A stretch of 38,845 bases of DNA, from the NCBI GenBank assembly GCA_046761065.1, contig JBHIFL010000041.1, positions 1 to 38,845 on the forward strand, written 5' to 3'. A program made the translations under genes and the position numbers. The notes below the pieces were generated by a model. That model was not told the origin of the DNA, made no database searches, and saw nothing but the letters and a program-made list of their open reading frames with translations. Origin of the DNA: Candidatus Heimdallarchaeota archaeon (GTDB taxonomy: Archaea; Asgardarchaeota; Wukongarchaeia; Wukongarchaeales; JBHIFL01). Positions 1-38,845 of the stretch are shown here, in pieces (position 1 is the stretch's first letter; each line of letters opens with the position of its first letter).

Positions 1-80
1 AGTAAAAGCTGGAAAGAAGCTAGAAAGAAGCCCATAATATCTTGAGATTGGGATCGCAATCTTTTGGTAGCCAATCCGTA

Positions 81-114
81 GAAGCCCTAACGTTTTAACG
101 TAGGGAACAGTCAC
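81..114 (+). mobile_element. Probable right end of an IS200/IS605-family (TnpB) element
   Basis: GAAGCCCTAACGTT-TT-AACGTAGGG hairpin followed by AACAGTCAC. This resembles the GAAGCCC...hairpin...TCAC pattern of IS605/IS1341 right ends. The element body would lie left of the window. Confidence 0.6.
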
Positions 115-2987
115 CAGAAATCTCTCGTCTCAGCAAATTTTCGTTCCGCTTCCAGTATTGCGCGAATAAAGTCCGGCCACTCGCTGTAAACTGAGCGTAA
201 TACCCTAGCTGCTGTTTTCGGACCAATGCCTACCCCAGCGAGTGCAATTATCGCACGTTTGCCATGTGTAATAACAAGTTCTGCTGATTGAAAGGCCCGA
301 TCCAATTTCCGGTTCTGCTCGTCCTCTATTTCTCTTTTATGCTTCCGTGCATTGAACAAGCGGCGGAGATCCCGCGCCCCTATGTGAACTGCGGCTAGAT
401 ATCTACTCCCACAAAATGGGCATTTTGGATGATCTTCAAGGGTTTTAATAGTCCGTACAGCTTCATATTGACCGCACCAAAAACAAATCAGCCGGGCTTT
501 GGAATTCAATAAACGTTTTTCGACAATTTCAAGGATCACCCGCCGGGGCTGATCTGGCCGAACAATTTCCACCGAGCCCCCACTGTAATCGAGGAGGATG
601 GCCTGACTGAGTGGGGACATTGATTTTATATGACCACTTTCAAGTGTTTGGATGTGCCGTTTTTTATTTTGAAGCGAGTTAAGGACCTGAATCGCTTGTG
701 GAATGTTAAATTTCTCAAAAAAAATCTCATTAAAAACCTCTTCTTCGATGAGAGTACCTGCAAAGATCCGCGCGAGTTTACGGATTGGAATATTATAGGA
801 TACAAAGGGTTCCTTAATGACCCCAAAACGCGTTGTCACATGGAGAAATCTCCAGTTATAAAGGTCTGTAAAGCGAAGCGCCTTTTTTAATAAGGGTTCT
901 ACATATTCGGGTGTGATTTCTTCCAGAACCGACTTAATAAAGCTGGCGGAAAGTCGTCTGGGTGGTTGTATGATTAGTGCATAAGCGGTGGCTTTTACTG
1001 CCACACTTTCCCCGAGCCGTGCGGTCAATAATGCGCCCATTAATTGAGCGAGTGTCTCATTCGTTCGGTTTCCAAAACAGGCATGAATCATAACAAGGGT
1101 ATCAGTGGCCTCAATAAGGAGAGTCTCATCTGTCGGGATGACTGCCCTTTCTGAGTGTTCTTTGATGCTCTCTTCTACTATCTGCACGGTTTCTTTCGAA
1201 ACTGGGTATGTGTGGAGCGATGGAACAGTCCCTGGTGTGTTGGGTCGGGCTAGTTCTGCTCGCAGCTGTCCAACTTCTTGTGTCACCTCAAAGGGTACTG
1301 GAATGAGCTCTCCAATCCAACTGGGCGGAGCTGCTAGCGGATTTGAGAGGGATTCGACAACTACCGTTTGTTTTTCGTGTTCGAGCCTTAGGACTTTCCA
1401 AGCGTGTCCACGCATCACAAAAATTTCCCCCGGGGTCGCGTGGGTAGCGACGAAGGTCGCATCGAGTGTCCCAATTGGTTGCCGGTCTCTAATGTTCTCC
1501 ACTTTAAATTTCCTTTGACTTGGAATCGTTGAGAGTGTTCCAAAATAGTAGCTATGACTACCACGTCGCAAACCAAGGGTTATAGAGGCTATATCCTTGT
1601 TATTTCCTTCTTTCCAGATATATTTTAACTCCTGGAGTAGCTCAATAACCGCAAACAATTCATTTGACGAGAGGTCACGGAACGGGGCCGCTCGCCTAAC
1701 TATCTGATAAATGTCTTGAAAGGACATTTTCCCGTGATCTAGTAGGATCCCGATTATCTGGTGAGCTAACACATCATAGGCTTTCTTATAGAGGCGAGTA
1801 GGTTCCAATTCGTTTCTTAAGGCGCGTTGAGCTATGACCATGGCCTCCAATGCGTCCACAGGATCAGGAGAGATGATAATTCCTTCACTCACACCCTCTA
1901 TTGAGTGGCCTGACCGTCCTACTCGTTGAAGTAGTCGTACCACTTGGCGTGGACTCATAACCTGAATGACTTTTTCACAATAGCCGATATCAATACCTAA
2001 TTCGAGACTTGAAGTCGCCACAATCAGATCTAAGGTGCCTTCACGGAAGGCCTCTTCCGCTTCAACACGAACATCTTTGCTTAACGAACCGTGATGAATA
2101 CTGTGGGTTATCCCCGCTTTTAGAGTCTGGAGGCGGGATGCAAGGGTTTCCGCATGGGCGCGGGTATTTGTAAAAAGTAGAATGCTCCCATTCGAGTCAT
2201 TGACGACTTTAATAATCATCTCAAGAGTGGCTCTTACCTCAGGTGTTAGTTCATCTTCATCCCGGGATGAATACTCTCTCTCCACCTGTGGCTGGGGAAG
2301 GATTACCTTTAGCTTTGTTTTTTTGATGTCTACAATTTCCAGAATTTTTGTTGGTTTTCCCGGGTTAAGAAAATCTGCTACAATTTCAGGATTTCCAACA
2401 GTGGCAGAAAGTCCTATTCGTTGAAACTCTGTTCCAGTTCTTTCTCGAAGGCGTTCGAGTGCGATGGAAAGTTGTACTCCGCGTTTATTATCAACTAATT
2501 CATGGAGTTCGTCTAACACCACCGCGAAAACATGACGGAGGTGTTTACCCATTCTTTTTGCAGGTAAAATCGCTTGAAGGGTCTCCGGTGTTGTTATCAA
2601 CACATGAGGGGGATCTTTCGCTTGTTTTGCCCTTTGATAGGGAGTCGTATCCCCATGACGAACCTCAACACGGATCCCAAGATTTTCCCCAAGCTGAGGA
2701 AGGATTCGTCGATAGACGTCACGATTCAGCGCTCGAAGTGGCGTGATATAGAGAATGGCAATACGGGGAATCCTGCCCTGTTCATGGCGGATCTTTAGCA
2801 ATTTCTCAAAAAGTGGAAGGATCACAGCTTCCGTTTTCCCAGAACCGGTTGCTGAAATTAATAGAGAATCACTACCTTCAAGGATTTCTGGCATAGCTTT
2901 CTGTTGAATTGGGGTTGGCTCAGTGAACCCCATTTCCGCTAGAATCGTTTTTAGCGGATTTGAGAGAATCTCAAATTCCCCACCCAT
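111..2987 (-). CDS. lhr: Lhr-like DEAD/DEAH-box helicase with C-terminal Zn ribbon
   Basis: ATGSGKTE (Walker A), PLRALNRD, TTPETL, DELHE, LSATVGN, HHGSLS, TSSLELGID, QRVGRSGH, and C-terminal CxxC...CPxC. Confidence 0.93.
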   Translation of the reverse strand: MGGEFEILSNPLKTILAEMGFTEPTPIQQKAMPEILEGSDSLLISATGSGKTEAVILPLFEKLLKIRHEQGRIPRIAILYITPLRALNRDVYRRILPQLGENLGIRVEVRHGDTTPYQRAKQAKDPPHVLITTPETLQAILPAKRMGKHLRHVFAVVLDELHELVDNKRGVQLSIALERLRERTGTEFQRIGLSATVGNPEIVADFLNPGKPTKILEIVDIKKTKLKVILPQPQVEREYSSRDEDELTPEVRATLEMIIKVVNDSNGSILLFTNTRAHAETLASRLQTLKAGITHSIHHGSLSKDVRVEAEEAFREGTLDLIVATSSLELGIDIGYCEKVIQVMSPRQVVRLLQRVGRSGHSIEGVSEGIIISPDPVDALEAMVIAQRALRNELEPTRLYKKAYDVLAHQIIGILLDHGKMSFQDIYQIVRRAAPFRDLSSNELFAVIELLQELKYIWKEGNNKDIASITLGLRRGSHSYYFGTLSTIPSQRKFKVENIRDRQPIGTLDATFVATHATPGEIFVMRGHAWKVLRLEHEKQTVVVESLSNPLAAPPSWIGELIPVPFEVTQEVGQLRAELARPNTPGTVPSLHTYPVSKETVQIVEESIKEHSERAVIPTDETLLIEATDTLVMIHACFGNRTNETLAQLMGALLTARLGESVAVKATAYALIIQPPRRLSASFIKSVLEEITPEYVEPLLKKALRFTDLYNWRFLHVTTRFGVIKEPFVSYNIPIRKLARIFAGTLIEEEVFNEIFFEKFNIPQAIQVLNSLQNKKRHIQTLESGHIKSMSPLSQAILLDYSGGSVEIVRPDQPRRVILEIVEKRLLNSKARLICFWCGQYEAVRTIKTLEDHPKCPFCGSRYLAAVHIGARDLRRLFNARKHKREIEDEQNRKLDRAFQSAELVITHGKRAIIALAGVGIGPKTAARVLRSVYSEWPDFIRAILEAERKFAETRDFW

Positions 2988-3134
2988 TTATTCGGCCTCA
3001 GAAGGTAGTATAGTGACTATGCTTTCTCCCCGAACTTCATTCCATCTAGAAACAGTAGCAAGTTGTTGTCGGTTGAACAAAGATTTGTGTATGTTGTTCC
3101 TCTAACCCCTTTGATACTTTAACTTGGGTTAATG

Positions 3135-3368
3135 TTATTTTTGCGATAAGTACATTTGGAGTATTTTCAAATCTGTATTTTTTGTTGGGTCTCGCTCTTT
3201 AAGGATCATTTTATCGAGGAACTTCTCCGCGGCTTCATATGAATCAACTTGGACCTTCATTTGGTGAATAGTTTCCTTGATAAAAGATAGATTCGCAATG
3301 TGGGGGATGCTTCGTTCTAAAACCGTGTCCAAAAGAGCGGAGATGTTATTGTTACTCACACATCCCAC
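3135..3368 (-). CDS. Hypothetical protein (~75 aa)
   Basis: Open frame starting just after the small ORF at 3371-3487, co-oriented with lhr. No recognised motif; start uncertain. Confidence 0.55.
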   Translation of the reverse strand: MGCVSNNNISALLDTVLERSIPHIANLSFIKETIHQMKVQVDSYEAAEKFLDKMILKERDPTKNTDLKILQMYLSQK

Positions 3369-3370
3369 CT

Positions 3371-3487
3371 TTAGAGTTCTTCTTCTTCTATTTCTTCTTC
3401 ACTAACAAGGGAGTATGCGAGGGTAAAAATCATAGCTAGCACACTCAATGAAAAAGTCAATGCATAGATCTCACTATATGATACCAT
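3371..3487 (-). CDS. 38-aa single-TM protein, OST4-like candidate
   Basis: Manual translation MVSYSEIYALTFSLSVLAMIFTLAYSLVSEEEIEEEEL*: one hydrophobic helix plus acidic tail. Stops 2 nt before the next ORF. Confidence 0.6.
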   Translation of the reverse strand: MVSYSEIYALTFSLSVLAMIFTLAYSLVSEEEIEEEEL

Positions 3488-3604
3488 AGAAGCAACTCGA
3501 ATTTAAAGAATCGCTGTCCTCCTTCATTTTCAGTAAGAGGTCAAAAACTTTTTGTTCTTGAAATGTAAGATGCTGTTATTTCCCTACCTAGTGTATCACA
3601 AGAA

Positions 3605-4831
3605 GTGGTTGTCTGGATGGTGGAAAATCCTTGGAGGATAAGGCTCATGAAAGCTACAGCAATTAGAATAGACATCAATAGCCCGCTTGATCCTAAATCG
3701 GGTAAAATTCTGGATGAATGGAGGATCAAAGAGGCGGCTAAGTCTTTAAAGGAATATGAAGAGGTCCCTATAGTTGTTATGGCGCACCAAGGCCGACCTG
3801 GGGGGGACGACTTCACAAGTCTAGCTGAACACGCCAAAGTTCTTCGTAAATATCTCGAACAAACAGAATTTGTAGATGATATTATTGGTCCCACAGCTAA
3901 GGCAAGAATTAAAGCGCTTAATGAAGGGGAGATCTTATTACTAGATAACGTGCGATTTCTCTCCGAAGAGCTCCTTAAAGCCCCCCCCAAGATCCTTGCA
4001 ACCACCCATTTTGTCCAACGGCTTGCTCCCCTTTTTATGGCCTTTGTGAATGATGCCTTTGCGGCGGCTCATCGTGGTCAGACCTCTCTCGTGGGATTCT
4101 CCGAAATCCTTCCCTCCTACGTAGGTCCTTTGATGCAAAAAGAACTCTCTTTATTGAATACAGTATTGTTGGATCCAGAAACTCCTGTAGTCTTCCTTAT
4201 TGGTGGGGCGAAAGCAAGGACAAAGCTCGAACTCATCAATCACCTCTTGGGTAACAAAAAAACTGATACAATCTTAACCTCGGGGCTTATTGGACATTAT
4301 TTCCTTCAAGCAAAAGGGATCCGACTTGGGAAGGCTTCAGAAAAACTCCTTAAAAATGGAGAGTTACTAAACCTCGCCAAAACCATCTTGAAACGATATG
4401 GAGATGCAATTGCAGTACCAAGTGATGTCGCAGTGAATAAAAAGGGGGAACGAGCAGAAATCCCAGTGCAATCCCTCCCTAGTGGATATGAAATCCTCGA
4501 CATTGGCAGCAGAACGATTGACCATTACAATTCTATTATTCGAAGTGCAGGAACGGTTTGTATCAATGGCCCAGCAGGATATTTTGAAGAAAAAGCGTTT
4601 GCACATGGGACTGAGCAGCTTATAACAACGATCGCAGAAAGTAAAGCGTTTTCTGTGATAGGAGGCGGCCATTTAACTGTAGTTGCAATGAACTTGGGTT
4701 ATTATGATCACATCGATCATGTGTCCACTGGTGGAGGTGCAACCCTGGCGTATTTGGCGGGGGAGAAGCTTCCAGTTATAGAAGCGTTAAGACATGCTTA
4801 TCAACGGGATGGTCGCGACTTCCCCTTTTAA
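3605..4831 (+). CDS. pgk: Phosphoglycerate kinase (archaeal type); start uncertain (ATG 3647 possible)
   Basis: RIDINSP, AHQGRPG, LLDNVRF, FVNDAFAAAHR, GGAK, DIG, NGPAGYFE, GGGH, HVSTGGGA. Confidence 0.95.
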   Translation: MVVWMVENPWRIRLMKATAIRIDINSPLDPKSGKILDEWRIKEAAKSLKEYEEVPIVVMAHQGRPGGDDFTSLAEHAKVLRKYLEQTEFVDDIIGPTAKARIKALNEGEILLLDNVRFLSEELLKAPPKILATTHFVQRLAPLFMAFVNDAFAAAHRGQTSLVGFSEILPSYVGPLMQKELSLLNTVLLDPETPVVFLIGGAKARTKLELINHLLGNKKTDTILTSGLIGHYFLQAKGIRLGKASEKLLKNGELLNLAKTILKRYGDAIAVPSDVAVNKKGERAEIPVQSLPSGYEILDIGSRTIDHYNSIIRSAGTVCINGPAGYFEEKAFAHGTEQLITTIAESKAFSVIGGGHLTVVAMNLGYYDHIDHVSTGGGATLAYLAGEKLPVIEALRHAYQRDGRDFPF

Positions 4832-5074
4832 ACTGACTTGGACGAAACAAACAAAACGCAAAAAAGTCATGGCAGCATCGGGCAACAAGTATGATATTAG
4901 TCCCAAATTGACTCTATGACACATCTTTCAAAAAATCAAAGTAAATCTATGAATCTATTAATCTGAAAAATCGAAGGAAGTTTAATTAATCTTGGGACTG
5001 ACAGCGAAATTCGAGGTAATGGATTCTTGTTGAATGGGTATATCTAATTGCCCATCCAAGATACTGCATAAATC

Positions 5075-5201
5075 GCCACCGTAGCTCAGTTGGTAGAGCG
5101 ACAGACTTGTAGAAGCCCAACTGCTTCATGACATCTGTCATGACATGGTAACATGTCATAGGATGACTTGGTCACGGGTTCGATTCCCGTCGGTGGCTCC
5201 A
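5075..5201 (+). tRNA. tRNA-Thr(UGU) with two introns (5112-5132 at 37/38; 5138-5167 at 42/43)
   Basis: Acceptor GCCACCG/CGGTGGC+T+CCA, D-arm GCTC/GAGC, anticodon arm ACAGA-CTTGTAA-TCTGT, T-arm ACGGG-TTCGATT-CCCGT. Removing 21+30 nt gives a 76-nt cloverleaf. Confidence 0.92.
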
Positions 5202-5288
5202 TTCCCTTTTCTCATCCATAGAAGATTTATTTCTGGGGATGTACCCACGACTTGGTGGGGGTGTTATCAATTCTCGTTTGGAGGGAGT

Positions 5289-5594
5289 TTAGTCTAACGT
5301 ATAAGGTTTTCCTTTCTCAAGTACCGTTTTAGGAACCTTACCTTTCCATTTTTTAAGAAAGCTAAGTTCTTCTTTTTTTTCCCGCAGTTTATCTGGCAGC
5401 ATACTTCCCCTTGCAAGCTAAGACACGCCTCTTGCAAGTTAAGGAATGCCGTCAATTACGGGATACCATCTGTCACAATCAGGACAAACGATGAGGGCAG
5501 CATCTATTTCTTCCGTTTCTTCGAATACATGCAATTCTAACCGTTCTGACTTACAGATTGGACAAGCAAGCAGTTCCATGAGTTTTCGTTTCAA
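5289..5594 (-). CDS. trm112: Trm112-family methyltransferase activator, split by a 36-nt intron (exons 5594-5440 and 5403-5289)
   Basis: Spliced translation from TTG: MKRKLMELLACPICKSERLELHVFEETEEIDAALIVCPDCDRWYPVIDGIP-Y-MLPDKLREKKEELSFLKKWKGKVPKTVLEKGKPYTLD* (89 aa). It has the LACPxC...CxxCxRWYPxxDGIPxMLP signature. Confidence 0.9.
5404..5439 (-). other. BHB-type intron in trm112 mRNA
   Basis: mRNA: CGGCAU UCCU UA^A CUUGCAAG-aggcgugucuuag-CUUGCAAG GGGA AG^U AUGCUG. Outer helix 6 bp, central helix 4 bp (UCCU/GGGA), two 3-nt bulges, inner helix 8 bp. The unspliced frame has TAA and TAG stops. Confidence 0.88.
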
Positions 5595-5815
5595 CCTATC
5601 ACCTCAAAAAGCATAATAGCTTTGGTGTAAGGAGGAATTGCGTCTTCTAATTTTAAAGGTTCTGCTCTTCAAAGCTATTATGTTACTGCGACTTTGATTA
5701 GTGGTTCATTTGGCTGAATGGTACGATGAGGTCAATAGCAGGGTTAAATGTAGGTTTTTCACTTGAACTTTATTTATATATCCTACCTATTGTTCTATAA
5801 TAAAGGAGATTTGAT

Positions 5816-6553
5816 ATGACAATAGAAGATCTGTATTTGGAAGTTGTGCGACAACTGGAGAAGAGAGCTGACATCCAAATAGTGTCAAAAAAAATGTATT
5901 ATCATTAGAAGTCTGGATACAGATCTTACGGAATTAGGACTCCAATGCTCCGGGAGTTGATTAAAAGTCACAAGAACCGTTTTAAACAACTGAATCTTGA
6001 GGAAAGATTTGTGTTAGCGAAAATGTTTTACAAATCCGGTTTTTCGGAACAAGCGACTTTTGGAAATACACTTTTAGAATTAAGTGTTGAGAGTATGATT
6101 CCCAAGCAGATTAACTTCTTGGATGAGATCATAGGTTATTTTAATAGTTGGGCAACAACAGATTGGTTTTGTATCCTTCTAATGCAACCTTTGCTTAGAA
6201 AGCATCCTAAAGAAACTTTAGATATGCTGAGAAAGTGGAATAGTTCCGAAAATATATGGAACCGAAGAGCGAGTGTAGTCACCTTTGTTAGAAAAATTGG
6301 GGGGAGCGGCGAGTTCACGGATGAAGTGTTAGAGTTATGTGAGAACTTAATTTGGGATAAAGAAGACTTAGTGCAGAAAGGTGTCGGGTGGGCGCTCAAA
6401 GATAATATGCATGACGCTAAGGAAAGAGTACTGGATTATGTAAAAATGTTAAGATGAAAAGGCGTTCCATCGACAATTACACTTGATGCGATTCATGACT
6501 TAAAAGGCAAAGAACGCGAAGAAGTATTGAAGATCAAACCCTCGCGTAGATAG
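5816..6553 (+). pseudogene. DNA alkylation repair enzyme (AlkD-like HEAT repeat) with two in-frame stops
   Basis: One frame from ATG 5816 with TAG at 5906-5908 and TGA at 6455-6457. Motifs YGIRTP, SWATTD, W..SENIWNRRAS, DLVQKGVGWALK. Confidence 0.8.
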
Positions 6554-6686
6554 TAACATATAACATTTTCTTGCTCTAAGATAACGAAGAATATGTAGAC
6601 GTTTCAGGAAAAGAAAGTTAAAATACACTATGTTAATACTGCAGATTATTTAGAGAAGCAAGGTAAAAAACTTACTGGGTGAGAAT

Positions 6687-8492
6687 ATGCCTATATCCAT
6701 TTCAGGTTTGTTAAAAATTCCCATTATAACTGATTTCGATCTTGATCAAAATGGAAGACATGTGCTTTACTCTTCAAATGAAACCGGGATTCCTCATCTG
6801 TATCTCCTATCTGCTAAGTTGGATTCTAAACCAACGCAAATTACCAGCAGAAAAGACCCCGTAATGGCAGGGGTGCTATCACCACAAGGAGATCAGCTGG
6901 TTTACCCTCAGGATAAGGATGGTAACGAAATACATCAATTGTTCTGGCTTCCCTTAGAAAGGAGAGAGGCTAAACAAATAACCAATACCCCCTATAGAAC
7001 GTTAGGAGTAGATTGGCATCCAACTGGGAAAGAAGTTACTCGAGCTTTTACTTCGATGAAGTCGTGTGGTTTGGAAACATATAACTTGGAGACTGGGGAG
7101 TGCTTCATGCTGAAGGAGCCCACCAAACCGCTTCTAGACCTGCAATACTCTCACGATGGAAAATGGATTGCCTGTACTATAGCTGTAACTTACACAAACC
7201 AACAAGTGTTCATTGTAAATAGAAATGATCCGACAGACACAATTGGCTACAGTATCAAGGATGATTCAAAAGATGTAAGCCCGTCCTGATCTCCTGACGA
7301 TAAGAAGCTGGCTTTTGTAAGTGATGCGAAGGACAGAGGCCAAATTGTTATCCAAGGAGTTCAAGGTGAGGAAAGAATCTTTTTGGAATTGCAAGAGTAT
7401 GAAGAAGTGCCATTATATAGTCAGGCGGTTTGGAGTCCCGAAGGCGATAAGGTGTATTATGTAGTCAGTAAACACAGTCGAACCACCGTCCATGGCCATC
7501 CAATAGCCGGAGAAAAGGAAACCGCTCTACCATTTCCTAAAGGAACCGTTGCGTATATGCCATCGCCTAAAATTAGTAAAGATGGGAAAATGATGGTTGC
7601 TCTCCACTCTTCGATGGCATCTCCTTATCGGCTCTACCTGCACAAAATTGGCACTGAATCAGCAGATCTGCTTACGCCTAGAAATAATAAGGCTGATTTA
7701 ACGCAGCTTGCCCAACCCCGGTCTGTCTGGTACAAATCCTTTGATGGACTTAATATCCATGGATGGTATCTGCCGGCAGTATTCGGAACTATCCCTCGTC
7801 CTGCGGTTATATGTGCGCACGGAGGCCCATGGGGCCAAGTATTCGATGATTGGTTTGATGGGAGCATTCTACACTGTCTTTCCCAAAGTGGCTTTGCATG
7901 TTTGGCTCCGAATTTCAGGGGGTCGACAGGGTATGGGGTGGCGTTTCAAAACATGGATATAGGCGACCCGGGTGGCGGAGACCTAGAAGATGTGGTTTTT
8001 GGCGCTGAATGGCTTCGTAAACAACCAGATGTTAACGGCTCAAAACTCGCGATTATGGGGGCTTCTTATGGCGGTTTTATGACTTTGATAGCGCTTACGA
8101 AGAAGCCTGAAGCCTTTGCAGCAGGCGCCTCCCTCGTACCAGTTGTTGATTGGCTGGAAATGTATCAATTATCCGATTTCTTATTCCGTGAATTTGAGGA
8201 TACGTTATTTGGAGGTCCACCATCAGAAAAAGAGGAGCTTTACCGGGAAAGATCCCCAATCACCCACGTATCTACCATTAAAGCACCAGTCCTGATCATG
8301 GCTGGTCAAAAAGATTCCAGATGTCCAATACAACCCATAGAAAAATTCGTGAACAAATTAAAAGATATGAATCATCCATATGAGTTCATACTGGAAGAGA
8401 AAGCAGGTCATATTTCAACGTTTATGAAATGGGAAGAAAGTATTCCTCTTTTCATCCGCATAATCAATTACCTTGAAAAGATCTTAGTTTAA
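6687..8492 (+). pseudogene. S9-family peptidase (acylaminoacyl-peptidase/DPP-like) with one in-frame TGA
   Basis: ORFs 6687-7289 and 7383-8492 are in the same frame, joined by SPS*SPDDKKLAFVSD (TGA at the expected W of a WSPD repeat). HGGP, NFRGSTGYG, GASYGG, DSRCP and AGH catalytic motifs are intact. Confidence 0.85.
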
Positions 8493-8621
8493 GGTTCCAT
8501 CTTCGCGTACAGGATAGAAAAATCCAACGATAATCCGATAAACCTCTCCACTCGGAGCCGGCACCAAGGTTAAGCTGATTTCTAGCATATTTTGGCCAAT
8601 AAGCTGAGTAATAGCTGTTAT

Positions 8622-8812
8622 GTGCGGGCGGCGGTCAGGCATGTCTGAAGACTGAGGACATTGGTGTAGCTTCAAATGGGATGAATGGTGGAGTCAGGTT
8701 AACCCACCATGAGTGCCCCGCCGAAGGCTTCGAGTCCGAACGGTGGAGCAATGTTACTAAAGTCAAAGAGGGATTAAATTGGTGCGGACCATCCTCCTAA
8801 CGAACCACTAAA
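8622..8812 (+). mobile_element. Structured non-coding segment, possibly the 5' fragment of a group II intron
   Basis: Begins GTGCG. Hairpins TCAGG-CATG-TCTGA, ATGGTGG..CCACCAT and TGCCCCGCCG..CGGTGGAGCA. GC-rich within AT-rich flanks. No RT ORF or domain V seen. Confidence 0.35.
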
Positions 8813-8859
8813 AGAGAAGAAAGTAAATTGATATACATTATTAAAACCCTAAAGGTGGG

Positions 8860-9347
8860 GTGGTAATATCATAAGACTAATTGAGGAGAAGGACTATGAA
8901 GAGTTCAGAAGTCTTTTCGAAGAAGCTTATTCTGAATACTTGGAATCCTTAAGTCACGAAAATCCGCAGCAGTATCTAAAGGAATTACAAGAAAGAAAAG
9001 AGGTAACTCGTGCACGCTTTGAGTTTTATTTTCAAATGGGAAGCTGTTTTGTTGCCGAGGAAGACGGCAGGGTCGTCGGTTATGTGGCAAGCCAACTGAT
9101 ACATTTTATGCATGGTGTGGACAAGCCGTTATGGATTGAATACATAGTCGCCAAATTTACGTTCCGATGGCGAGGAATAAGCCTTGTTTTGTTACATAAG
9201 CTTATATCCTATGCTAAACACTCCGATATAAATAGGATATACACTACAATCGATCCAGATAACCAAACCTCTATAAAACTGCATCGAAAAGCTAGTTTTA
9301 ACATCCAATACTGAAAAATTGCCTCTTATTTGCTTCAGAAATCATAA
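8860..9347 (+). pseudogene. GNAT acetyltransferase, disrupted
   Basis: Frame IIRLIEEKDYEEF...FVAEEDGRVVGY...WIEYI...DNQTSIKLH lacks an in-frame start (GTG 8860 is out of frame). TGA at 9312-9314 precedes KIASYLL. Confidence 0.7.
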
Positions 9348-9349
9348 AA

Positions 9350-9478
9350 TGGTAGCCCGGGGGAGATTCGAACTCCCGTCGCGGGGTCTCCTCAAGGTTT
9401 CACTGCTCAGTGGAACCTTCCAAAGCCCCACATGAATGACCTGTCAACCCTTTGTTTTGGCCTCTACACTACCGGGCT
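9350..9478 (-). tRNA. tRNA-Gln(UUG) with two introns (9436-9456 at ~21/22; 9388-9419 at 37/38)
   Basis: AGCCCGG/CCGGGCT+A+CCA (A1-U72, typical of archaeal tRNA-Gln), TGGGG-CTTTGGA-CCCCG, GGGAG-TTCGAAT-CTCCC. 129-21-32=76 nt. Confidence 0.92.
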
Positions 9479-9611
9479 TAAAACATCTTTTAATAGAGTG
9501 GCTTTGCCGTTAAAATATTTTTATCGATTCATATTATTTTTCTTATATGCCAGCTCCATCTGATTAGTGTCAGGGCTTACATTTTGAGAGTGAGAAATCC
9601 TTTCTGAGTGG

Positions 9612-9851
9612 CTAAATATCTACAAATATTGCTTCATGTGGGCAGAATGCCTCGCATGCTCGACACTCAAGGCATTCTTGGTTAGAGGTTGGAATAAGTC
9701 TTCTCTCGTCGTCTACCGACTCAACATGTAAAATCTCAACCGGACAACTTCGAACACATAGTCTACAGAGAGTACATCGGTCTATGAGGATTGTAATCTG
9801 AGGCATTCTCGGCACCATGGAATTTGACTCATCATTGGGCATGGGGTTCAC
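9612..9851 (-). CDS. 2[4Fe-4S] ferredoxin (true start probably downstream, at MVPR or MPQI)
   Basis: CTLCRLCVRSCP and CLECRACEAFCP. Confidence 0.9.
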   Translation of the reverse strand: MNPMPNDESNSMVPRMPQITILIDRCTLCRLCVRSCPVEILHVESVDDERRLIPTSNQECLECRACEAFCPHEAIFVDI

Positions 9852-9877
9852 GAAGAAGGGGATTACAACCTCTGATT

Positions 9878-11989
9878 CTACTTTCTGGACCCTAAAACGA
9901 TCTCTTCTCGCATTTCTACGAGGATCCGGTCGATCCGATTAGCAGTTCTTTGTAATCGTCTTGTGTACTCTCTCTGGAGCCTTGCAAAAACTTCCTTACT
10001 TATCCGACCTTTCCTGCGGCGGTCGGTTAACTCTTCCACGCTGCTAAGGATAGTGACTTTCTCAGTTTCATTGACCTCTAACTCTTCGATCATATCTCTG
10101 TAGCGTCTTCCTTCTGCACGCAGTTGTGACTTTAATGTGCTCACTCGCTTTTCAGTTTGCCGTAATTCTCGGTCTAAGACCCGCTTTTCATGTTGATATG
10201 CAGTTCGGGTGATCCTTTTTCGCCGAAATCTTTCATCTATACGCCTTAGCCGTTCATCTAGAGCAGTCTTGTCATTATAGACGGTGACAAAATCTTCAAG
10301 AATTTTTATAGGGATTTCTCGTTCAATGGCTCGAGTTGGGGTAACTCTGATTCGAATTTGATGCATACCAATGTACACGAAACCTAGGATAAACAGGAAT
10401 GCAGAGATAAAGAGGGGAATCTGGAGTAAAGCAAAGGATGGACTTCGATAAACAACTGTAATGCTACCATAGTGGTATTCGAAGAGGTTTTGGGCTGTTA
10501 GCGTCATTTTTTGTCTTTGAATTAATCGCCCAAACCCGGTTTCTTCTTGAATCTCGCCGCTACGTGTCAAGTATACCTGCTTATCCGATGTTCCATTTAT
10601 TTCAAAGATGGAGGTATTTTGGAAGTAATCTGGGTGGAATGTTCCCCCTTCTGGAAGAATGATGTGCTCTGTTAGTTCTCGGATCGTCCAATTGAACCCG
10701 CTGACCACGGGTAGTTCTAACGTCAGAAATCCTGTGGTATCGTCAATAGTAATGTGTTCCTCAAGTGGTAATCTATAGGAGAAATAGAACTCATAGGAAC
10801 TCGTACCTCGTAGAACGTTTCGAAAGGTAAACTCAACACTTGAAAAGTTTCCCGATTCAGTTACATCCAACGTGAGATTTCCCATTGCATCGTACCCTGT
10901 CAACTGGGAAGCGTTTTGAGGGATTATTAGTTTCACTTTTTCAAGCCCACGAACTGGCGTCCCAGTTAGTTCGGCTCCGTTCACTTGAATAAACTGGCGT
11001 TCTGTAACAAGCAAATAGCCCCAGGGGACGATTCTTACCGTTCGTTCAGTTTCAAGACATGTTGCTAAAGGTCTTATTGAAGTATACTCGAAATGTACCC
11101 AAGGGATAATATCCGTTGCTGTCAAATTACCATACGTTTCGTTTGTATAAGTAATGTTCGCAAAAGTGATGGAATTTGTCCCAACTAATGGAATTAGATC
11201 TATTAGTGACACATTCGCGATTTTCAGCGAGGTGCTAGTCGTTGTGTAATTTATACCATATTTCATGGTTTGGTTTACAGCTGAAAATGGGAAATTGAAG
11301 GCAATTGTCTCGTTCTTTAGAGTTCCTAGACTGGGGATCTTGATTTCTTCTTCAAAGGTGGCGTTGAAGGGCATGACGGGAGTAAGGGTCCAGTTAAAGG
11401 TAAAGTATTGGTCATTATCTTTACGTTGCACGGTCATCCGGTCATCGAAGGCATACATCACATAGAACTTAAGTTCATCGTTTTTTGTGACATTTAGAAA
11501 TCCTGACTCCACACTGGGGAAAAATATGCGGAGATCTGTAAAACCGTTAGTTCTAGGAGGCATCATTTGGTAGGAGATATCAGTTACGTTTTGTTCAGCG
11601 GAGGAGAGGTTGAAACGGCCGCCCGCAAAAGTAAATAAGGTCTGTGGATTAAAATATTCGGAGGGGTATGTAATATTCAGGGTGTTAAAGAGTGCAGATC
11701 CTGTTAGATTGTTCATGATAATGAATGAATCATTCATGAGGATAATTCCATAATCATTAATTTTGATTAAGCGTTTCAGCTCGACAGTTGCATTCCCGTT
11801 AAATGGAAAGAGTGTCTCAGGAGTTTCTTGGGCTGTACCAAGGATTGTAGAGCTAATAATTGGGCTCTGGATATTTGAATGAGTCTGGTTTTCAGCTATC
11901 GTTTTGCTGGAGGATTCAAGGATTGAAATAATTGTTAACAATAAGATTACAAACACAAGCCAAGCCTTTCGATTTCTCAAGCTAAACAC
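9878..11989 (-). CDS. Ribophorin I (OST1)-like oligosaccharyltransferase subunit
   Basis: Signal peptide, two beta-rich luminal lobes (RLIKINDYG; RTVRIVPWGYLLVTE...NGAELTG; YDAMGNL; IILPEGG), many N-x-S/T sequons, one TM helix, and a cytosolic helical tail. Confidence 0.8.
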   Translation of the reverse strand: MFSLRNRKAWLVFVILLLTIISILESSSKTIAENQTHSNIQSPIISSTILGTAQETPETLFPFNGNATVELKRLIKINDYGIILMNDSFIIMNNLTGSALFNTLNITYPSEYFNPQTLFTFAGGRFNLSSAEQNVTDISYQMMPPRTNGFTDLRIFFPSVESGFLNVTKNDELKFYVMYAFDDRMTVQRKDNDQYFTFNWTLTPVMPFNATFEEEIKIPSLGTLKNETIAFNFPFSAVNQTMKYGINYTTTSTSLKIANVSLIDLIPLVGTNSITFANITYTNETYGNLTATDIIPWVHFEYTSIRPLATCLETERTVRIVPWGYLLVTERQFIQVNGAELTGTPVRGLEKVKLIIPQNASQLTGYDAMGNLTLDVTESGNFSSVEFTFRNVLRGTSSYEFYFSYRLPLEEHITIDDTTGFLTLELPVVSGFNWTIRELTEHIILPEGGTFHPDYFQNTSIFEINGTSDKQVYLTRSGEIQEETGFGRLIQRQKMTLTAQNLFEYHYGSITVVYRSPSFALLQIPLFISAFLFILGFVYIGMHQIRIRVTPTRAIEREIPIKILEDFVTVYNDKTALDERLRRIDERFRRKRITRTAYQHEKRVLDRELRQTEKRVSTLKSQLRAEGRRYRDMIEELEVNETEKVTILSSVEELTDRRRKGRISKEVFARLQREYTRRLQRTANRIDRILVEMREEIVLGSRK

Positions 11990-12534
11990 GCCCGTCTCCT
12001 ATCTATTAACCATGTAAAGCGTCTATTAGAACCTAGAGAATGGTCCATATCGCCCAATTATTCAAAACTTTTTAAGACCTTCTACGAGTCCTGCTCTTTG
12101 TTAAGCTTTTAAATTCTTCCAAAAGTCCACACGCGATTCATCCAATCGTGATAGCTCCTTAGTAGGTTTTTTAGTTTCTTTGAATCAGGAATTGATCTAC
12201 ATCTTTGTTACCTATGGTGTATACATCTTATCTAGCCTTATTTATTCATAGGGCGGAGTTTTGGGGTTTTATGAATCCTTCATGGATCTCCGGAAAATAC
12301 ACAAAACTAAGCCTTTTAATTCATTATGCTCCTTACTATTCTTCCGTAGGCATTTATCGTGTTGAGTGTTGGGATTCGTAAGTCCACTGTGTGGACTTGT
12401 ACCGAAAAAGAAAGATATGAGTGAATTCAGCGCCTGGGGAATACTTCAGTAACCATTAAAAGCATATAAAACATTCCCCATTCTTCTATTGTTTGATCAT
12501 AGAAGATATCCAGGCATCATCTGGAGTGAAGTCG

Positions 12535-12822
12535 ATGAAAATCCAAATCAAATATTTTGCGGCACTTCGTGAAATTGTTGGAAAGAAAGCTGAATCTATT
12601 GAACTGGACGGTGGAGTACGTGTTCAAGATGTTATCACCCACCTTGTTGAGACATATGGATCGCCTCTCGAGCAACACCTTTTTGATAAGCAAGGCAAAT
12701 TGAGTACAAGTTATCAGCTTCTTATTAATGGGATCAACATAAGCACGCTTGAAGGCTTGGAGACACCACTCAACGAAGGAGACACTCTCGCAATTTTACC
12801 TCCTGTTGGCGGGGGAGCATGA
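12535..12822 (+). CDS. MoaD/ThiS/SAMP ubiquitin-like protein
   Basis: KYFAALREIVG...LLING...LETPLNEGDTLAILPPVGGGA*. Confidence 0.9.
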   Translation: MKIQIKYFAALREIVGKKAESIELDGGVRVQDVITHLVETYGSPLEQHLFDKQGKLSTSYQLLINGINISTLEGLETPLNEGDTLAILPPVGGGA

Positions 12823-12928
12823 TCCTAACTGACTATATAATGAATTGAACTCTTTCATGGCATTTTCTAGAATAGGCTCTAACTCCATTCTGAAAGTAAG
12901 CCTTTCTTCCGAACTGGAGGAAATTTTG

Positions 12929-13789
12929 ATGAGGATTCAAAAGGTAACGGAAGAAGAGTTAGACTATGTCTCAGCGATTTGTCTTGATCCTAGCATTGGG
13001 AAAAAAAACCGACATACAATGCAGAAAGGCATGACCGCCCGAATTCGCTGGATTAAACAGATGTTGCCAAAAGGTCTTGAAATCTTTATTGCTTTGGAAA
13101 AGCCGAAACTCGAAAAAATCAAATATAAATGGGCGGGAGAAATACTACACGCCGATTTGGCCGTGCATGGCTGGGTCCCAAAGGGATTGCTGGAAAGTGT
13201 GCCAATTGAATACGCTCTTGAGCCTGTAACAGGTAAAAAATGTCTTTTCATTCATTGTATTTGGATCCTGCCCCCCTTTTGGCACACAGGGGTAGCAAAA
13301 AAACTTGTGGAAGCCTTCCTCCAAAATGCACAACAAGTTGGTGGAGCTAGTGTGCTTGCTTATGAGGGGGACAAATGGTTTGATACCTCTATAAAATACA
13401 TGCCTGCTAGCTTCTTTGAAAGATTTGGGTTTGAAGAAGTTGCTAGAGACCGGAGCCGTGTTCTCCTTTTCTTGGATCTCGGTATCAAAGAGCCACCAAA
13501 ACTCCTTTCCCCAAAAACAAAGAGATATTATGAAAAAGACAAAATCACGATTGATGTGTTGTTTAATAGCCAATGTCCTTGATCAAAATTGATGGTTGAT
13601 CACATTCAAACTAAAATCAAGAAATATCCTGAAATAACAGTTAATCTTGTCAAGACAAACGACTGAAAAACGATTGAAGAATTTGGCATGACCCGAGGAA
13701 TATGTATCAATGGGAATCCAGTTATCAGAAGAATGGCCTCATGGAACGAAATTCGATCCGAATTTGAGAAATGCTTAAAACAACTATAG
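12929..13789 (+). pseudogene. GNAT acetyltransferase with C-terminal thioredoxin-like (YoaP-like) domain, two in-frame TGA
   Basis: FIHCIWI...TGVAKKL, FFERFGF. The frame continues QCP*SKLMV...TND*KTIEEFGMTRGICING to TAG 13789 (TGA at 13580 and 13664). Confidence 0.75.
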
Positions 13790-13841
13790 GTCGTGCTTAA
13801 ACTTATCCTTGTAAATTATCTAAATACGTTAAGGGAATACT

Positions 13842-15764
13842 TTACACTTGACGGGAGAAAATCGGTTGAAGCGAGACTCGTTTGGGGAGTGGGAGTGGCA
13901 ACATTGGCCAACCAGTTGTACGTTCGTTAACATACGAGATGAGGTCCTCTAAACTCATTGTCACCCGTGTATTTCGCCGCCGAATTCGGACGGGCAACAT
14001 TTCGGACTGTTGTTCTTTCGCTCCGACAACAACGATAAGGGGGGTCCATAAGCTCTCTGCCGCCCGCACCCTTTTTCCCACGGTTTCTCGGCGGTCATCA
14101 ACATCTGCACGAATGCTTGCGGCCTCCAACTTGGCTACTAAGTGGTCTGCAAACTCAATAAAGTCTTCAGAGACCGGGATTAAACGTACTTGGACTGGAG
14201 AAAGCCAGAGGGGAAATTCGGGGACGCCACCTTGGAGTTGGATTTTATATTCGCGTTCTAAGATGGCATAGATGATACGTTCAATAGCGCCACTGGCGGA
14301 GGTGTGGAGGAGGAGGGGAAATTTCTCTAAACCATCGCGGTCATGGTAGACGATACCGAAGCGTCGGGCATTTTCAACATCGATCTGTACAGTGGAAAGG
14401 GCGGCAGCTTTTTGCTGATTGTCTACTACATTAAACTCGAATTTCAAATTGAAATAGCCAGGAGATCTCCTGAAAACCTCGATAAGCGCCGGGTACTTGA
14501 GTTTTTGAACCATCCCAGCGATCCAACCTTTTTCTTGGTCGAATAAAGGCATATTTTCAGAATTCAGGACACGAAAAGCGGCGTAATAGGTGATATCATA
14601 GGCGTCCATCATTTCGCGGGACAAATCGAATTGGTTTTCAAATTCTTCCTTGGCTTGATCCATATTCGCTGCAATGGTATGCATATCAGGCATAGTGAAA
14701 CCCCGCAAGCGGCGGAGCCCTGCGATTTCACCTCTCTGTTCACGACGAAAGGAGCTGGCGGTTTCAAACATCTTGACGGGTAGGACGCGATAGCTCAACG
14801 TACTGTCAGCTTTAATCAAGAATTGGCCAAAACAGGCAGAGAATCGAAGGAAGTATTTATGGTCCCCACTTTGGACAGTATACTGCCGAGCCGGGAAACG
14901 TTGCAGATATTTGGTCAGAGCCGGGTGCTCGTAGTCGTACATAATGGGTGTTTCAACAGGAATTCCTCCATATTTAAGCAATCGGGCTTCGACATCACGT
15001 TCCAAGAGTTTTTTGACCAACCAACCTCGTGGATAGTAGCGAAAGTTTCCTGGATCACTCCCGGGTTCATAGTCAACAAGTTCCAGCTTCTGCATCAAGG
15101 CCACATGGGGGGGAGGTTCTTCAGCCTCGCGTTTTTTTTGTAACTCATAATGAACAAAGTTCTCAAATTCTTCGAAATCGCCGCTAGAGAAATCAAACTC
15201 CTCTGCTGGAGTTATTTTCCCACCAGGCGTCATGATATAAAATATAGAGGTCGCTTCAGCCTCTTCTGCAAGCTGAACACCCGTGTCATCGGGTATTTCT
15301 TCTTCGGGGAGAATTTCACTTACACCACGCTCCGGAGCTTCCCGTGGGGGTTTAATCCAGCGCGATAGCTCTGAGAGAGGATGGCCTTTACAAAACAACC
15401 GGAAGGCTTTATACCAGCCAAACGGCCCTCGATGAACAGTCATGCTCTCATTTCTTAGGAGCCCTTCAAGCTCTTTGAGGACATAGAGCGCGGTCTTCGG
15501 ATCTGAAGGTGTATCAGACAGGTGTACCCAGGGGTAGACTACGATATTCTGCTCTTGCAGCTGCTTTGCCACAGCCAAGACTTCTTTTGCTGCTTCTTTG
15601 GCAACACCTTCTGGGTTGGTCTCATCCCCTTTTTCTACAGTGGAAAAAACGACAAGGCACTGATCTATGTCAAACCGTCCTCCCGGGGCGGGTTCAGCCT
15701 GTTTTATAGCCTGTTTCTTGGGTTCATAGCCGAATTGGTCGGAATGGATAAGTAATACTTTCAT
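13842..15764 (-). CDS. thrS: Threonyl-tRNA synthetase (archaeal type with N-terminal editing domain)
   Basis: LLIHSD, PFGWYKAF.L.CKGHPLSELSR, FLRFSACFGQF, FRREQRGE, FTMPDMHT, SGAIER, and anticodon-binding domain. Confidence 0.97.
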   Translation of the reverse strand: MKVLLIHSDQFGYEPKKQAIKQAEPAPGGRFDIDQCLVVFSTVEKGDETNPEGVAKEAAKEVLAVAKQLQEQNIVVYPWVHLSDTPSDPKTALYVLKELEGLLRNESMTVHRGPFGWYKAFRLFCKGHPLSELSRWIKPPREAPERGVSEILPEEEIPDDTGVQLAEEAEATSIFYIMTPGGKITPAEEFDFSSGDFEEFENFVHYELQKKREAEEPPPHVALMQKLELVDYEPGSDPGNFRYYPRGWLVKKLLERDVEARLLKYGGIPVETPIMYDYEHPALTKYLQRFPARQYTVQSGDHKYFLRFSACFGQFLIKADSTLSYRVLPVKMFETASSFRREQRGEIAGLRRLRGFTMPDMHTIAANMDQAKEEFENQFDLSREMMDAYDITYYAAFRVLNSENMPLFDQEKGWIAGMVQKLKYPALIEVFRRSPGYFNLKFEFNVVDNQQKAAALSTVQIDVENARRFGIVYHDRDGLEKFPLLLHTSASGAIERIIYAILEREYKIQLQGGVPEFPLWLSPVQVRLIPVSEDFIEFADHLVAKLEAASIRADVDDRRETVGKRVRAAESLWTPLIVVVGAKEQQSEMLPVRIRRRNTRVTMSLEDLISYVNERTTGWPMLPLPLPKRVSLQPIFSRQV

Positions 15765-16474
15765 AGATAGTGTCTCCTCTGTACCCAGTAGTTCACATTA
15801 ACCCTAGAAAAGAATGGAAGAATGACGGCGTCTTGTAACAAGCGTACAAACTGAAAAACAAAAGGCCCCATGTGTGGAATCAAAGCCACACTGTTTGGCA
15901 GGACATCATCTCATTCCTCCATTTAGGATGCTTCCTCACGGTTATCATTAAAAAATCTTTTTATAATCTCCAATTCGTATCAATGAAAGGACTTCCTCGA
16001 CAAAGATGACTCGTACCCCTTCAAAAGAGTTTTATAAGCATCAAAATGATTTAAAATTGACTAATTAGCTTCGAAAGTTCTTTTATTGAGATAGGAAACA
16101 GTTGGAAGCGTCTATGAGATGATAATAACTAAACAGGCCATGAAGTGCTCTTGGTAATGGATAACACGCACGATCTTGGTGCATCAGATACCGCTTGATG
16201 GAAAGCCTCCTCAATCTTCAAACGCACATGTGTTCAAAGGCGCATGTCAAAAGGCAGGAATAGTGGAGAAATCCACAGCAAAACCCCGATCTATATCACA
16301 TTTCTTGTCCGAGCTCCTTTGTCGAGATTCTTAATGGTGCCTTATTACTAAAACTGAGTATGTCTCTTTTCCCCGATTGAAAGATCAGCAAAATAGTCAC
16401 TGGATAGAATAAGGACCATAAGTCCTTAGCAACTTAAATAGGAATCCTTCATCGGGACATGTGAGGTAACAAAA

Positions 16475-17314
16475 ATGGAAATCAAACCATCAGAAAAGAA
16501 AGAGTTGGTTACGAGTCAACAAAGACTGATTGTACCAATAAAGAGAAACCATAATACAGTCGAAATCCGAACGGAGAACCTGTCCAAGGTTTTCGGCCCC
16601 ATTGAAGCCCTTAAACCATTGAATTTGGAAGTGCGTAAGGGTAGCACTTTTGGTTATTTGGGACCAAATGGCGCAGGGAAGACAACCACAGTACGCATTC
16701 TCTCCGGCCTTCTTCAACCAAGTGGTGGGACGGCCACCGTCTGTGGTTTCGATGTCTCCAGTCAGAGAAATGCCATTAAGGCAGTCACTGGATTGCTTCC
16801 TGAGGCTCCCGGTCTCTATTCGAAACTCTCGGCAGTCGAATTCTTAGAATTCATCGGTGCCCTCAACGATCTTAGTGGTGAGGTTGTGCATCGACGGATC
16901 GATCGTTTGCTGGGTCTTTTGGGCTTTGGGGGGCGGCAAGACGATTTACTTGAAAGTTATAGCTCAGGAATGAAGCAAAAGGTCCTGATTGCATCGACAC
17001 TTCTGCATGAACCCCGGTTGGTCTTCCTTGACGAGCCCACCTCCCGCCTCGACCCTGCGGCGAGTGCCTTAGTCAAGGAACTGATCCTTGCCATGGCCAA
17101 AGAAACTGACACGACCTTTTTCATCTGCACCCACATGACTGACCTTGCCGAGGATGTATGTGACATCATTGGTATCCTGAATGAAGGTCAACTTACAGTC
17201 TTAGGGCCACCCCAGGAAATTATCAGCACTGTGAGCGCCCGCGATCTAGAGGACGCCTACCTAAAAATTGTGGGCGGAAAGGTCGACCGAGAAAAGCTCC
17301 TCAGCTGGAGGTAG
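16475..17314 (+). CDS. ABC transporter ATP-binding protein
   Basis: GPNGAGKTT, YSSGMKQK, VFLDEPT, CTH. Confidence 0.95.
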   Translation: MEIKPSEKKELVTSQQRLIVPIKRNHNTVEIRTENLSKVFGPIEALKPLNLEVRKGSTFGYLGPNGAGKTTTVRILSGLLQPSGGTATVCGFDVSSQRNAIKAVTGLLPEAPGLYSKLSAVEFLEFIGALNDLSGEVVHRRIDRLLGLLGFGGRQDDLLESYSSGMKQKVLIASTLLHEPRLVFLDEPTSRLDPAASALVKELILAMAKETDTTFFICTHMTDLAEDVCDIIGILNEGQLTVLGPPQEIISTVSARDLEDAYLKIVGGKVDREKLLSWR

Positions 17315-17319
17315 AAAAA

Positions 17320-18957
17320 ATGGTAAGACATGGCTGGGCGATTGCCAAAGCTGAATATTTTGCCCAAATGTCACGGTTTCATCGCCGAAGAACGGCATTT
17401 ATTGTTGTGGTAACCCTCTTTGGCGTTGTCTGGGCCCTCATCATCACCCCCTTACTTATTTCGAGGTTTCTAGACTGGTTAAGGGCCGAGTTTGAGGTCC
17501 TCCTAATGATCGCCTTACCGGGGGTAATGCGGGCTGTCATTCTCATGCTCTGGGTTATGGTGTTTGTTTTTCCCATCACCTACGCGCTCCAAGAGATCAA
17601 AATCGGGCAATGGGAGATCATCCTGAGTCACAATGTAAGCACTCGCGCCCTCCTTTTCGGAACCTTCGTAGGCAAGATCCCGACCTACAGCTTGCTGGTG
17701 TTGTTTCTGGCGCCGGTCCTGATCACACCCTTCACCACCGTCTTCCAAGTATCGGTGCTAGGGCAAGCACTCATTTACGGCGTTGTATTCCTCGTTACTC
17801 TCAGCACCCTGTGGTTCTCCACGGTAATATCCACAGCCATCCAAGCTAAACTCGGAGAATCACCAAGGGGGAAGGATATAGCCAAAGGGTTGAGTATAGT
17901 TATAAGCCTTGTCTTTATTATTCCCTTATATGGGCTTATGTACTTTGCGGAGTCCTTTACTGCCATCATAGGCTTAGATGTGTTCCAGGTGCTCCCCTTT
18001 ACTTGGGGTGCTGATCTGATCACTTGGACCATCATCTACTATAATGGGATGAATCTACCAACGGCCGTAATAAACACTTTTGAAACCCTACTAGGCTTTA
18101 ATGCTCTATTCGATTTCGTACTACTCGTAGGGTTTTTGGTTGGCATGGTTGGTGTCGGTTTCCTAACAGCTGATCGCCTGTTCCACTTCGGGGTCGGAAC
18201 CCGGGCTGAAAAAATAACTACGGTCGGACCGGAGAATATGTTTCTCCGGGGACTCCGACGCCTAATCCCAGGACCTTTCGGAGTGTTGGTAGTCACTTCC
18301 TTCAAGGACTTCGCGCGTAAAGTGCAGAACCTGTCCCAATTAGGGCTCGGATTGGCTATGGCTGTGATCCTTCCAATCATTCAGCAGTACTTATTCACAA
18401 ACGCCCTCCCCCTATTTCTCATCCTGCTTGTAGTAAGCCTGATAATGGGAATGTTCAGTGGCTTAGTTTTTGGGGGAATCGGCTTTTTAGAGTCCCAAGA
18501 CCAGCTTTGGATCATAAAAAGCGCCCCCAAGGGTGTGACTAAGTTTGTGAAAGCCCGGTTAACCGAGGCCCTCCTCTTAGGTGTCCCATTAGCCATACTT
18601 CCCTCGGTGGTTGTCTCTATCATTACGGGATTAGGGATCGGAGAGTTGCTCCTCGTCCTCGGGAACACTTACGTCATGATCTGCGGGGGAGTGTTGGTAG
18701 CTACTGGCATCACCGCGAATAATCCCTCCTACGAAAACACGAAGAGTAGCGCCTTCACCACCAACAAGATGGTGTCCATGCTGATCATCAGTTTTACACC
18801 GCAAGGAATTCTGTTTACCGCCATTTTCTTTAGAGCATTCTGGATTATTGATAATATTGCATACTTTATATTAGCAAATAGTCTTCCAATCATCTTCTTA
18901 GGCCTCGTCCTTTGTTTCATTGGCACCAGACGCTTAGCTAGATCCGAAAAGGTGTGA
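17320..18957 (+). CDS. Putative ABC exporter permease (multi-TM)
   Basis: About 13 hydrophobic segments in two halves; starts 5 nt after the ATPase. Confidence 0.8.
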   Translation: MVRHGWAIAKAEYFAQMSRFHRRRTAFIVVVTLFGVVWALIITPLLISRFLDWLRAEFEVLLMIALPGVMRAVILMLWVMVFVFPITYALQEIKIGQWEIILSHNVSTRALLFGTFVGKIPTYSLLVLFLAPVLITPFTTVFQVSVLGQALIYGVVFLVTLSTLWFSTVISTAIQAKLGESPRGKDIAKGLSIVISLVFIIPLYGLMYFAESFTAIIGLDVFQVLPFTWGADLITWTIIYYNGMNLPTAVINTFETLLGFNALFDFVLLVGFLVGMVGVGFLTADRLFHFGVGTRAEKITTVGPENMFLRGLRRLIPGPFGVLVVTSFKDFARKVQNLSQLGLGLAMAVILPIIQQYLFTNALPLFLILLVVSLIMGMFSGLVFGGIGFLESQDQLWIIKSAPKGVTKFVKARLTEALLLGVPLAILPSVVVSIITGLGIGELLLVLGNTYVMICGGVLVATGITANNPSYENTKSSAFTTNKMVSMLIISFTPQGILFTAIFFRAFWIIDNIAYFILANSLPIIFLGLVLCFIGTRRLARSEKV

Positions 18958-19149
18958 CCAAGTAACGTTCACATTGACATACAGTGTAGCTACTGGACAT
19001 GGGAGGAAAAAAATCAGTTGAGCGAAATTTCCTCCTCTCCTCTTTCCTTTTTTGCCCCATATTGGATTTTAAAAGTCCATTTCTAGTTGTTAACATAGCC
19101 TTAGCAACATATATAGGATTGTCTACTTAGTTAAAATGAGGAACCCAAT

Positions 19150-19872
19150 ATGGCCCCCCACTCCTCCAGAACTGACCCGTTGGTAACAAGTCAACAGTAC
19201 TTGTTTGCTCAGATCAAGAGAAGCCATCGCTTATTTGTAGCGCAGCTATATGTCGCATTTCTCTTTATCCCGCTCATCGCGGTGCTCATTCTTCTTTTCG
19301 GGCCCTACCTACAGGTAGGCATAAGTGATCTCATGTCTGTGGTACCTTTTTTAGCCATTTTTGGAATTCTGGGCATAAAGCAGATCAAGGAAACCTATTC
19401 TTTTTTTCGTTCGAGTGGCCGCTACTTCTACGAGATCGAACATGCTACCGACCCCTCCCAGGTCGCCAGAGGTCTGACAACCTATGTTAATCACTTCGTG
19501 AAACTCTTGCAACCTCCTAGCCTCCTCACAGAAGAACCCCCGACTTCTCTTCCTGAACGACTTGATCGCATAGAGAACCACATGAGAAAGGGGGTATTCA
19601 CATTCCTACTTGAATTCATCCTCTCTGGGATGGTTATTGCGGGATTGGTGACCTTTTTTATAATAGCTTATCCTGAAATACTAGGTCAACTCAAGCTTTA
19701 CGCGGTCATAGCTGTCTTTTTTATAATTCCCGGGATTCGGTTGTGGCTATTTTTATGGTGGAGGCCGTTAGTTAAACGGTGGCTTCTAGGGTATCAAGAA
19801 CTCGTCACATGGGGCGAGAATCTAGAACGGCTTGTCCTACACCAGCAAATCGAGGGAGGGCGAGACCTATGA
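19150..19872 (+). CDS. Hypothetical 4-TM membrane protein
   Basis: Two TM hairpins; TGAGG RBS-like site; ATGA overlap with the next gene. Confidence 0.75.
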   Translation: MAPHSSRTDPLVTSQQYLFAQIKRSHRLFVAQLYVAFLFIPLIAVLILLFGPYLQVGISDLMSVVPFLAIFGILGIKQIKETYSFFRSSGRYFYEIEHATDPSQVARGLTTYVNHFVKLLQPPSLLTEEPPTSLPERLDRIENHMRKGVFTFLLEFILSGMVIAGLVTFFIIAYPEILGQLKLYAVIAVFFIIPGIRLWLFLWWRPLVKRWLLGYQELVTWGENLERLVLHQQIEGGRDL

Positions 19873-20180
19873 CGTTGAATGGATCCTATGTGCCCCAATG
19901 GGTAGAACGGAAGTGGGTACGGCGGAGTAGGTTTGAAATCTGGGCTGAGATATTGGAATCCTGTGCCCGCACGACCCGTACCCGGAATTGGTTATTATGT
20001 CGTGTTGGACTAAAACCTAGTGCCATTAAAGAGGCGCTTAATTTTCTCATGACCGCTGGACTCATTGAACAACTGCCTTCTTCCAACAGGGACCTAGGAG
20101 AATTCCAAACAACGGCGAAAGGGGAGGATGCCCTCACGCAATTTTACCAATTAGTCACTAAATACTTTGTTCAAGAGTAA
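19869..20180 (+). CDS. Archaeal winged-helix regulator (HTH_45-like)
   Basis: RRSRFEIWAEIL...L..L...GLI...TTAKG; start at the ATGA overlap. Confidence 0.8.
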   Translation: MTLNGSYVPQWVERKWVRRSRFEIWAEILESCARTTRTRNWLLCRVGLKPSAIKEALNFLMTAGLIEQLPSSNRDLGEFQTTAKGEDALTQFYQLVTKYFVQE

Positions 20181-20223
20181 GACAATCTGTTCGATCTTCA
20201 AGAGGTGACGATAGGTTTATAAA

Positions 20224-20268
20224 TTCTACTAGTAGAAATCCTACCAGTAGAATATTTTACGTAGAATA
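20224..20268. promoter_or_regulatory. Three tandem palindromes, probable PadR operators
   Basis: TTCTACTAGTAGAA, TCCTACCAGTAGAA and TATTTTACGTAGAATA directly upstream of padR. Confidence 0.65.
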
Positions 20269-20312
20269 GCTGATTGTTATGAATGTTATAACCTCTAAGA
20301 GGGAGTTGAAAA

Positions 20313-20960
20313 ATGGATAAGATCGCGAAACCGATAGCACCAACATATGTGGCTTTATTGTTAATATTAGCGGAAGGACCAGCCCATGCGTGGCATATTA
20401 AGAAGGTCTTAGAGGATAGGGGCTTTGAAGAATGGGTAGACATGAAGAAATCCACGATTTACAAAAGCCTAGGAAAGTTAGAAAGCAAAGGGTTCATAAT
20501 AGGTCAGAAAGAAGAGGAAAAATTCAAGCTTTCCAAAAAAATTTATGAAATTACAGAACATGGAAAAGAAACATTGCATGAGCAAATCCAACTCTGTATA
20601 AAAAATCCGCCCAAGCCAAAGACCATGTTCGATTTAGGATTAGCAGGGCTTTCTTTGTTAACTAAATCGACTGCACTCTCAGTGTTAGAAGAATACAAGA
20701 CAAATATGAAATATAGCATTCAGTGGTTTGAATCAATTTTACAGCAATTTGAGAGCTTAGATGAAATTGTGAAAACTGACCCAGATCGTATGATAGCCGG
20801 CATGCCCGCTAAGGAGCTCCAAAAAACTAGACGTTTGTACCTCATCAAAGCTTTGTTTGAACGACCATATCATTCCATCCGAGCCCAGAAGAACTGGTTA
20901 GAGGGCTTCATTCAATCCATTAAGGAGGATAAAGGACAATTTGAGTTTCAAGAGGAGTGA
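20313..20960 (+). CDS. PadR-family transcriptional regulator
   Basis: LLILAEGPAHAW.I, STIYKSLGKLESKGFI, KIYEITEHGKETL. Confidence 0.9.
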   Translation: MDKIAKPIAPTYVALLLILAEGPAHAWHIKKVLEDRGFEEWVDMKKSTIYKSLGKLESKGFIIGQKEEEKFKLSKKIYEITEHGKETLHEQIQLCIKNPPKPKTMFDLGLAGLSLLTKSTALSVLEEYKTNMKYSIQWFESILQQFESLDEIVKTDPDRMIAGMPAKELQKTRRLYLIKALFERPYHSIRAQKNWLEGFIQSIKEDKGQFEFQEE

Positions 20961-20963
20961 GAA

Positions 20964-22106
20964 TTGCACTCAAGACACGTTATTAAACCTTTTAAACACA
21001 CAACAGGAAGCCATTGCGAATCTACGACCATGAAAGACTTAATAATGCATGAAGGGATCGAAATCACTGAAGAAATGGTTTTTGGCTTAGATTGCTCCTT
21101 TGGATTTACCTTTTTCGACAGTTCACAAAGTCAAAACGCTGTAACAGAATTCGGCATGGGAACTCCCTTATTTATTGGTGGTAAACAAGGATCCATCACC
21201 AAAGAAAGCATGGCTTGCCGTATTTTAGGCTTAAACATCAAATTTGAAACGTTCTCTTCACCCGATGTGGCGTGGGACTCCTCGAAAAAACGGATCAATC
21301 AAGACATCCCCTTAGGATTGCAAGTGGATATAGGTTATTTATTATATTTCAACTGGGGAGAGCAGCTGCACTTTGGCGGCCACTTCATTACGTTAGTCGG
21401 ATACGATGAGGCGAAGAACCTCGCATTCGTTTACGACACCGAATTAGCTGATCTCCAACTAATCCCTATCGAAGATTTAAAGAAAGCTCGTAGCTCTAAA
21501 CATGGACCTCGTTTCCTCCATCCTCATAATACACAGGTCACTATCATGAAAAGGCCGGATGGGAAAAAACCTCCTTTTTCCCAAGCGGTTAAATTAGCCC
21601 TGCAACAAGTTGCATGGCAAGTCGTATACCCGTCCACGAACCGACATGGAATCCCCGCACTTCGTTTATTTGCCAAGTCGGTCCTAAGATGGAAAGACAT
21701 CTTAAATGGCAACATGAAACATCCCTACACAGATAAAATAGTTCCAAAAGCGTCTACTATGCTCAAAATGATGTATGGGTTAATTGAAGAGTGGGGAACG
21801 GGGGGTGCAATATTTCGGAAACTCTATGGGAACTTCCTCAAAGAACTCATGAAACATCCTGATATCAGTGAAGGGCTTTATGCTTGGAAGGAGGAAGAAT
21901 TGTACTATCTAGAAGAGGCACATGAACAAATTACAAAATCGGCTATACTTTGGAGCCAATTTTCTAGTCAAATCAAATTAGCTCTTGATACAGACAAGAA
22001 AAATTGTTTGGAATACATAGATTTGTACGAATTAAAAGCAATCATTGAGGATATCATATTATTGGAAGATACTTGCTTCAGGAATCTCTTACAAATTAAA
22101 TTATGA
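20964..22106 (+). CDS. BtrH N-terminal / papain-like (DUF4872) protein
   Basis: GSHCES, ITEEMVFGL, HFGGHFITLVGYD, VYD, GTGGAIFRKLY. Confidence 0.8.
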   Translation: MHSRHVIKPFKHTTGSHCESTTMKDLIMHEGIEITEEMVFGLDCSFGFTFFDSSQSQNAVTEFGMGTPLFIGGKQGSITKESMACRILGLNIKFETFSSPDVAWDSSKKRINQDIPLGLQVDIGYLLYFNWGEQLHFGGHFITLVGYDEAKNLAFVYDTELADLQLIPIEDLKKARSSKHGPRFLHPHNTQVTIMKRPDGKKPPFSQAVKLALQQVAWQVVYPSTNRHGIPALRLFAKSVLRWKDILNGNMKHPYTDKIVPKASTMLKMMYGLIEEWGTGGAIFRKLYGNFLKELMKHPDISEGLYAWKEEELYYLEEAHEQITKSAILWSQFSSQIKLALDTDKKNCLEYIDLYELKAIIEDIILLEDTCFRNLLQIKL

Positions 22107-22118
22107 GGAGAGGAGAAG

Positions 22119-24590
22119 ATGAATCAGATTGAAGTTGTTGGGGCTAGAATTCATAATTTGAAAAACATTAATCTAAAAATCCCAAAAAATAAGATCGTTG
22201 CGATTACTGGGGTGTCTGGTTCAGGGAAAAGTTCTCTTGCCTTTGACCTATTATTTGATGAAGGCATGCGAAGATACTTACAATCTCTTGGTTTGCCCCC
22301 TAAAGTTGAGAAAGAAAAACCATTCGATTTATTGAGTGGATTATCACCAACCGTTGCCATAGAGCAACGAACCACCCGCATCATTAATCCCCGATCCACC
22401 GTCGGAACAAAATCCATGATTTATACTCTCCTTAGGCACCTTTATACGTTAGAGAGTAAACAATTATGTCCGATTTGTGGGATCCCGGCTAATAATGATC
22501 ATTCCTGTCCAACTTGTGGTATGAAAGCGATTAATCTTGAAATCAAACACTTTTCATTTAACGAACCGAGTGGAATGTGCTTAGAGTGTAAGGGTAGGGG
22601 ATACATCCAGGAGTTTCGCGAAGAAAAGATCGTGCCCGATCCTACCAAGAACCTCTTACAAATCTGTGCCGCTGCTTCCGGTGCCTTCGGCGATATGAAA
22701 AATTTCACAAAGGGGTTAGCAGAAGCGCTGAATTTTGACATCAATACTCCCTACCAAGAGCTCCCCCAAGAAATCCAGGATATCTTCTTGTATGGCACGG
22801 AGAAGAAGATGCAGTTCAAATGGAAATCTCGACGATTTGAAGGTACAATCGAAGCCAAATTTGAAGGTGTCATCCCCCATCTTCAACGCGCGATGGCCCA
22901 AAGTACCAGTGCGTATCGTCGATCGAAGATCGAAAAACATTACATGACAAAAATTACCTGTCCTACTTGTCATGGTTATCGGATCAATGAGCAAGCACGA
23001 AATGCTATGATCAATGGGAAACACCTCGGAGAACTAAGTAACATGACGATCGATGAATTAATCGACTTTTTAAGAACCCTCGATGGCAATCACATAAAAT
23101 CTAGCCACGGAAAAGCACTTAAAGACGAAATCATCACGCGATTAAAAAAGGCAAGACTTGTCGGACTCTCCTATCTTACTTTGAACCGTAGCATGACCAC
23201 ATTGTCGGGCGGGGAACTTCAACGATTAAGTTTAATGGCTCACCTCGATGCCGGCCTGGATTCATTAATTTTCATCCTTGATGAACCCACCATGGGTATG
23301 CATGAGCTTGAGAAACGCAGCCTAATGACCATATTACAAGGAATTAAAAAATTGGGCAATTCGGTAATCATTGTCGAACATGATAAAAACATTATATTAA
23401 AATCGGATCATATTATTGATTTAGGCCCTGGTCCTGGAAGATTGGGGGGTGAGATCGTTTTTCAAGGAACAGTAGATGAAATCAAGAAATGTAAAAACTC
23501 AATCACTGGGAAGTTTTTGAGTGGGGAACTTCAACTTCCCAAGAAAGACGCAAATCAACGAAGAAAGCTCACGAAATCCACAAAATTTCTCGTGATGAAA
23601 GAGGTGTCTACAAACAATTTAAGAAATCTAGACGTGAAAATACCACTAGGACTCATGGTGGGGGTCGCTGGAATTTCCGGGAGTGGAAAGAGCTCTTTAA
23701 TCAGTGATACCCTCGTGCCGCTATTAAGAAAGCATTTTACGAAAAAGAATAGCGACGATGATGAAGAATTCCTCGAAATCGATGATATCAAAGGCAAGCT
23801 TTCCGGATGGGAGCATATCTCCGATTGCATTGTTGTAACCCAATCCCCCATCGGGCGATCAAAGACCTCCAACCCCGTGAGTTACATTGACATTTGGGAT
23901 AACATTCGCAAATTATTTGCCAAGCAAACATTAGCAAAAAAAAGGAACTATACAGCGGGGCACTTCTCCTTTAATAGTGATAAAGGCCGCTGTCCTCAGT
24001 GTAAGGGGAGTGCGACTATTGAGTTGCAGGTTTCATTCTTTACAAAAATTGATTTGCCATGTGAAGAATGTAATGGGACAGGATACAAACCGGAAATCCT
24101 TGATGTTCAATATAACGGAAAGAACATCTATGAAGTTCTAAATTTGACTGTTTCCGAAGCGCTTGAGTTCTTCCAAAACAATGAAAAAATTAGAACTCTT
24201 TTACAGCTCCTTGAGGAAATTGGTATGGGATACATCACCCTAGGGCAACCGGCAACCACATTAAGTGGCGGTGAGGCCCAACGGATTAAGCTAGCCAAAG
24301 AATTAGGGAAAGCACGTAAAAGTAAGATGCTCTATGTGTTGGACGAACCCACGATAGGTCTCCATTACTTTGACGTTCTAAAATTGCTGAATTTATTGGA
24401 GCAATTGGTAGAACAGGGAAACACTGTGCTCATCATCGAACACGATGTGGATATTTTATCCTTCGTTGATTATTTGATTGAATTGGGTCCCGAAGGAGGG
24501 CCCAAGGGAGGCGAAATACTCGCTGAGGGGTCTCCTGAAGATATAAAAGCAAATATCCATTCAAAAATTGCCCCATTTCTGCATATGTAG
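22119..24590 (+). CDS. UvrA-like ABC ATPase (short class-II/DrrC-like, no adjacent uvrB/C)
   Basis: GARIHNLKN, two GxSGSGKSS motifs, LSGGE twice, LDEPT twice, Zn-finger Cys pairs; 823 aa. Confidence 0.88.
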   Translation: MNQIEVVGARIHNLKNINLKIPKNKIVAITGVSGSGKSSLAFDLLFDEGMRRYLQSLGLPPKVEKEKPFDLLSGLSPTVAIEQRTTRIINPRSTVGTKSMIYTLLRHLYTLESKQLCPICGIPANNDHSCPTCGMKAINLEIKHFSFNEPSGMCLECKGRGYIQEFREEKIVPDPTKNLLQICAAASGAFGDMKNFTKGLAEALNFDINTPYQELPQEIQDIFLYGTEKKMQFKWKSRRFEGTIEAKFEGVIPHLQRAMAQSTSAYRRSKIEKHYMTKITCPTCHGYRINEQARNAMINGKHLGELSNMTIDELIDFLRTLDGNHIKSSHGKALKDEIITRLKKARLVGLSYLTLNRSMTTLSGGELQRLSLMAHLDAGLDSLIFILDEPTMGMHELEKRSLMTILQGIKKLGNSVIIVEHDKNIILKSDHIIDLGPGPGRLGGEIVFQGTVDEIKKCKNSITGKFLSGELQLPKKDANQRRKLTKSTKFLVMKEVSTNNLRNLDVKIPLGLMVGVAGISGSGKSSLISDTLVPLLRKHFTKKNSDDDEEFLEIDDIKGKLSGWEHISDCIVVTQSPIGRSKTSNPVSYIDIWDNIRKLFAKQTLAKKRNYTAGHFSFNSDKGRCPQCKGSATIELQVSFFTKIDLPCEECNGTGYKPEILDVQYNGKNIYEVLNLTVSEALEFFQNNEKIRTLLQLLEEIGMGYITLGQPATTLSGGEAQRIKLAKELGKARKSKMLYVLDEPTIGLHYFDVLKLLNLLEQLVEQGNTVLIIEHDVDILSFVDYLIELGPEGGPKGGEILAEGSPEDIKANIHSKIAPFLHM

Positions 24591-24605
24591 ATTCATAAGA
24601 TGTAA

Positions 24606-24710
24606 CTTCGCCCCAGAAGCGAGCTTGGATGGCGAAGCAATTTTGATTATAAAACTTCTTTTTTAATACTGTGATAAAACAACTGAAAGGGCCTTTAGGC
24701 TCCTTTTCAA
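24606..24710. terminator. Two hairpins between convergent genes
   Basis: CTTCGCC..GGCGAAG (24606-24637) and TGAAAGGGCCT-TT-AGGCTCCTTTTCA (24684-24709), each near T tracts. Confidence 0.4.
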
Positions 24711-25799
24711 CTAAGATGGGGTGCCAAATTTCTTAGCTGTGCCCTCTTTTGTGAAGAAATACTTACGAACCCAGAGGGACACATAAACCAGGGAGATCAG
24801 GACTGGGACTTCGATCAGGGGACCAACTACCGTTGCTAAAGCTTGCCCACTGTCAATCCCAAATGTCCCCACGGCTACAGCAATCGCGAGCTCAAAATTG
24901 TTACTAGCGGCGGTGAATGATAGGGTCACGGTCTCAGGGTAGAGAAAGTGGAGTGCCCAAGAGATCAGAAAGGAAGCTACAAACATGATGAAGAAATAGC
25001 CTGTTAGCGGTATCGCGATACGCGCTAACTCCCAGCCCAGGTCCACAATATTCGCTCCTTGCATCGAGAACATCACCACAATCGTAAACAGGAGGCCGAT
25101 CAATGCGGTCGGACCGAGTTTTTCTGTGAACTCCTCTTCATACCACGCTTTGCCTTTCCGGTGGATTAGGCCAAATCGGGTCGCTATCCCCGCAAGTATA
25201 GGGATTCCCAGGAAGATGAATACACTGATCGCAATATCTTTCATGGTAATGCTTACCACTGTCGATGTACCTGCAAGCCAGCCCGATGCGACCGTGAGGA
25301 AGAAATAAGCATAGATTGAATAGAAAAAAACTTGAAAGATAGAGTTAAGAGCTACAAGGACTGCACAATACTCATTATCTCCACCTGCGAGTAGATTCCA
25401 GATCAATACCATGGCGATACAACGCGCTAAACCTACAATGATAAGCCCTTCCCGATAGGCCGTAAAGTCAGCCAAAAAGGTCAAGGCGAGAACAAACATG
25501 AGCACGGGCCCAATCGCCCAGTTCAAAAACACCGAAACTCCAAACATTTTCCAAGCTGTAGCCACCTTCCCAAGCTCCTCATACTTCACCTTCGCGAGGA
25601 CGGGATACATCATCCAGAGCAGTCCTAACGCTATTGGGAGCGAAACTGTCCCAAACTGGACCAAATTGAAGAGCTCAACAATTCCTGGTAGGAATCCAAG
25701 GAGGACGCCAATTCCCATAGCCAGAAAAATCCAAAGAGGGAGAAAACGATCTAAACGAGATAGTTTTCCAACAACAGCAGTCATATTTCGTAGCTCCAT
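24711..25799 (-). CDS. acr3: ACR3-family arsenite efflux transporter
   Basis: LDRFLPLWI, MMYPVLAKV, GLARCIAMVLIWN, ASNNFELAIAVA, VVGPLIEVPVL. Confidence 0.95.
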   Translation of the reverse strand: MELRNMTAVVGKLSRLDRFLPLWIFLAMGIGVLLGFLPGIVELFNLVQFGTVSLPIALGLLWMMYPVLAKVKYEELGKVATAWKMFGVSVFLNWAIGPVLMFVLALTFLADFTAYREGLIIVGLARCIAMVLIWNLLAGGDNEYCAVLVALNSIFQVFFYSIYAYFFLTVASGWLAGTSTVVSITMKDIAISVFIFLGIPILAGIATRFGLIHRKGKAWYEEEFTEKLGPTALIGLLFTIVVMFSMQGANIVDLGWELARIAIPLTGYFFIMFVASFLISWALHFLYPETVTLSFTAASNNFELAIAVAVGTFGIDSGQALATVVGPLIEVPVLISLVYVSLWVRKYFFTKEGTAKKFGTPS

Positions 25800-26166
25800 G
25801 GATATCTGTCATTTTGTTTGAAATAGTAGTCACTTAGATTCGATAAAGGGTGGGTTTTATCCAAATTCGTCAAATTTAAATATTTCGATAAATCAATATA
25901 ATCAAGAAAATACATCACAATCCATAGAATGAAGCGACAATGTCGAGTGGATAACTAAGTCAAGCAGCCCGAGAAAGTTATTTCCACATTCTTCCAAACC
26001 AGAGAAATTCTCTCAGATTTTCTAGGTACATGGAATCCCATCAAATAATACACCCAAATGTTCCTTTCAGTAGGTACTTTCCCCATTGTGAACGGTTTAC
26101 AACTAAATATCTTATTACATACAAATGCAAAAATTTCCTATCCCTTAATGAATGGAGTGGAACTAG

Positions 26167-26586
26167 ATGTATTCAAACGTAAAGCCGAATAGTGCCCTTA
26201 TTCAAACCTTTCAACGTATGATAGAAGCAAAAGTGTGTCCCATTGATAATCTTGACGAGTATTGTAGCACTTTTCTAGAAGACGTTAGAAAAATTCAAGA
26301 TTCCAATGAACGTGAACGAACGCGAGTTCTAACAAAACAGTTGAAAGCGATTGCGAACGAACGCCGGCTCCAGATTCTACTGCTATTAAGTCGCCAAAGT
26401 CGGTGTCTGTGCGAGTTGGAATTTGCACTCGATCTTGCCCAACCGACCATATCGTATCATGTTAAAGCTTTAGAGGGTGTAGGACTGATTCAGAGCGAAA
26501 AACGTGGGAAGTGGACCTTCTTTTCTTTGAGTGAATCAGAACCCTTACAAACGTTCTGGCAACTGCTTTGTAGAGATGCAAAGTAA
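26167..26586 (+). CDS. ArsR/SmtB-family regulator
   Basis: KAIANERRLQIL, CLCEL, QPTISYHVKAL, EKRGKW; divergent from acr3. Confidence 0.9.
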   Translation: MYSNVKPNSALIQTFQRMIEAKVCPIDNLDEYCSTFLEDVRKIQDSNERERTRVLTKQLKAIANERRLQILLLLSRQSRCLCELEFALDLAQPTISYHVKALEGVGLIQSEKRGKWTFFSLSESEPLQTFWQLLCRDAK

Positions 26587-26789
26587 AAAAACGGAGTTAT
26601 GAAAGAATATTCCGAAATGGAGGCGCTATCGACAAGTTTCCTGAATTTAAGCAAATTAGAGGCGCGGGAGAGAAGGCTTAACATGAATTTGGATCAAATA
26701 AGAAAGGATGGACGGTTTATCGTAAATGAACAAAATCACACTGTTCGACCCAGATGCCCTCTTACCCAATGCTTTATCTGAATAATCAC

Positions 26790-27054
26790 TAAGGAATTCT
26801 TTGATCTCCTTTACGCTAGGAACCCTGCCTACATAGATAACCTATTGATCAATCACAAGAGCTGGCATACCTGTGATTTCAAAATCGAGGATTTCAAACA
26901 GATTATTAGTGATTTCAAATTCAAGGATTTTGGCTAGATCGGTAACGTGTTTCGTGTCAGCTTCGATCCCAAGTTCCATCACAGCGTTCGACACATTCAC
27001 CTTTACTTGCTTACAGTGAGCACATCCAGGGCCTAATATCCGTATATCTTTCAT
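26790..27054 (-). pseudogene. Degenerate small thioredoxin-like (MTH895-type) paralog
   Basis: LGPGCAHC, internal 36-nt duplication (ILEFEIT..ILDFEIT), TAG at 26842, then VIYVGRVPSVKEIKEFL continues in frame. Confidence 0.75.
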
Positions 27055-27144
27055 GTGGGTTCCTCCAAATCTCTTCACATGTTTTTATTTATCCTGATAA
27101 ATGATTGCTCAGATTAAATAGGACATTCGATGATGCCTTGCGTC

Positions 27145-27290
27145 GTTTTGTGCCAAGGTACTTTATATGGATTAATTGGGCACCAAGCACTCAATTACGT
27201 CTTCCCTATGAAGAAACCAGTGGTTGAACACAACAATGCAGTACGTAGCCCAGACCAATAGATAGCCCTTGAGTGTAGATAATCCAATCA
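27145..27290 (-). pseudogene. Frameshifted remnant of a permease N-terminus
   Basis: Fragments GLSTLKGYL, GFFIG and KYLGTK in changing frames parallel GVYTLLDYL, AFFIAG and KYIGSK of 28751-29863. Confidence 0.5.
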
Positions 27291-27366
27291 CGAATGGGAT
27301 ATATCCTTAATGAACCATTGATTCAATATTTTAGGTTAGCTTTAGGCTTAGACCGCTCTGAACAGT

Positions 27367-27401
27367 ATTTCAAATAAATTTGAATTTTCTTAAAGATTGT
27401 A
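27367..27401 (-). promoter_or_regulatory. ATTTCAA-N6-TTGAAAT-type box plus TATA-like spacer
   Basis: ATTTCAAATAAATTTGAATT followed by TTCTTAAAGATT, like the site at 33709. Confidence 0.55.
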
Positions 27402-27486
27402 ATTCGAGACATTCTAATGGCAAAACCAGCCCAAATATTGATCATGGGTTAGTTGCAATCCATTCTAAAGGCAGAATATTATCTAA

Positions 27487-28035
27487 TCAGGCTTTATAGC
27501 CAGCGGATTTTAACAGTTCAAGGAGGAAAGCTCGGTTTTCTCGATAGTTCTCGGTGGTAAGGGGCATGCAGTCTGTTAGTCGCTTGCTCCCATCTAGAAG
27601 CTTTACACTAAAGGCTACGCATCCGGGTTCCCCGCATTCCTGGCAATTGGTCTTGGGTAGATACTCATACAAATCAAATGGACCCAGTCTGATTTTGGTC
27701 TTCACAGCCGATAGATCGATTTCATTACGCCGGGCATAGGTAGTGTTGATCTGGGTGCAGAGCCGGTTAAGAATCGCTTGGGCTTCTGTTTCATCTTGGA
27801 TCTTCGTCATCATCACGGTGCCTGACGCGTAGATCGTGATGAGTCTTGTCCCCTCCTTGAAGCTTAACACGCCGAGCTTTTCCGAGTATGTGGCGGTTGG
27901 GAGTTCAACATACAGGTACGGGAGCACTTCCCCAACTTCATGATCCAGTTGCCCAATGACTCGAATTTTAGATGGATCGGCGATGCACAGTTGAACTTTC
28001 TGGAGTTTCGCAGACCCGACAAGCTGTCCAGTCAT
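27487..28035 (-). CDS. (Fe-S)-binding protein (COG4871-like)
   Basis: CIADPSKIRV, VLPYL, LITIYASG, YLPKTNCQECGEPGCVAF...C. Confidence 0.8.
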   Translation of the reverse strand: MTGQLVGSAKLQKVQLCIADPSKIRVIGQLDHEVGEVLPYLYVELPTATYSEKLGVLSFKEGTRLITIYASGTVMMTKIQDETEAQAILNRLCTQINTTYARRNEIDLSAVKTKIRLGPFDLYEYLPKTNCQECGEPGCVAFSVKLLDGSKRLTDCMPLTTENYRENRAFLLELLKSAGYKA

Positions 28036-28080
28036 ACGGATCCCTTCGTTCAGTTGCTCTCATTCGAAAGGGAGATTAGA

Positions 28081-28437
28081 TCAAGTGTCATTTTGCTTTG
28101 CTATGAGATTCTGAAGTACCCTATCCAGTTCTTGCGCAGACCCATATTTGATGAGGCGAGCCCCCGCCACGATGATTCCACGGTATGTTATTCCAAACTG
28201 CTTTGCTTCAGGGCTTGTGGTATCCCTGACATGGTATCTGACATGCCCCTCATATTTTCGTAGCACATCCCAGATGGTACTTAGCCAAGGCCCAAGCGAA
28301 CAGCCACATACCCCATAGGGTCTGATGATCACTACGTCTATCTTTTGTTTCATCCGAGTGTGATTCATTTTGGCCAACCTCCATTTATCATCATGTTTGA
28401 ATGAAGCACCTTCTTCTTTTTTCTTTTTTCGAAACAT
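28081..28437 (-). CDS. Hypothetical thioredoxin-fold protein with CxC motif
   Basis: PYGVCGCS, SPEAKQFGI..GIIV; in operon context. Confidence 0.6.
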   Translation of the reverse strand: MFRKKKKEEGASFKHDDKWRLAKMNHTRMKQKIDVVIIRPYGVCGCSLGPWLSTIWDVLRKYEGHVRYHVRDTTSPEAKQFGITYRGIIVAGARLIKYGSAQELDRVLQNLIAKQNDT

Positions 28438-28449
28438 CTCTTCTACATT

Positions 28450-28689
28450 TTAGCTTGCGTTCAAGAACTCTTTGATCTCCTCGACGCTAGGGATTCGACC
28501 TGCGGTGAACACCTTGCCATCGATCACCAGCGCAGGAGTCCCGATAACTCCCGATTCGATAATTTTGGCTAGATCGGTTTCATACTCGATCTCGGCTTCG
28601 ATCTCAAGTTCTGCTACGGCTTTTCGCACATACAACAGAACTTGCTTACAGCGGAAACATCCAGGACCTAAGACACGAATGGTTTTCAT
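28450..28689 (-). CDS. Small redox-active disulfide protein (MTH895/thioredoxin family)
   Basis: VLGPGCFRC, GVIGTPALVIDG, GRIPS. Confidence 0.9.
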   Translation of the reverse strand: MKTIRVLGPGCFRCKQVLLYVRKAVAELEIEAEIEYETDLAKIIESGVIGTPALVIDGKVFTAGRIPSVEEIKEFLNAS

Positions 28690-28750
28690 ATAATTCCTCC
28701 AATAGGATTCCGTTCTCCTGGTTTGGGTTTGACTCTTCTATATTTTCTAT

Positions 28751-29863
28751 TTATGTAACAAAATATCCAAAGATGAGCCCGGCGCAGGTACACGCGATGG
28801 TAACTAGTATCACATAGGTGACGTTCTTTCGATCACCCATAATCTTTCGCGTGACGAGGATGCTTTGGAGGGAAAGCTCGGGATCCGCCAGCAGGTAGGC
28901 CAGTAACGGACCTTTGGCCATTCCCAGATCCAAAAACATTCGAGCTATGGGGACTTCGACTAAGGTCGGGAAATACATGAACACCCCGAACAACACGCCA
29001 AACAGATTGGCGGCGAGTGTGTTCTCTCCGAGATATTGCCCGACCAACTCTTCTGGGATGAGGACCTTAGCAACCCCAACCCCAAAAATACCTACGAGAA
29101 GAAGGGGAAAGATCAGTTTGACAAAAAACTTGGTCTCGCGCAGCCAATTATCGACCTCTCGTTTTGAAAACCAGCGTACCAGCACAATTCCCAGTACAAT
29201 AAGATCTCCAATTAATAAGGGGGCTTTCCAACTTTGAGGAATCGGGGCTGTTCCGATTAAGAGTACAAGGACTAAAAACACAAAGAAAAAGCCGACACGA
29301 TGGGCGTCCGCCCAGGAGCGCTCATCCACCTGTCGGATGATTGACTGGCCAATAGCTGCCGTTTGACCTTCTGTAGGGTTTCCCGACAGTTCTCCCGGGG
29401 TTCCCCCGGGGTTCCCTTGAGGGGCATTATTTGGTACCTTCATCGTGTCCCTAAATAGGAGCGTCATCATCATGCCAATCCCAATTGCAAACACAATCGA
29501 GAGCACTGCTCTCGCGATCGCGATATCCATGCCAATGAGCGTCCCGGTGTATGTGAGTGCTAAGATATTAACTGCTGGACCGGCAAAGAGAAACGTGACC
29601 GCAGGACCAAGGCCTGCCCCTTTCTTCCAAATGCCAGCAAAGAGAGGTAAGATTGTACAGGAACAGACCGCAATGAGGAGGCCTGCTACCGCGGCGAAAG
29701 GATAAGAAATGTATTTCTTCGTCTTACTCCCGATATATTTGGTTACAGATTCTTTATCCACAAATGCGTTCAATGCCCCTGCTATGAAGAAAGCTGGGAC
29801 CAGACACAGCAAGACATGAGCGGCAAGATAGTCTAAGAGGGTGTATACGCCACCCATGAGCAT
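28751..29863 (-). CDS. ArsP/DUF318-family permease
   Basis: HVLLCLVPAFFIAG, AVCSCTILPLF, FLFAGPAVN, MYFPTLVEVP, LLADPELSL. Confidence 0.9.
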   Translation of the reverse strand: MLMGGVYTLLDYLAAHVLLCLVPAFFIAGALNAFVDKESVTKYIGSKTKKYISYPFAAVAGLLIAVCSCTILPLFAGIWKKGAGLGPAVTFLFAGPAVNILALTYTGTLIGMDIAIARAVLSIVFAIGIGMMMTLLFRDTMKVPNNAPQGNPGGTPGELSGNPTEGQTAAIGQSIIRQVDERSWADAHRVGFFFVFLVLVLLIGTAPIPQSWKAPLLIGDLIVLGIVLVRWFSKREVDNWLRETKFFVKLIFPLLLVGIFGVGVAKVLIPEELVGQYLGENTLAANLFGVLFGVFMYFPTLVEVPIARMFLDLGMAKGPLLAYLLADPELSLQSILVTRKIMGDRKNVTYVILVTIACTCAGLIFGYFVT

Positions 29864-29932
29864 ATCATAAAGGATATTGCTTGCATTGATTTGCCACCAA
29901 AGGATAGTTTTAGAGGGGATTTATTCCCTAGT

Positions 29933-30026
29933 ATTTCAGAATATTTTGAAATAATATAAAGGTTACCATTTCAACAAAAGTTGAAATCTCAAAGTTTAAA
30001 ACGAGAGCTCCAATAAAAATTGAAAT
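29933..30026. promoter_or_regulatory. Probable ArsR operator array
   Basis: Palindromes at 29933-29952 and 29968-29987 (ATTTCAACAAAAGTTGAAAT), and a weaker one at 30007-30026, between the divergent permease and arsR genes. Confidence 0.7.
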
Positions 30027-30038
30027 GAGGGTAATAAC

Positions 30039-30398
30039 ATGCCACAAGCTGAAATCTCACTATCCATTCCCGAGAACCTACAACAGGAGATCCAGTCCAA
30101 GGGAGGTTTAGAGAAAATTCTCATGAATGTCCCTAGCCTAGAGCAGATCGAACAGGAAAGTCGGACCTTTAAAGCTCTTGCAGATCCCTTACGACTTCAA
30201 ATCCTGCACATTCTACGACAACAGGCAATGTGCGTTTGCTTAATTAAAGAAATTACGGGAGAGGCCGATTCAAAACTGTCCTATCATTTCTCGGTGTTAA
30301 AAGATGCGAACCTCATTCGGGGCGAGTACGAAAAGAATTGGATCATCTATCGCCTCACCAATCTCGGGGAAAAGGTTCTGGAACCTTGGTCGGAGTAA
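30039..30398 (+). CDS. ArsR/SmtB-family regulator
   Basis: FKALADPLRLQIL, MCVCLI, DSKLSYH, NWIIYRLT. Confidence 0.92.
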   Translation: MPQAEISLSIPENLQQEIQSKGGLEKILMNVPSLEQIEQESRTFKALADPLRLQILHILRQQAMCVCLIKEITGEADSKLSYHFSVLKDANLIRGEYEKNWIIYRLTNLGEKVLEPWSE

Positions 30399-30793
30399 AT
30401 ACATCCCAAATGCGTCTTCGGAGCAGATTCCCTCATTAATGAAGGGGTATTGACTAATTATACAAGTGCCAAACATCTGGTCCAGCAGTAATCTGAGTAC
30501 AGGATCCCTGATCACCCAGATTTCCTTAATTCTCTCCTCTAGCATTGCAGAATGGCTACTTACTTAAAATCATTTAGGAAAAGTTTTTTTAACCCTTATC
30601 TATACCGGATATCGAGTCTTAATTGACCTTGGCAGTGTGAATGACATGATCGCAGAAGTTGGAGGGATCCACCTCAATAAATGGTTGTTAATGAATTTTC
30701 CTTCCATCTTGAGGAATCTACACAATTTTTTCGCATCGCTAGCTTCTAAAGCATCATTGGTAAGGATGACTAAAATTGAACTATGTCTCTAGG

Positions 30794-31843
30794 CTATGAG
30801 GGAATTATATTAGCTTGCATGATTGCTGCGACGAAGTCTTGTGGACTTACTCTAGGGGTAGTTATATTTTGGTGGTAGAATTCGTCTACTATTTGTTTTA
30901 CAGTTTGGGCGGTATATGGCACGCCTGTGAGCATCTTTTCTAGGATTTCTAATGCTTCAGAGGGCTTTATGAAGAAGTCTCCGCTTATGTTTATCTGCTT
31001 GATTGTATTGTGGGAGATAGTGAGGGCTACGCGGATTAGTCCGCCTGGTGCTTTATATACGGTGTGGTGTTCGAATTCGTGGCGTGTCCCGAAAATCCAT
31101 TCGGGAGAACTGTACTTTTTGTAGAGGACTCTGGCTATTTTCCATTCCTCGGGGGTAAGGGTTGAGTCCTCGAACTCGACTCCAAGGGCTTCTTCGTAAC
31201 CCTTCTGTATCGCTTCCCGTACAATACTCATCGGGACTGTTCTTGTGAGTTCCCTGTTTATGGTGGTTACTCTGTCTCTAACAGTGGTTGCATCCTTGTC
31301 CTTGAGTTTTTCACTAGGTATAATCAAGGCATTTTCCAAATTATCGAGATTTAGATCCATCAGCAGAGTGCCATGATGGAGGAGCACATTGTAAAGCTCA
31401 TACTGGGCATTTCCAGAAATCTTTCGCATCCCTACGATCACATCATTAACGGGTTTGAACTCTGCCTGAACCCCTAACGATTTTAAGGCGAGAATTAATC
31501 CTCTACACAGGAATGAATAGGACTCTACAGGGTCTTTGAAGGTTTTGAACCTGTTAGTATCAATGTAGAGGGAATAGTTTAAGTTTCCAGAATCTTGATA
31601 CACTGTCCCGCCTGCTGACATTCTCCTGACGATTCTTATTTCCTTCATTTGACAGTACTCGATATTGACTTTCTGTTCCGGTCGTTGGAAACATCCAATA
31701 CTCACGATAGGAGGGTGTTGCCATACCCTGAGGGCGTTAGGGGAGTTAAATTCAAGTATGCTTCGTATCAGAGCCTCTTCAATCGCTAAATTCATGTAAG
31801 GGTCATAATCACTGTAGGTGAAAAAACGCCAAAGGTCTTTCAA
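30794..31843 (-). CDS. Lipoate-protein ligase A family (catalytic plus C-terminal domain)
   Basis: NLAIEEA, VRRMSAGGTVYQD, NDV, RKISGNAQ, HHGTLL, KAPGGLI, SGDFF. Confidence 0.9.
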   Translation of the reverse strand: MKDLWRFFTYSDYDPYMNLAIEEALIRSILEFNSPNALRVWQHPPIVSIGCFQRPEQKVNIEYCQMKEIRIVRRMSAGGTVYQDSGNLNYSLYIDTNRFKTFKDPVESYSFLCRGLILALKSLGVQAEFKPVNDVIVGMRKISGNAQYELYNVLLHHGTLLMDLNLDNLENALIIPSEKLKDKDATTVRDRVTTINRELTRTVPMSIVREAIQKGYEEALGVEFEDSTLTPEEWKIARVLYKKYSSPEWIFGTRHEFEHHTVYKAPGGLIRVALTISHNTIKQINISGDFFIKPSEALEILEKMLTGVPYTAQTVKQIVDEFYHQNITTPRVSPQDFVAAIMQANIIPS

Positions 31844-31857
31844 AGGCTACCCCCCTT

Positions 31858-32897
31858 TTATTTGATCCGCACAATTTCCTCCTTAATGCTTATTAAAAAA
31901 TCTCTAGGAGATGGAACGGTTCGGCCGTATTTCAGCTCACCATTTATTATTACAGCCGGAATCTGGGATTTTTTAACAGCTTCAATAAGCCCTTTTGAGA
32001 TAAACGCGCCCGGAGGTAAACCTTTTCCCTGCCTCCAGATTCTAAGTTCGATTTTTTCTTCATCTCCAGACGCTCTTATTGCCTCTTTGAGGTTGGTTTC
32101 GAGTTGTAAACACATTCTAGTAGGTGGATAAGCAGTTAAGACCTCTATGAGGAGTTTCCCATATGCCATCGGGGGAAAAGACTCCAGGTTCCATTTCGGA
32201 GATTTGTACTTTGTCCTCAAAACACGGGTGAGAGTATGTTCTTCTAGCTCTGTTAAGCTTCCTTCCACAAGGTCGACCCCAAATTTTTCTCTGATTTTTT
32301 GTAAAGCTGTTTCGAAAAACTCATTGGCCAATATTTTTCGTGACGAAGCTTGTACGAGGCTGGTACCTTTTTAGGAAGAAGTCTGGAAGCATTCGCAAAC
32401 TCAACATCGATATCCATATAGAGGACACCCTGAAACACCAAGACATCATAGTACCAGAACTGGGAAACTTGGGAAATCACAGCATCTCCTGAAAAAAGAT
32501 AATCTATATAGTCATATCGGTAGCTGATTCCATATGTTTCAATGGTTTCAATTATAGGAGAGTAGACATAGTTGTATAGTTTTACGAGATCCTTTGGGAA
32601 AGTGGGATCAGTTGTGTCAAGGATAAATCCAAATAGTACTGAATTTTCATCCGCGTAGAATGGTGGCCCGGCCGAAACTCTTCTTATAATTTTGATATCC
32701 TTTTGTTTTAAAAAAGCAATCTAGTCCTGATCCAAACGTAGAATTCCTAAAACAATTGATGGAGGGCTTGTCCAAAAATGCACTGTGCTAGGAACATCTC
32801 CATTTTTAACATGGAGCATTATTGTTTCATCCAAAGCCCATCCCAGATCTGGTTCAACTTGATTTTGAATGAACAGCCTTAATTCCTTTATTCTCAT
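31858..32897 (-). pseudogene. Divergent lipoate-ligase-like protein fused to a thioredoxin-like domain; in-frame TAG and 1-nt frameshift
   Basis: WALDE...IVLG, TAG at 32721-32723, then IIRRVSAGPPFYAD...FQGVL in the same frame. Shift at an A5 run (~32368-32372) into KGTSLV...KYKSPKWN...PTRMC...IPAVIING. Confidence 0.72.
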
Positions 32898-33595
32898 CAC
32901 CATACTGGATAATACTTACATCCCTCTTTTCTGCAGGTTTCATTCAAGGAGGAGAACGGACACCCTACGAAGGTTGCTAGCAGTGTGATTCCCATGTTTT
33001 TTCTCAAGAAATTTATCGCAGTTTCAAGAGACGCGTAAACACTAGCTTCGCAACATCTAGGCCCTCCCAACTGGGATATTGAAATTAGTGACTTCCCACT
33101 AGCATCTAACGCCATTGCCCTTTCTGCATCCGACATGTAAGTCGCTTTTGTTAGAATGCTTATAGCAACCCCAACGCCAGCGCCCGCCCCGCAGATCCCA
33201 TAGGATCCACAAATACCATATGGGAGTCTGATACCCCTCTTAATCGCTCTCTTTATTACATTGTGAGGTAAATTATAACAGGTGTTTTTTATTGTGGATA
33301 GTAACACCGCGGGCACGAGGAAATGATGCACAGGGGAATGCATTGGAATTATGGGGTGTCTCATTAGAAGGATGGCTAGTTCATACGGATTTTGAAATTC
33401 ACTTCGTTCACACGTTGTCTTAATTAATTCCTCTGGAGAAGCTAATCGGCAATTCTCACAGACAAAATGAGCATCTGCACAAGCATAATCGGCAATGGAT
33501 CTCTCTTTACAATAGATGCACTCTAATTCTTGGGAAATAGGGTAAAGCTGTTTCCCACAAATAGTGCAGTAAAAAACCTCGTTGTCCAAGACCAA
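32897..33595 (-). CDS. DUF5714-like Cys-rich protein
   Basis: CTICG, CIYC, C...HFVCENC, MHSPVHHFLVP, GICGSYGICGAG, GGPRCC, terminal C...C...C. Confidence 0.8.
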   Translation of the reverse strand: MVLDNEVFYCTICGKQLYPISQELECIYCKERSIADYACADAHFVCENCRLASPEELIKTTCERSEFQNPYELAILLMRHPIIPMHSPVHHFLVPAVLLSTIKNTCYNLPHNVIKRAIKRGIRLPYGICGSYGICGAGAGVGVAISILTKATYMSDAERAMALDASGKSLISISQLGGPRCCEASVYASLETAINFLRKNMGITLLATFVGCPFSSLNETCRKEGCKYYPVW

Positions 33596-33708
33596 TTCCC
33601 CTATCTCACTTTATCAACCACATGGCACCTTTTACGAGGCTTACAGATCTCTTAATATGATTTTTCTGATTTAAGGACTTAATCCGCTCCAAGGATTTTT
33701 CATATGGA

Positions 33709-33763
33709 ATTTCAACCAAAATTGAAATATCTTAAAGATTCCTATTTCAACAAAAAATGAAAT
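33709..33763 (-). promoter_or_regulatory. Paired ATTTCAA-N6-TTGAAAT boxes flanking a TATA-like element
   Basis: Boxes at 33709-33728 and 33744-33763 with a 15-nt spacer; same architecture as 29933-29987. Confidence 0.7.
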
Positions 33764-33989
33764 TTCTCTAGTGTCCGGATAGGATTGGACAAATTCTGAG
33801 GGTTGAGAATCATTATAAAAGATGCAATCGGGAGTTGTGACCGGTTTAAATACGGGAATAACGCTTGAGTTGAGCTCAATCCTTTTAAAATTGGTTAAAC
33901 ATCAGCAACCAGAAGTATACGGCACGTGGAAACCCTTCCAATAGAATATATTTGATGGGTGCCTGAATCATGGGGCTGTTCCAGTTTTG

Positions 33990-35783
33990 CTACTCCTCTT
34001 CAACATCTGTTGGGGCAGAAACATATTTTTCCAAGGCCACCAGGATATCGGTTCTGGAGAGGATTCCGACAAATTCTGAATTCTTCTCCCGCTTCCGGGC
34101 CAGGACAGGTAGGCTATTAACGCCATAGAGGATCAATTTGTCTAGTGCGTCATGTAATGTCTCGTCGGCGTAGGTCACTATCACCCCACTTTCTTTAATC
34201 ATGTAGTCTTCAATGGACTTGGACTCAGGGGTCGGGTCTTTTTCAATAGCATTCATCATTTGAGTGAGAGTTATAAGTCCTAAGAGATGGTTGTTCTCTT
34301 GATCGAGAACCGGATACCTCTTGTACACATATTTCCCACTTGCATAACACGTTTTGATATGCTCGGTGGTATCATTTGGGTGAAAATAGAGGGTTTCTTC
34401 TTTCTTCCTCATTGCTTCTTCGACTTTTACTATATCCAGTGCATCTTGATGCTGTGGATGATGGAGAAGATCGATTCCTCGACGAAGGAGTTTCAAGGTG
34501 TAAATGTTGTCACCCGAAAGCGCAGCTGAAACCAGGTAGGATAGGGATACTGCACCCATAAGGGGGAGAATCATCAAGTAATCTCCTGTCAACTCCATGG
34601 TCATGAAAATCACAGTTAATGGGGCTCGAGCTGCTCCAGCAAACAGGGCTGCCATCGCAACAACAGCATAGGCGCCAGAGTGGGTCCCGGGGAACAAAAT
34701 AGTCACAAAATGCCCATAAGCTGCTCCTAACATGGCCCCAATGAACAGGCTAGGAGCAAACACTCCCCCACTCCCCCCACTCCCAATCGTGCATGCGGTC
34801 GCTATCAGCTTGAAAATGCATAACAAGAGTAAGGTCTCCACGAGCATGTTAGAAGTGATCGCTTGTTCGATGGTTTCGTATCCGACTCCTTGCACCTCTG
34901 GAAAGCCCATTAAAGCGATCAATCCCACAAAAAACCCGCCTAAAGCCGGTTTTAGCGCATTCCGTAACGGGAGCTTTTCGAAAAGATCTTCGATCATATA
35001 GAAAGAGTGTATCCACCCAACGGAGACAAGCCCACATATAAGACCGAGCAAGAGATAGAAGAGTAACTCGATCGGTTGACCCAGCCGGTAGGCAGGGACC
35101 ACGAATGCTGGCTTATCGCCAAGGAAATGTGTAGATACAATCATCCCGGTGACGACTGCTAAGCAAAGGGGAATGAACGCGCGTGAAGTGAGTCTTCCGA
35201 AGAGGATGAGTTCTATCCCAAACAAGAGCCCACCTAATGGGGCATTAAAAGTCGCAGCGATCCCTGCAGCTACTCCCGCCACGACCAGCGTACGCAATTC
35301 TCGTTCATTTAGGTGCATTTTGACTCCGAGGATGGAGCCAAAGCCAGCTCCAATCTGGGCGATGGGTCCTTCTCGTCCACAAGAGCCTCCACTCCCGATG
35401 TTGATGCCTGACGCAATAACTTTAGCAAACGGTACCCGGGGGCGGATGACTCCATGTCCTCGCGTCACTGCCTCCATGATCTCCGGTACCCCATGTCCCT
35501 TCGTCTCCCACGCTACGCGGGAGGTGATTTGCCCTATGAGGAGTCCTCCTAGGATGGGCGCGATAAAAACCACTATGGATGTTGAAAGTATTTGTGTGGG
35601 GATTCCAAAAAAGAGTTGATTATTCAGCTGAATTATAAACCGAAATACCACCGCCCCTATGCCTCCAAACAGGCCTGTAATGATGGCAAGCCCTACGATA
35701 TGCATTAGTTTTGCTTGTCTAAACATTTGAAGAGCATATTGGAGTCCTTTGTGGGTTTTTTTATGTAACTCAATGGTCCTCAT
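33990..35783 (-). CDS. ClC-family chloride channel/transporter with CBS domains
   Basis: GHGVPE, GGSCGREGP, FNAPLGG, GGVFAPSLF, EAM...YPV, GILSRTDIL. Confidence 0.93.
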   Translation of the reverse strand: MRTIELHKKTHKGLQYALQMFRQAKLMHIVGLAIITGLFGGIGAVVFRFIIQLNNQLFFGIPTQILSTSIVVFIAPILGGLLIGQITSRVAWETKGHGVPEIMEAVTRGHGVIRPRVPFAKVIASGINIGSGGSCGREGPIAQIGAGFGSILGVKMHLNERELRTLVVAGVAAGIAATFNAPLGGLLFGIELILFGRLTSRAFIPLCLAVVTGMIVSTHFLGDKPAFVVPAYRLGQPIELLFYLLLGLICGLVSVGWIHSFYMIEDLFEKLPLRNALKPALGGFFVGLIALMGFPEVQGVGYETIEQAITSNMLVETLLLLCIFKLIATACTIGSGGSGGVFAPSLFIGAMLGAAYGHFVTILFPGTHSGAYAVVAMAALFAGAARAPLTVIFMTMELTGDYLMILPLMGAVSLSYLVSAALSGDNIYTLKLLRRGIDLLHHPQHQDALDIVKVEEAMRKKEETLYFHPNDTTEHIKTCYASGKYVYKRYPVLDQENNHLLGLITLTQMMNAIEKDPTPESKSIEDYMIKESGVIVTYADETLHDALDKLILYGVNSLPVLARKREKNSEFVGILSRTDILVALEKYVSAPTDVEEE

Positions 35784-36154
35784 CTTTCCTACATCCTTAT
35801 CTTTAATTTGAATTTATTTACATTATTAATCGCATTTCTTGTTCTTATGCGAATTCGGATTTATTTTTTCTTAGAAATGGCAAGAATGGTGCAAATAAGG
35901 TCTTATTTGTTCCTAAACTCCCCTATGACGATTCCGTATAAAAGAATCAATATTAATAAAAAAAGTTTTTGAAAAAATTTTAAACTTTTTCAACAAGGAA
36001 AAAAACATATAGGTATATCCCATGATATAGCCAAACAAACCAAAGGATAGTTATGATTAAAATGTATTTTTGAGGTTTGTATAAATTAACTCTTTATTTA
36101 ATCGAAAAAGACCTTTGGATTAACTTGCAACCATAACAGTGGGATTGAAGGATC

Positions 36155-36598
36155 ATGCAAGATCTCACAACTCCCCAATTTAGATATGCTTTCAAAGTCT
36201 TCCGGAAATTCCCTGTTGAAAACCTACAGGATGATATACGATGGATTTGCCATGCGCTTGATCTGATCCACCCACGGGATAAAGATGAAACCGTAATTCG
36301 CGTGTTTAAAACGATTATAGAAAGCGCGAGGGAAGGACGGGGACTCACGACAACTGAAATTGCTGAAAAACTGGGATACACGCGTGGAACAATTCTTAAT
36401 CACCTCAAACGCCTCGTCCAAAATGGGTTAGTCATTCAAAGGCATTCACTCTACGAACTTCGTGAACATTCCCTATTCCATACGATCCAACGGATTAAGG
36501 AGGATGTGATTCGCTTTGTTGAGGATCTCTTACATGTCTCAGAGTTTATTGATCGGTCTTATGAGCTCCAAACTCGAAAAAAACTTGATTCATTCTAA
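36155..36598 (+). CDS. Winged-helix transcriptional regulator
   Basis: GLTTTEIAEKLGYTRGTILNHLKRLVQNGLV. Confidence 0.82.
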   Translation: MQDLTTPQFRYAFKVFRKFPVENLQDDIRWICHALDLIHPRDKDETVIRVFKTIIESAREGRGLTTTEIAEKLGYTRGTILNHLKRLVQNGLVIQRHSLYELREHSLFHTIQRIKEDVIRFVEDLLHVSEFIDRSYELQTRKKLDSF

Positions 36599-36685
36599 AG
36601 TGGATTTTGAAAATGGGAGTATTTAAGTTGAAGGCTTGCTTCTTGGTAGTTACTCAATAATCAGAAATAGTATCTCTATCAGGTA

Positions 36686-36910
36686 GTGAATAATGTGACA
36701 TTTTCTCCAGATAATATGAAACTTTCAGACAATGACAAAGCAATGGTACTACACCAGCAAATTCTTGACTTTTTTAATGAGTGGAAGGCAGAGTTTGAAG
36801 GTATCACTACATTTTCAGAACTCAATAAGTTCTGGTGGGATCTGATTAAACGCTCAGAGCATCTCTCAAGCCTTGTTCGTCAGGAGATCCAGTTCCTCAA
36901 AGAGGGGTAG
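36686..36910 (+). CDS. Hypothetical helical protein
   Basis: Open frame with protein-like composition downstream of the regulator; no recognised motif. Confidence 0.45.
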   Translation: MNNVTFSPDNMKLSDNDKAMVLHQQILDFFNEWKAEFEGITTFSELNKFWWDLIKRSEHLSSLVRQEIQFLKEG

Positions 36911-37405
36911 GATCCCAAGGTTATTTCGTTTGTATTGCATCTGGCTTATCAAACTATGTTATCCACTGATTAGCCTCTTATCTTGTCCAAATAACTGGTA
37001 TGGGGGATTAGATTCCGTCCCTTGCATAAGAGGAGTTACGGAGTCTCCATTTAACCCTGGTATATAATTTCAAACAAGATCAATGTTAAAAGATTTTAAT
37101 GTGTGCTGTTAGTTTTCCTGATTACAGATTTCATCAAATAACTGCTGAAAACGTACAGAAACATTCAATTCAAATGCTTCAAAAGATGGAGTTTTGGACC
37201 ATCCATCTACACATACCTTTCCATTCAATATACCTCTCTTAAATTATCCCTAAAATGTTTTCATTTGGATTTATCATAAATCCAATAAGAAATCAACATC
37301 TGATTTCTGCTAAGCAATATAGTTCCCCAAAGAAAGGTTTCAAAACCAGATTTGAGATGTGTTTTATCTCGTTACGGGGCTTTTATTAATCAAGGAGCGA
37401 AGCCC

Positions 37406-38194
37406 ATGACCAAACTAGTAGAACTCATGGAAGAATTAAAACGCCAATTCCCATTCATTCTCTCCATACCTAAGGGGACCCATAAAGCTCATTTTGTGGA
37501 TTTTGAAACACTTGACCGAATCGAAGTTAAATCTTGCTTCACAGCAGTTGAACTGAGCAAAGATGTTTTGAGCCGGGGTATTGCAGAGAAAGTCGATCTT
37601 TTTGTAACCCATCATGATTTGTTTTCTTCACACTCCAATCAAATGATTCATGGGTTGCGACGTCAGATGATTCGGGCTCTCCAATCTCATGGCATTGTAG
37701 TTTACGCCTTGGAGGATAGTATCCTTGGAGCGGAAAATGGTCTAAGCGAAGCATTGGTATCCGAACTTGGTTTAGCGGAGTATATCATCAAGAATTTTAA
37801 CCTTGAGAACAACCCCGTGGGCAGAATTGCTCAATTGCCAAATCTCCCCACCCAAAATATGGTTGAAAAGGCTCGAAAAGTCATGAAAACCCCTCAGATT
37901 CGATTGGTTAGGGGAAGAAAAAGCACCCTCGAAAAGACCCTCATCGTGGCTGGGACCTTGGAGATTGAAAACCTCAAAAAGGCGCTCCCAGAGCGAATTG
38001 ACAGTGTTGTGACTGGAGACTTCGGTTATGAAGTAGCTCGTCTGGCTGTTGAAGAAAATGTATTCCTCTTTGGGGTCGGCCACATCTGCTCTGAGGCTCC
38101 TGGGATGCGCAACCTCGCCATGGATCTGGCCATTAAGTATAGAGATGTAAAAATCGATTTTATGCCTAGCCCGGGGCTGATTGGCAGTGGATGA
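37406..38194 (+). CDS. Nif3-like dinuclear metal centre protein (divergent)
   Basis: DLFVTHH, VGRI, VVTGD, GVGHICSE.PGM. AAGGAG lies upstream of ATG 37406. Confidence 0.8.
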   Translation: MTKLVELMEELKRQFPFILSIPKGTHKAHFVDFETLDRIEVKSCFTAVELSKDVLSRGIAEKVDLFVTHHDLFSSHSNQMIHGLRRQMIRALQSHGIVVYALEDSILGAENGLSEALVSELGLAEYIIKNFNLENNPVGRIAQLPNLPTQNMVEKARKVMKTPQIRLVRGRKSTLEKTLIVAGTLEIENLKKALPERIDSVVTGDFGYEVARLAVEENVFLFGVGHICSEAPGMRNLAMDLAIKYRDVKIDFMPSPGLIGSG

Positions 38195-38210
38195 ATTGGC
38201 CCCTTCGCGA

Positions 38211-38845
38211 TTACAGGTGTTGTATTAGTTCTTCGAGTAGGGGTTCTCGGTTCACAAATTCTAACTTTTTGATCGCTTCCCATAACGGTTTGCATGCACA
38301 ATTCAGATCCAAAAACGATTGTTGATTTTGAGTTAGTGAGAATGTGCGTATTGCATGCAGCACACGTTTATCACAACGACCACAGTTATGGGGCCCCCGA
38401 CTCTTGCCTCCTGCAACAGGGTGACATATCACATGATTTTGAGCGGGAAGTTGTTCTCGTATTTTTATAAGAGTTTCAACGACCGACCACAACCAAGGGG
38501 GGCGATAATTTTTCTGTCTCCAGAGGATCTCAAGGAGTGTGCCTTTGTGAACAACAACAGGGTTAATAGAGACTGTTGTAGCCCCATCCCGTACTGCAGC
38601 AAGCGCGGAGGAGATCGTGTCAGCTATCGCTTCTTTTTCAGTAAGAAAGAGGGGTTTAAGCAGAAGGTAGACCCGCAAAGTGCAGCCATGGGCTCGGATC
38701 GCTGTTGCAGCTTGGAGATAGTCTTGATATTGAAACCCTTTGTGCATACACGTTTCCCGAATGTGATCATTGCTCGTTTCAAGTCCAATAGCTACTTCTA
38801 GGGATTTCTCTCCAAGATTCTGCTTAGCTCCCTTAATAACTTCCG
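38211..38845 (-). CDS. Archaeosine-biosynthesis radical SAM protein RaSEA-like (5' part outside the window)
   Basis: EVAIGLETSND, KGF, YLLLKPLFLTEKEAI, SINP, YRPPWLWS, RGPHNCGRCD. The frame is open to the window edge. Confidence 0.88.
   Translation of the reverse strand, partial: EVIKGAKQNLGEKSLEVAIGLETSNDHIRETCMHKGFQYQDYLQAATAIRAHGCTLRVYLLLKPLFLTEKEAIADTISSALAAVRDGATTVSINPVVVHKGTLLEILWRQKNYRPPWLWSVVETLIKIREQLPAQNHVICHPVAGGKSRGPHNCGRCDKRVLHAIRTFSLTQNQQSFLDLNCACKPLWEAIKKLEFVNREPLLEELIQHL

Follow-up and report, generated by a model that had tools for sequence, protein, structure and literature searches.

A tRNA-Thr(UGU) gene of an Asgard archaeon with two closely spaced introns and overlapping splice motifs

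We found that a tRNA-Thr(UGU) gene of a Candidatus Heimdallarchaeota archaeon carries two tRNA-type introns that are 5 bases apart. The gene lies on a 38,845-nt stretch of DNA, referred to as the window, and comparison with orthologous sequences confirmed it as a real two-intron gene. Multi-intron tRNA genes and stepwise splicing are already known, and the gene itself is unsurprising. What is new is that the two-intron version is almost unchanged in six assemblies and that its distribution is at odds with the flanking-gene tree. We put the probability of the complete account at roughly 0.8. This account comprises a functional two-intron gene whose transcript would be processed stepwise by EndA and RtcB, a second intron that would have been copied locally, and recombination at the locus.

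The tRNA-Thr(UGU) gene and its orthologs

The Rfam tRNA model matched the gene on the forward strand at window positions 5075-5198, with CCA extending to 5201, at a score of 53.7 bits. The alignment opens an insert in the anticodon loop and another immediately 3′ of the anticodon stem. ARAGORN reported no tRNA at 5075-5201 or elsewhere in the window; run with its intron option on the whole genome, it listed 19 tRNAs, some of them doubtful and none of them Thr. The acceptor stem pairs 5075-5081 with 5191-5197 (GCCACCG/CGGTGGC), the D arm is regular, and the T arm reads ACGGG-TTCGATT-CCCGT, followed by discriminator T and an encoded CCA. Exon 1 (5075-5111, Rfam match) corresponds to tRNA positions 1-37; it holds the 5′ strand of the anticodon stem, ACAGA, and the loop sequence CTTGTA with the anticodon TGT at 5108-5110, and ends with A37 at 5111. 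It is followed by intron 1 (5112-5132), by a micro-exon ATCTG (5133-5137) that supplies positions 38-42, and by intron 2 (5138-5167). Exon 3 (5168-5201, Rfam match) consists of positions 43-73 (5168-5198) and the CCA (5199-5201). When both inserts are taken out, the sequence folds as a clean cloverleaf, and positions 38-48 of the spliced tRNA equal those of intron-poor orthologs base for base. A single-intron reading was rejected as impossible, because the sole ATCTG(T) able to give positions 38-43 is at 5133-5138.

No second Thr(UGU) gene was detected in the 4.4-Mb, 91%-complete Asgard assembly. As the only Thr(UGU) gene detected in the genome, the window gene should therefore be needed, and we take it to be functional. 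Some 32 nt upstream of the tRNA, at 5039-5047 on the same strand, lies an A/T-rich box, TATATCTAA, which is partly conserved in an alignment of six orthologous loci and is likely an archaeal TATA element. In public data, DNA contigs from the probable source runs show no differences from the window, and a mangrove relative has one-intron-type sequence at the positions matching window 5112-5117. Among the same public runs, none listed as RNA contained this DNA.

Orthologs were reached via the upstream phosphoglycerate kinase (PGK) gene and its close homologs. On the ortholog contigs, the genes for Lhr helicase, MJ1579, PGK, the tRNA and trm112 follow one another in conserved order. Seven of these tRNA genes (L046/L053, L047, L048, L055, L088, L091 and L092) have the canonical intron only, and in them ATCTG runs straight into TTGGTC or CTGGTC. 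The two-intron architecture is present in six assemblies, namely the window and L045, L085, L086, L087 and L090. Together with the two inserts in the Rfam match, the syntenic orthologs that lack the second insert bear out the two-intron tRNA-Thr that a preliminary description had recognised from the letters of the window. The exons are highly conserved: 35-37 of the 37 nt of exon 1 are identical across all close orthologs, and the 31 nt of exon 3 are identical among them save for one base in L088. A metagenome pattern search with the full exon 1 gave no match; the D-loop differs in relatives. The CCA after the discriminator is encoded in the window, L046, L047 and L088, and is replaced by CTC in the L045 group, which makes its presence or absence a second difference between versions of the gene.

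Among species-representative genomes the nearest relatives are found only at the order level, and their Thr(UGU) genes have no intron, the canonical intron only, or introns elsewhere. In many Hodarchaeota/Heimdallarchaeota the tRNA-Thr(UGU) gene lacks an anticodon-loop intron and has a ~26-32-nt insert in the T-loop instead (L049, L051, L067, L068, L075-L077, L079, L080, L082 and L084). The canonical intron is present in the genes of L054, L056, L061, L063 and L078, the third of which has the T-loop insert too. The same tRNA gene is thus interrupted at different places across related lineages.

Splice motifs and the boundaries of the second intron

Sequence and folding place intron 1, of 21 nt, at the canonical position 37/38. 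Its BHB motif has an outer helix of 5 bp (the anticodon stem), an inner helix of 4 bp (5113-5116/5123-5126) and the bulges UA↓G and AC↓A. The central helix, CUUG/CAUG, forms three of four pairs (C32-G5130, U34-A5128 and G35-C5127) and has a U33.U5129 mismatch. The preliminary description had called this intron canonical, which is right for its position and needs a small correction for its motif, which is slightly relaxed. With three of four central pairs in intron 1, the enzyme evidently tolerates an imperfect helix. The 5-nt micro-exon that the same description had placed after intron 1 was recovered at 5133-5137. The same ATCTG occurs in the intron-poor orthologs, and it is required for the 3′ strand of the anticodon stem.

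Intron 2 was delimited by its absence from orthologs and by the Rfam insert. Since the syntenic one-intron genes lack exactly these 30 nt, the boundaries are independent of the splice motif. Motif scoring is not sufficient to place introns here, since a naive motif scan of the precursor returned dozens of BHB-like chance hits; the ortholog boundaries were used instead. By sequence alone, the insert could equally be 5139-5168 (43/44), since T5138 equals T5168. The central helix does not pair in this shifted register, and the assignment to 42/43 and the role of C5132 therefore follow from the geometry.

At 42/43, intron 2 has a relaxed BHB motif of the HBh′ type. The 5′ strand of its central helix, CAUC at 5132-5135, pairs with GAUG at 5162-5165 in the sequence and in constrained folds. 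All four pairs are Watson-Crick, and C5132 is the last base of intron 1. The bulges, U5136 G5137↓U5138 and A5166 C5167↓U5168, have 3 nt each, and cutting 3′ of 5137 and 5167 yields exactly the sequence of the orthologs. The MFE fold contains a hairpin at 5140-5159 with an 8-bp stem (5140-5147/5152-5159) and a GUAA loop; the two stem pairs reported have probabilities of 0.86-0.97. An irregular inner helix consists of a single C5139-G5161 pair, a bulged-out A5160 and then the 8-bp stem, and the outer helix has at most 1 bp and is practically absent. The GTAA-capped stem, both bulges and the CATC/GATG helix had all been described beforehand, and each was confirmed in place. The further observation that C5132 belongs to this helix, which is perfect only before intron 1 is removed, also holds; after removal, A37 takes its place and mismatches G5165. 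We estimate the chance of a 4/4 helix at the ortholog-set boundaries as ~1-4%, from (4/16)^4 to (6/16)^4 with two registers.

Next, we considered whether the 30-nt insert might be no intron at all and would instead be retained as an extra arm in the variable region, or mark a decaying pseudogene. The insert sits where class II tRNAs have their long arm and forms a stable hairpin. We regard this reading as very improbable: a fully paired central helix and two 3-nt bulges exactly at the ends of the insert are unlikely by chance, the exons are perfectly conserved in the sole Thr(UGU) gene found, and across six assemblies the insert differs very little, at unpaired positions only. To our knowledge, no class II arm resembles a variable region of 35 nt with an unpaired tail of 8 nt.

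Variation within the introns of the six two-intron genes is limited to three positions, 5148, 5151 and A5160, all of which are unpaired in the predicted fold. The hairpin loop with 5148 and 5151 reads GGTAAC in the window and GATATC in the other five genes, and A5160 is replaced by T in L087. This last change speaks against a third register, 5140-5164 (25 nt), which needs a U5136-A5160 pair that L087 breaks. We rejected this register, which would leave a 10-nt variable region; it is the costliest in the primary transcript (+10.4) and no cheaper than the 30-nt register after intron-1 removal.

The remaining competitor is a 28-nt register (5139-5166), which would give a mature tRNA with a variable loop of 7 nt, two longer than in relatives, and an extra CU before UGGUC. 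It has four central pairs (A-U, U-A, C-G and U.G) whether or not intron 1 is present and the lowest energy in constrained folds. Its 5′ bulge, however, is a 3x1 internal loop and not a clean bulge, and the insert-free orthologs have exactly the 5-nt loop TGGTC next to an insert of exactly 30 nt. In tRNA architecture, a 7-nt variable loop would also displace G46 and C48. We therefore consider use of the 28-nt register improbable, and keep the 30-nt intron at 42/43.

Folding and the predicted order of splicing

The genome encodes two EndA paralogs (195 aa on contig C15 and 214 aa on contig C2), each with both Pfam domains. Among solved structures, the closest to the first paralog are catalytic subunits of crenarchaeal two-subunit enzymes, namely those of A. 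pernix, S. tokodaii and P. aerophilum; the second paralog is divergent. The two predicted proteins fit the broad-specificity two-subunit type. The EndA of A. pernix (Aeropyrum) accepts relaxed motifs as well as introns at non-standard positions (PMC3241643). An RtcB ligase is also encoded (533 bits). In the proposed pathway, EndA would excise both BHB introns (21 nt at 37/38 and 30 nt at 42/43) in two steps with refolding between them, and RtcB would join the exons. The product would be a normal 74-nt tRNA with the 5-nt variable loop UGGUC, reading ...AUCUGUUGGUC... without an extra CU.

For the intron-1 motif to form, 5134-5138 must be part of the paired anticodon stem; for the intron-2 motif, 5132-5135 must pair with 5162-5165. 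In constrained folds the two motifs, which share 5132-5138, cannot fold together, and splicing should therefore be stepwise whatever the order. The preliminary description had proposed that intron 2 is excised first. We hold it plausible, as a hypothesis drawn from predicted structures, that intron 2 would leave first through the helix that contains C5132 and that the canonical intron would be removed last. Intron 2 is probably the first because its fully paired helix exists only before intron-1 removal. The motif geometry, the local stability and the derived state of C5132 are in keeping with the proposal, whereas whole-molecule folding and the 28-nt register are not.

The local energy of the intron-2 motif is -11.8 kcal/mol, compared to -4.0 for intron 1. 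Within the whole molecule, a fold constrained to contain the intron-2 motif lies 8.3 kcal/mol above the MFE for the primary transcript and 5.8 above it once intron 1 is gone; the corresponding penalty for the intron-1 motif is 6.0 kcal/mol in either context. The pair probability of the intron-2 helix is 0.0007 with intron 1 present and ~0.07 after its removal. The helix of the 28-nt register (AUCU/GGAU, with one G.U pair) does not need C5132, since U5136.G5161 replaces C5132-G5165, and it is 1.3 kcal/mol more stable than that of the 30-nt register in the primary transcript and 3.3 kcal/mol more stable after intron-1 removal. These predicted stabilities weaken the claim that C5132 is needed for any intron-2 motif. 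Instead, C5132 may be a register-setting base, with the correct register competing best while intron 1 is still present.

Comparison of the gene versions bears on this role. Intron 1 ends in CAAGAA, with a perfect central helix, in all one-intron genes, and in CATGAC in all two-intron genes. By this comparison, C5132 is a derived base, present only in carriers of intron 2. All six two-intron genes share one origin, which makes the link between C5132 and intron 2 a single evolutionary event.

A substantial minority share of the probability goes to both introns being real with no obligatory order, or to intron 1 being removed first and intron 2 being cut from a relaxed motif with three central pairs and an A.G mismatch. 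The intron-2 motif is cheaper after intron-1 removal (+5.8 versus +8.3), its helix probability rises ~100-fold, and transcription completes the intron-1 motif ahead of the 3′ half of intron 2. For intron 1, three of four central pairs suffice. EndA of the two-paralog type cuts relaxed motifs in Crenarchaeota (PMC3241643, PMC5829648), and many Asgard tRNA inserts lack a canonical motif (10.64898/2026.10.13.758758). Against such freedom of order, removal of intron 1 abolishes the pair that closes the bulge at the 3′ site, with no outer helix as a substitute, and leaves the 28-nt mis-register 3.3 kcal/mol better. The derived C5132, found only with intron 2, also argues against it, as does the motif-energy rule known from C. 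merolae.

In this red alga, the free energies of the motifs set a fixed order of processing for pre-tRNAs with several BHB motifs, and the 37/38 intron is the last to go (Soma et al. 2013, PMC3728597). Applied here, the rule that the more stable motif goes first predicts intron 2 first (-11.8 versus -4.0 kcal/mol). The comparison is between unlike systems: C. merolae is a eukaryotic alga whose motifs fold independently and whose order comes from RT-PCR intermediates, whereas the motifs here overlap and the order is predicted. The multi-intron or 'nested' pre-tRNAs of Thermoproteales (Sugahara et al. 2007, 2008, as cited in PMC3728597 and PMC4033280) resemble the present case in having 2-3 BHB introns with interdependent motifs, stepwise splicing and a two-subunit EndA. 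In the nested cases, the motif of the last intron can fold only after the others are removed. The dependence here is the opposite, in that the perfect helix of the non-canonical intron needs a base of the canonical intron while this is still present. The locus also supplies a clean pair of substrates with which to ask if the register in which an intron is cut depends on a base of the intron next to it.

Origin and spread of the second intron

The 9-mer TCATGACAT (5126-5134, forward strand) straddles the junction between intron 1 and the micro-exon. As the preliminary description had noted, it is found at both 5126 and 5138, and it has no other copy in the window. Intron 2 contains a direct copy at 5138-5146, an inverted copy at 5153-5159 and a partial direct copy at 5163-5167, such that 21 of its 30 bases are direct or inverted copies of 5126-5134. 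In conservative dinucleotide shuffles, the repeat of the 9-mer has P ~0.03 and the coverage of intron 2 by its copies P ~0.008. In the five related two-intron assemblies, the intron-2 hairpin is a perfect 20-nt palindrome. The local duplication suggested earlier is moderately supported by the significant repeat, the 21 copied bases and the palindrome in relatives. The event looks more complex than a simple tandem duplication, with both direct and inverted copying. Copying could also have run in the opposite direction, from intron 2 into intron 1. In either case intron 2 would be a young, lineage-restricted gain, made up mostly of copies of the adjacent 9-mer.

A short-word BLAST of both introns against the 4.4-Mb genome returned only their own locus. 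Thermoproteales introns have reportedly spread by transposition between tRNA genes, as Fujishima is said to have described in 2010. Unlike that type, the present introns have nothing similar in other loci of the genome. Local copying is favoured over transposition because of the repeats, the palindrome and the lack of a related intron in the genome. Homology between the introns of the one-intron and the two-intron versions was not significant (P = 0.11 to 0.72).

To relate the two versions to the history of the locus, we compared them with a tree of the 2.9 kb upstream. In this tree the window is sister to the one-intron L047 (support 93/99), and two one-intron loci, L088 and L091, fall within the L045 group of two-intron carriers (starred support). 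The same region rejects a single clade of two-intron carriers (AU p = 2e-93). The PGK protein tree alone left the four closest lineages unresolved. As far as exon 1, L090 and L088 show 96-98% identity; beyond it, their introns are unrelated. The window and L090 share 54 of 56 intron bases and 154 of 202 bases of 5′ flank, and one-intron genes at similar flank divergence have introns that are only 78-84% identical. This pattern suggests that the two gene versions were most likely exchanged by homologous recombination at the locus. Very strong constraint on the overlapping motifs may have contributed further. Chimeric assembly is a less likely explanation, given that both arrangements are seen repeatedly in independent assembly records.

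The locus thus provides a natural experiment, in which either version of the gene, with one intron or with two, is found in lineages whose flanking DNA differs by ~2%. Comparing the versions fixes the exact insert and the bases that changed with it, C5132 included. An insert built from local copies provides a testable idea of how an intron arrives, and the clash with the tree suggests a mode of spread. How archaeal tRNA introns arrive is a central open problem according to Goswami et al. (2026 preprint, 10.64898/2026.10.13.758758). As a tentative and rather unlikely scenario, intron 2 might have been born in place by a template-switch type event and then spread by homologous recombination between Heimdall/Hod lineages. 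The junction of intron 1 and micro-exon would have been copied once directly and once inverted, giving a palindromic hairpin. The same event would yield a second ATGAC 3′ splice-site context and so a ready-made splice motif, and recombination across the conserved exons would have spread the two-intron gene. Such an origin, if true, would show one concrete way in which archaeal tRNA introns arrive.

The region 3′ of the gene also differs between assemblies. In the L045 group, which includes L085 and L090, a stretch of ~1.9 kb with a zf-C2H2-like gene lies between the tRNA and trm112 (L045:4552-6460), and in L087 a shorter stretch with an 80-aa ORF lies there (L087:3053-3900). Homology of the L045 group to the window stops right after the discriminator, so that the tRNA 3′ end is the synteny breakpoint. 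We considered an integrative element as the source of the two-intron 3′ part and rejected it on the lack of a second copy of the tRNA 3′ exon; no copy or fragment repeat of this exon was found in the 2.6 kb downstream of L045 or at the other loci.

Published multi-intron Asgard tRNAs (PMC11291895; 10.64898/2026.10.13.758758) share with the present gene the Asgard host, several short BHB-type inserts per gene and non-canonical positions that include the anticodon stem and the variable region. They too are missed by standard finders, occur alongside two EndA paralogs and have introns that were gained recently and repeatedly. That work centres on Atabeyarchaeia, Freyarchaeia and Jordiarchaeia, and the present genome is of the Heimdall/Hod type. 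Unlike the published cases, here a single locus exists in both versions among near-identical relatives, the intron is built from copies, and its distribution conflicts with the flanking tree.

Other tRNA genes of this genome are interrupted as well. A second tRNA in the window, on the reverse strand at 9353-9478 (Rfam, 37.9 bits), has an anticodon region that reads Gln UUG; its D-loop holds an insert of ~25 nt and its anticodon loop one of ~36 nt. Further tRNA genes, of 90-140 nt, came to light with the Rfam model and with a crude scan for T-arm and acceptor sequences, and most tRNA genes of the genome are hidden by non-canonical or multiple inserts. One variable-region insert of 24-28 nt each is present in tRNA-Ala(UGC) (L009:1501-1598, reverse strand, contig C1) and tRNA-Glu(UUC) (L011:1501-1602, reverse strand, contig C143). 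In tRNA-Ala(UGC) the insert is at 45/46, and the 3′ strand of the anticodon stem contributes to its fully paired (4/4) central helix. The genome thus has more than one tRNA gene with an intron immediately 3′ of this stem. L012, a candidate for a second combination of canonical and variable-region introns, was rejected; it is tRNA-Ser(CGA), and its insert is the normal long variable arm. Finally, contig C125 carries on its minus strand a 141-nt Thr-like gene with the acceptor sequence GCCACCG, starting at 7195 of the reverse-complemented contig. This gene is probably tRNA-Thr(GGU) and has an apparent insert inside or beside the anticodon.

What the first reader, a model, noticed from the sequence alone, without database searches (positions are those of the whole stretch)
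5289..5594. Protein-coding gene (trm112) with a canonical bulge-helix-bulge intron
Seen: the conserved DGIP-x-MLP motif is split by an insert carrying two in-frame stops. The mRNA folds as a complete helix-bulge-helix-bulge-helix: CGGCAU/AUGCUG, UCCU/GGGA, bulges UA^A and AG^U, and CUUGCAAG/CUUGCAAG. Cutting after the 2nd nt of each bulge removes exactly 36 nt (5404-5439) and builds a Tyr codon (UA+U). This gives an otherwise flawless 89-aa Trm112; unspliced RNA yields a 51-aa stub. Established: BHBs are cut by the tRNA splicing endonuclease EndA, archaeal mRNA introns are very rare (crenarchaeal cbf5 is the classic case), and Trm112 activates tRNA/rRNA/release-factor methyltransferases. Inference: EndA/RtcB-dependent mRNA splicing in a probable Asgard archaeon, possibly tying methyltransferase activation to tRNA-splicing capacity. 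Gene callers would miss such genes, so more may be hidden in the genome.
Basis: partly seen in the sequence, partly recalled or inferred. Interest (0 to 1): 0.97.

Follow-up and report, generated by a model that had tools for sequence, protein, structure and literature searches.

The report
tRNA-type intron inside Asgard trm112 gene
The only stand-alone gene for the methyltransferase helper Trm112 in this Asgard (Heimdall/Hod-type) archaeon is interrupted by a 36-base insert that very probably is cut out of the mRNA by the tRNA-splicing enzymes. In the papers searched, an intron like this inside an archaeal coding sequence was reported only for the cbf5 gene of Crenarchaeota.

Summary
On the minus strand, trm112 (5289-5594) carries a 36-nt insert (5404-5439) with in-frame TAA and TAG. 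It sits in a canonical helix-bulge-helix-bulge-helix: 6 bp, 4 bp and 8 bp, with two 3-nt bulges.

Cutting after the second bulge nucleotide removes exactly the 12 codons that all uninterrupted homologs lack. It also builds a Tyr codon, giving IPYMLPDK, the same motif as in the closest intronless, syntenic orthologs.

The insert is present at the same site in 9 sequence variants from independent MAGs and metagenomes. Its loop varies (8 of 13 columns) while paired positions hardly do (2 of 20). Exon 2 evolves under purifying selection in the spliced frame (pN/pS 0.19).

The genome encodes two EndA paralogs (read here as an alpha/beta pair) and RtcB, and no second stand-alone trm112 was found. 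The unspliced stub ends at Pro51, in the middle of the strand that binds partner methyltransferases.

Limits:
- No RNA data exist.
- No compensatory double substitutions were seen.
- The fold alone is not rarer than chance genome-wide.

This scan has already noted similar candidate mRNA introns in other genes of this same genome (uS5, EF-2 and others).

Verdict: a very probable EndA/RtcB-spliced mRNA intron, and a new member of a known but extremely rare kind.

The parts
5598..5605 (-). Shine-Dalgarno-like GAGGTGAT, 3 nt upstream of the TTG start
   Evidence: Read directly from the sequence. The N-terminus MKRKL-MEL matches the homologs and PDB chain 6zxw_H.
5440..5594 (-). Exon 1: TTG start, 51 codons (the zinc-knuckle Trm112p domain with four Cys), plus the first two bases (UA) of the junction Tyr codon
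   Evidence: Pfam PF03966 at 48 bits, E 1e-12. pN/pS is 0.11 among 8 variants.
5404..5439 (-). 36-nt BHB intron: the third base of bulge 1, an 8-bp helix with a 13-nt loop, the 3' strand of the central helix (GGGA), and the first two bases of bulge 2
   Evidence: Fold. Absent from all uninterrupted homologs. Present in 9 variants. The loop is variable and the stems are conserved (Fisher p 0.005).
5397..5451 (-). The whole hBHBh' motif: outer helix 5451-5446 with 5402-5397; central helix 5445-5442 with 5409-5406; bulges 5441-5439 and 5405-5403; inner helix 5438-5431 with 5417-5410
   Evidence: RNAfold centroid. 99.3% of cells are paired across 8 variants.
5289..5403 (-). Exon 2: the last base of the Tyr codon, 37 codons (MLPDKLRE... 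to ...KPYTLD) and the TAA stop
   Evidence: Open in the spliced frame to the same stop in all variants whose contig reaches it; L118 ends earlier. pN/pS is 0.19, and variable sites by codon position are 6/5/21. It aligns to the C-terminal half of the uninterrupted homologs.

Best explanation
trm112 is transcribed as a pre-mRNA. The last 12 nt of exon 1, the 36-nt insert and the first 7 nt of exon 2 fold into a canonical bulge-helix-bulge motif.

The genome's splicing endonuclease (inferred to be a heteromeric alpha-plus-beta EndA) cuts after the second nucleotide of each 3-nt bulge, that is UA^A and AG^U. RtcB then joins the exons and probably circularises the intron.

The mature mRNA encodes an 89-aa Trm112 in which codon 52 (UA+U, Tyr) is assembled across the junction. 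Unspliced RNA can give only a 51-aa zinc-knuckle stub that ends at Pro51. This is the middle of strand beta4, which in solved Trm112-methyltransferase complexes forms the beta-zipper with the partner, so splicing is needed for a working activator.

Shown here:
- the structure;
- the exact fit to the homologs;
- conservation of the insert in relatives;
- purifying selection on both exons;
- presence of the enzymes in the genome.

Inferred: cleavage, ligation and the loss of function of the stub.
For: 1. The geometry is canonical and is recovered by an unbiased fold.

2. Seven uninterrupted homologs lack exactly the 12 inserted codons. The closest one (P0002) reads IPYMLPDK, identical to the predicted junction. 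Moving either cut by one base would give Cys or a stop instead of Tyr (read from the sequence).

3. The per-combination frequency of so strict a motif is about 3.6e-8: 60 real and 64 decoy hits in 1.68e9 site-and-length combinations.

4. The 51- or 46-aa stub clusters with 7 other truncated members ending in DGIP. Their contigs (two NCBI MAGs, ENA, Logan, one further metagenome contig) all carry a 36-nt insert at the same site.

5. Variation falls in the loop (8 of 13 columns) and not in paired intron positions (2 of 20; p 0.005). Loop changes are almost all non-synonymous in frame, so the insert is not constrained as protein.

6. Exon 2 has pN/pS 0.19, with 21 of 32 variable sites at third codon positions in the spliced frame.

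7. Intron-bearing sequences form one group (support 91/86) inside a 100/99 clade with intronless orthologs. One of these, L127, was checked and is syntenic.

8. The genome has two EndA paralogs, of 195 and 214 aa, and one RtcB. Reading the first as a catalytic alpha subunit and the second as a beta-like subunit rests on inspecting their sequences by eye.

9. This is the only stand-alone Trm112 found. The other Pfam hits are a methyltransferase fusion and TFB.

10. Three per-run vent assemblies contain the insert unchanged.

11. In Haloferax Trm112 the beta-zipper uses P51 and L53 (PMC6144793). These align to P51 and M53 here.
Against: There is no RNA evidence of any kind, because no RNA run holds this DNA.

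No pair shows compensatory changes on both sides. One variant has a C-A mismatch and another has two mismatches in the inner helix, so that helix is not strictly required.

The fold energy is unremarkable (z -1.16).

The outer and central helices lie partly in conserved codons. Their constancy cannot be separated cleanly from protein constraint.

Exon 2 begins with an AUG preceded by GGGG. Purifying selection on exon 2 is therefore also compatible with separate translation.
Confidence: 0.82

Rival explanations
1. Split gene without splicing. The insert acts as a short intercistronic spacer. A 51-aa zinc-knuckle peptide and a separately initiated 37-aa peptide (from the AUG at 5402-5400) are both made and assemble non-covalently, or only one of them is used.
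For: Exon 2 starts with ATG, and GGGG lies 4 nt upstream. Both halves are under purifying selection, which this model also predicts.
Against: The ATG is the ancestral Met of the IP-x-MLPD motif, invariant in all aligned homologs, and was not created by the insert. The model does not explain the exact BHB geometry, the conserved 8-bp palindromic arms around a free-varying loop, or why the cut sites rebuild the very Tyr codon of the nearest orthologs. The G-run is sequestered in the central helix. The break would lie in the middle of beta-strand 4.
Confidence: 0.08
2. Programmed translational bypass, as in T4 gene 60. The ribosome takes off at Pro CCU before the UAA and hairpin, and lands on the downstream Pro CCA, skipping 45 nt.
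For: A stop codon directly after the take-off codon, a hairpin at the take-off site, and a synonymous Pro codon 45 nt downstream (read from the sequence).
Against: The product would lack Y-M-L, and M and L are invariant in every homolog. None of the other known bypass signals was looked for or seen. The BHB with two bulges 4 bp apart is not needed for hopping. The enzymes for the simpler route are present.
Confidence: 0.02
3. Inactivated gene or assembly artefact. The insert is a disabling insertion, or a misassembly in a decaying trm112.
For: Two in-frame stops. Gene callers and NCBI annotate only the 51-aa stub.
Against: The insert is identical in three per-run assemblies and is present in 9 diverged variants from different studies. 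pN/pS is 0.11 and 0.19, and exon 2 stays open in the spliced frame in all variants whose contig reaches its stop. No other stand-alone trm112 was found in the genome.
Confidence: 0.02

Closest known systems
cbf5 pre-mRNA intron of Crenarchaeota (Desulfurococcales and Sulfolobales; Watanabe 2002, Yoshinari 2006, Yokobori 2009, PMC2738675)
   Same: A short BHB intron inside a protein-coding sequence of an RNA-modification factor. It is predicted to be cut by a hetero-oligomeric EndA. Its distribution is patchy, consistent with gain or loss within a narrow lineage. Gene callers mis-annotate the gene.
   Different: A different gene family (Trm112, not a pseudouridine synthase) and a different phylum (Asgard, Heimdall/Hod group). 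Splicing is not experimentally shown here, whereas cbf5 splicing was. As of 2020 cbf5 was described as the only such case in a coding sequence (PMC7714728).
BHB intron in the 5' UTR of Haloferax volcanii HVO_1309 mRNA (Schwarz 2020, PMC7714728)
   Same: An mRNA substrate of the archaeal splicing endonuclease.
   Different: That intron lies in the untranslated leader and does not interrupt codons. The one here splits a codon within the most conserved motif of the protein.
[quoted passage not shown]
   Same: The same hBHBh' geometry and the same predicted enzymes. The neighbouring tRNA gene (5075-5198) itself carries two inserts.
   Different: The host RNA is an mRNA, so excision must also preserve the reading frame. 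No sequence similarity to any other place in the genome was found.
HAC1/XBP1 unconventional mRNA splicing in eukaryotes (IRE1 cleavage, Trl1 or RtcB ligation)
   Same: Spliceosome-independent excision of a short structured intron from an mRNA, sealed by a tRNA ligase, that changes the C-terminal part of the protein.
   Different: The nuclease there is IRE1 acting on two stem-loops, not EndA acting on a BHB. That splicing is regulated, and no regulation is shown here.

Membership tests
Archaeal BHB (tRNA-type) intron in a pre-mRNA | Two 3-nt bulges on opposite strands separated by a 4-bp helix | tested here: met
   The RNAfold centroid gives bulges UAA and AGU around UCCU/GGGA. This core is kept in all 8 aligned variants.
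Archaeal BHB (tRNA-type) intron in a pre-mRNA | Flanking helices on both sides of the core (an exon-exon helix and an intron helix) | tested here: met
   6 bp and 8 bp in the window. The inner helix is weakened by one or two mismatches in L122 and L142.
Archaeal BHB (tRNA-type) intron in a pre-mRNA | Cutting after the second bulge nucleotide restores an uninterrupted reading frame that matches the homologs | tested here: met
   Removing 5404-5439 gives IPYMLPDK, identical to the closest intronless orthologs.
Archaeal BHB (tRNA-type) intron in a pre-mRNA | Splicing endonuclease and RNA ligase encoded by the genome | tested here: met
   Two EndA paralogs, each with the N-terminal and catalytic Pfam domains, and RtcB at E 4.7e-160.
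Archaeal BHB (tRNA-type) intron in a pre-mRNA | Structure maintained by compensatory substitutions | tested here: inconclusive
   No pair changes on both sides. There is one C-G to U-G change and one mismatch. Support comes only from the loop-versus-stem contrast (p 0.005).
Archaeal BHB (tRNA-type) intron in a pre-mRNA | Spliced RNA and excised (circular) intron observed | not testable with these tools
   No RNA run holds this DNA.
Trm112 (methyltransferase activator) | Score above Pfam PF03966 gathering threshold | tested here: met
   46-48 bits against a threshold of 22.
Trm112 (methyltransferase activator) | Score above the NCBIfam equivalog NF038101 (Trm112_arch) cut-off | tested here: not met
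   50.9 bits for the read-through and 61.4-61.5 for the intronless orthologs, against a cut-off of 77. It is still the best family hit.
Trm112 (methyltransferase activator) | Zinc-knuckle fold with four Cys and the GIP-x-(L/M)LP strand beta4 | tested here: met
   CPIC and CPDC in exon 1. The sequence aligns end to end with solved chains 6zxw_H (E 3.8e-14) and 6f5z_C. Strand beta4 is complete only after splicing.
Trm112 (methyltransferase activator) | Binds and activates class I methyltransferases | not tested
   No complex prediction or assay was run.
Programmed translational bypass (T4 gene 60 type) | Take-off and landing codons whose use yields the conserved protein | tested here: not met
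   CCU to CCA hopping would delete Y-M-L, and M and L are invariant in the homologs.

The most novel reading that the evidence does not exclude
This Heimdall/Hod-type lineage may carry a whole set of EndA/RtcB-spliced introns inside core translation genes. Candidates are trm112 here, plus EF-2, uS5 and others flagged elsewhere in the same genome. That would mean protein-coding split genes processed by the tRNA-splicing machinery in close archaeal relatives of eukaryotes. For trm112, splicing efficiency might gate production of the activator of tRNA, rRNA and release-factor methyltransferases, in a HAC1-like manner.
Probability: 0.4. Interest if true: 0.92.

Novelty: new member of a known kind. 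Interest (0 to 1): 0.8.

Why it matters
In the papers searched here, an intron inside an archaeal coding sequence was reported for only one gene family, cbf5, in Crenarchaeota.

A second family, in an Asgard lineage whose tRNA genes are also heavily interrupted, would have three consequences:
- The tRNA-splicing pathway would be shown to service mRNAs more widely than thought.
- It would explain why annotators report only a truncated 51-aa Trm112 in these genomes.
- It would provide a clean, short substrate (55 nt) for testing Asgard EndA and RtcB.

It also bears on how split protein-coding genes can persist in prokaryotes where transcription and translation are coupled.

Tried and rejected
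- ARAGORN found no tRNA in the window, although Rfam finds two interrupted ones.
- RNA evidence: no RNA holder is listed for this DNA, so expression and splicing could not be examined.
- Genome-wide strict hBHBh' scan (both strands, intron 11-200 nt) against a decoy pairing rule. There was no enrichment, whether with ORF-joining filters, short-intron filters or a codon-usage filter. Structure-first search has no power here, and it misses relaxed motifs such as the one in EF-2.
- BLAST of the intron against the genome found no other copy, so there is no sign of a mobile or copied intron.
- Covariation test: uninformative, with no double changes.
- Search for the intron in 40 related genomes and 80 genome loci: all were uninterrupted.
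- A degenerate DNA pattern over the metagenome collection found only one further locus.
- The mangrove run holds a relative at roughly 85-94% identity. Its contigs end at 5390 and 5432, so the intron sequence there could not be read.
- For EF-2, the bulges of the minimum-energy fold predict a 34-nt excision that does not restore the frame; 33 nt is needed. That case was left unresolved.
- Complex and structure predictions were not run.

Full report
**What is there.** On the minus strand a TTG at 5594, preceded by GAGGTGAT, opens a frame that reads a Trm112-type zinc knuckle (CPIC ... CPDC ... RWYPVIDGIP). The frame then meets TAA (5441-5439) and, 7 codons later, TAG. After 12 codons the same frame continues with MLPDKLRE... 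to a stop at 5291-5289. Pfam places exon 1 in Trm112p (48 bits, E 1e-12; the 40-position profile ends at about the break). NCBIfam's best hit is Trm112_arch, but below its equivalog cut-off.

**The structure.** It has a 6-bp outer helix, a 4-bp central helix, 3-nt bulges UAA and AGU on opposite strands, and an 8-bp inner helix with a 13-nt loop. The order of elements is that of a pre-tRNA BHB, as recalled from the pre-tRNA literature and not tested here. The energy is not unusual (z -1.16), so stability by itself proves nothing.

**Fit to homologs.** Seven uninterrupted homologs of 86-94 aa align along the whole read-through translation and lack precisely the 12 inserted codons. The closest (71% identity by BLASTP; 81% over the aligned columns) reads IPYMLPDK. 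Cutting after the second nucleotide of each bulge removes 5404-5439 and joins UA to U. This gives the same Tyr, whereas a one-base shift of the cuts would give Cys or a stop. The product has 89 aa.

**How likely by chance.** I scanned both strands of the 4.42-Mb genome for the strict motif at every site and every intron length from 11 to 200. There were 60 hits as strong as this one, against 64 under a decoy pairing rule, in 1.68e9 combinations. A looser definition gave about 47,500 against 53,000. BHB-like folds are therefore common by chance. The probability that one falls on the single combination defined by homology is about 4e-8 for the strict motif, or 3e-5 for the loose one.

**Relatives with the intron.** The 51-aa stub belongs to a 90%-identity cluster of nine sequences. 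Eight of them are truncated and end in DGIP. The ninth is an intronless form cut off after 55 residues. The contigs of the truncated members all carry a 36-nt insert at the same place. They come from two NCBI MAGs (one named Ca. Heimdallarchaeota), three ENA metagenome assemblies and several Logan assemblies. One further metagenome contig, found with a degenerate pattern, carries it as well. This makes nine distinct intron sequences.

Among eight aligned variants, 99.3% of pair cells are standard pairs. There is one C-G to U-G change, one C-A mismatch and no double compensatory change. The ninth variant has two mismatches in the inner helix but keeps the core. Variable columns are 8 of 13 in the loop against 2 of 20 at paired intron positions (Fisher p 0.005). 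Read in frame, the loop changes are nearly all amino-acid-changing, so the insert is not constrained as protein.

**Selection on the exons.** In all variants whose contig reaches it, exon 2 stays open in the spliced frame to the same stop. Summed over pairs, pN/pS is 0.11 for exon 1 and 0.19 for exon 2. In exon 2, 21 of 32 variable sites are third codon positions. This excludes a decaying pseudogene.

Synonymous sites inside the exon parts of the helices are invariant, while neighbouring ones vary. The nearest intronless orthologs use ACC and CTC where intron-bearers have GGC and CTG, which raises the outer helix from 4 to 6 pairs. This is suggestive of exon adaptation to the motif, but it is not a test.

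**History.** One intronless ortholog that was checked (L127) shares the Ribophorin-ferredoxin-Trm112-PGK neighbourhood. In a tree of 27 proteins the intron-bearers form one group (91/86) within a 100/99 clade that also holds the intronless cluster. This fits a single recent gain, or a loss in the sister group. None of 40 related genomes or 80 genome loci searched has the insert.

**The organism and its enzymes.** A genome of the same GTDB order is 100% identical, over the two matched stretches (1284 and 1097 bases), to a locus from a Ca. Hodarchaeota MAG. The Asgard guess therefore holds.

The genome (91% complete) has two EndA paralogs, each with both Pfam domains, and one RtcB. By eye, one paralog keeps the catalytic residues and the other has lost the catalytic His. 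This would be the heteromeric (alpha-beta)2 type reported for Asgard and TACK archaea and linked earlier to pre-mRNA splicing (PMC5829648).

Besides this gene, Pfam Trm112p matches only a methyltransferase fusion and TFB. The interrupted gene is thus the only stand-alone trm112 found. Rfam finds just 12 tRNAs in the genome, 9 of them longer than 90 nt, in line with heavy interruption of tRNA genes.

**What the stub lacks.** The intronless ortholog P0002 aligns from end to end with the Archaeoglobus and Haloferax Trm112 chains. In the Haloferax complex the beta-zipper to the methyltransferase uses main-chain atoms of P51 and L53 of strand beta4 (PMC6144793). These correspond to P51 and M53 here. 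The intron sits between them, so the unspliced product ends in mid-strand. That the stub is inactive is an inference.

**DNA check.** Per-run contigs of three vent metagenomes carry the locus, with the insert, at 0-1 differences. They may be the source samples, so they only exclude a one-off misassembly. The diverged variants are the independent evidence.

**Rivals.**
- Separate translation of exon 2 is possible in principle (an AUG with an upstream G-run). It does not explain the geometry, the conserved arms, or the rebuilt Tyr.
- Ribosome hopping from CCU to CCA would delete invariant residues.
- A dead gene is excluded by the selection data.

**Comparison and novelty.** The papers searched report BHB introns within a coding sequence only for crenarchaeal cbf5, plus a 5'-UTR case in Haloferax. 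Nothing was found on trm112 or on Asgard mRNAs. The mechanism proposed is the known one, so this is a new member of a known kind.

Earlier notes of this scan list similar candidates in other genes of this genome. I confirmed only that EF-2 carries a TAA-containing insert in its GTPase domain and that uS5 changes frame at a short insert. For EF-2 the bulges of the minimum-energy fold do not give the right length.

Noticed in passing
window 5075-5198 (+): A tRNA gene (anticodon read by eye as UGU, Thr) lies convergent with trm112, ending 91 nt beyond the trm112 stop codon. It carries two inserts, 23 nt in the anticodon loop and 31 nt before the T arm. Rfam scores it at 53.7 bits, but ARAGORN misses it.
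   Followed up: partly
window 9353-9478 (-): A second interrupted tRNA gene, 126 nt long (Rfam 37.9 bits), also missed by ARAGORN.
   Followed up: no
G000 C76:15211-15825 (L134): The EF-2 gene has an in-frame 33-nt insert with TAA between DTPG and HVDF. It forms a 10-bp hairpin with bulges, but the MFE bulge register predicts a 34-nt excision, so its splice register is unresolved.
   Followed up: partly
G000 C19:7180-7300 (L132): The uS5 gene changes reading frame at a short insert between ...SLVQR and TDAGRK.... The Pfam S5 match starts only at profile position 9.
   Followed up: partly
whole genome G000: Only 12 Rfam tRNA matches in 4.4 Mb, and 9 of them are 91-132 nt long. Most tRNA genes are probably too interrupted to be detected.
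   Followed up: no
window 5442-5451 and 5397-5402, compared with L127-L129: Intron-bearing genes have GGC (Gly) and CTG where the nearest intronless orthologs have ACC (Thr) and CTC. These changes raise the exon-exon helix from 4 to 6 pairs.
   Followed up: partly
mangrove run X6 laid on window 5174-5662: Contigs of a relative at roughly 85-94% identity stop at 5390 and at 5432, on either side of and inside the intron. This would fit several intron variants coexisting in that sample.
   Followed up: no
L120, L123 (about 382-1271) compared with L122:511-1272: The upstream Asp/Glu racemase gene is called as two overlapping ORFs in some relatives and as one 253-aa ORF in another. The spans differ by one base, which looks like a frameshift, not an intron.
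   Followed up: no
L142:7690-7700: This metagenome contig has NN in exon 1 of trm112, and about 17 nt are missing there. This is probably a scaffold gap and not a real deletion.
   Followed up: no
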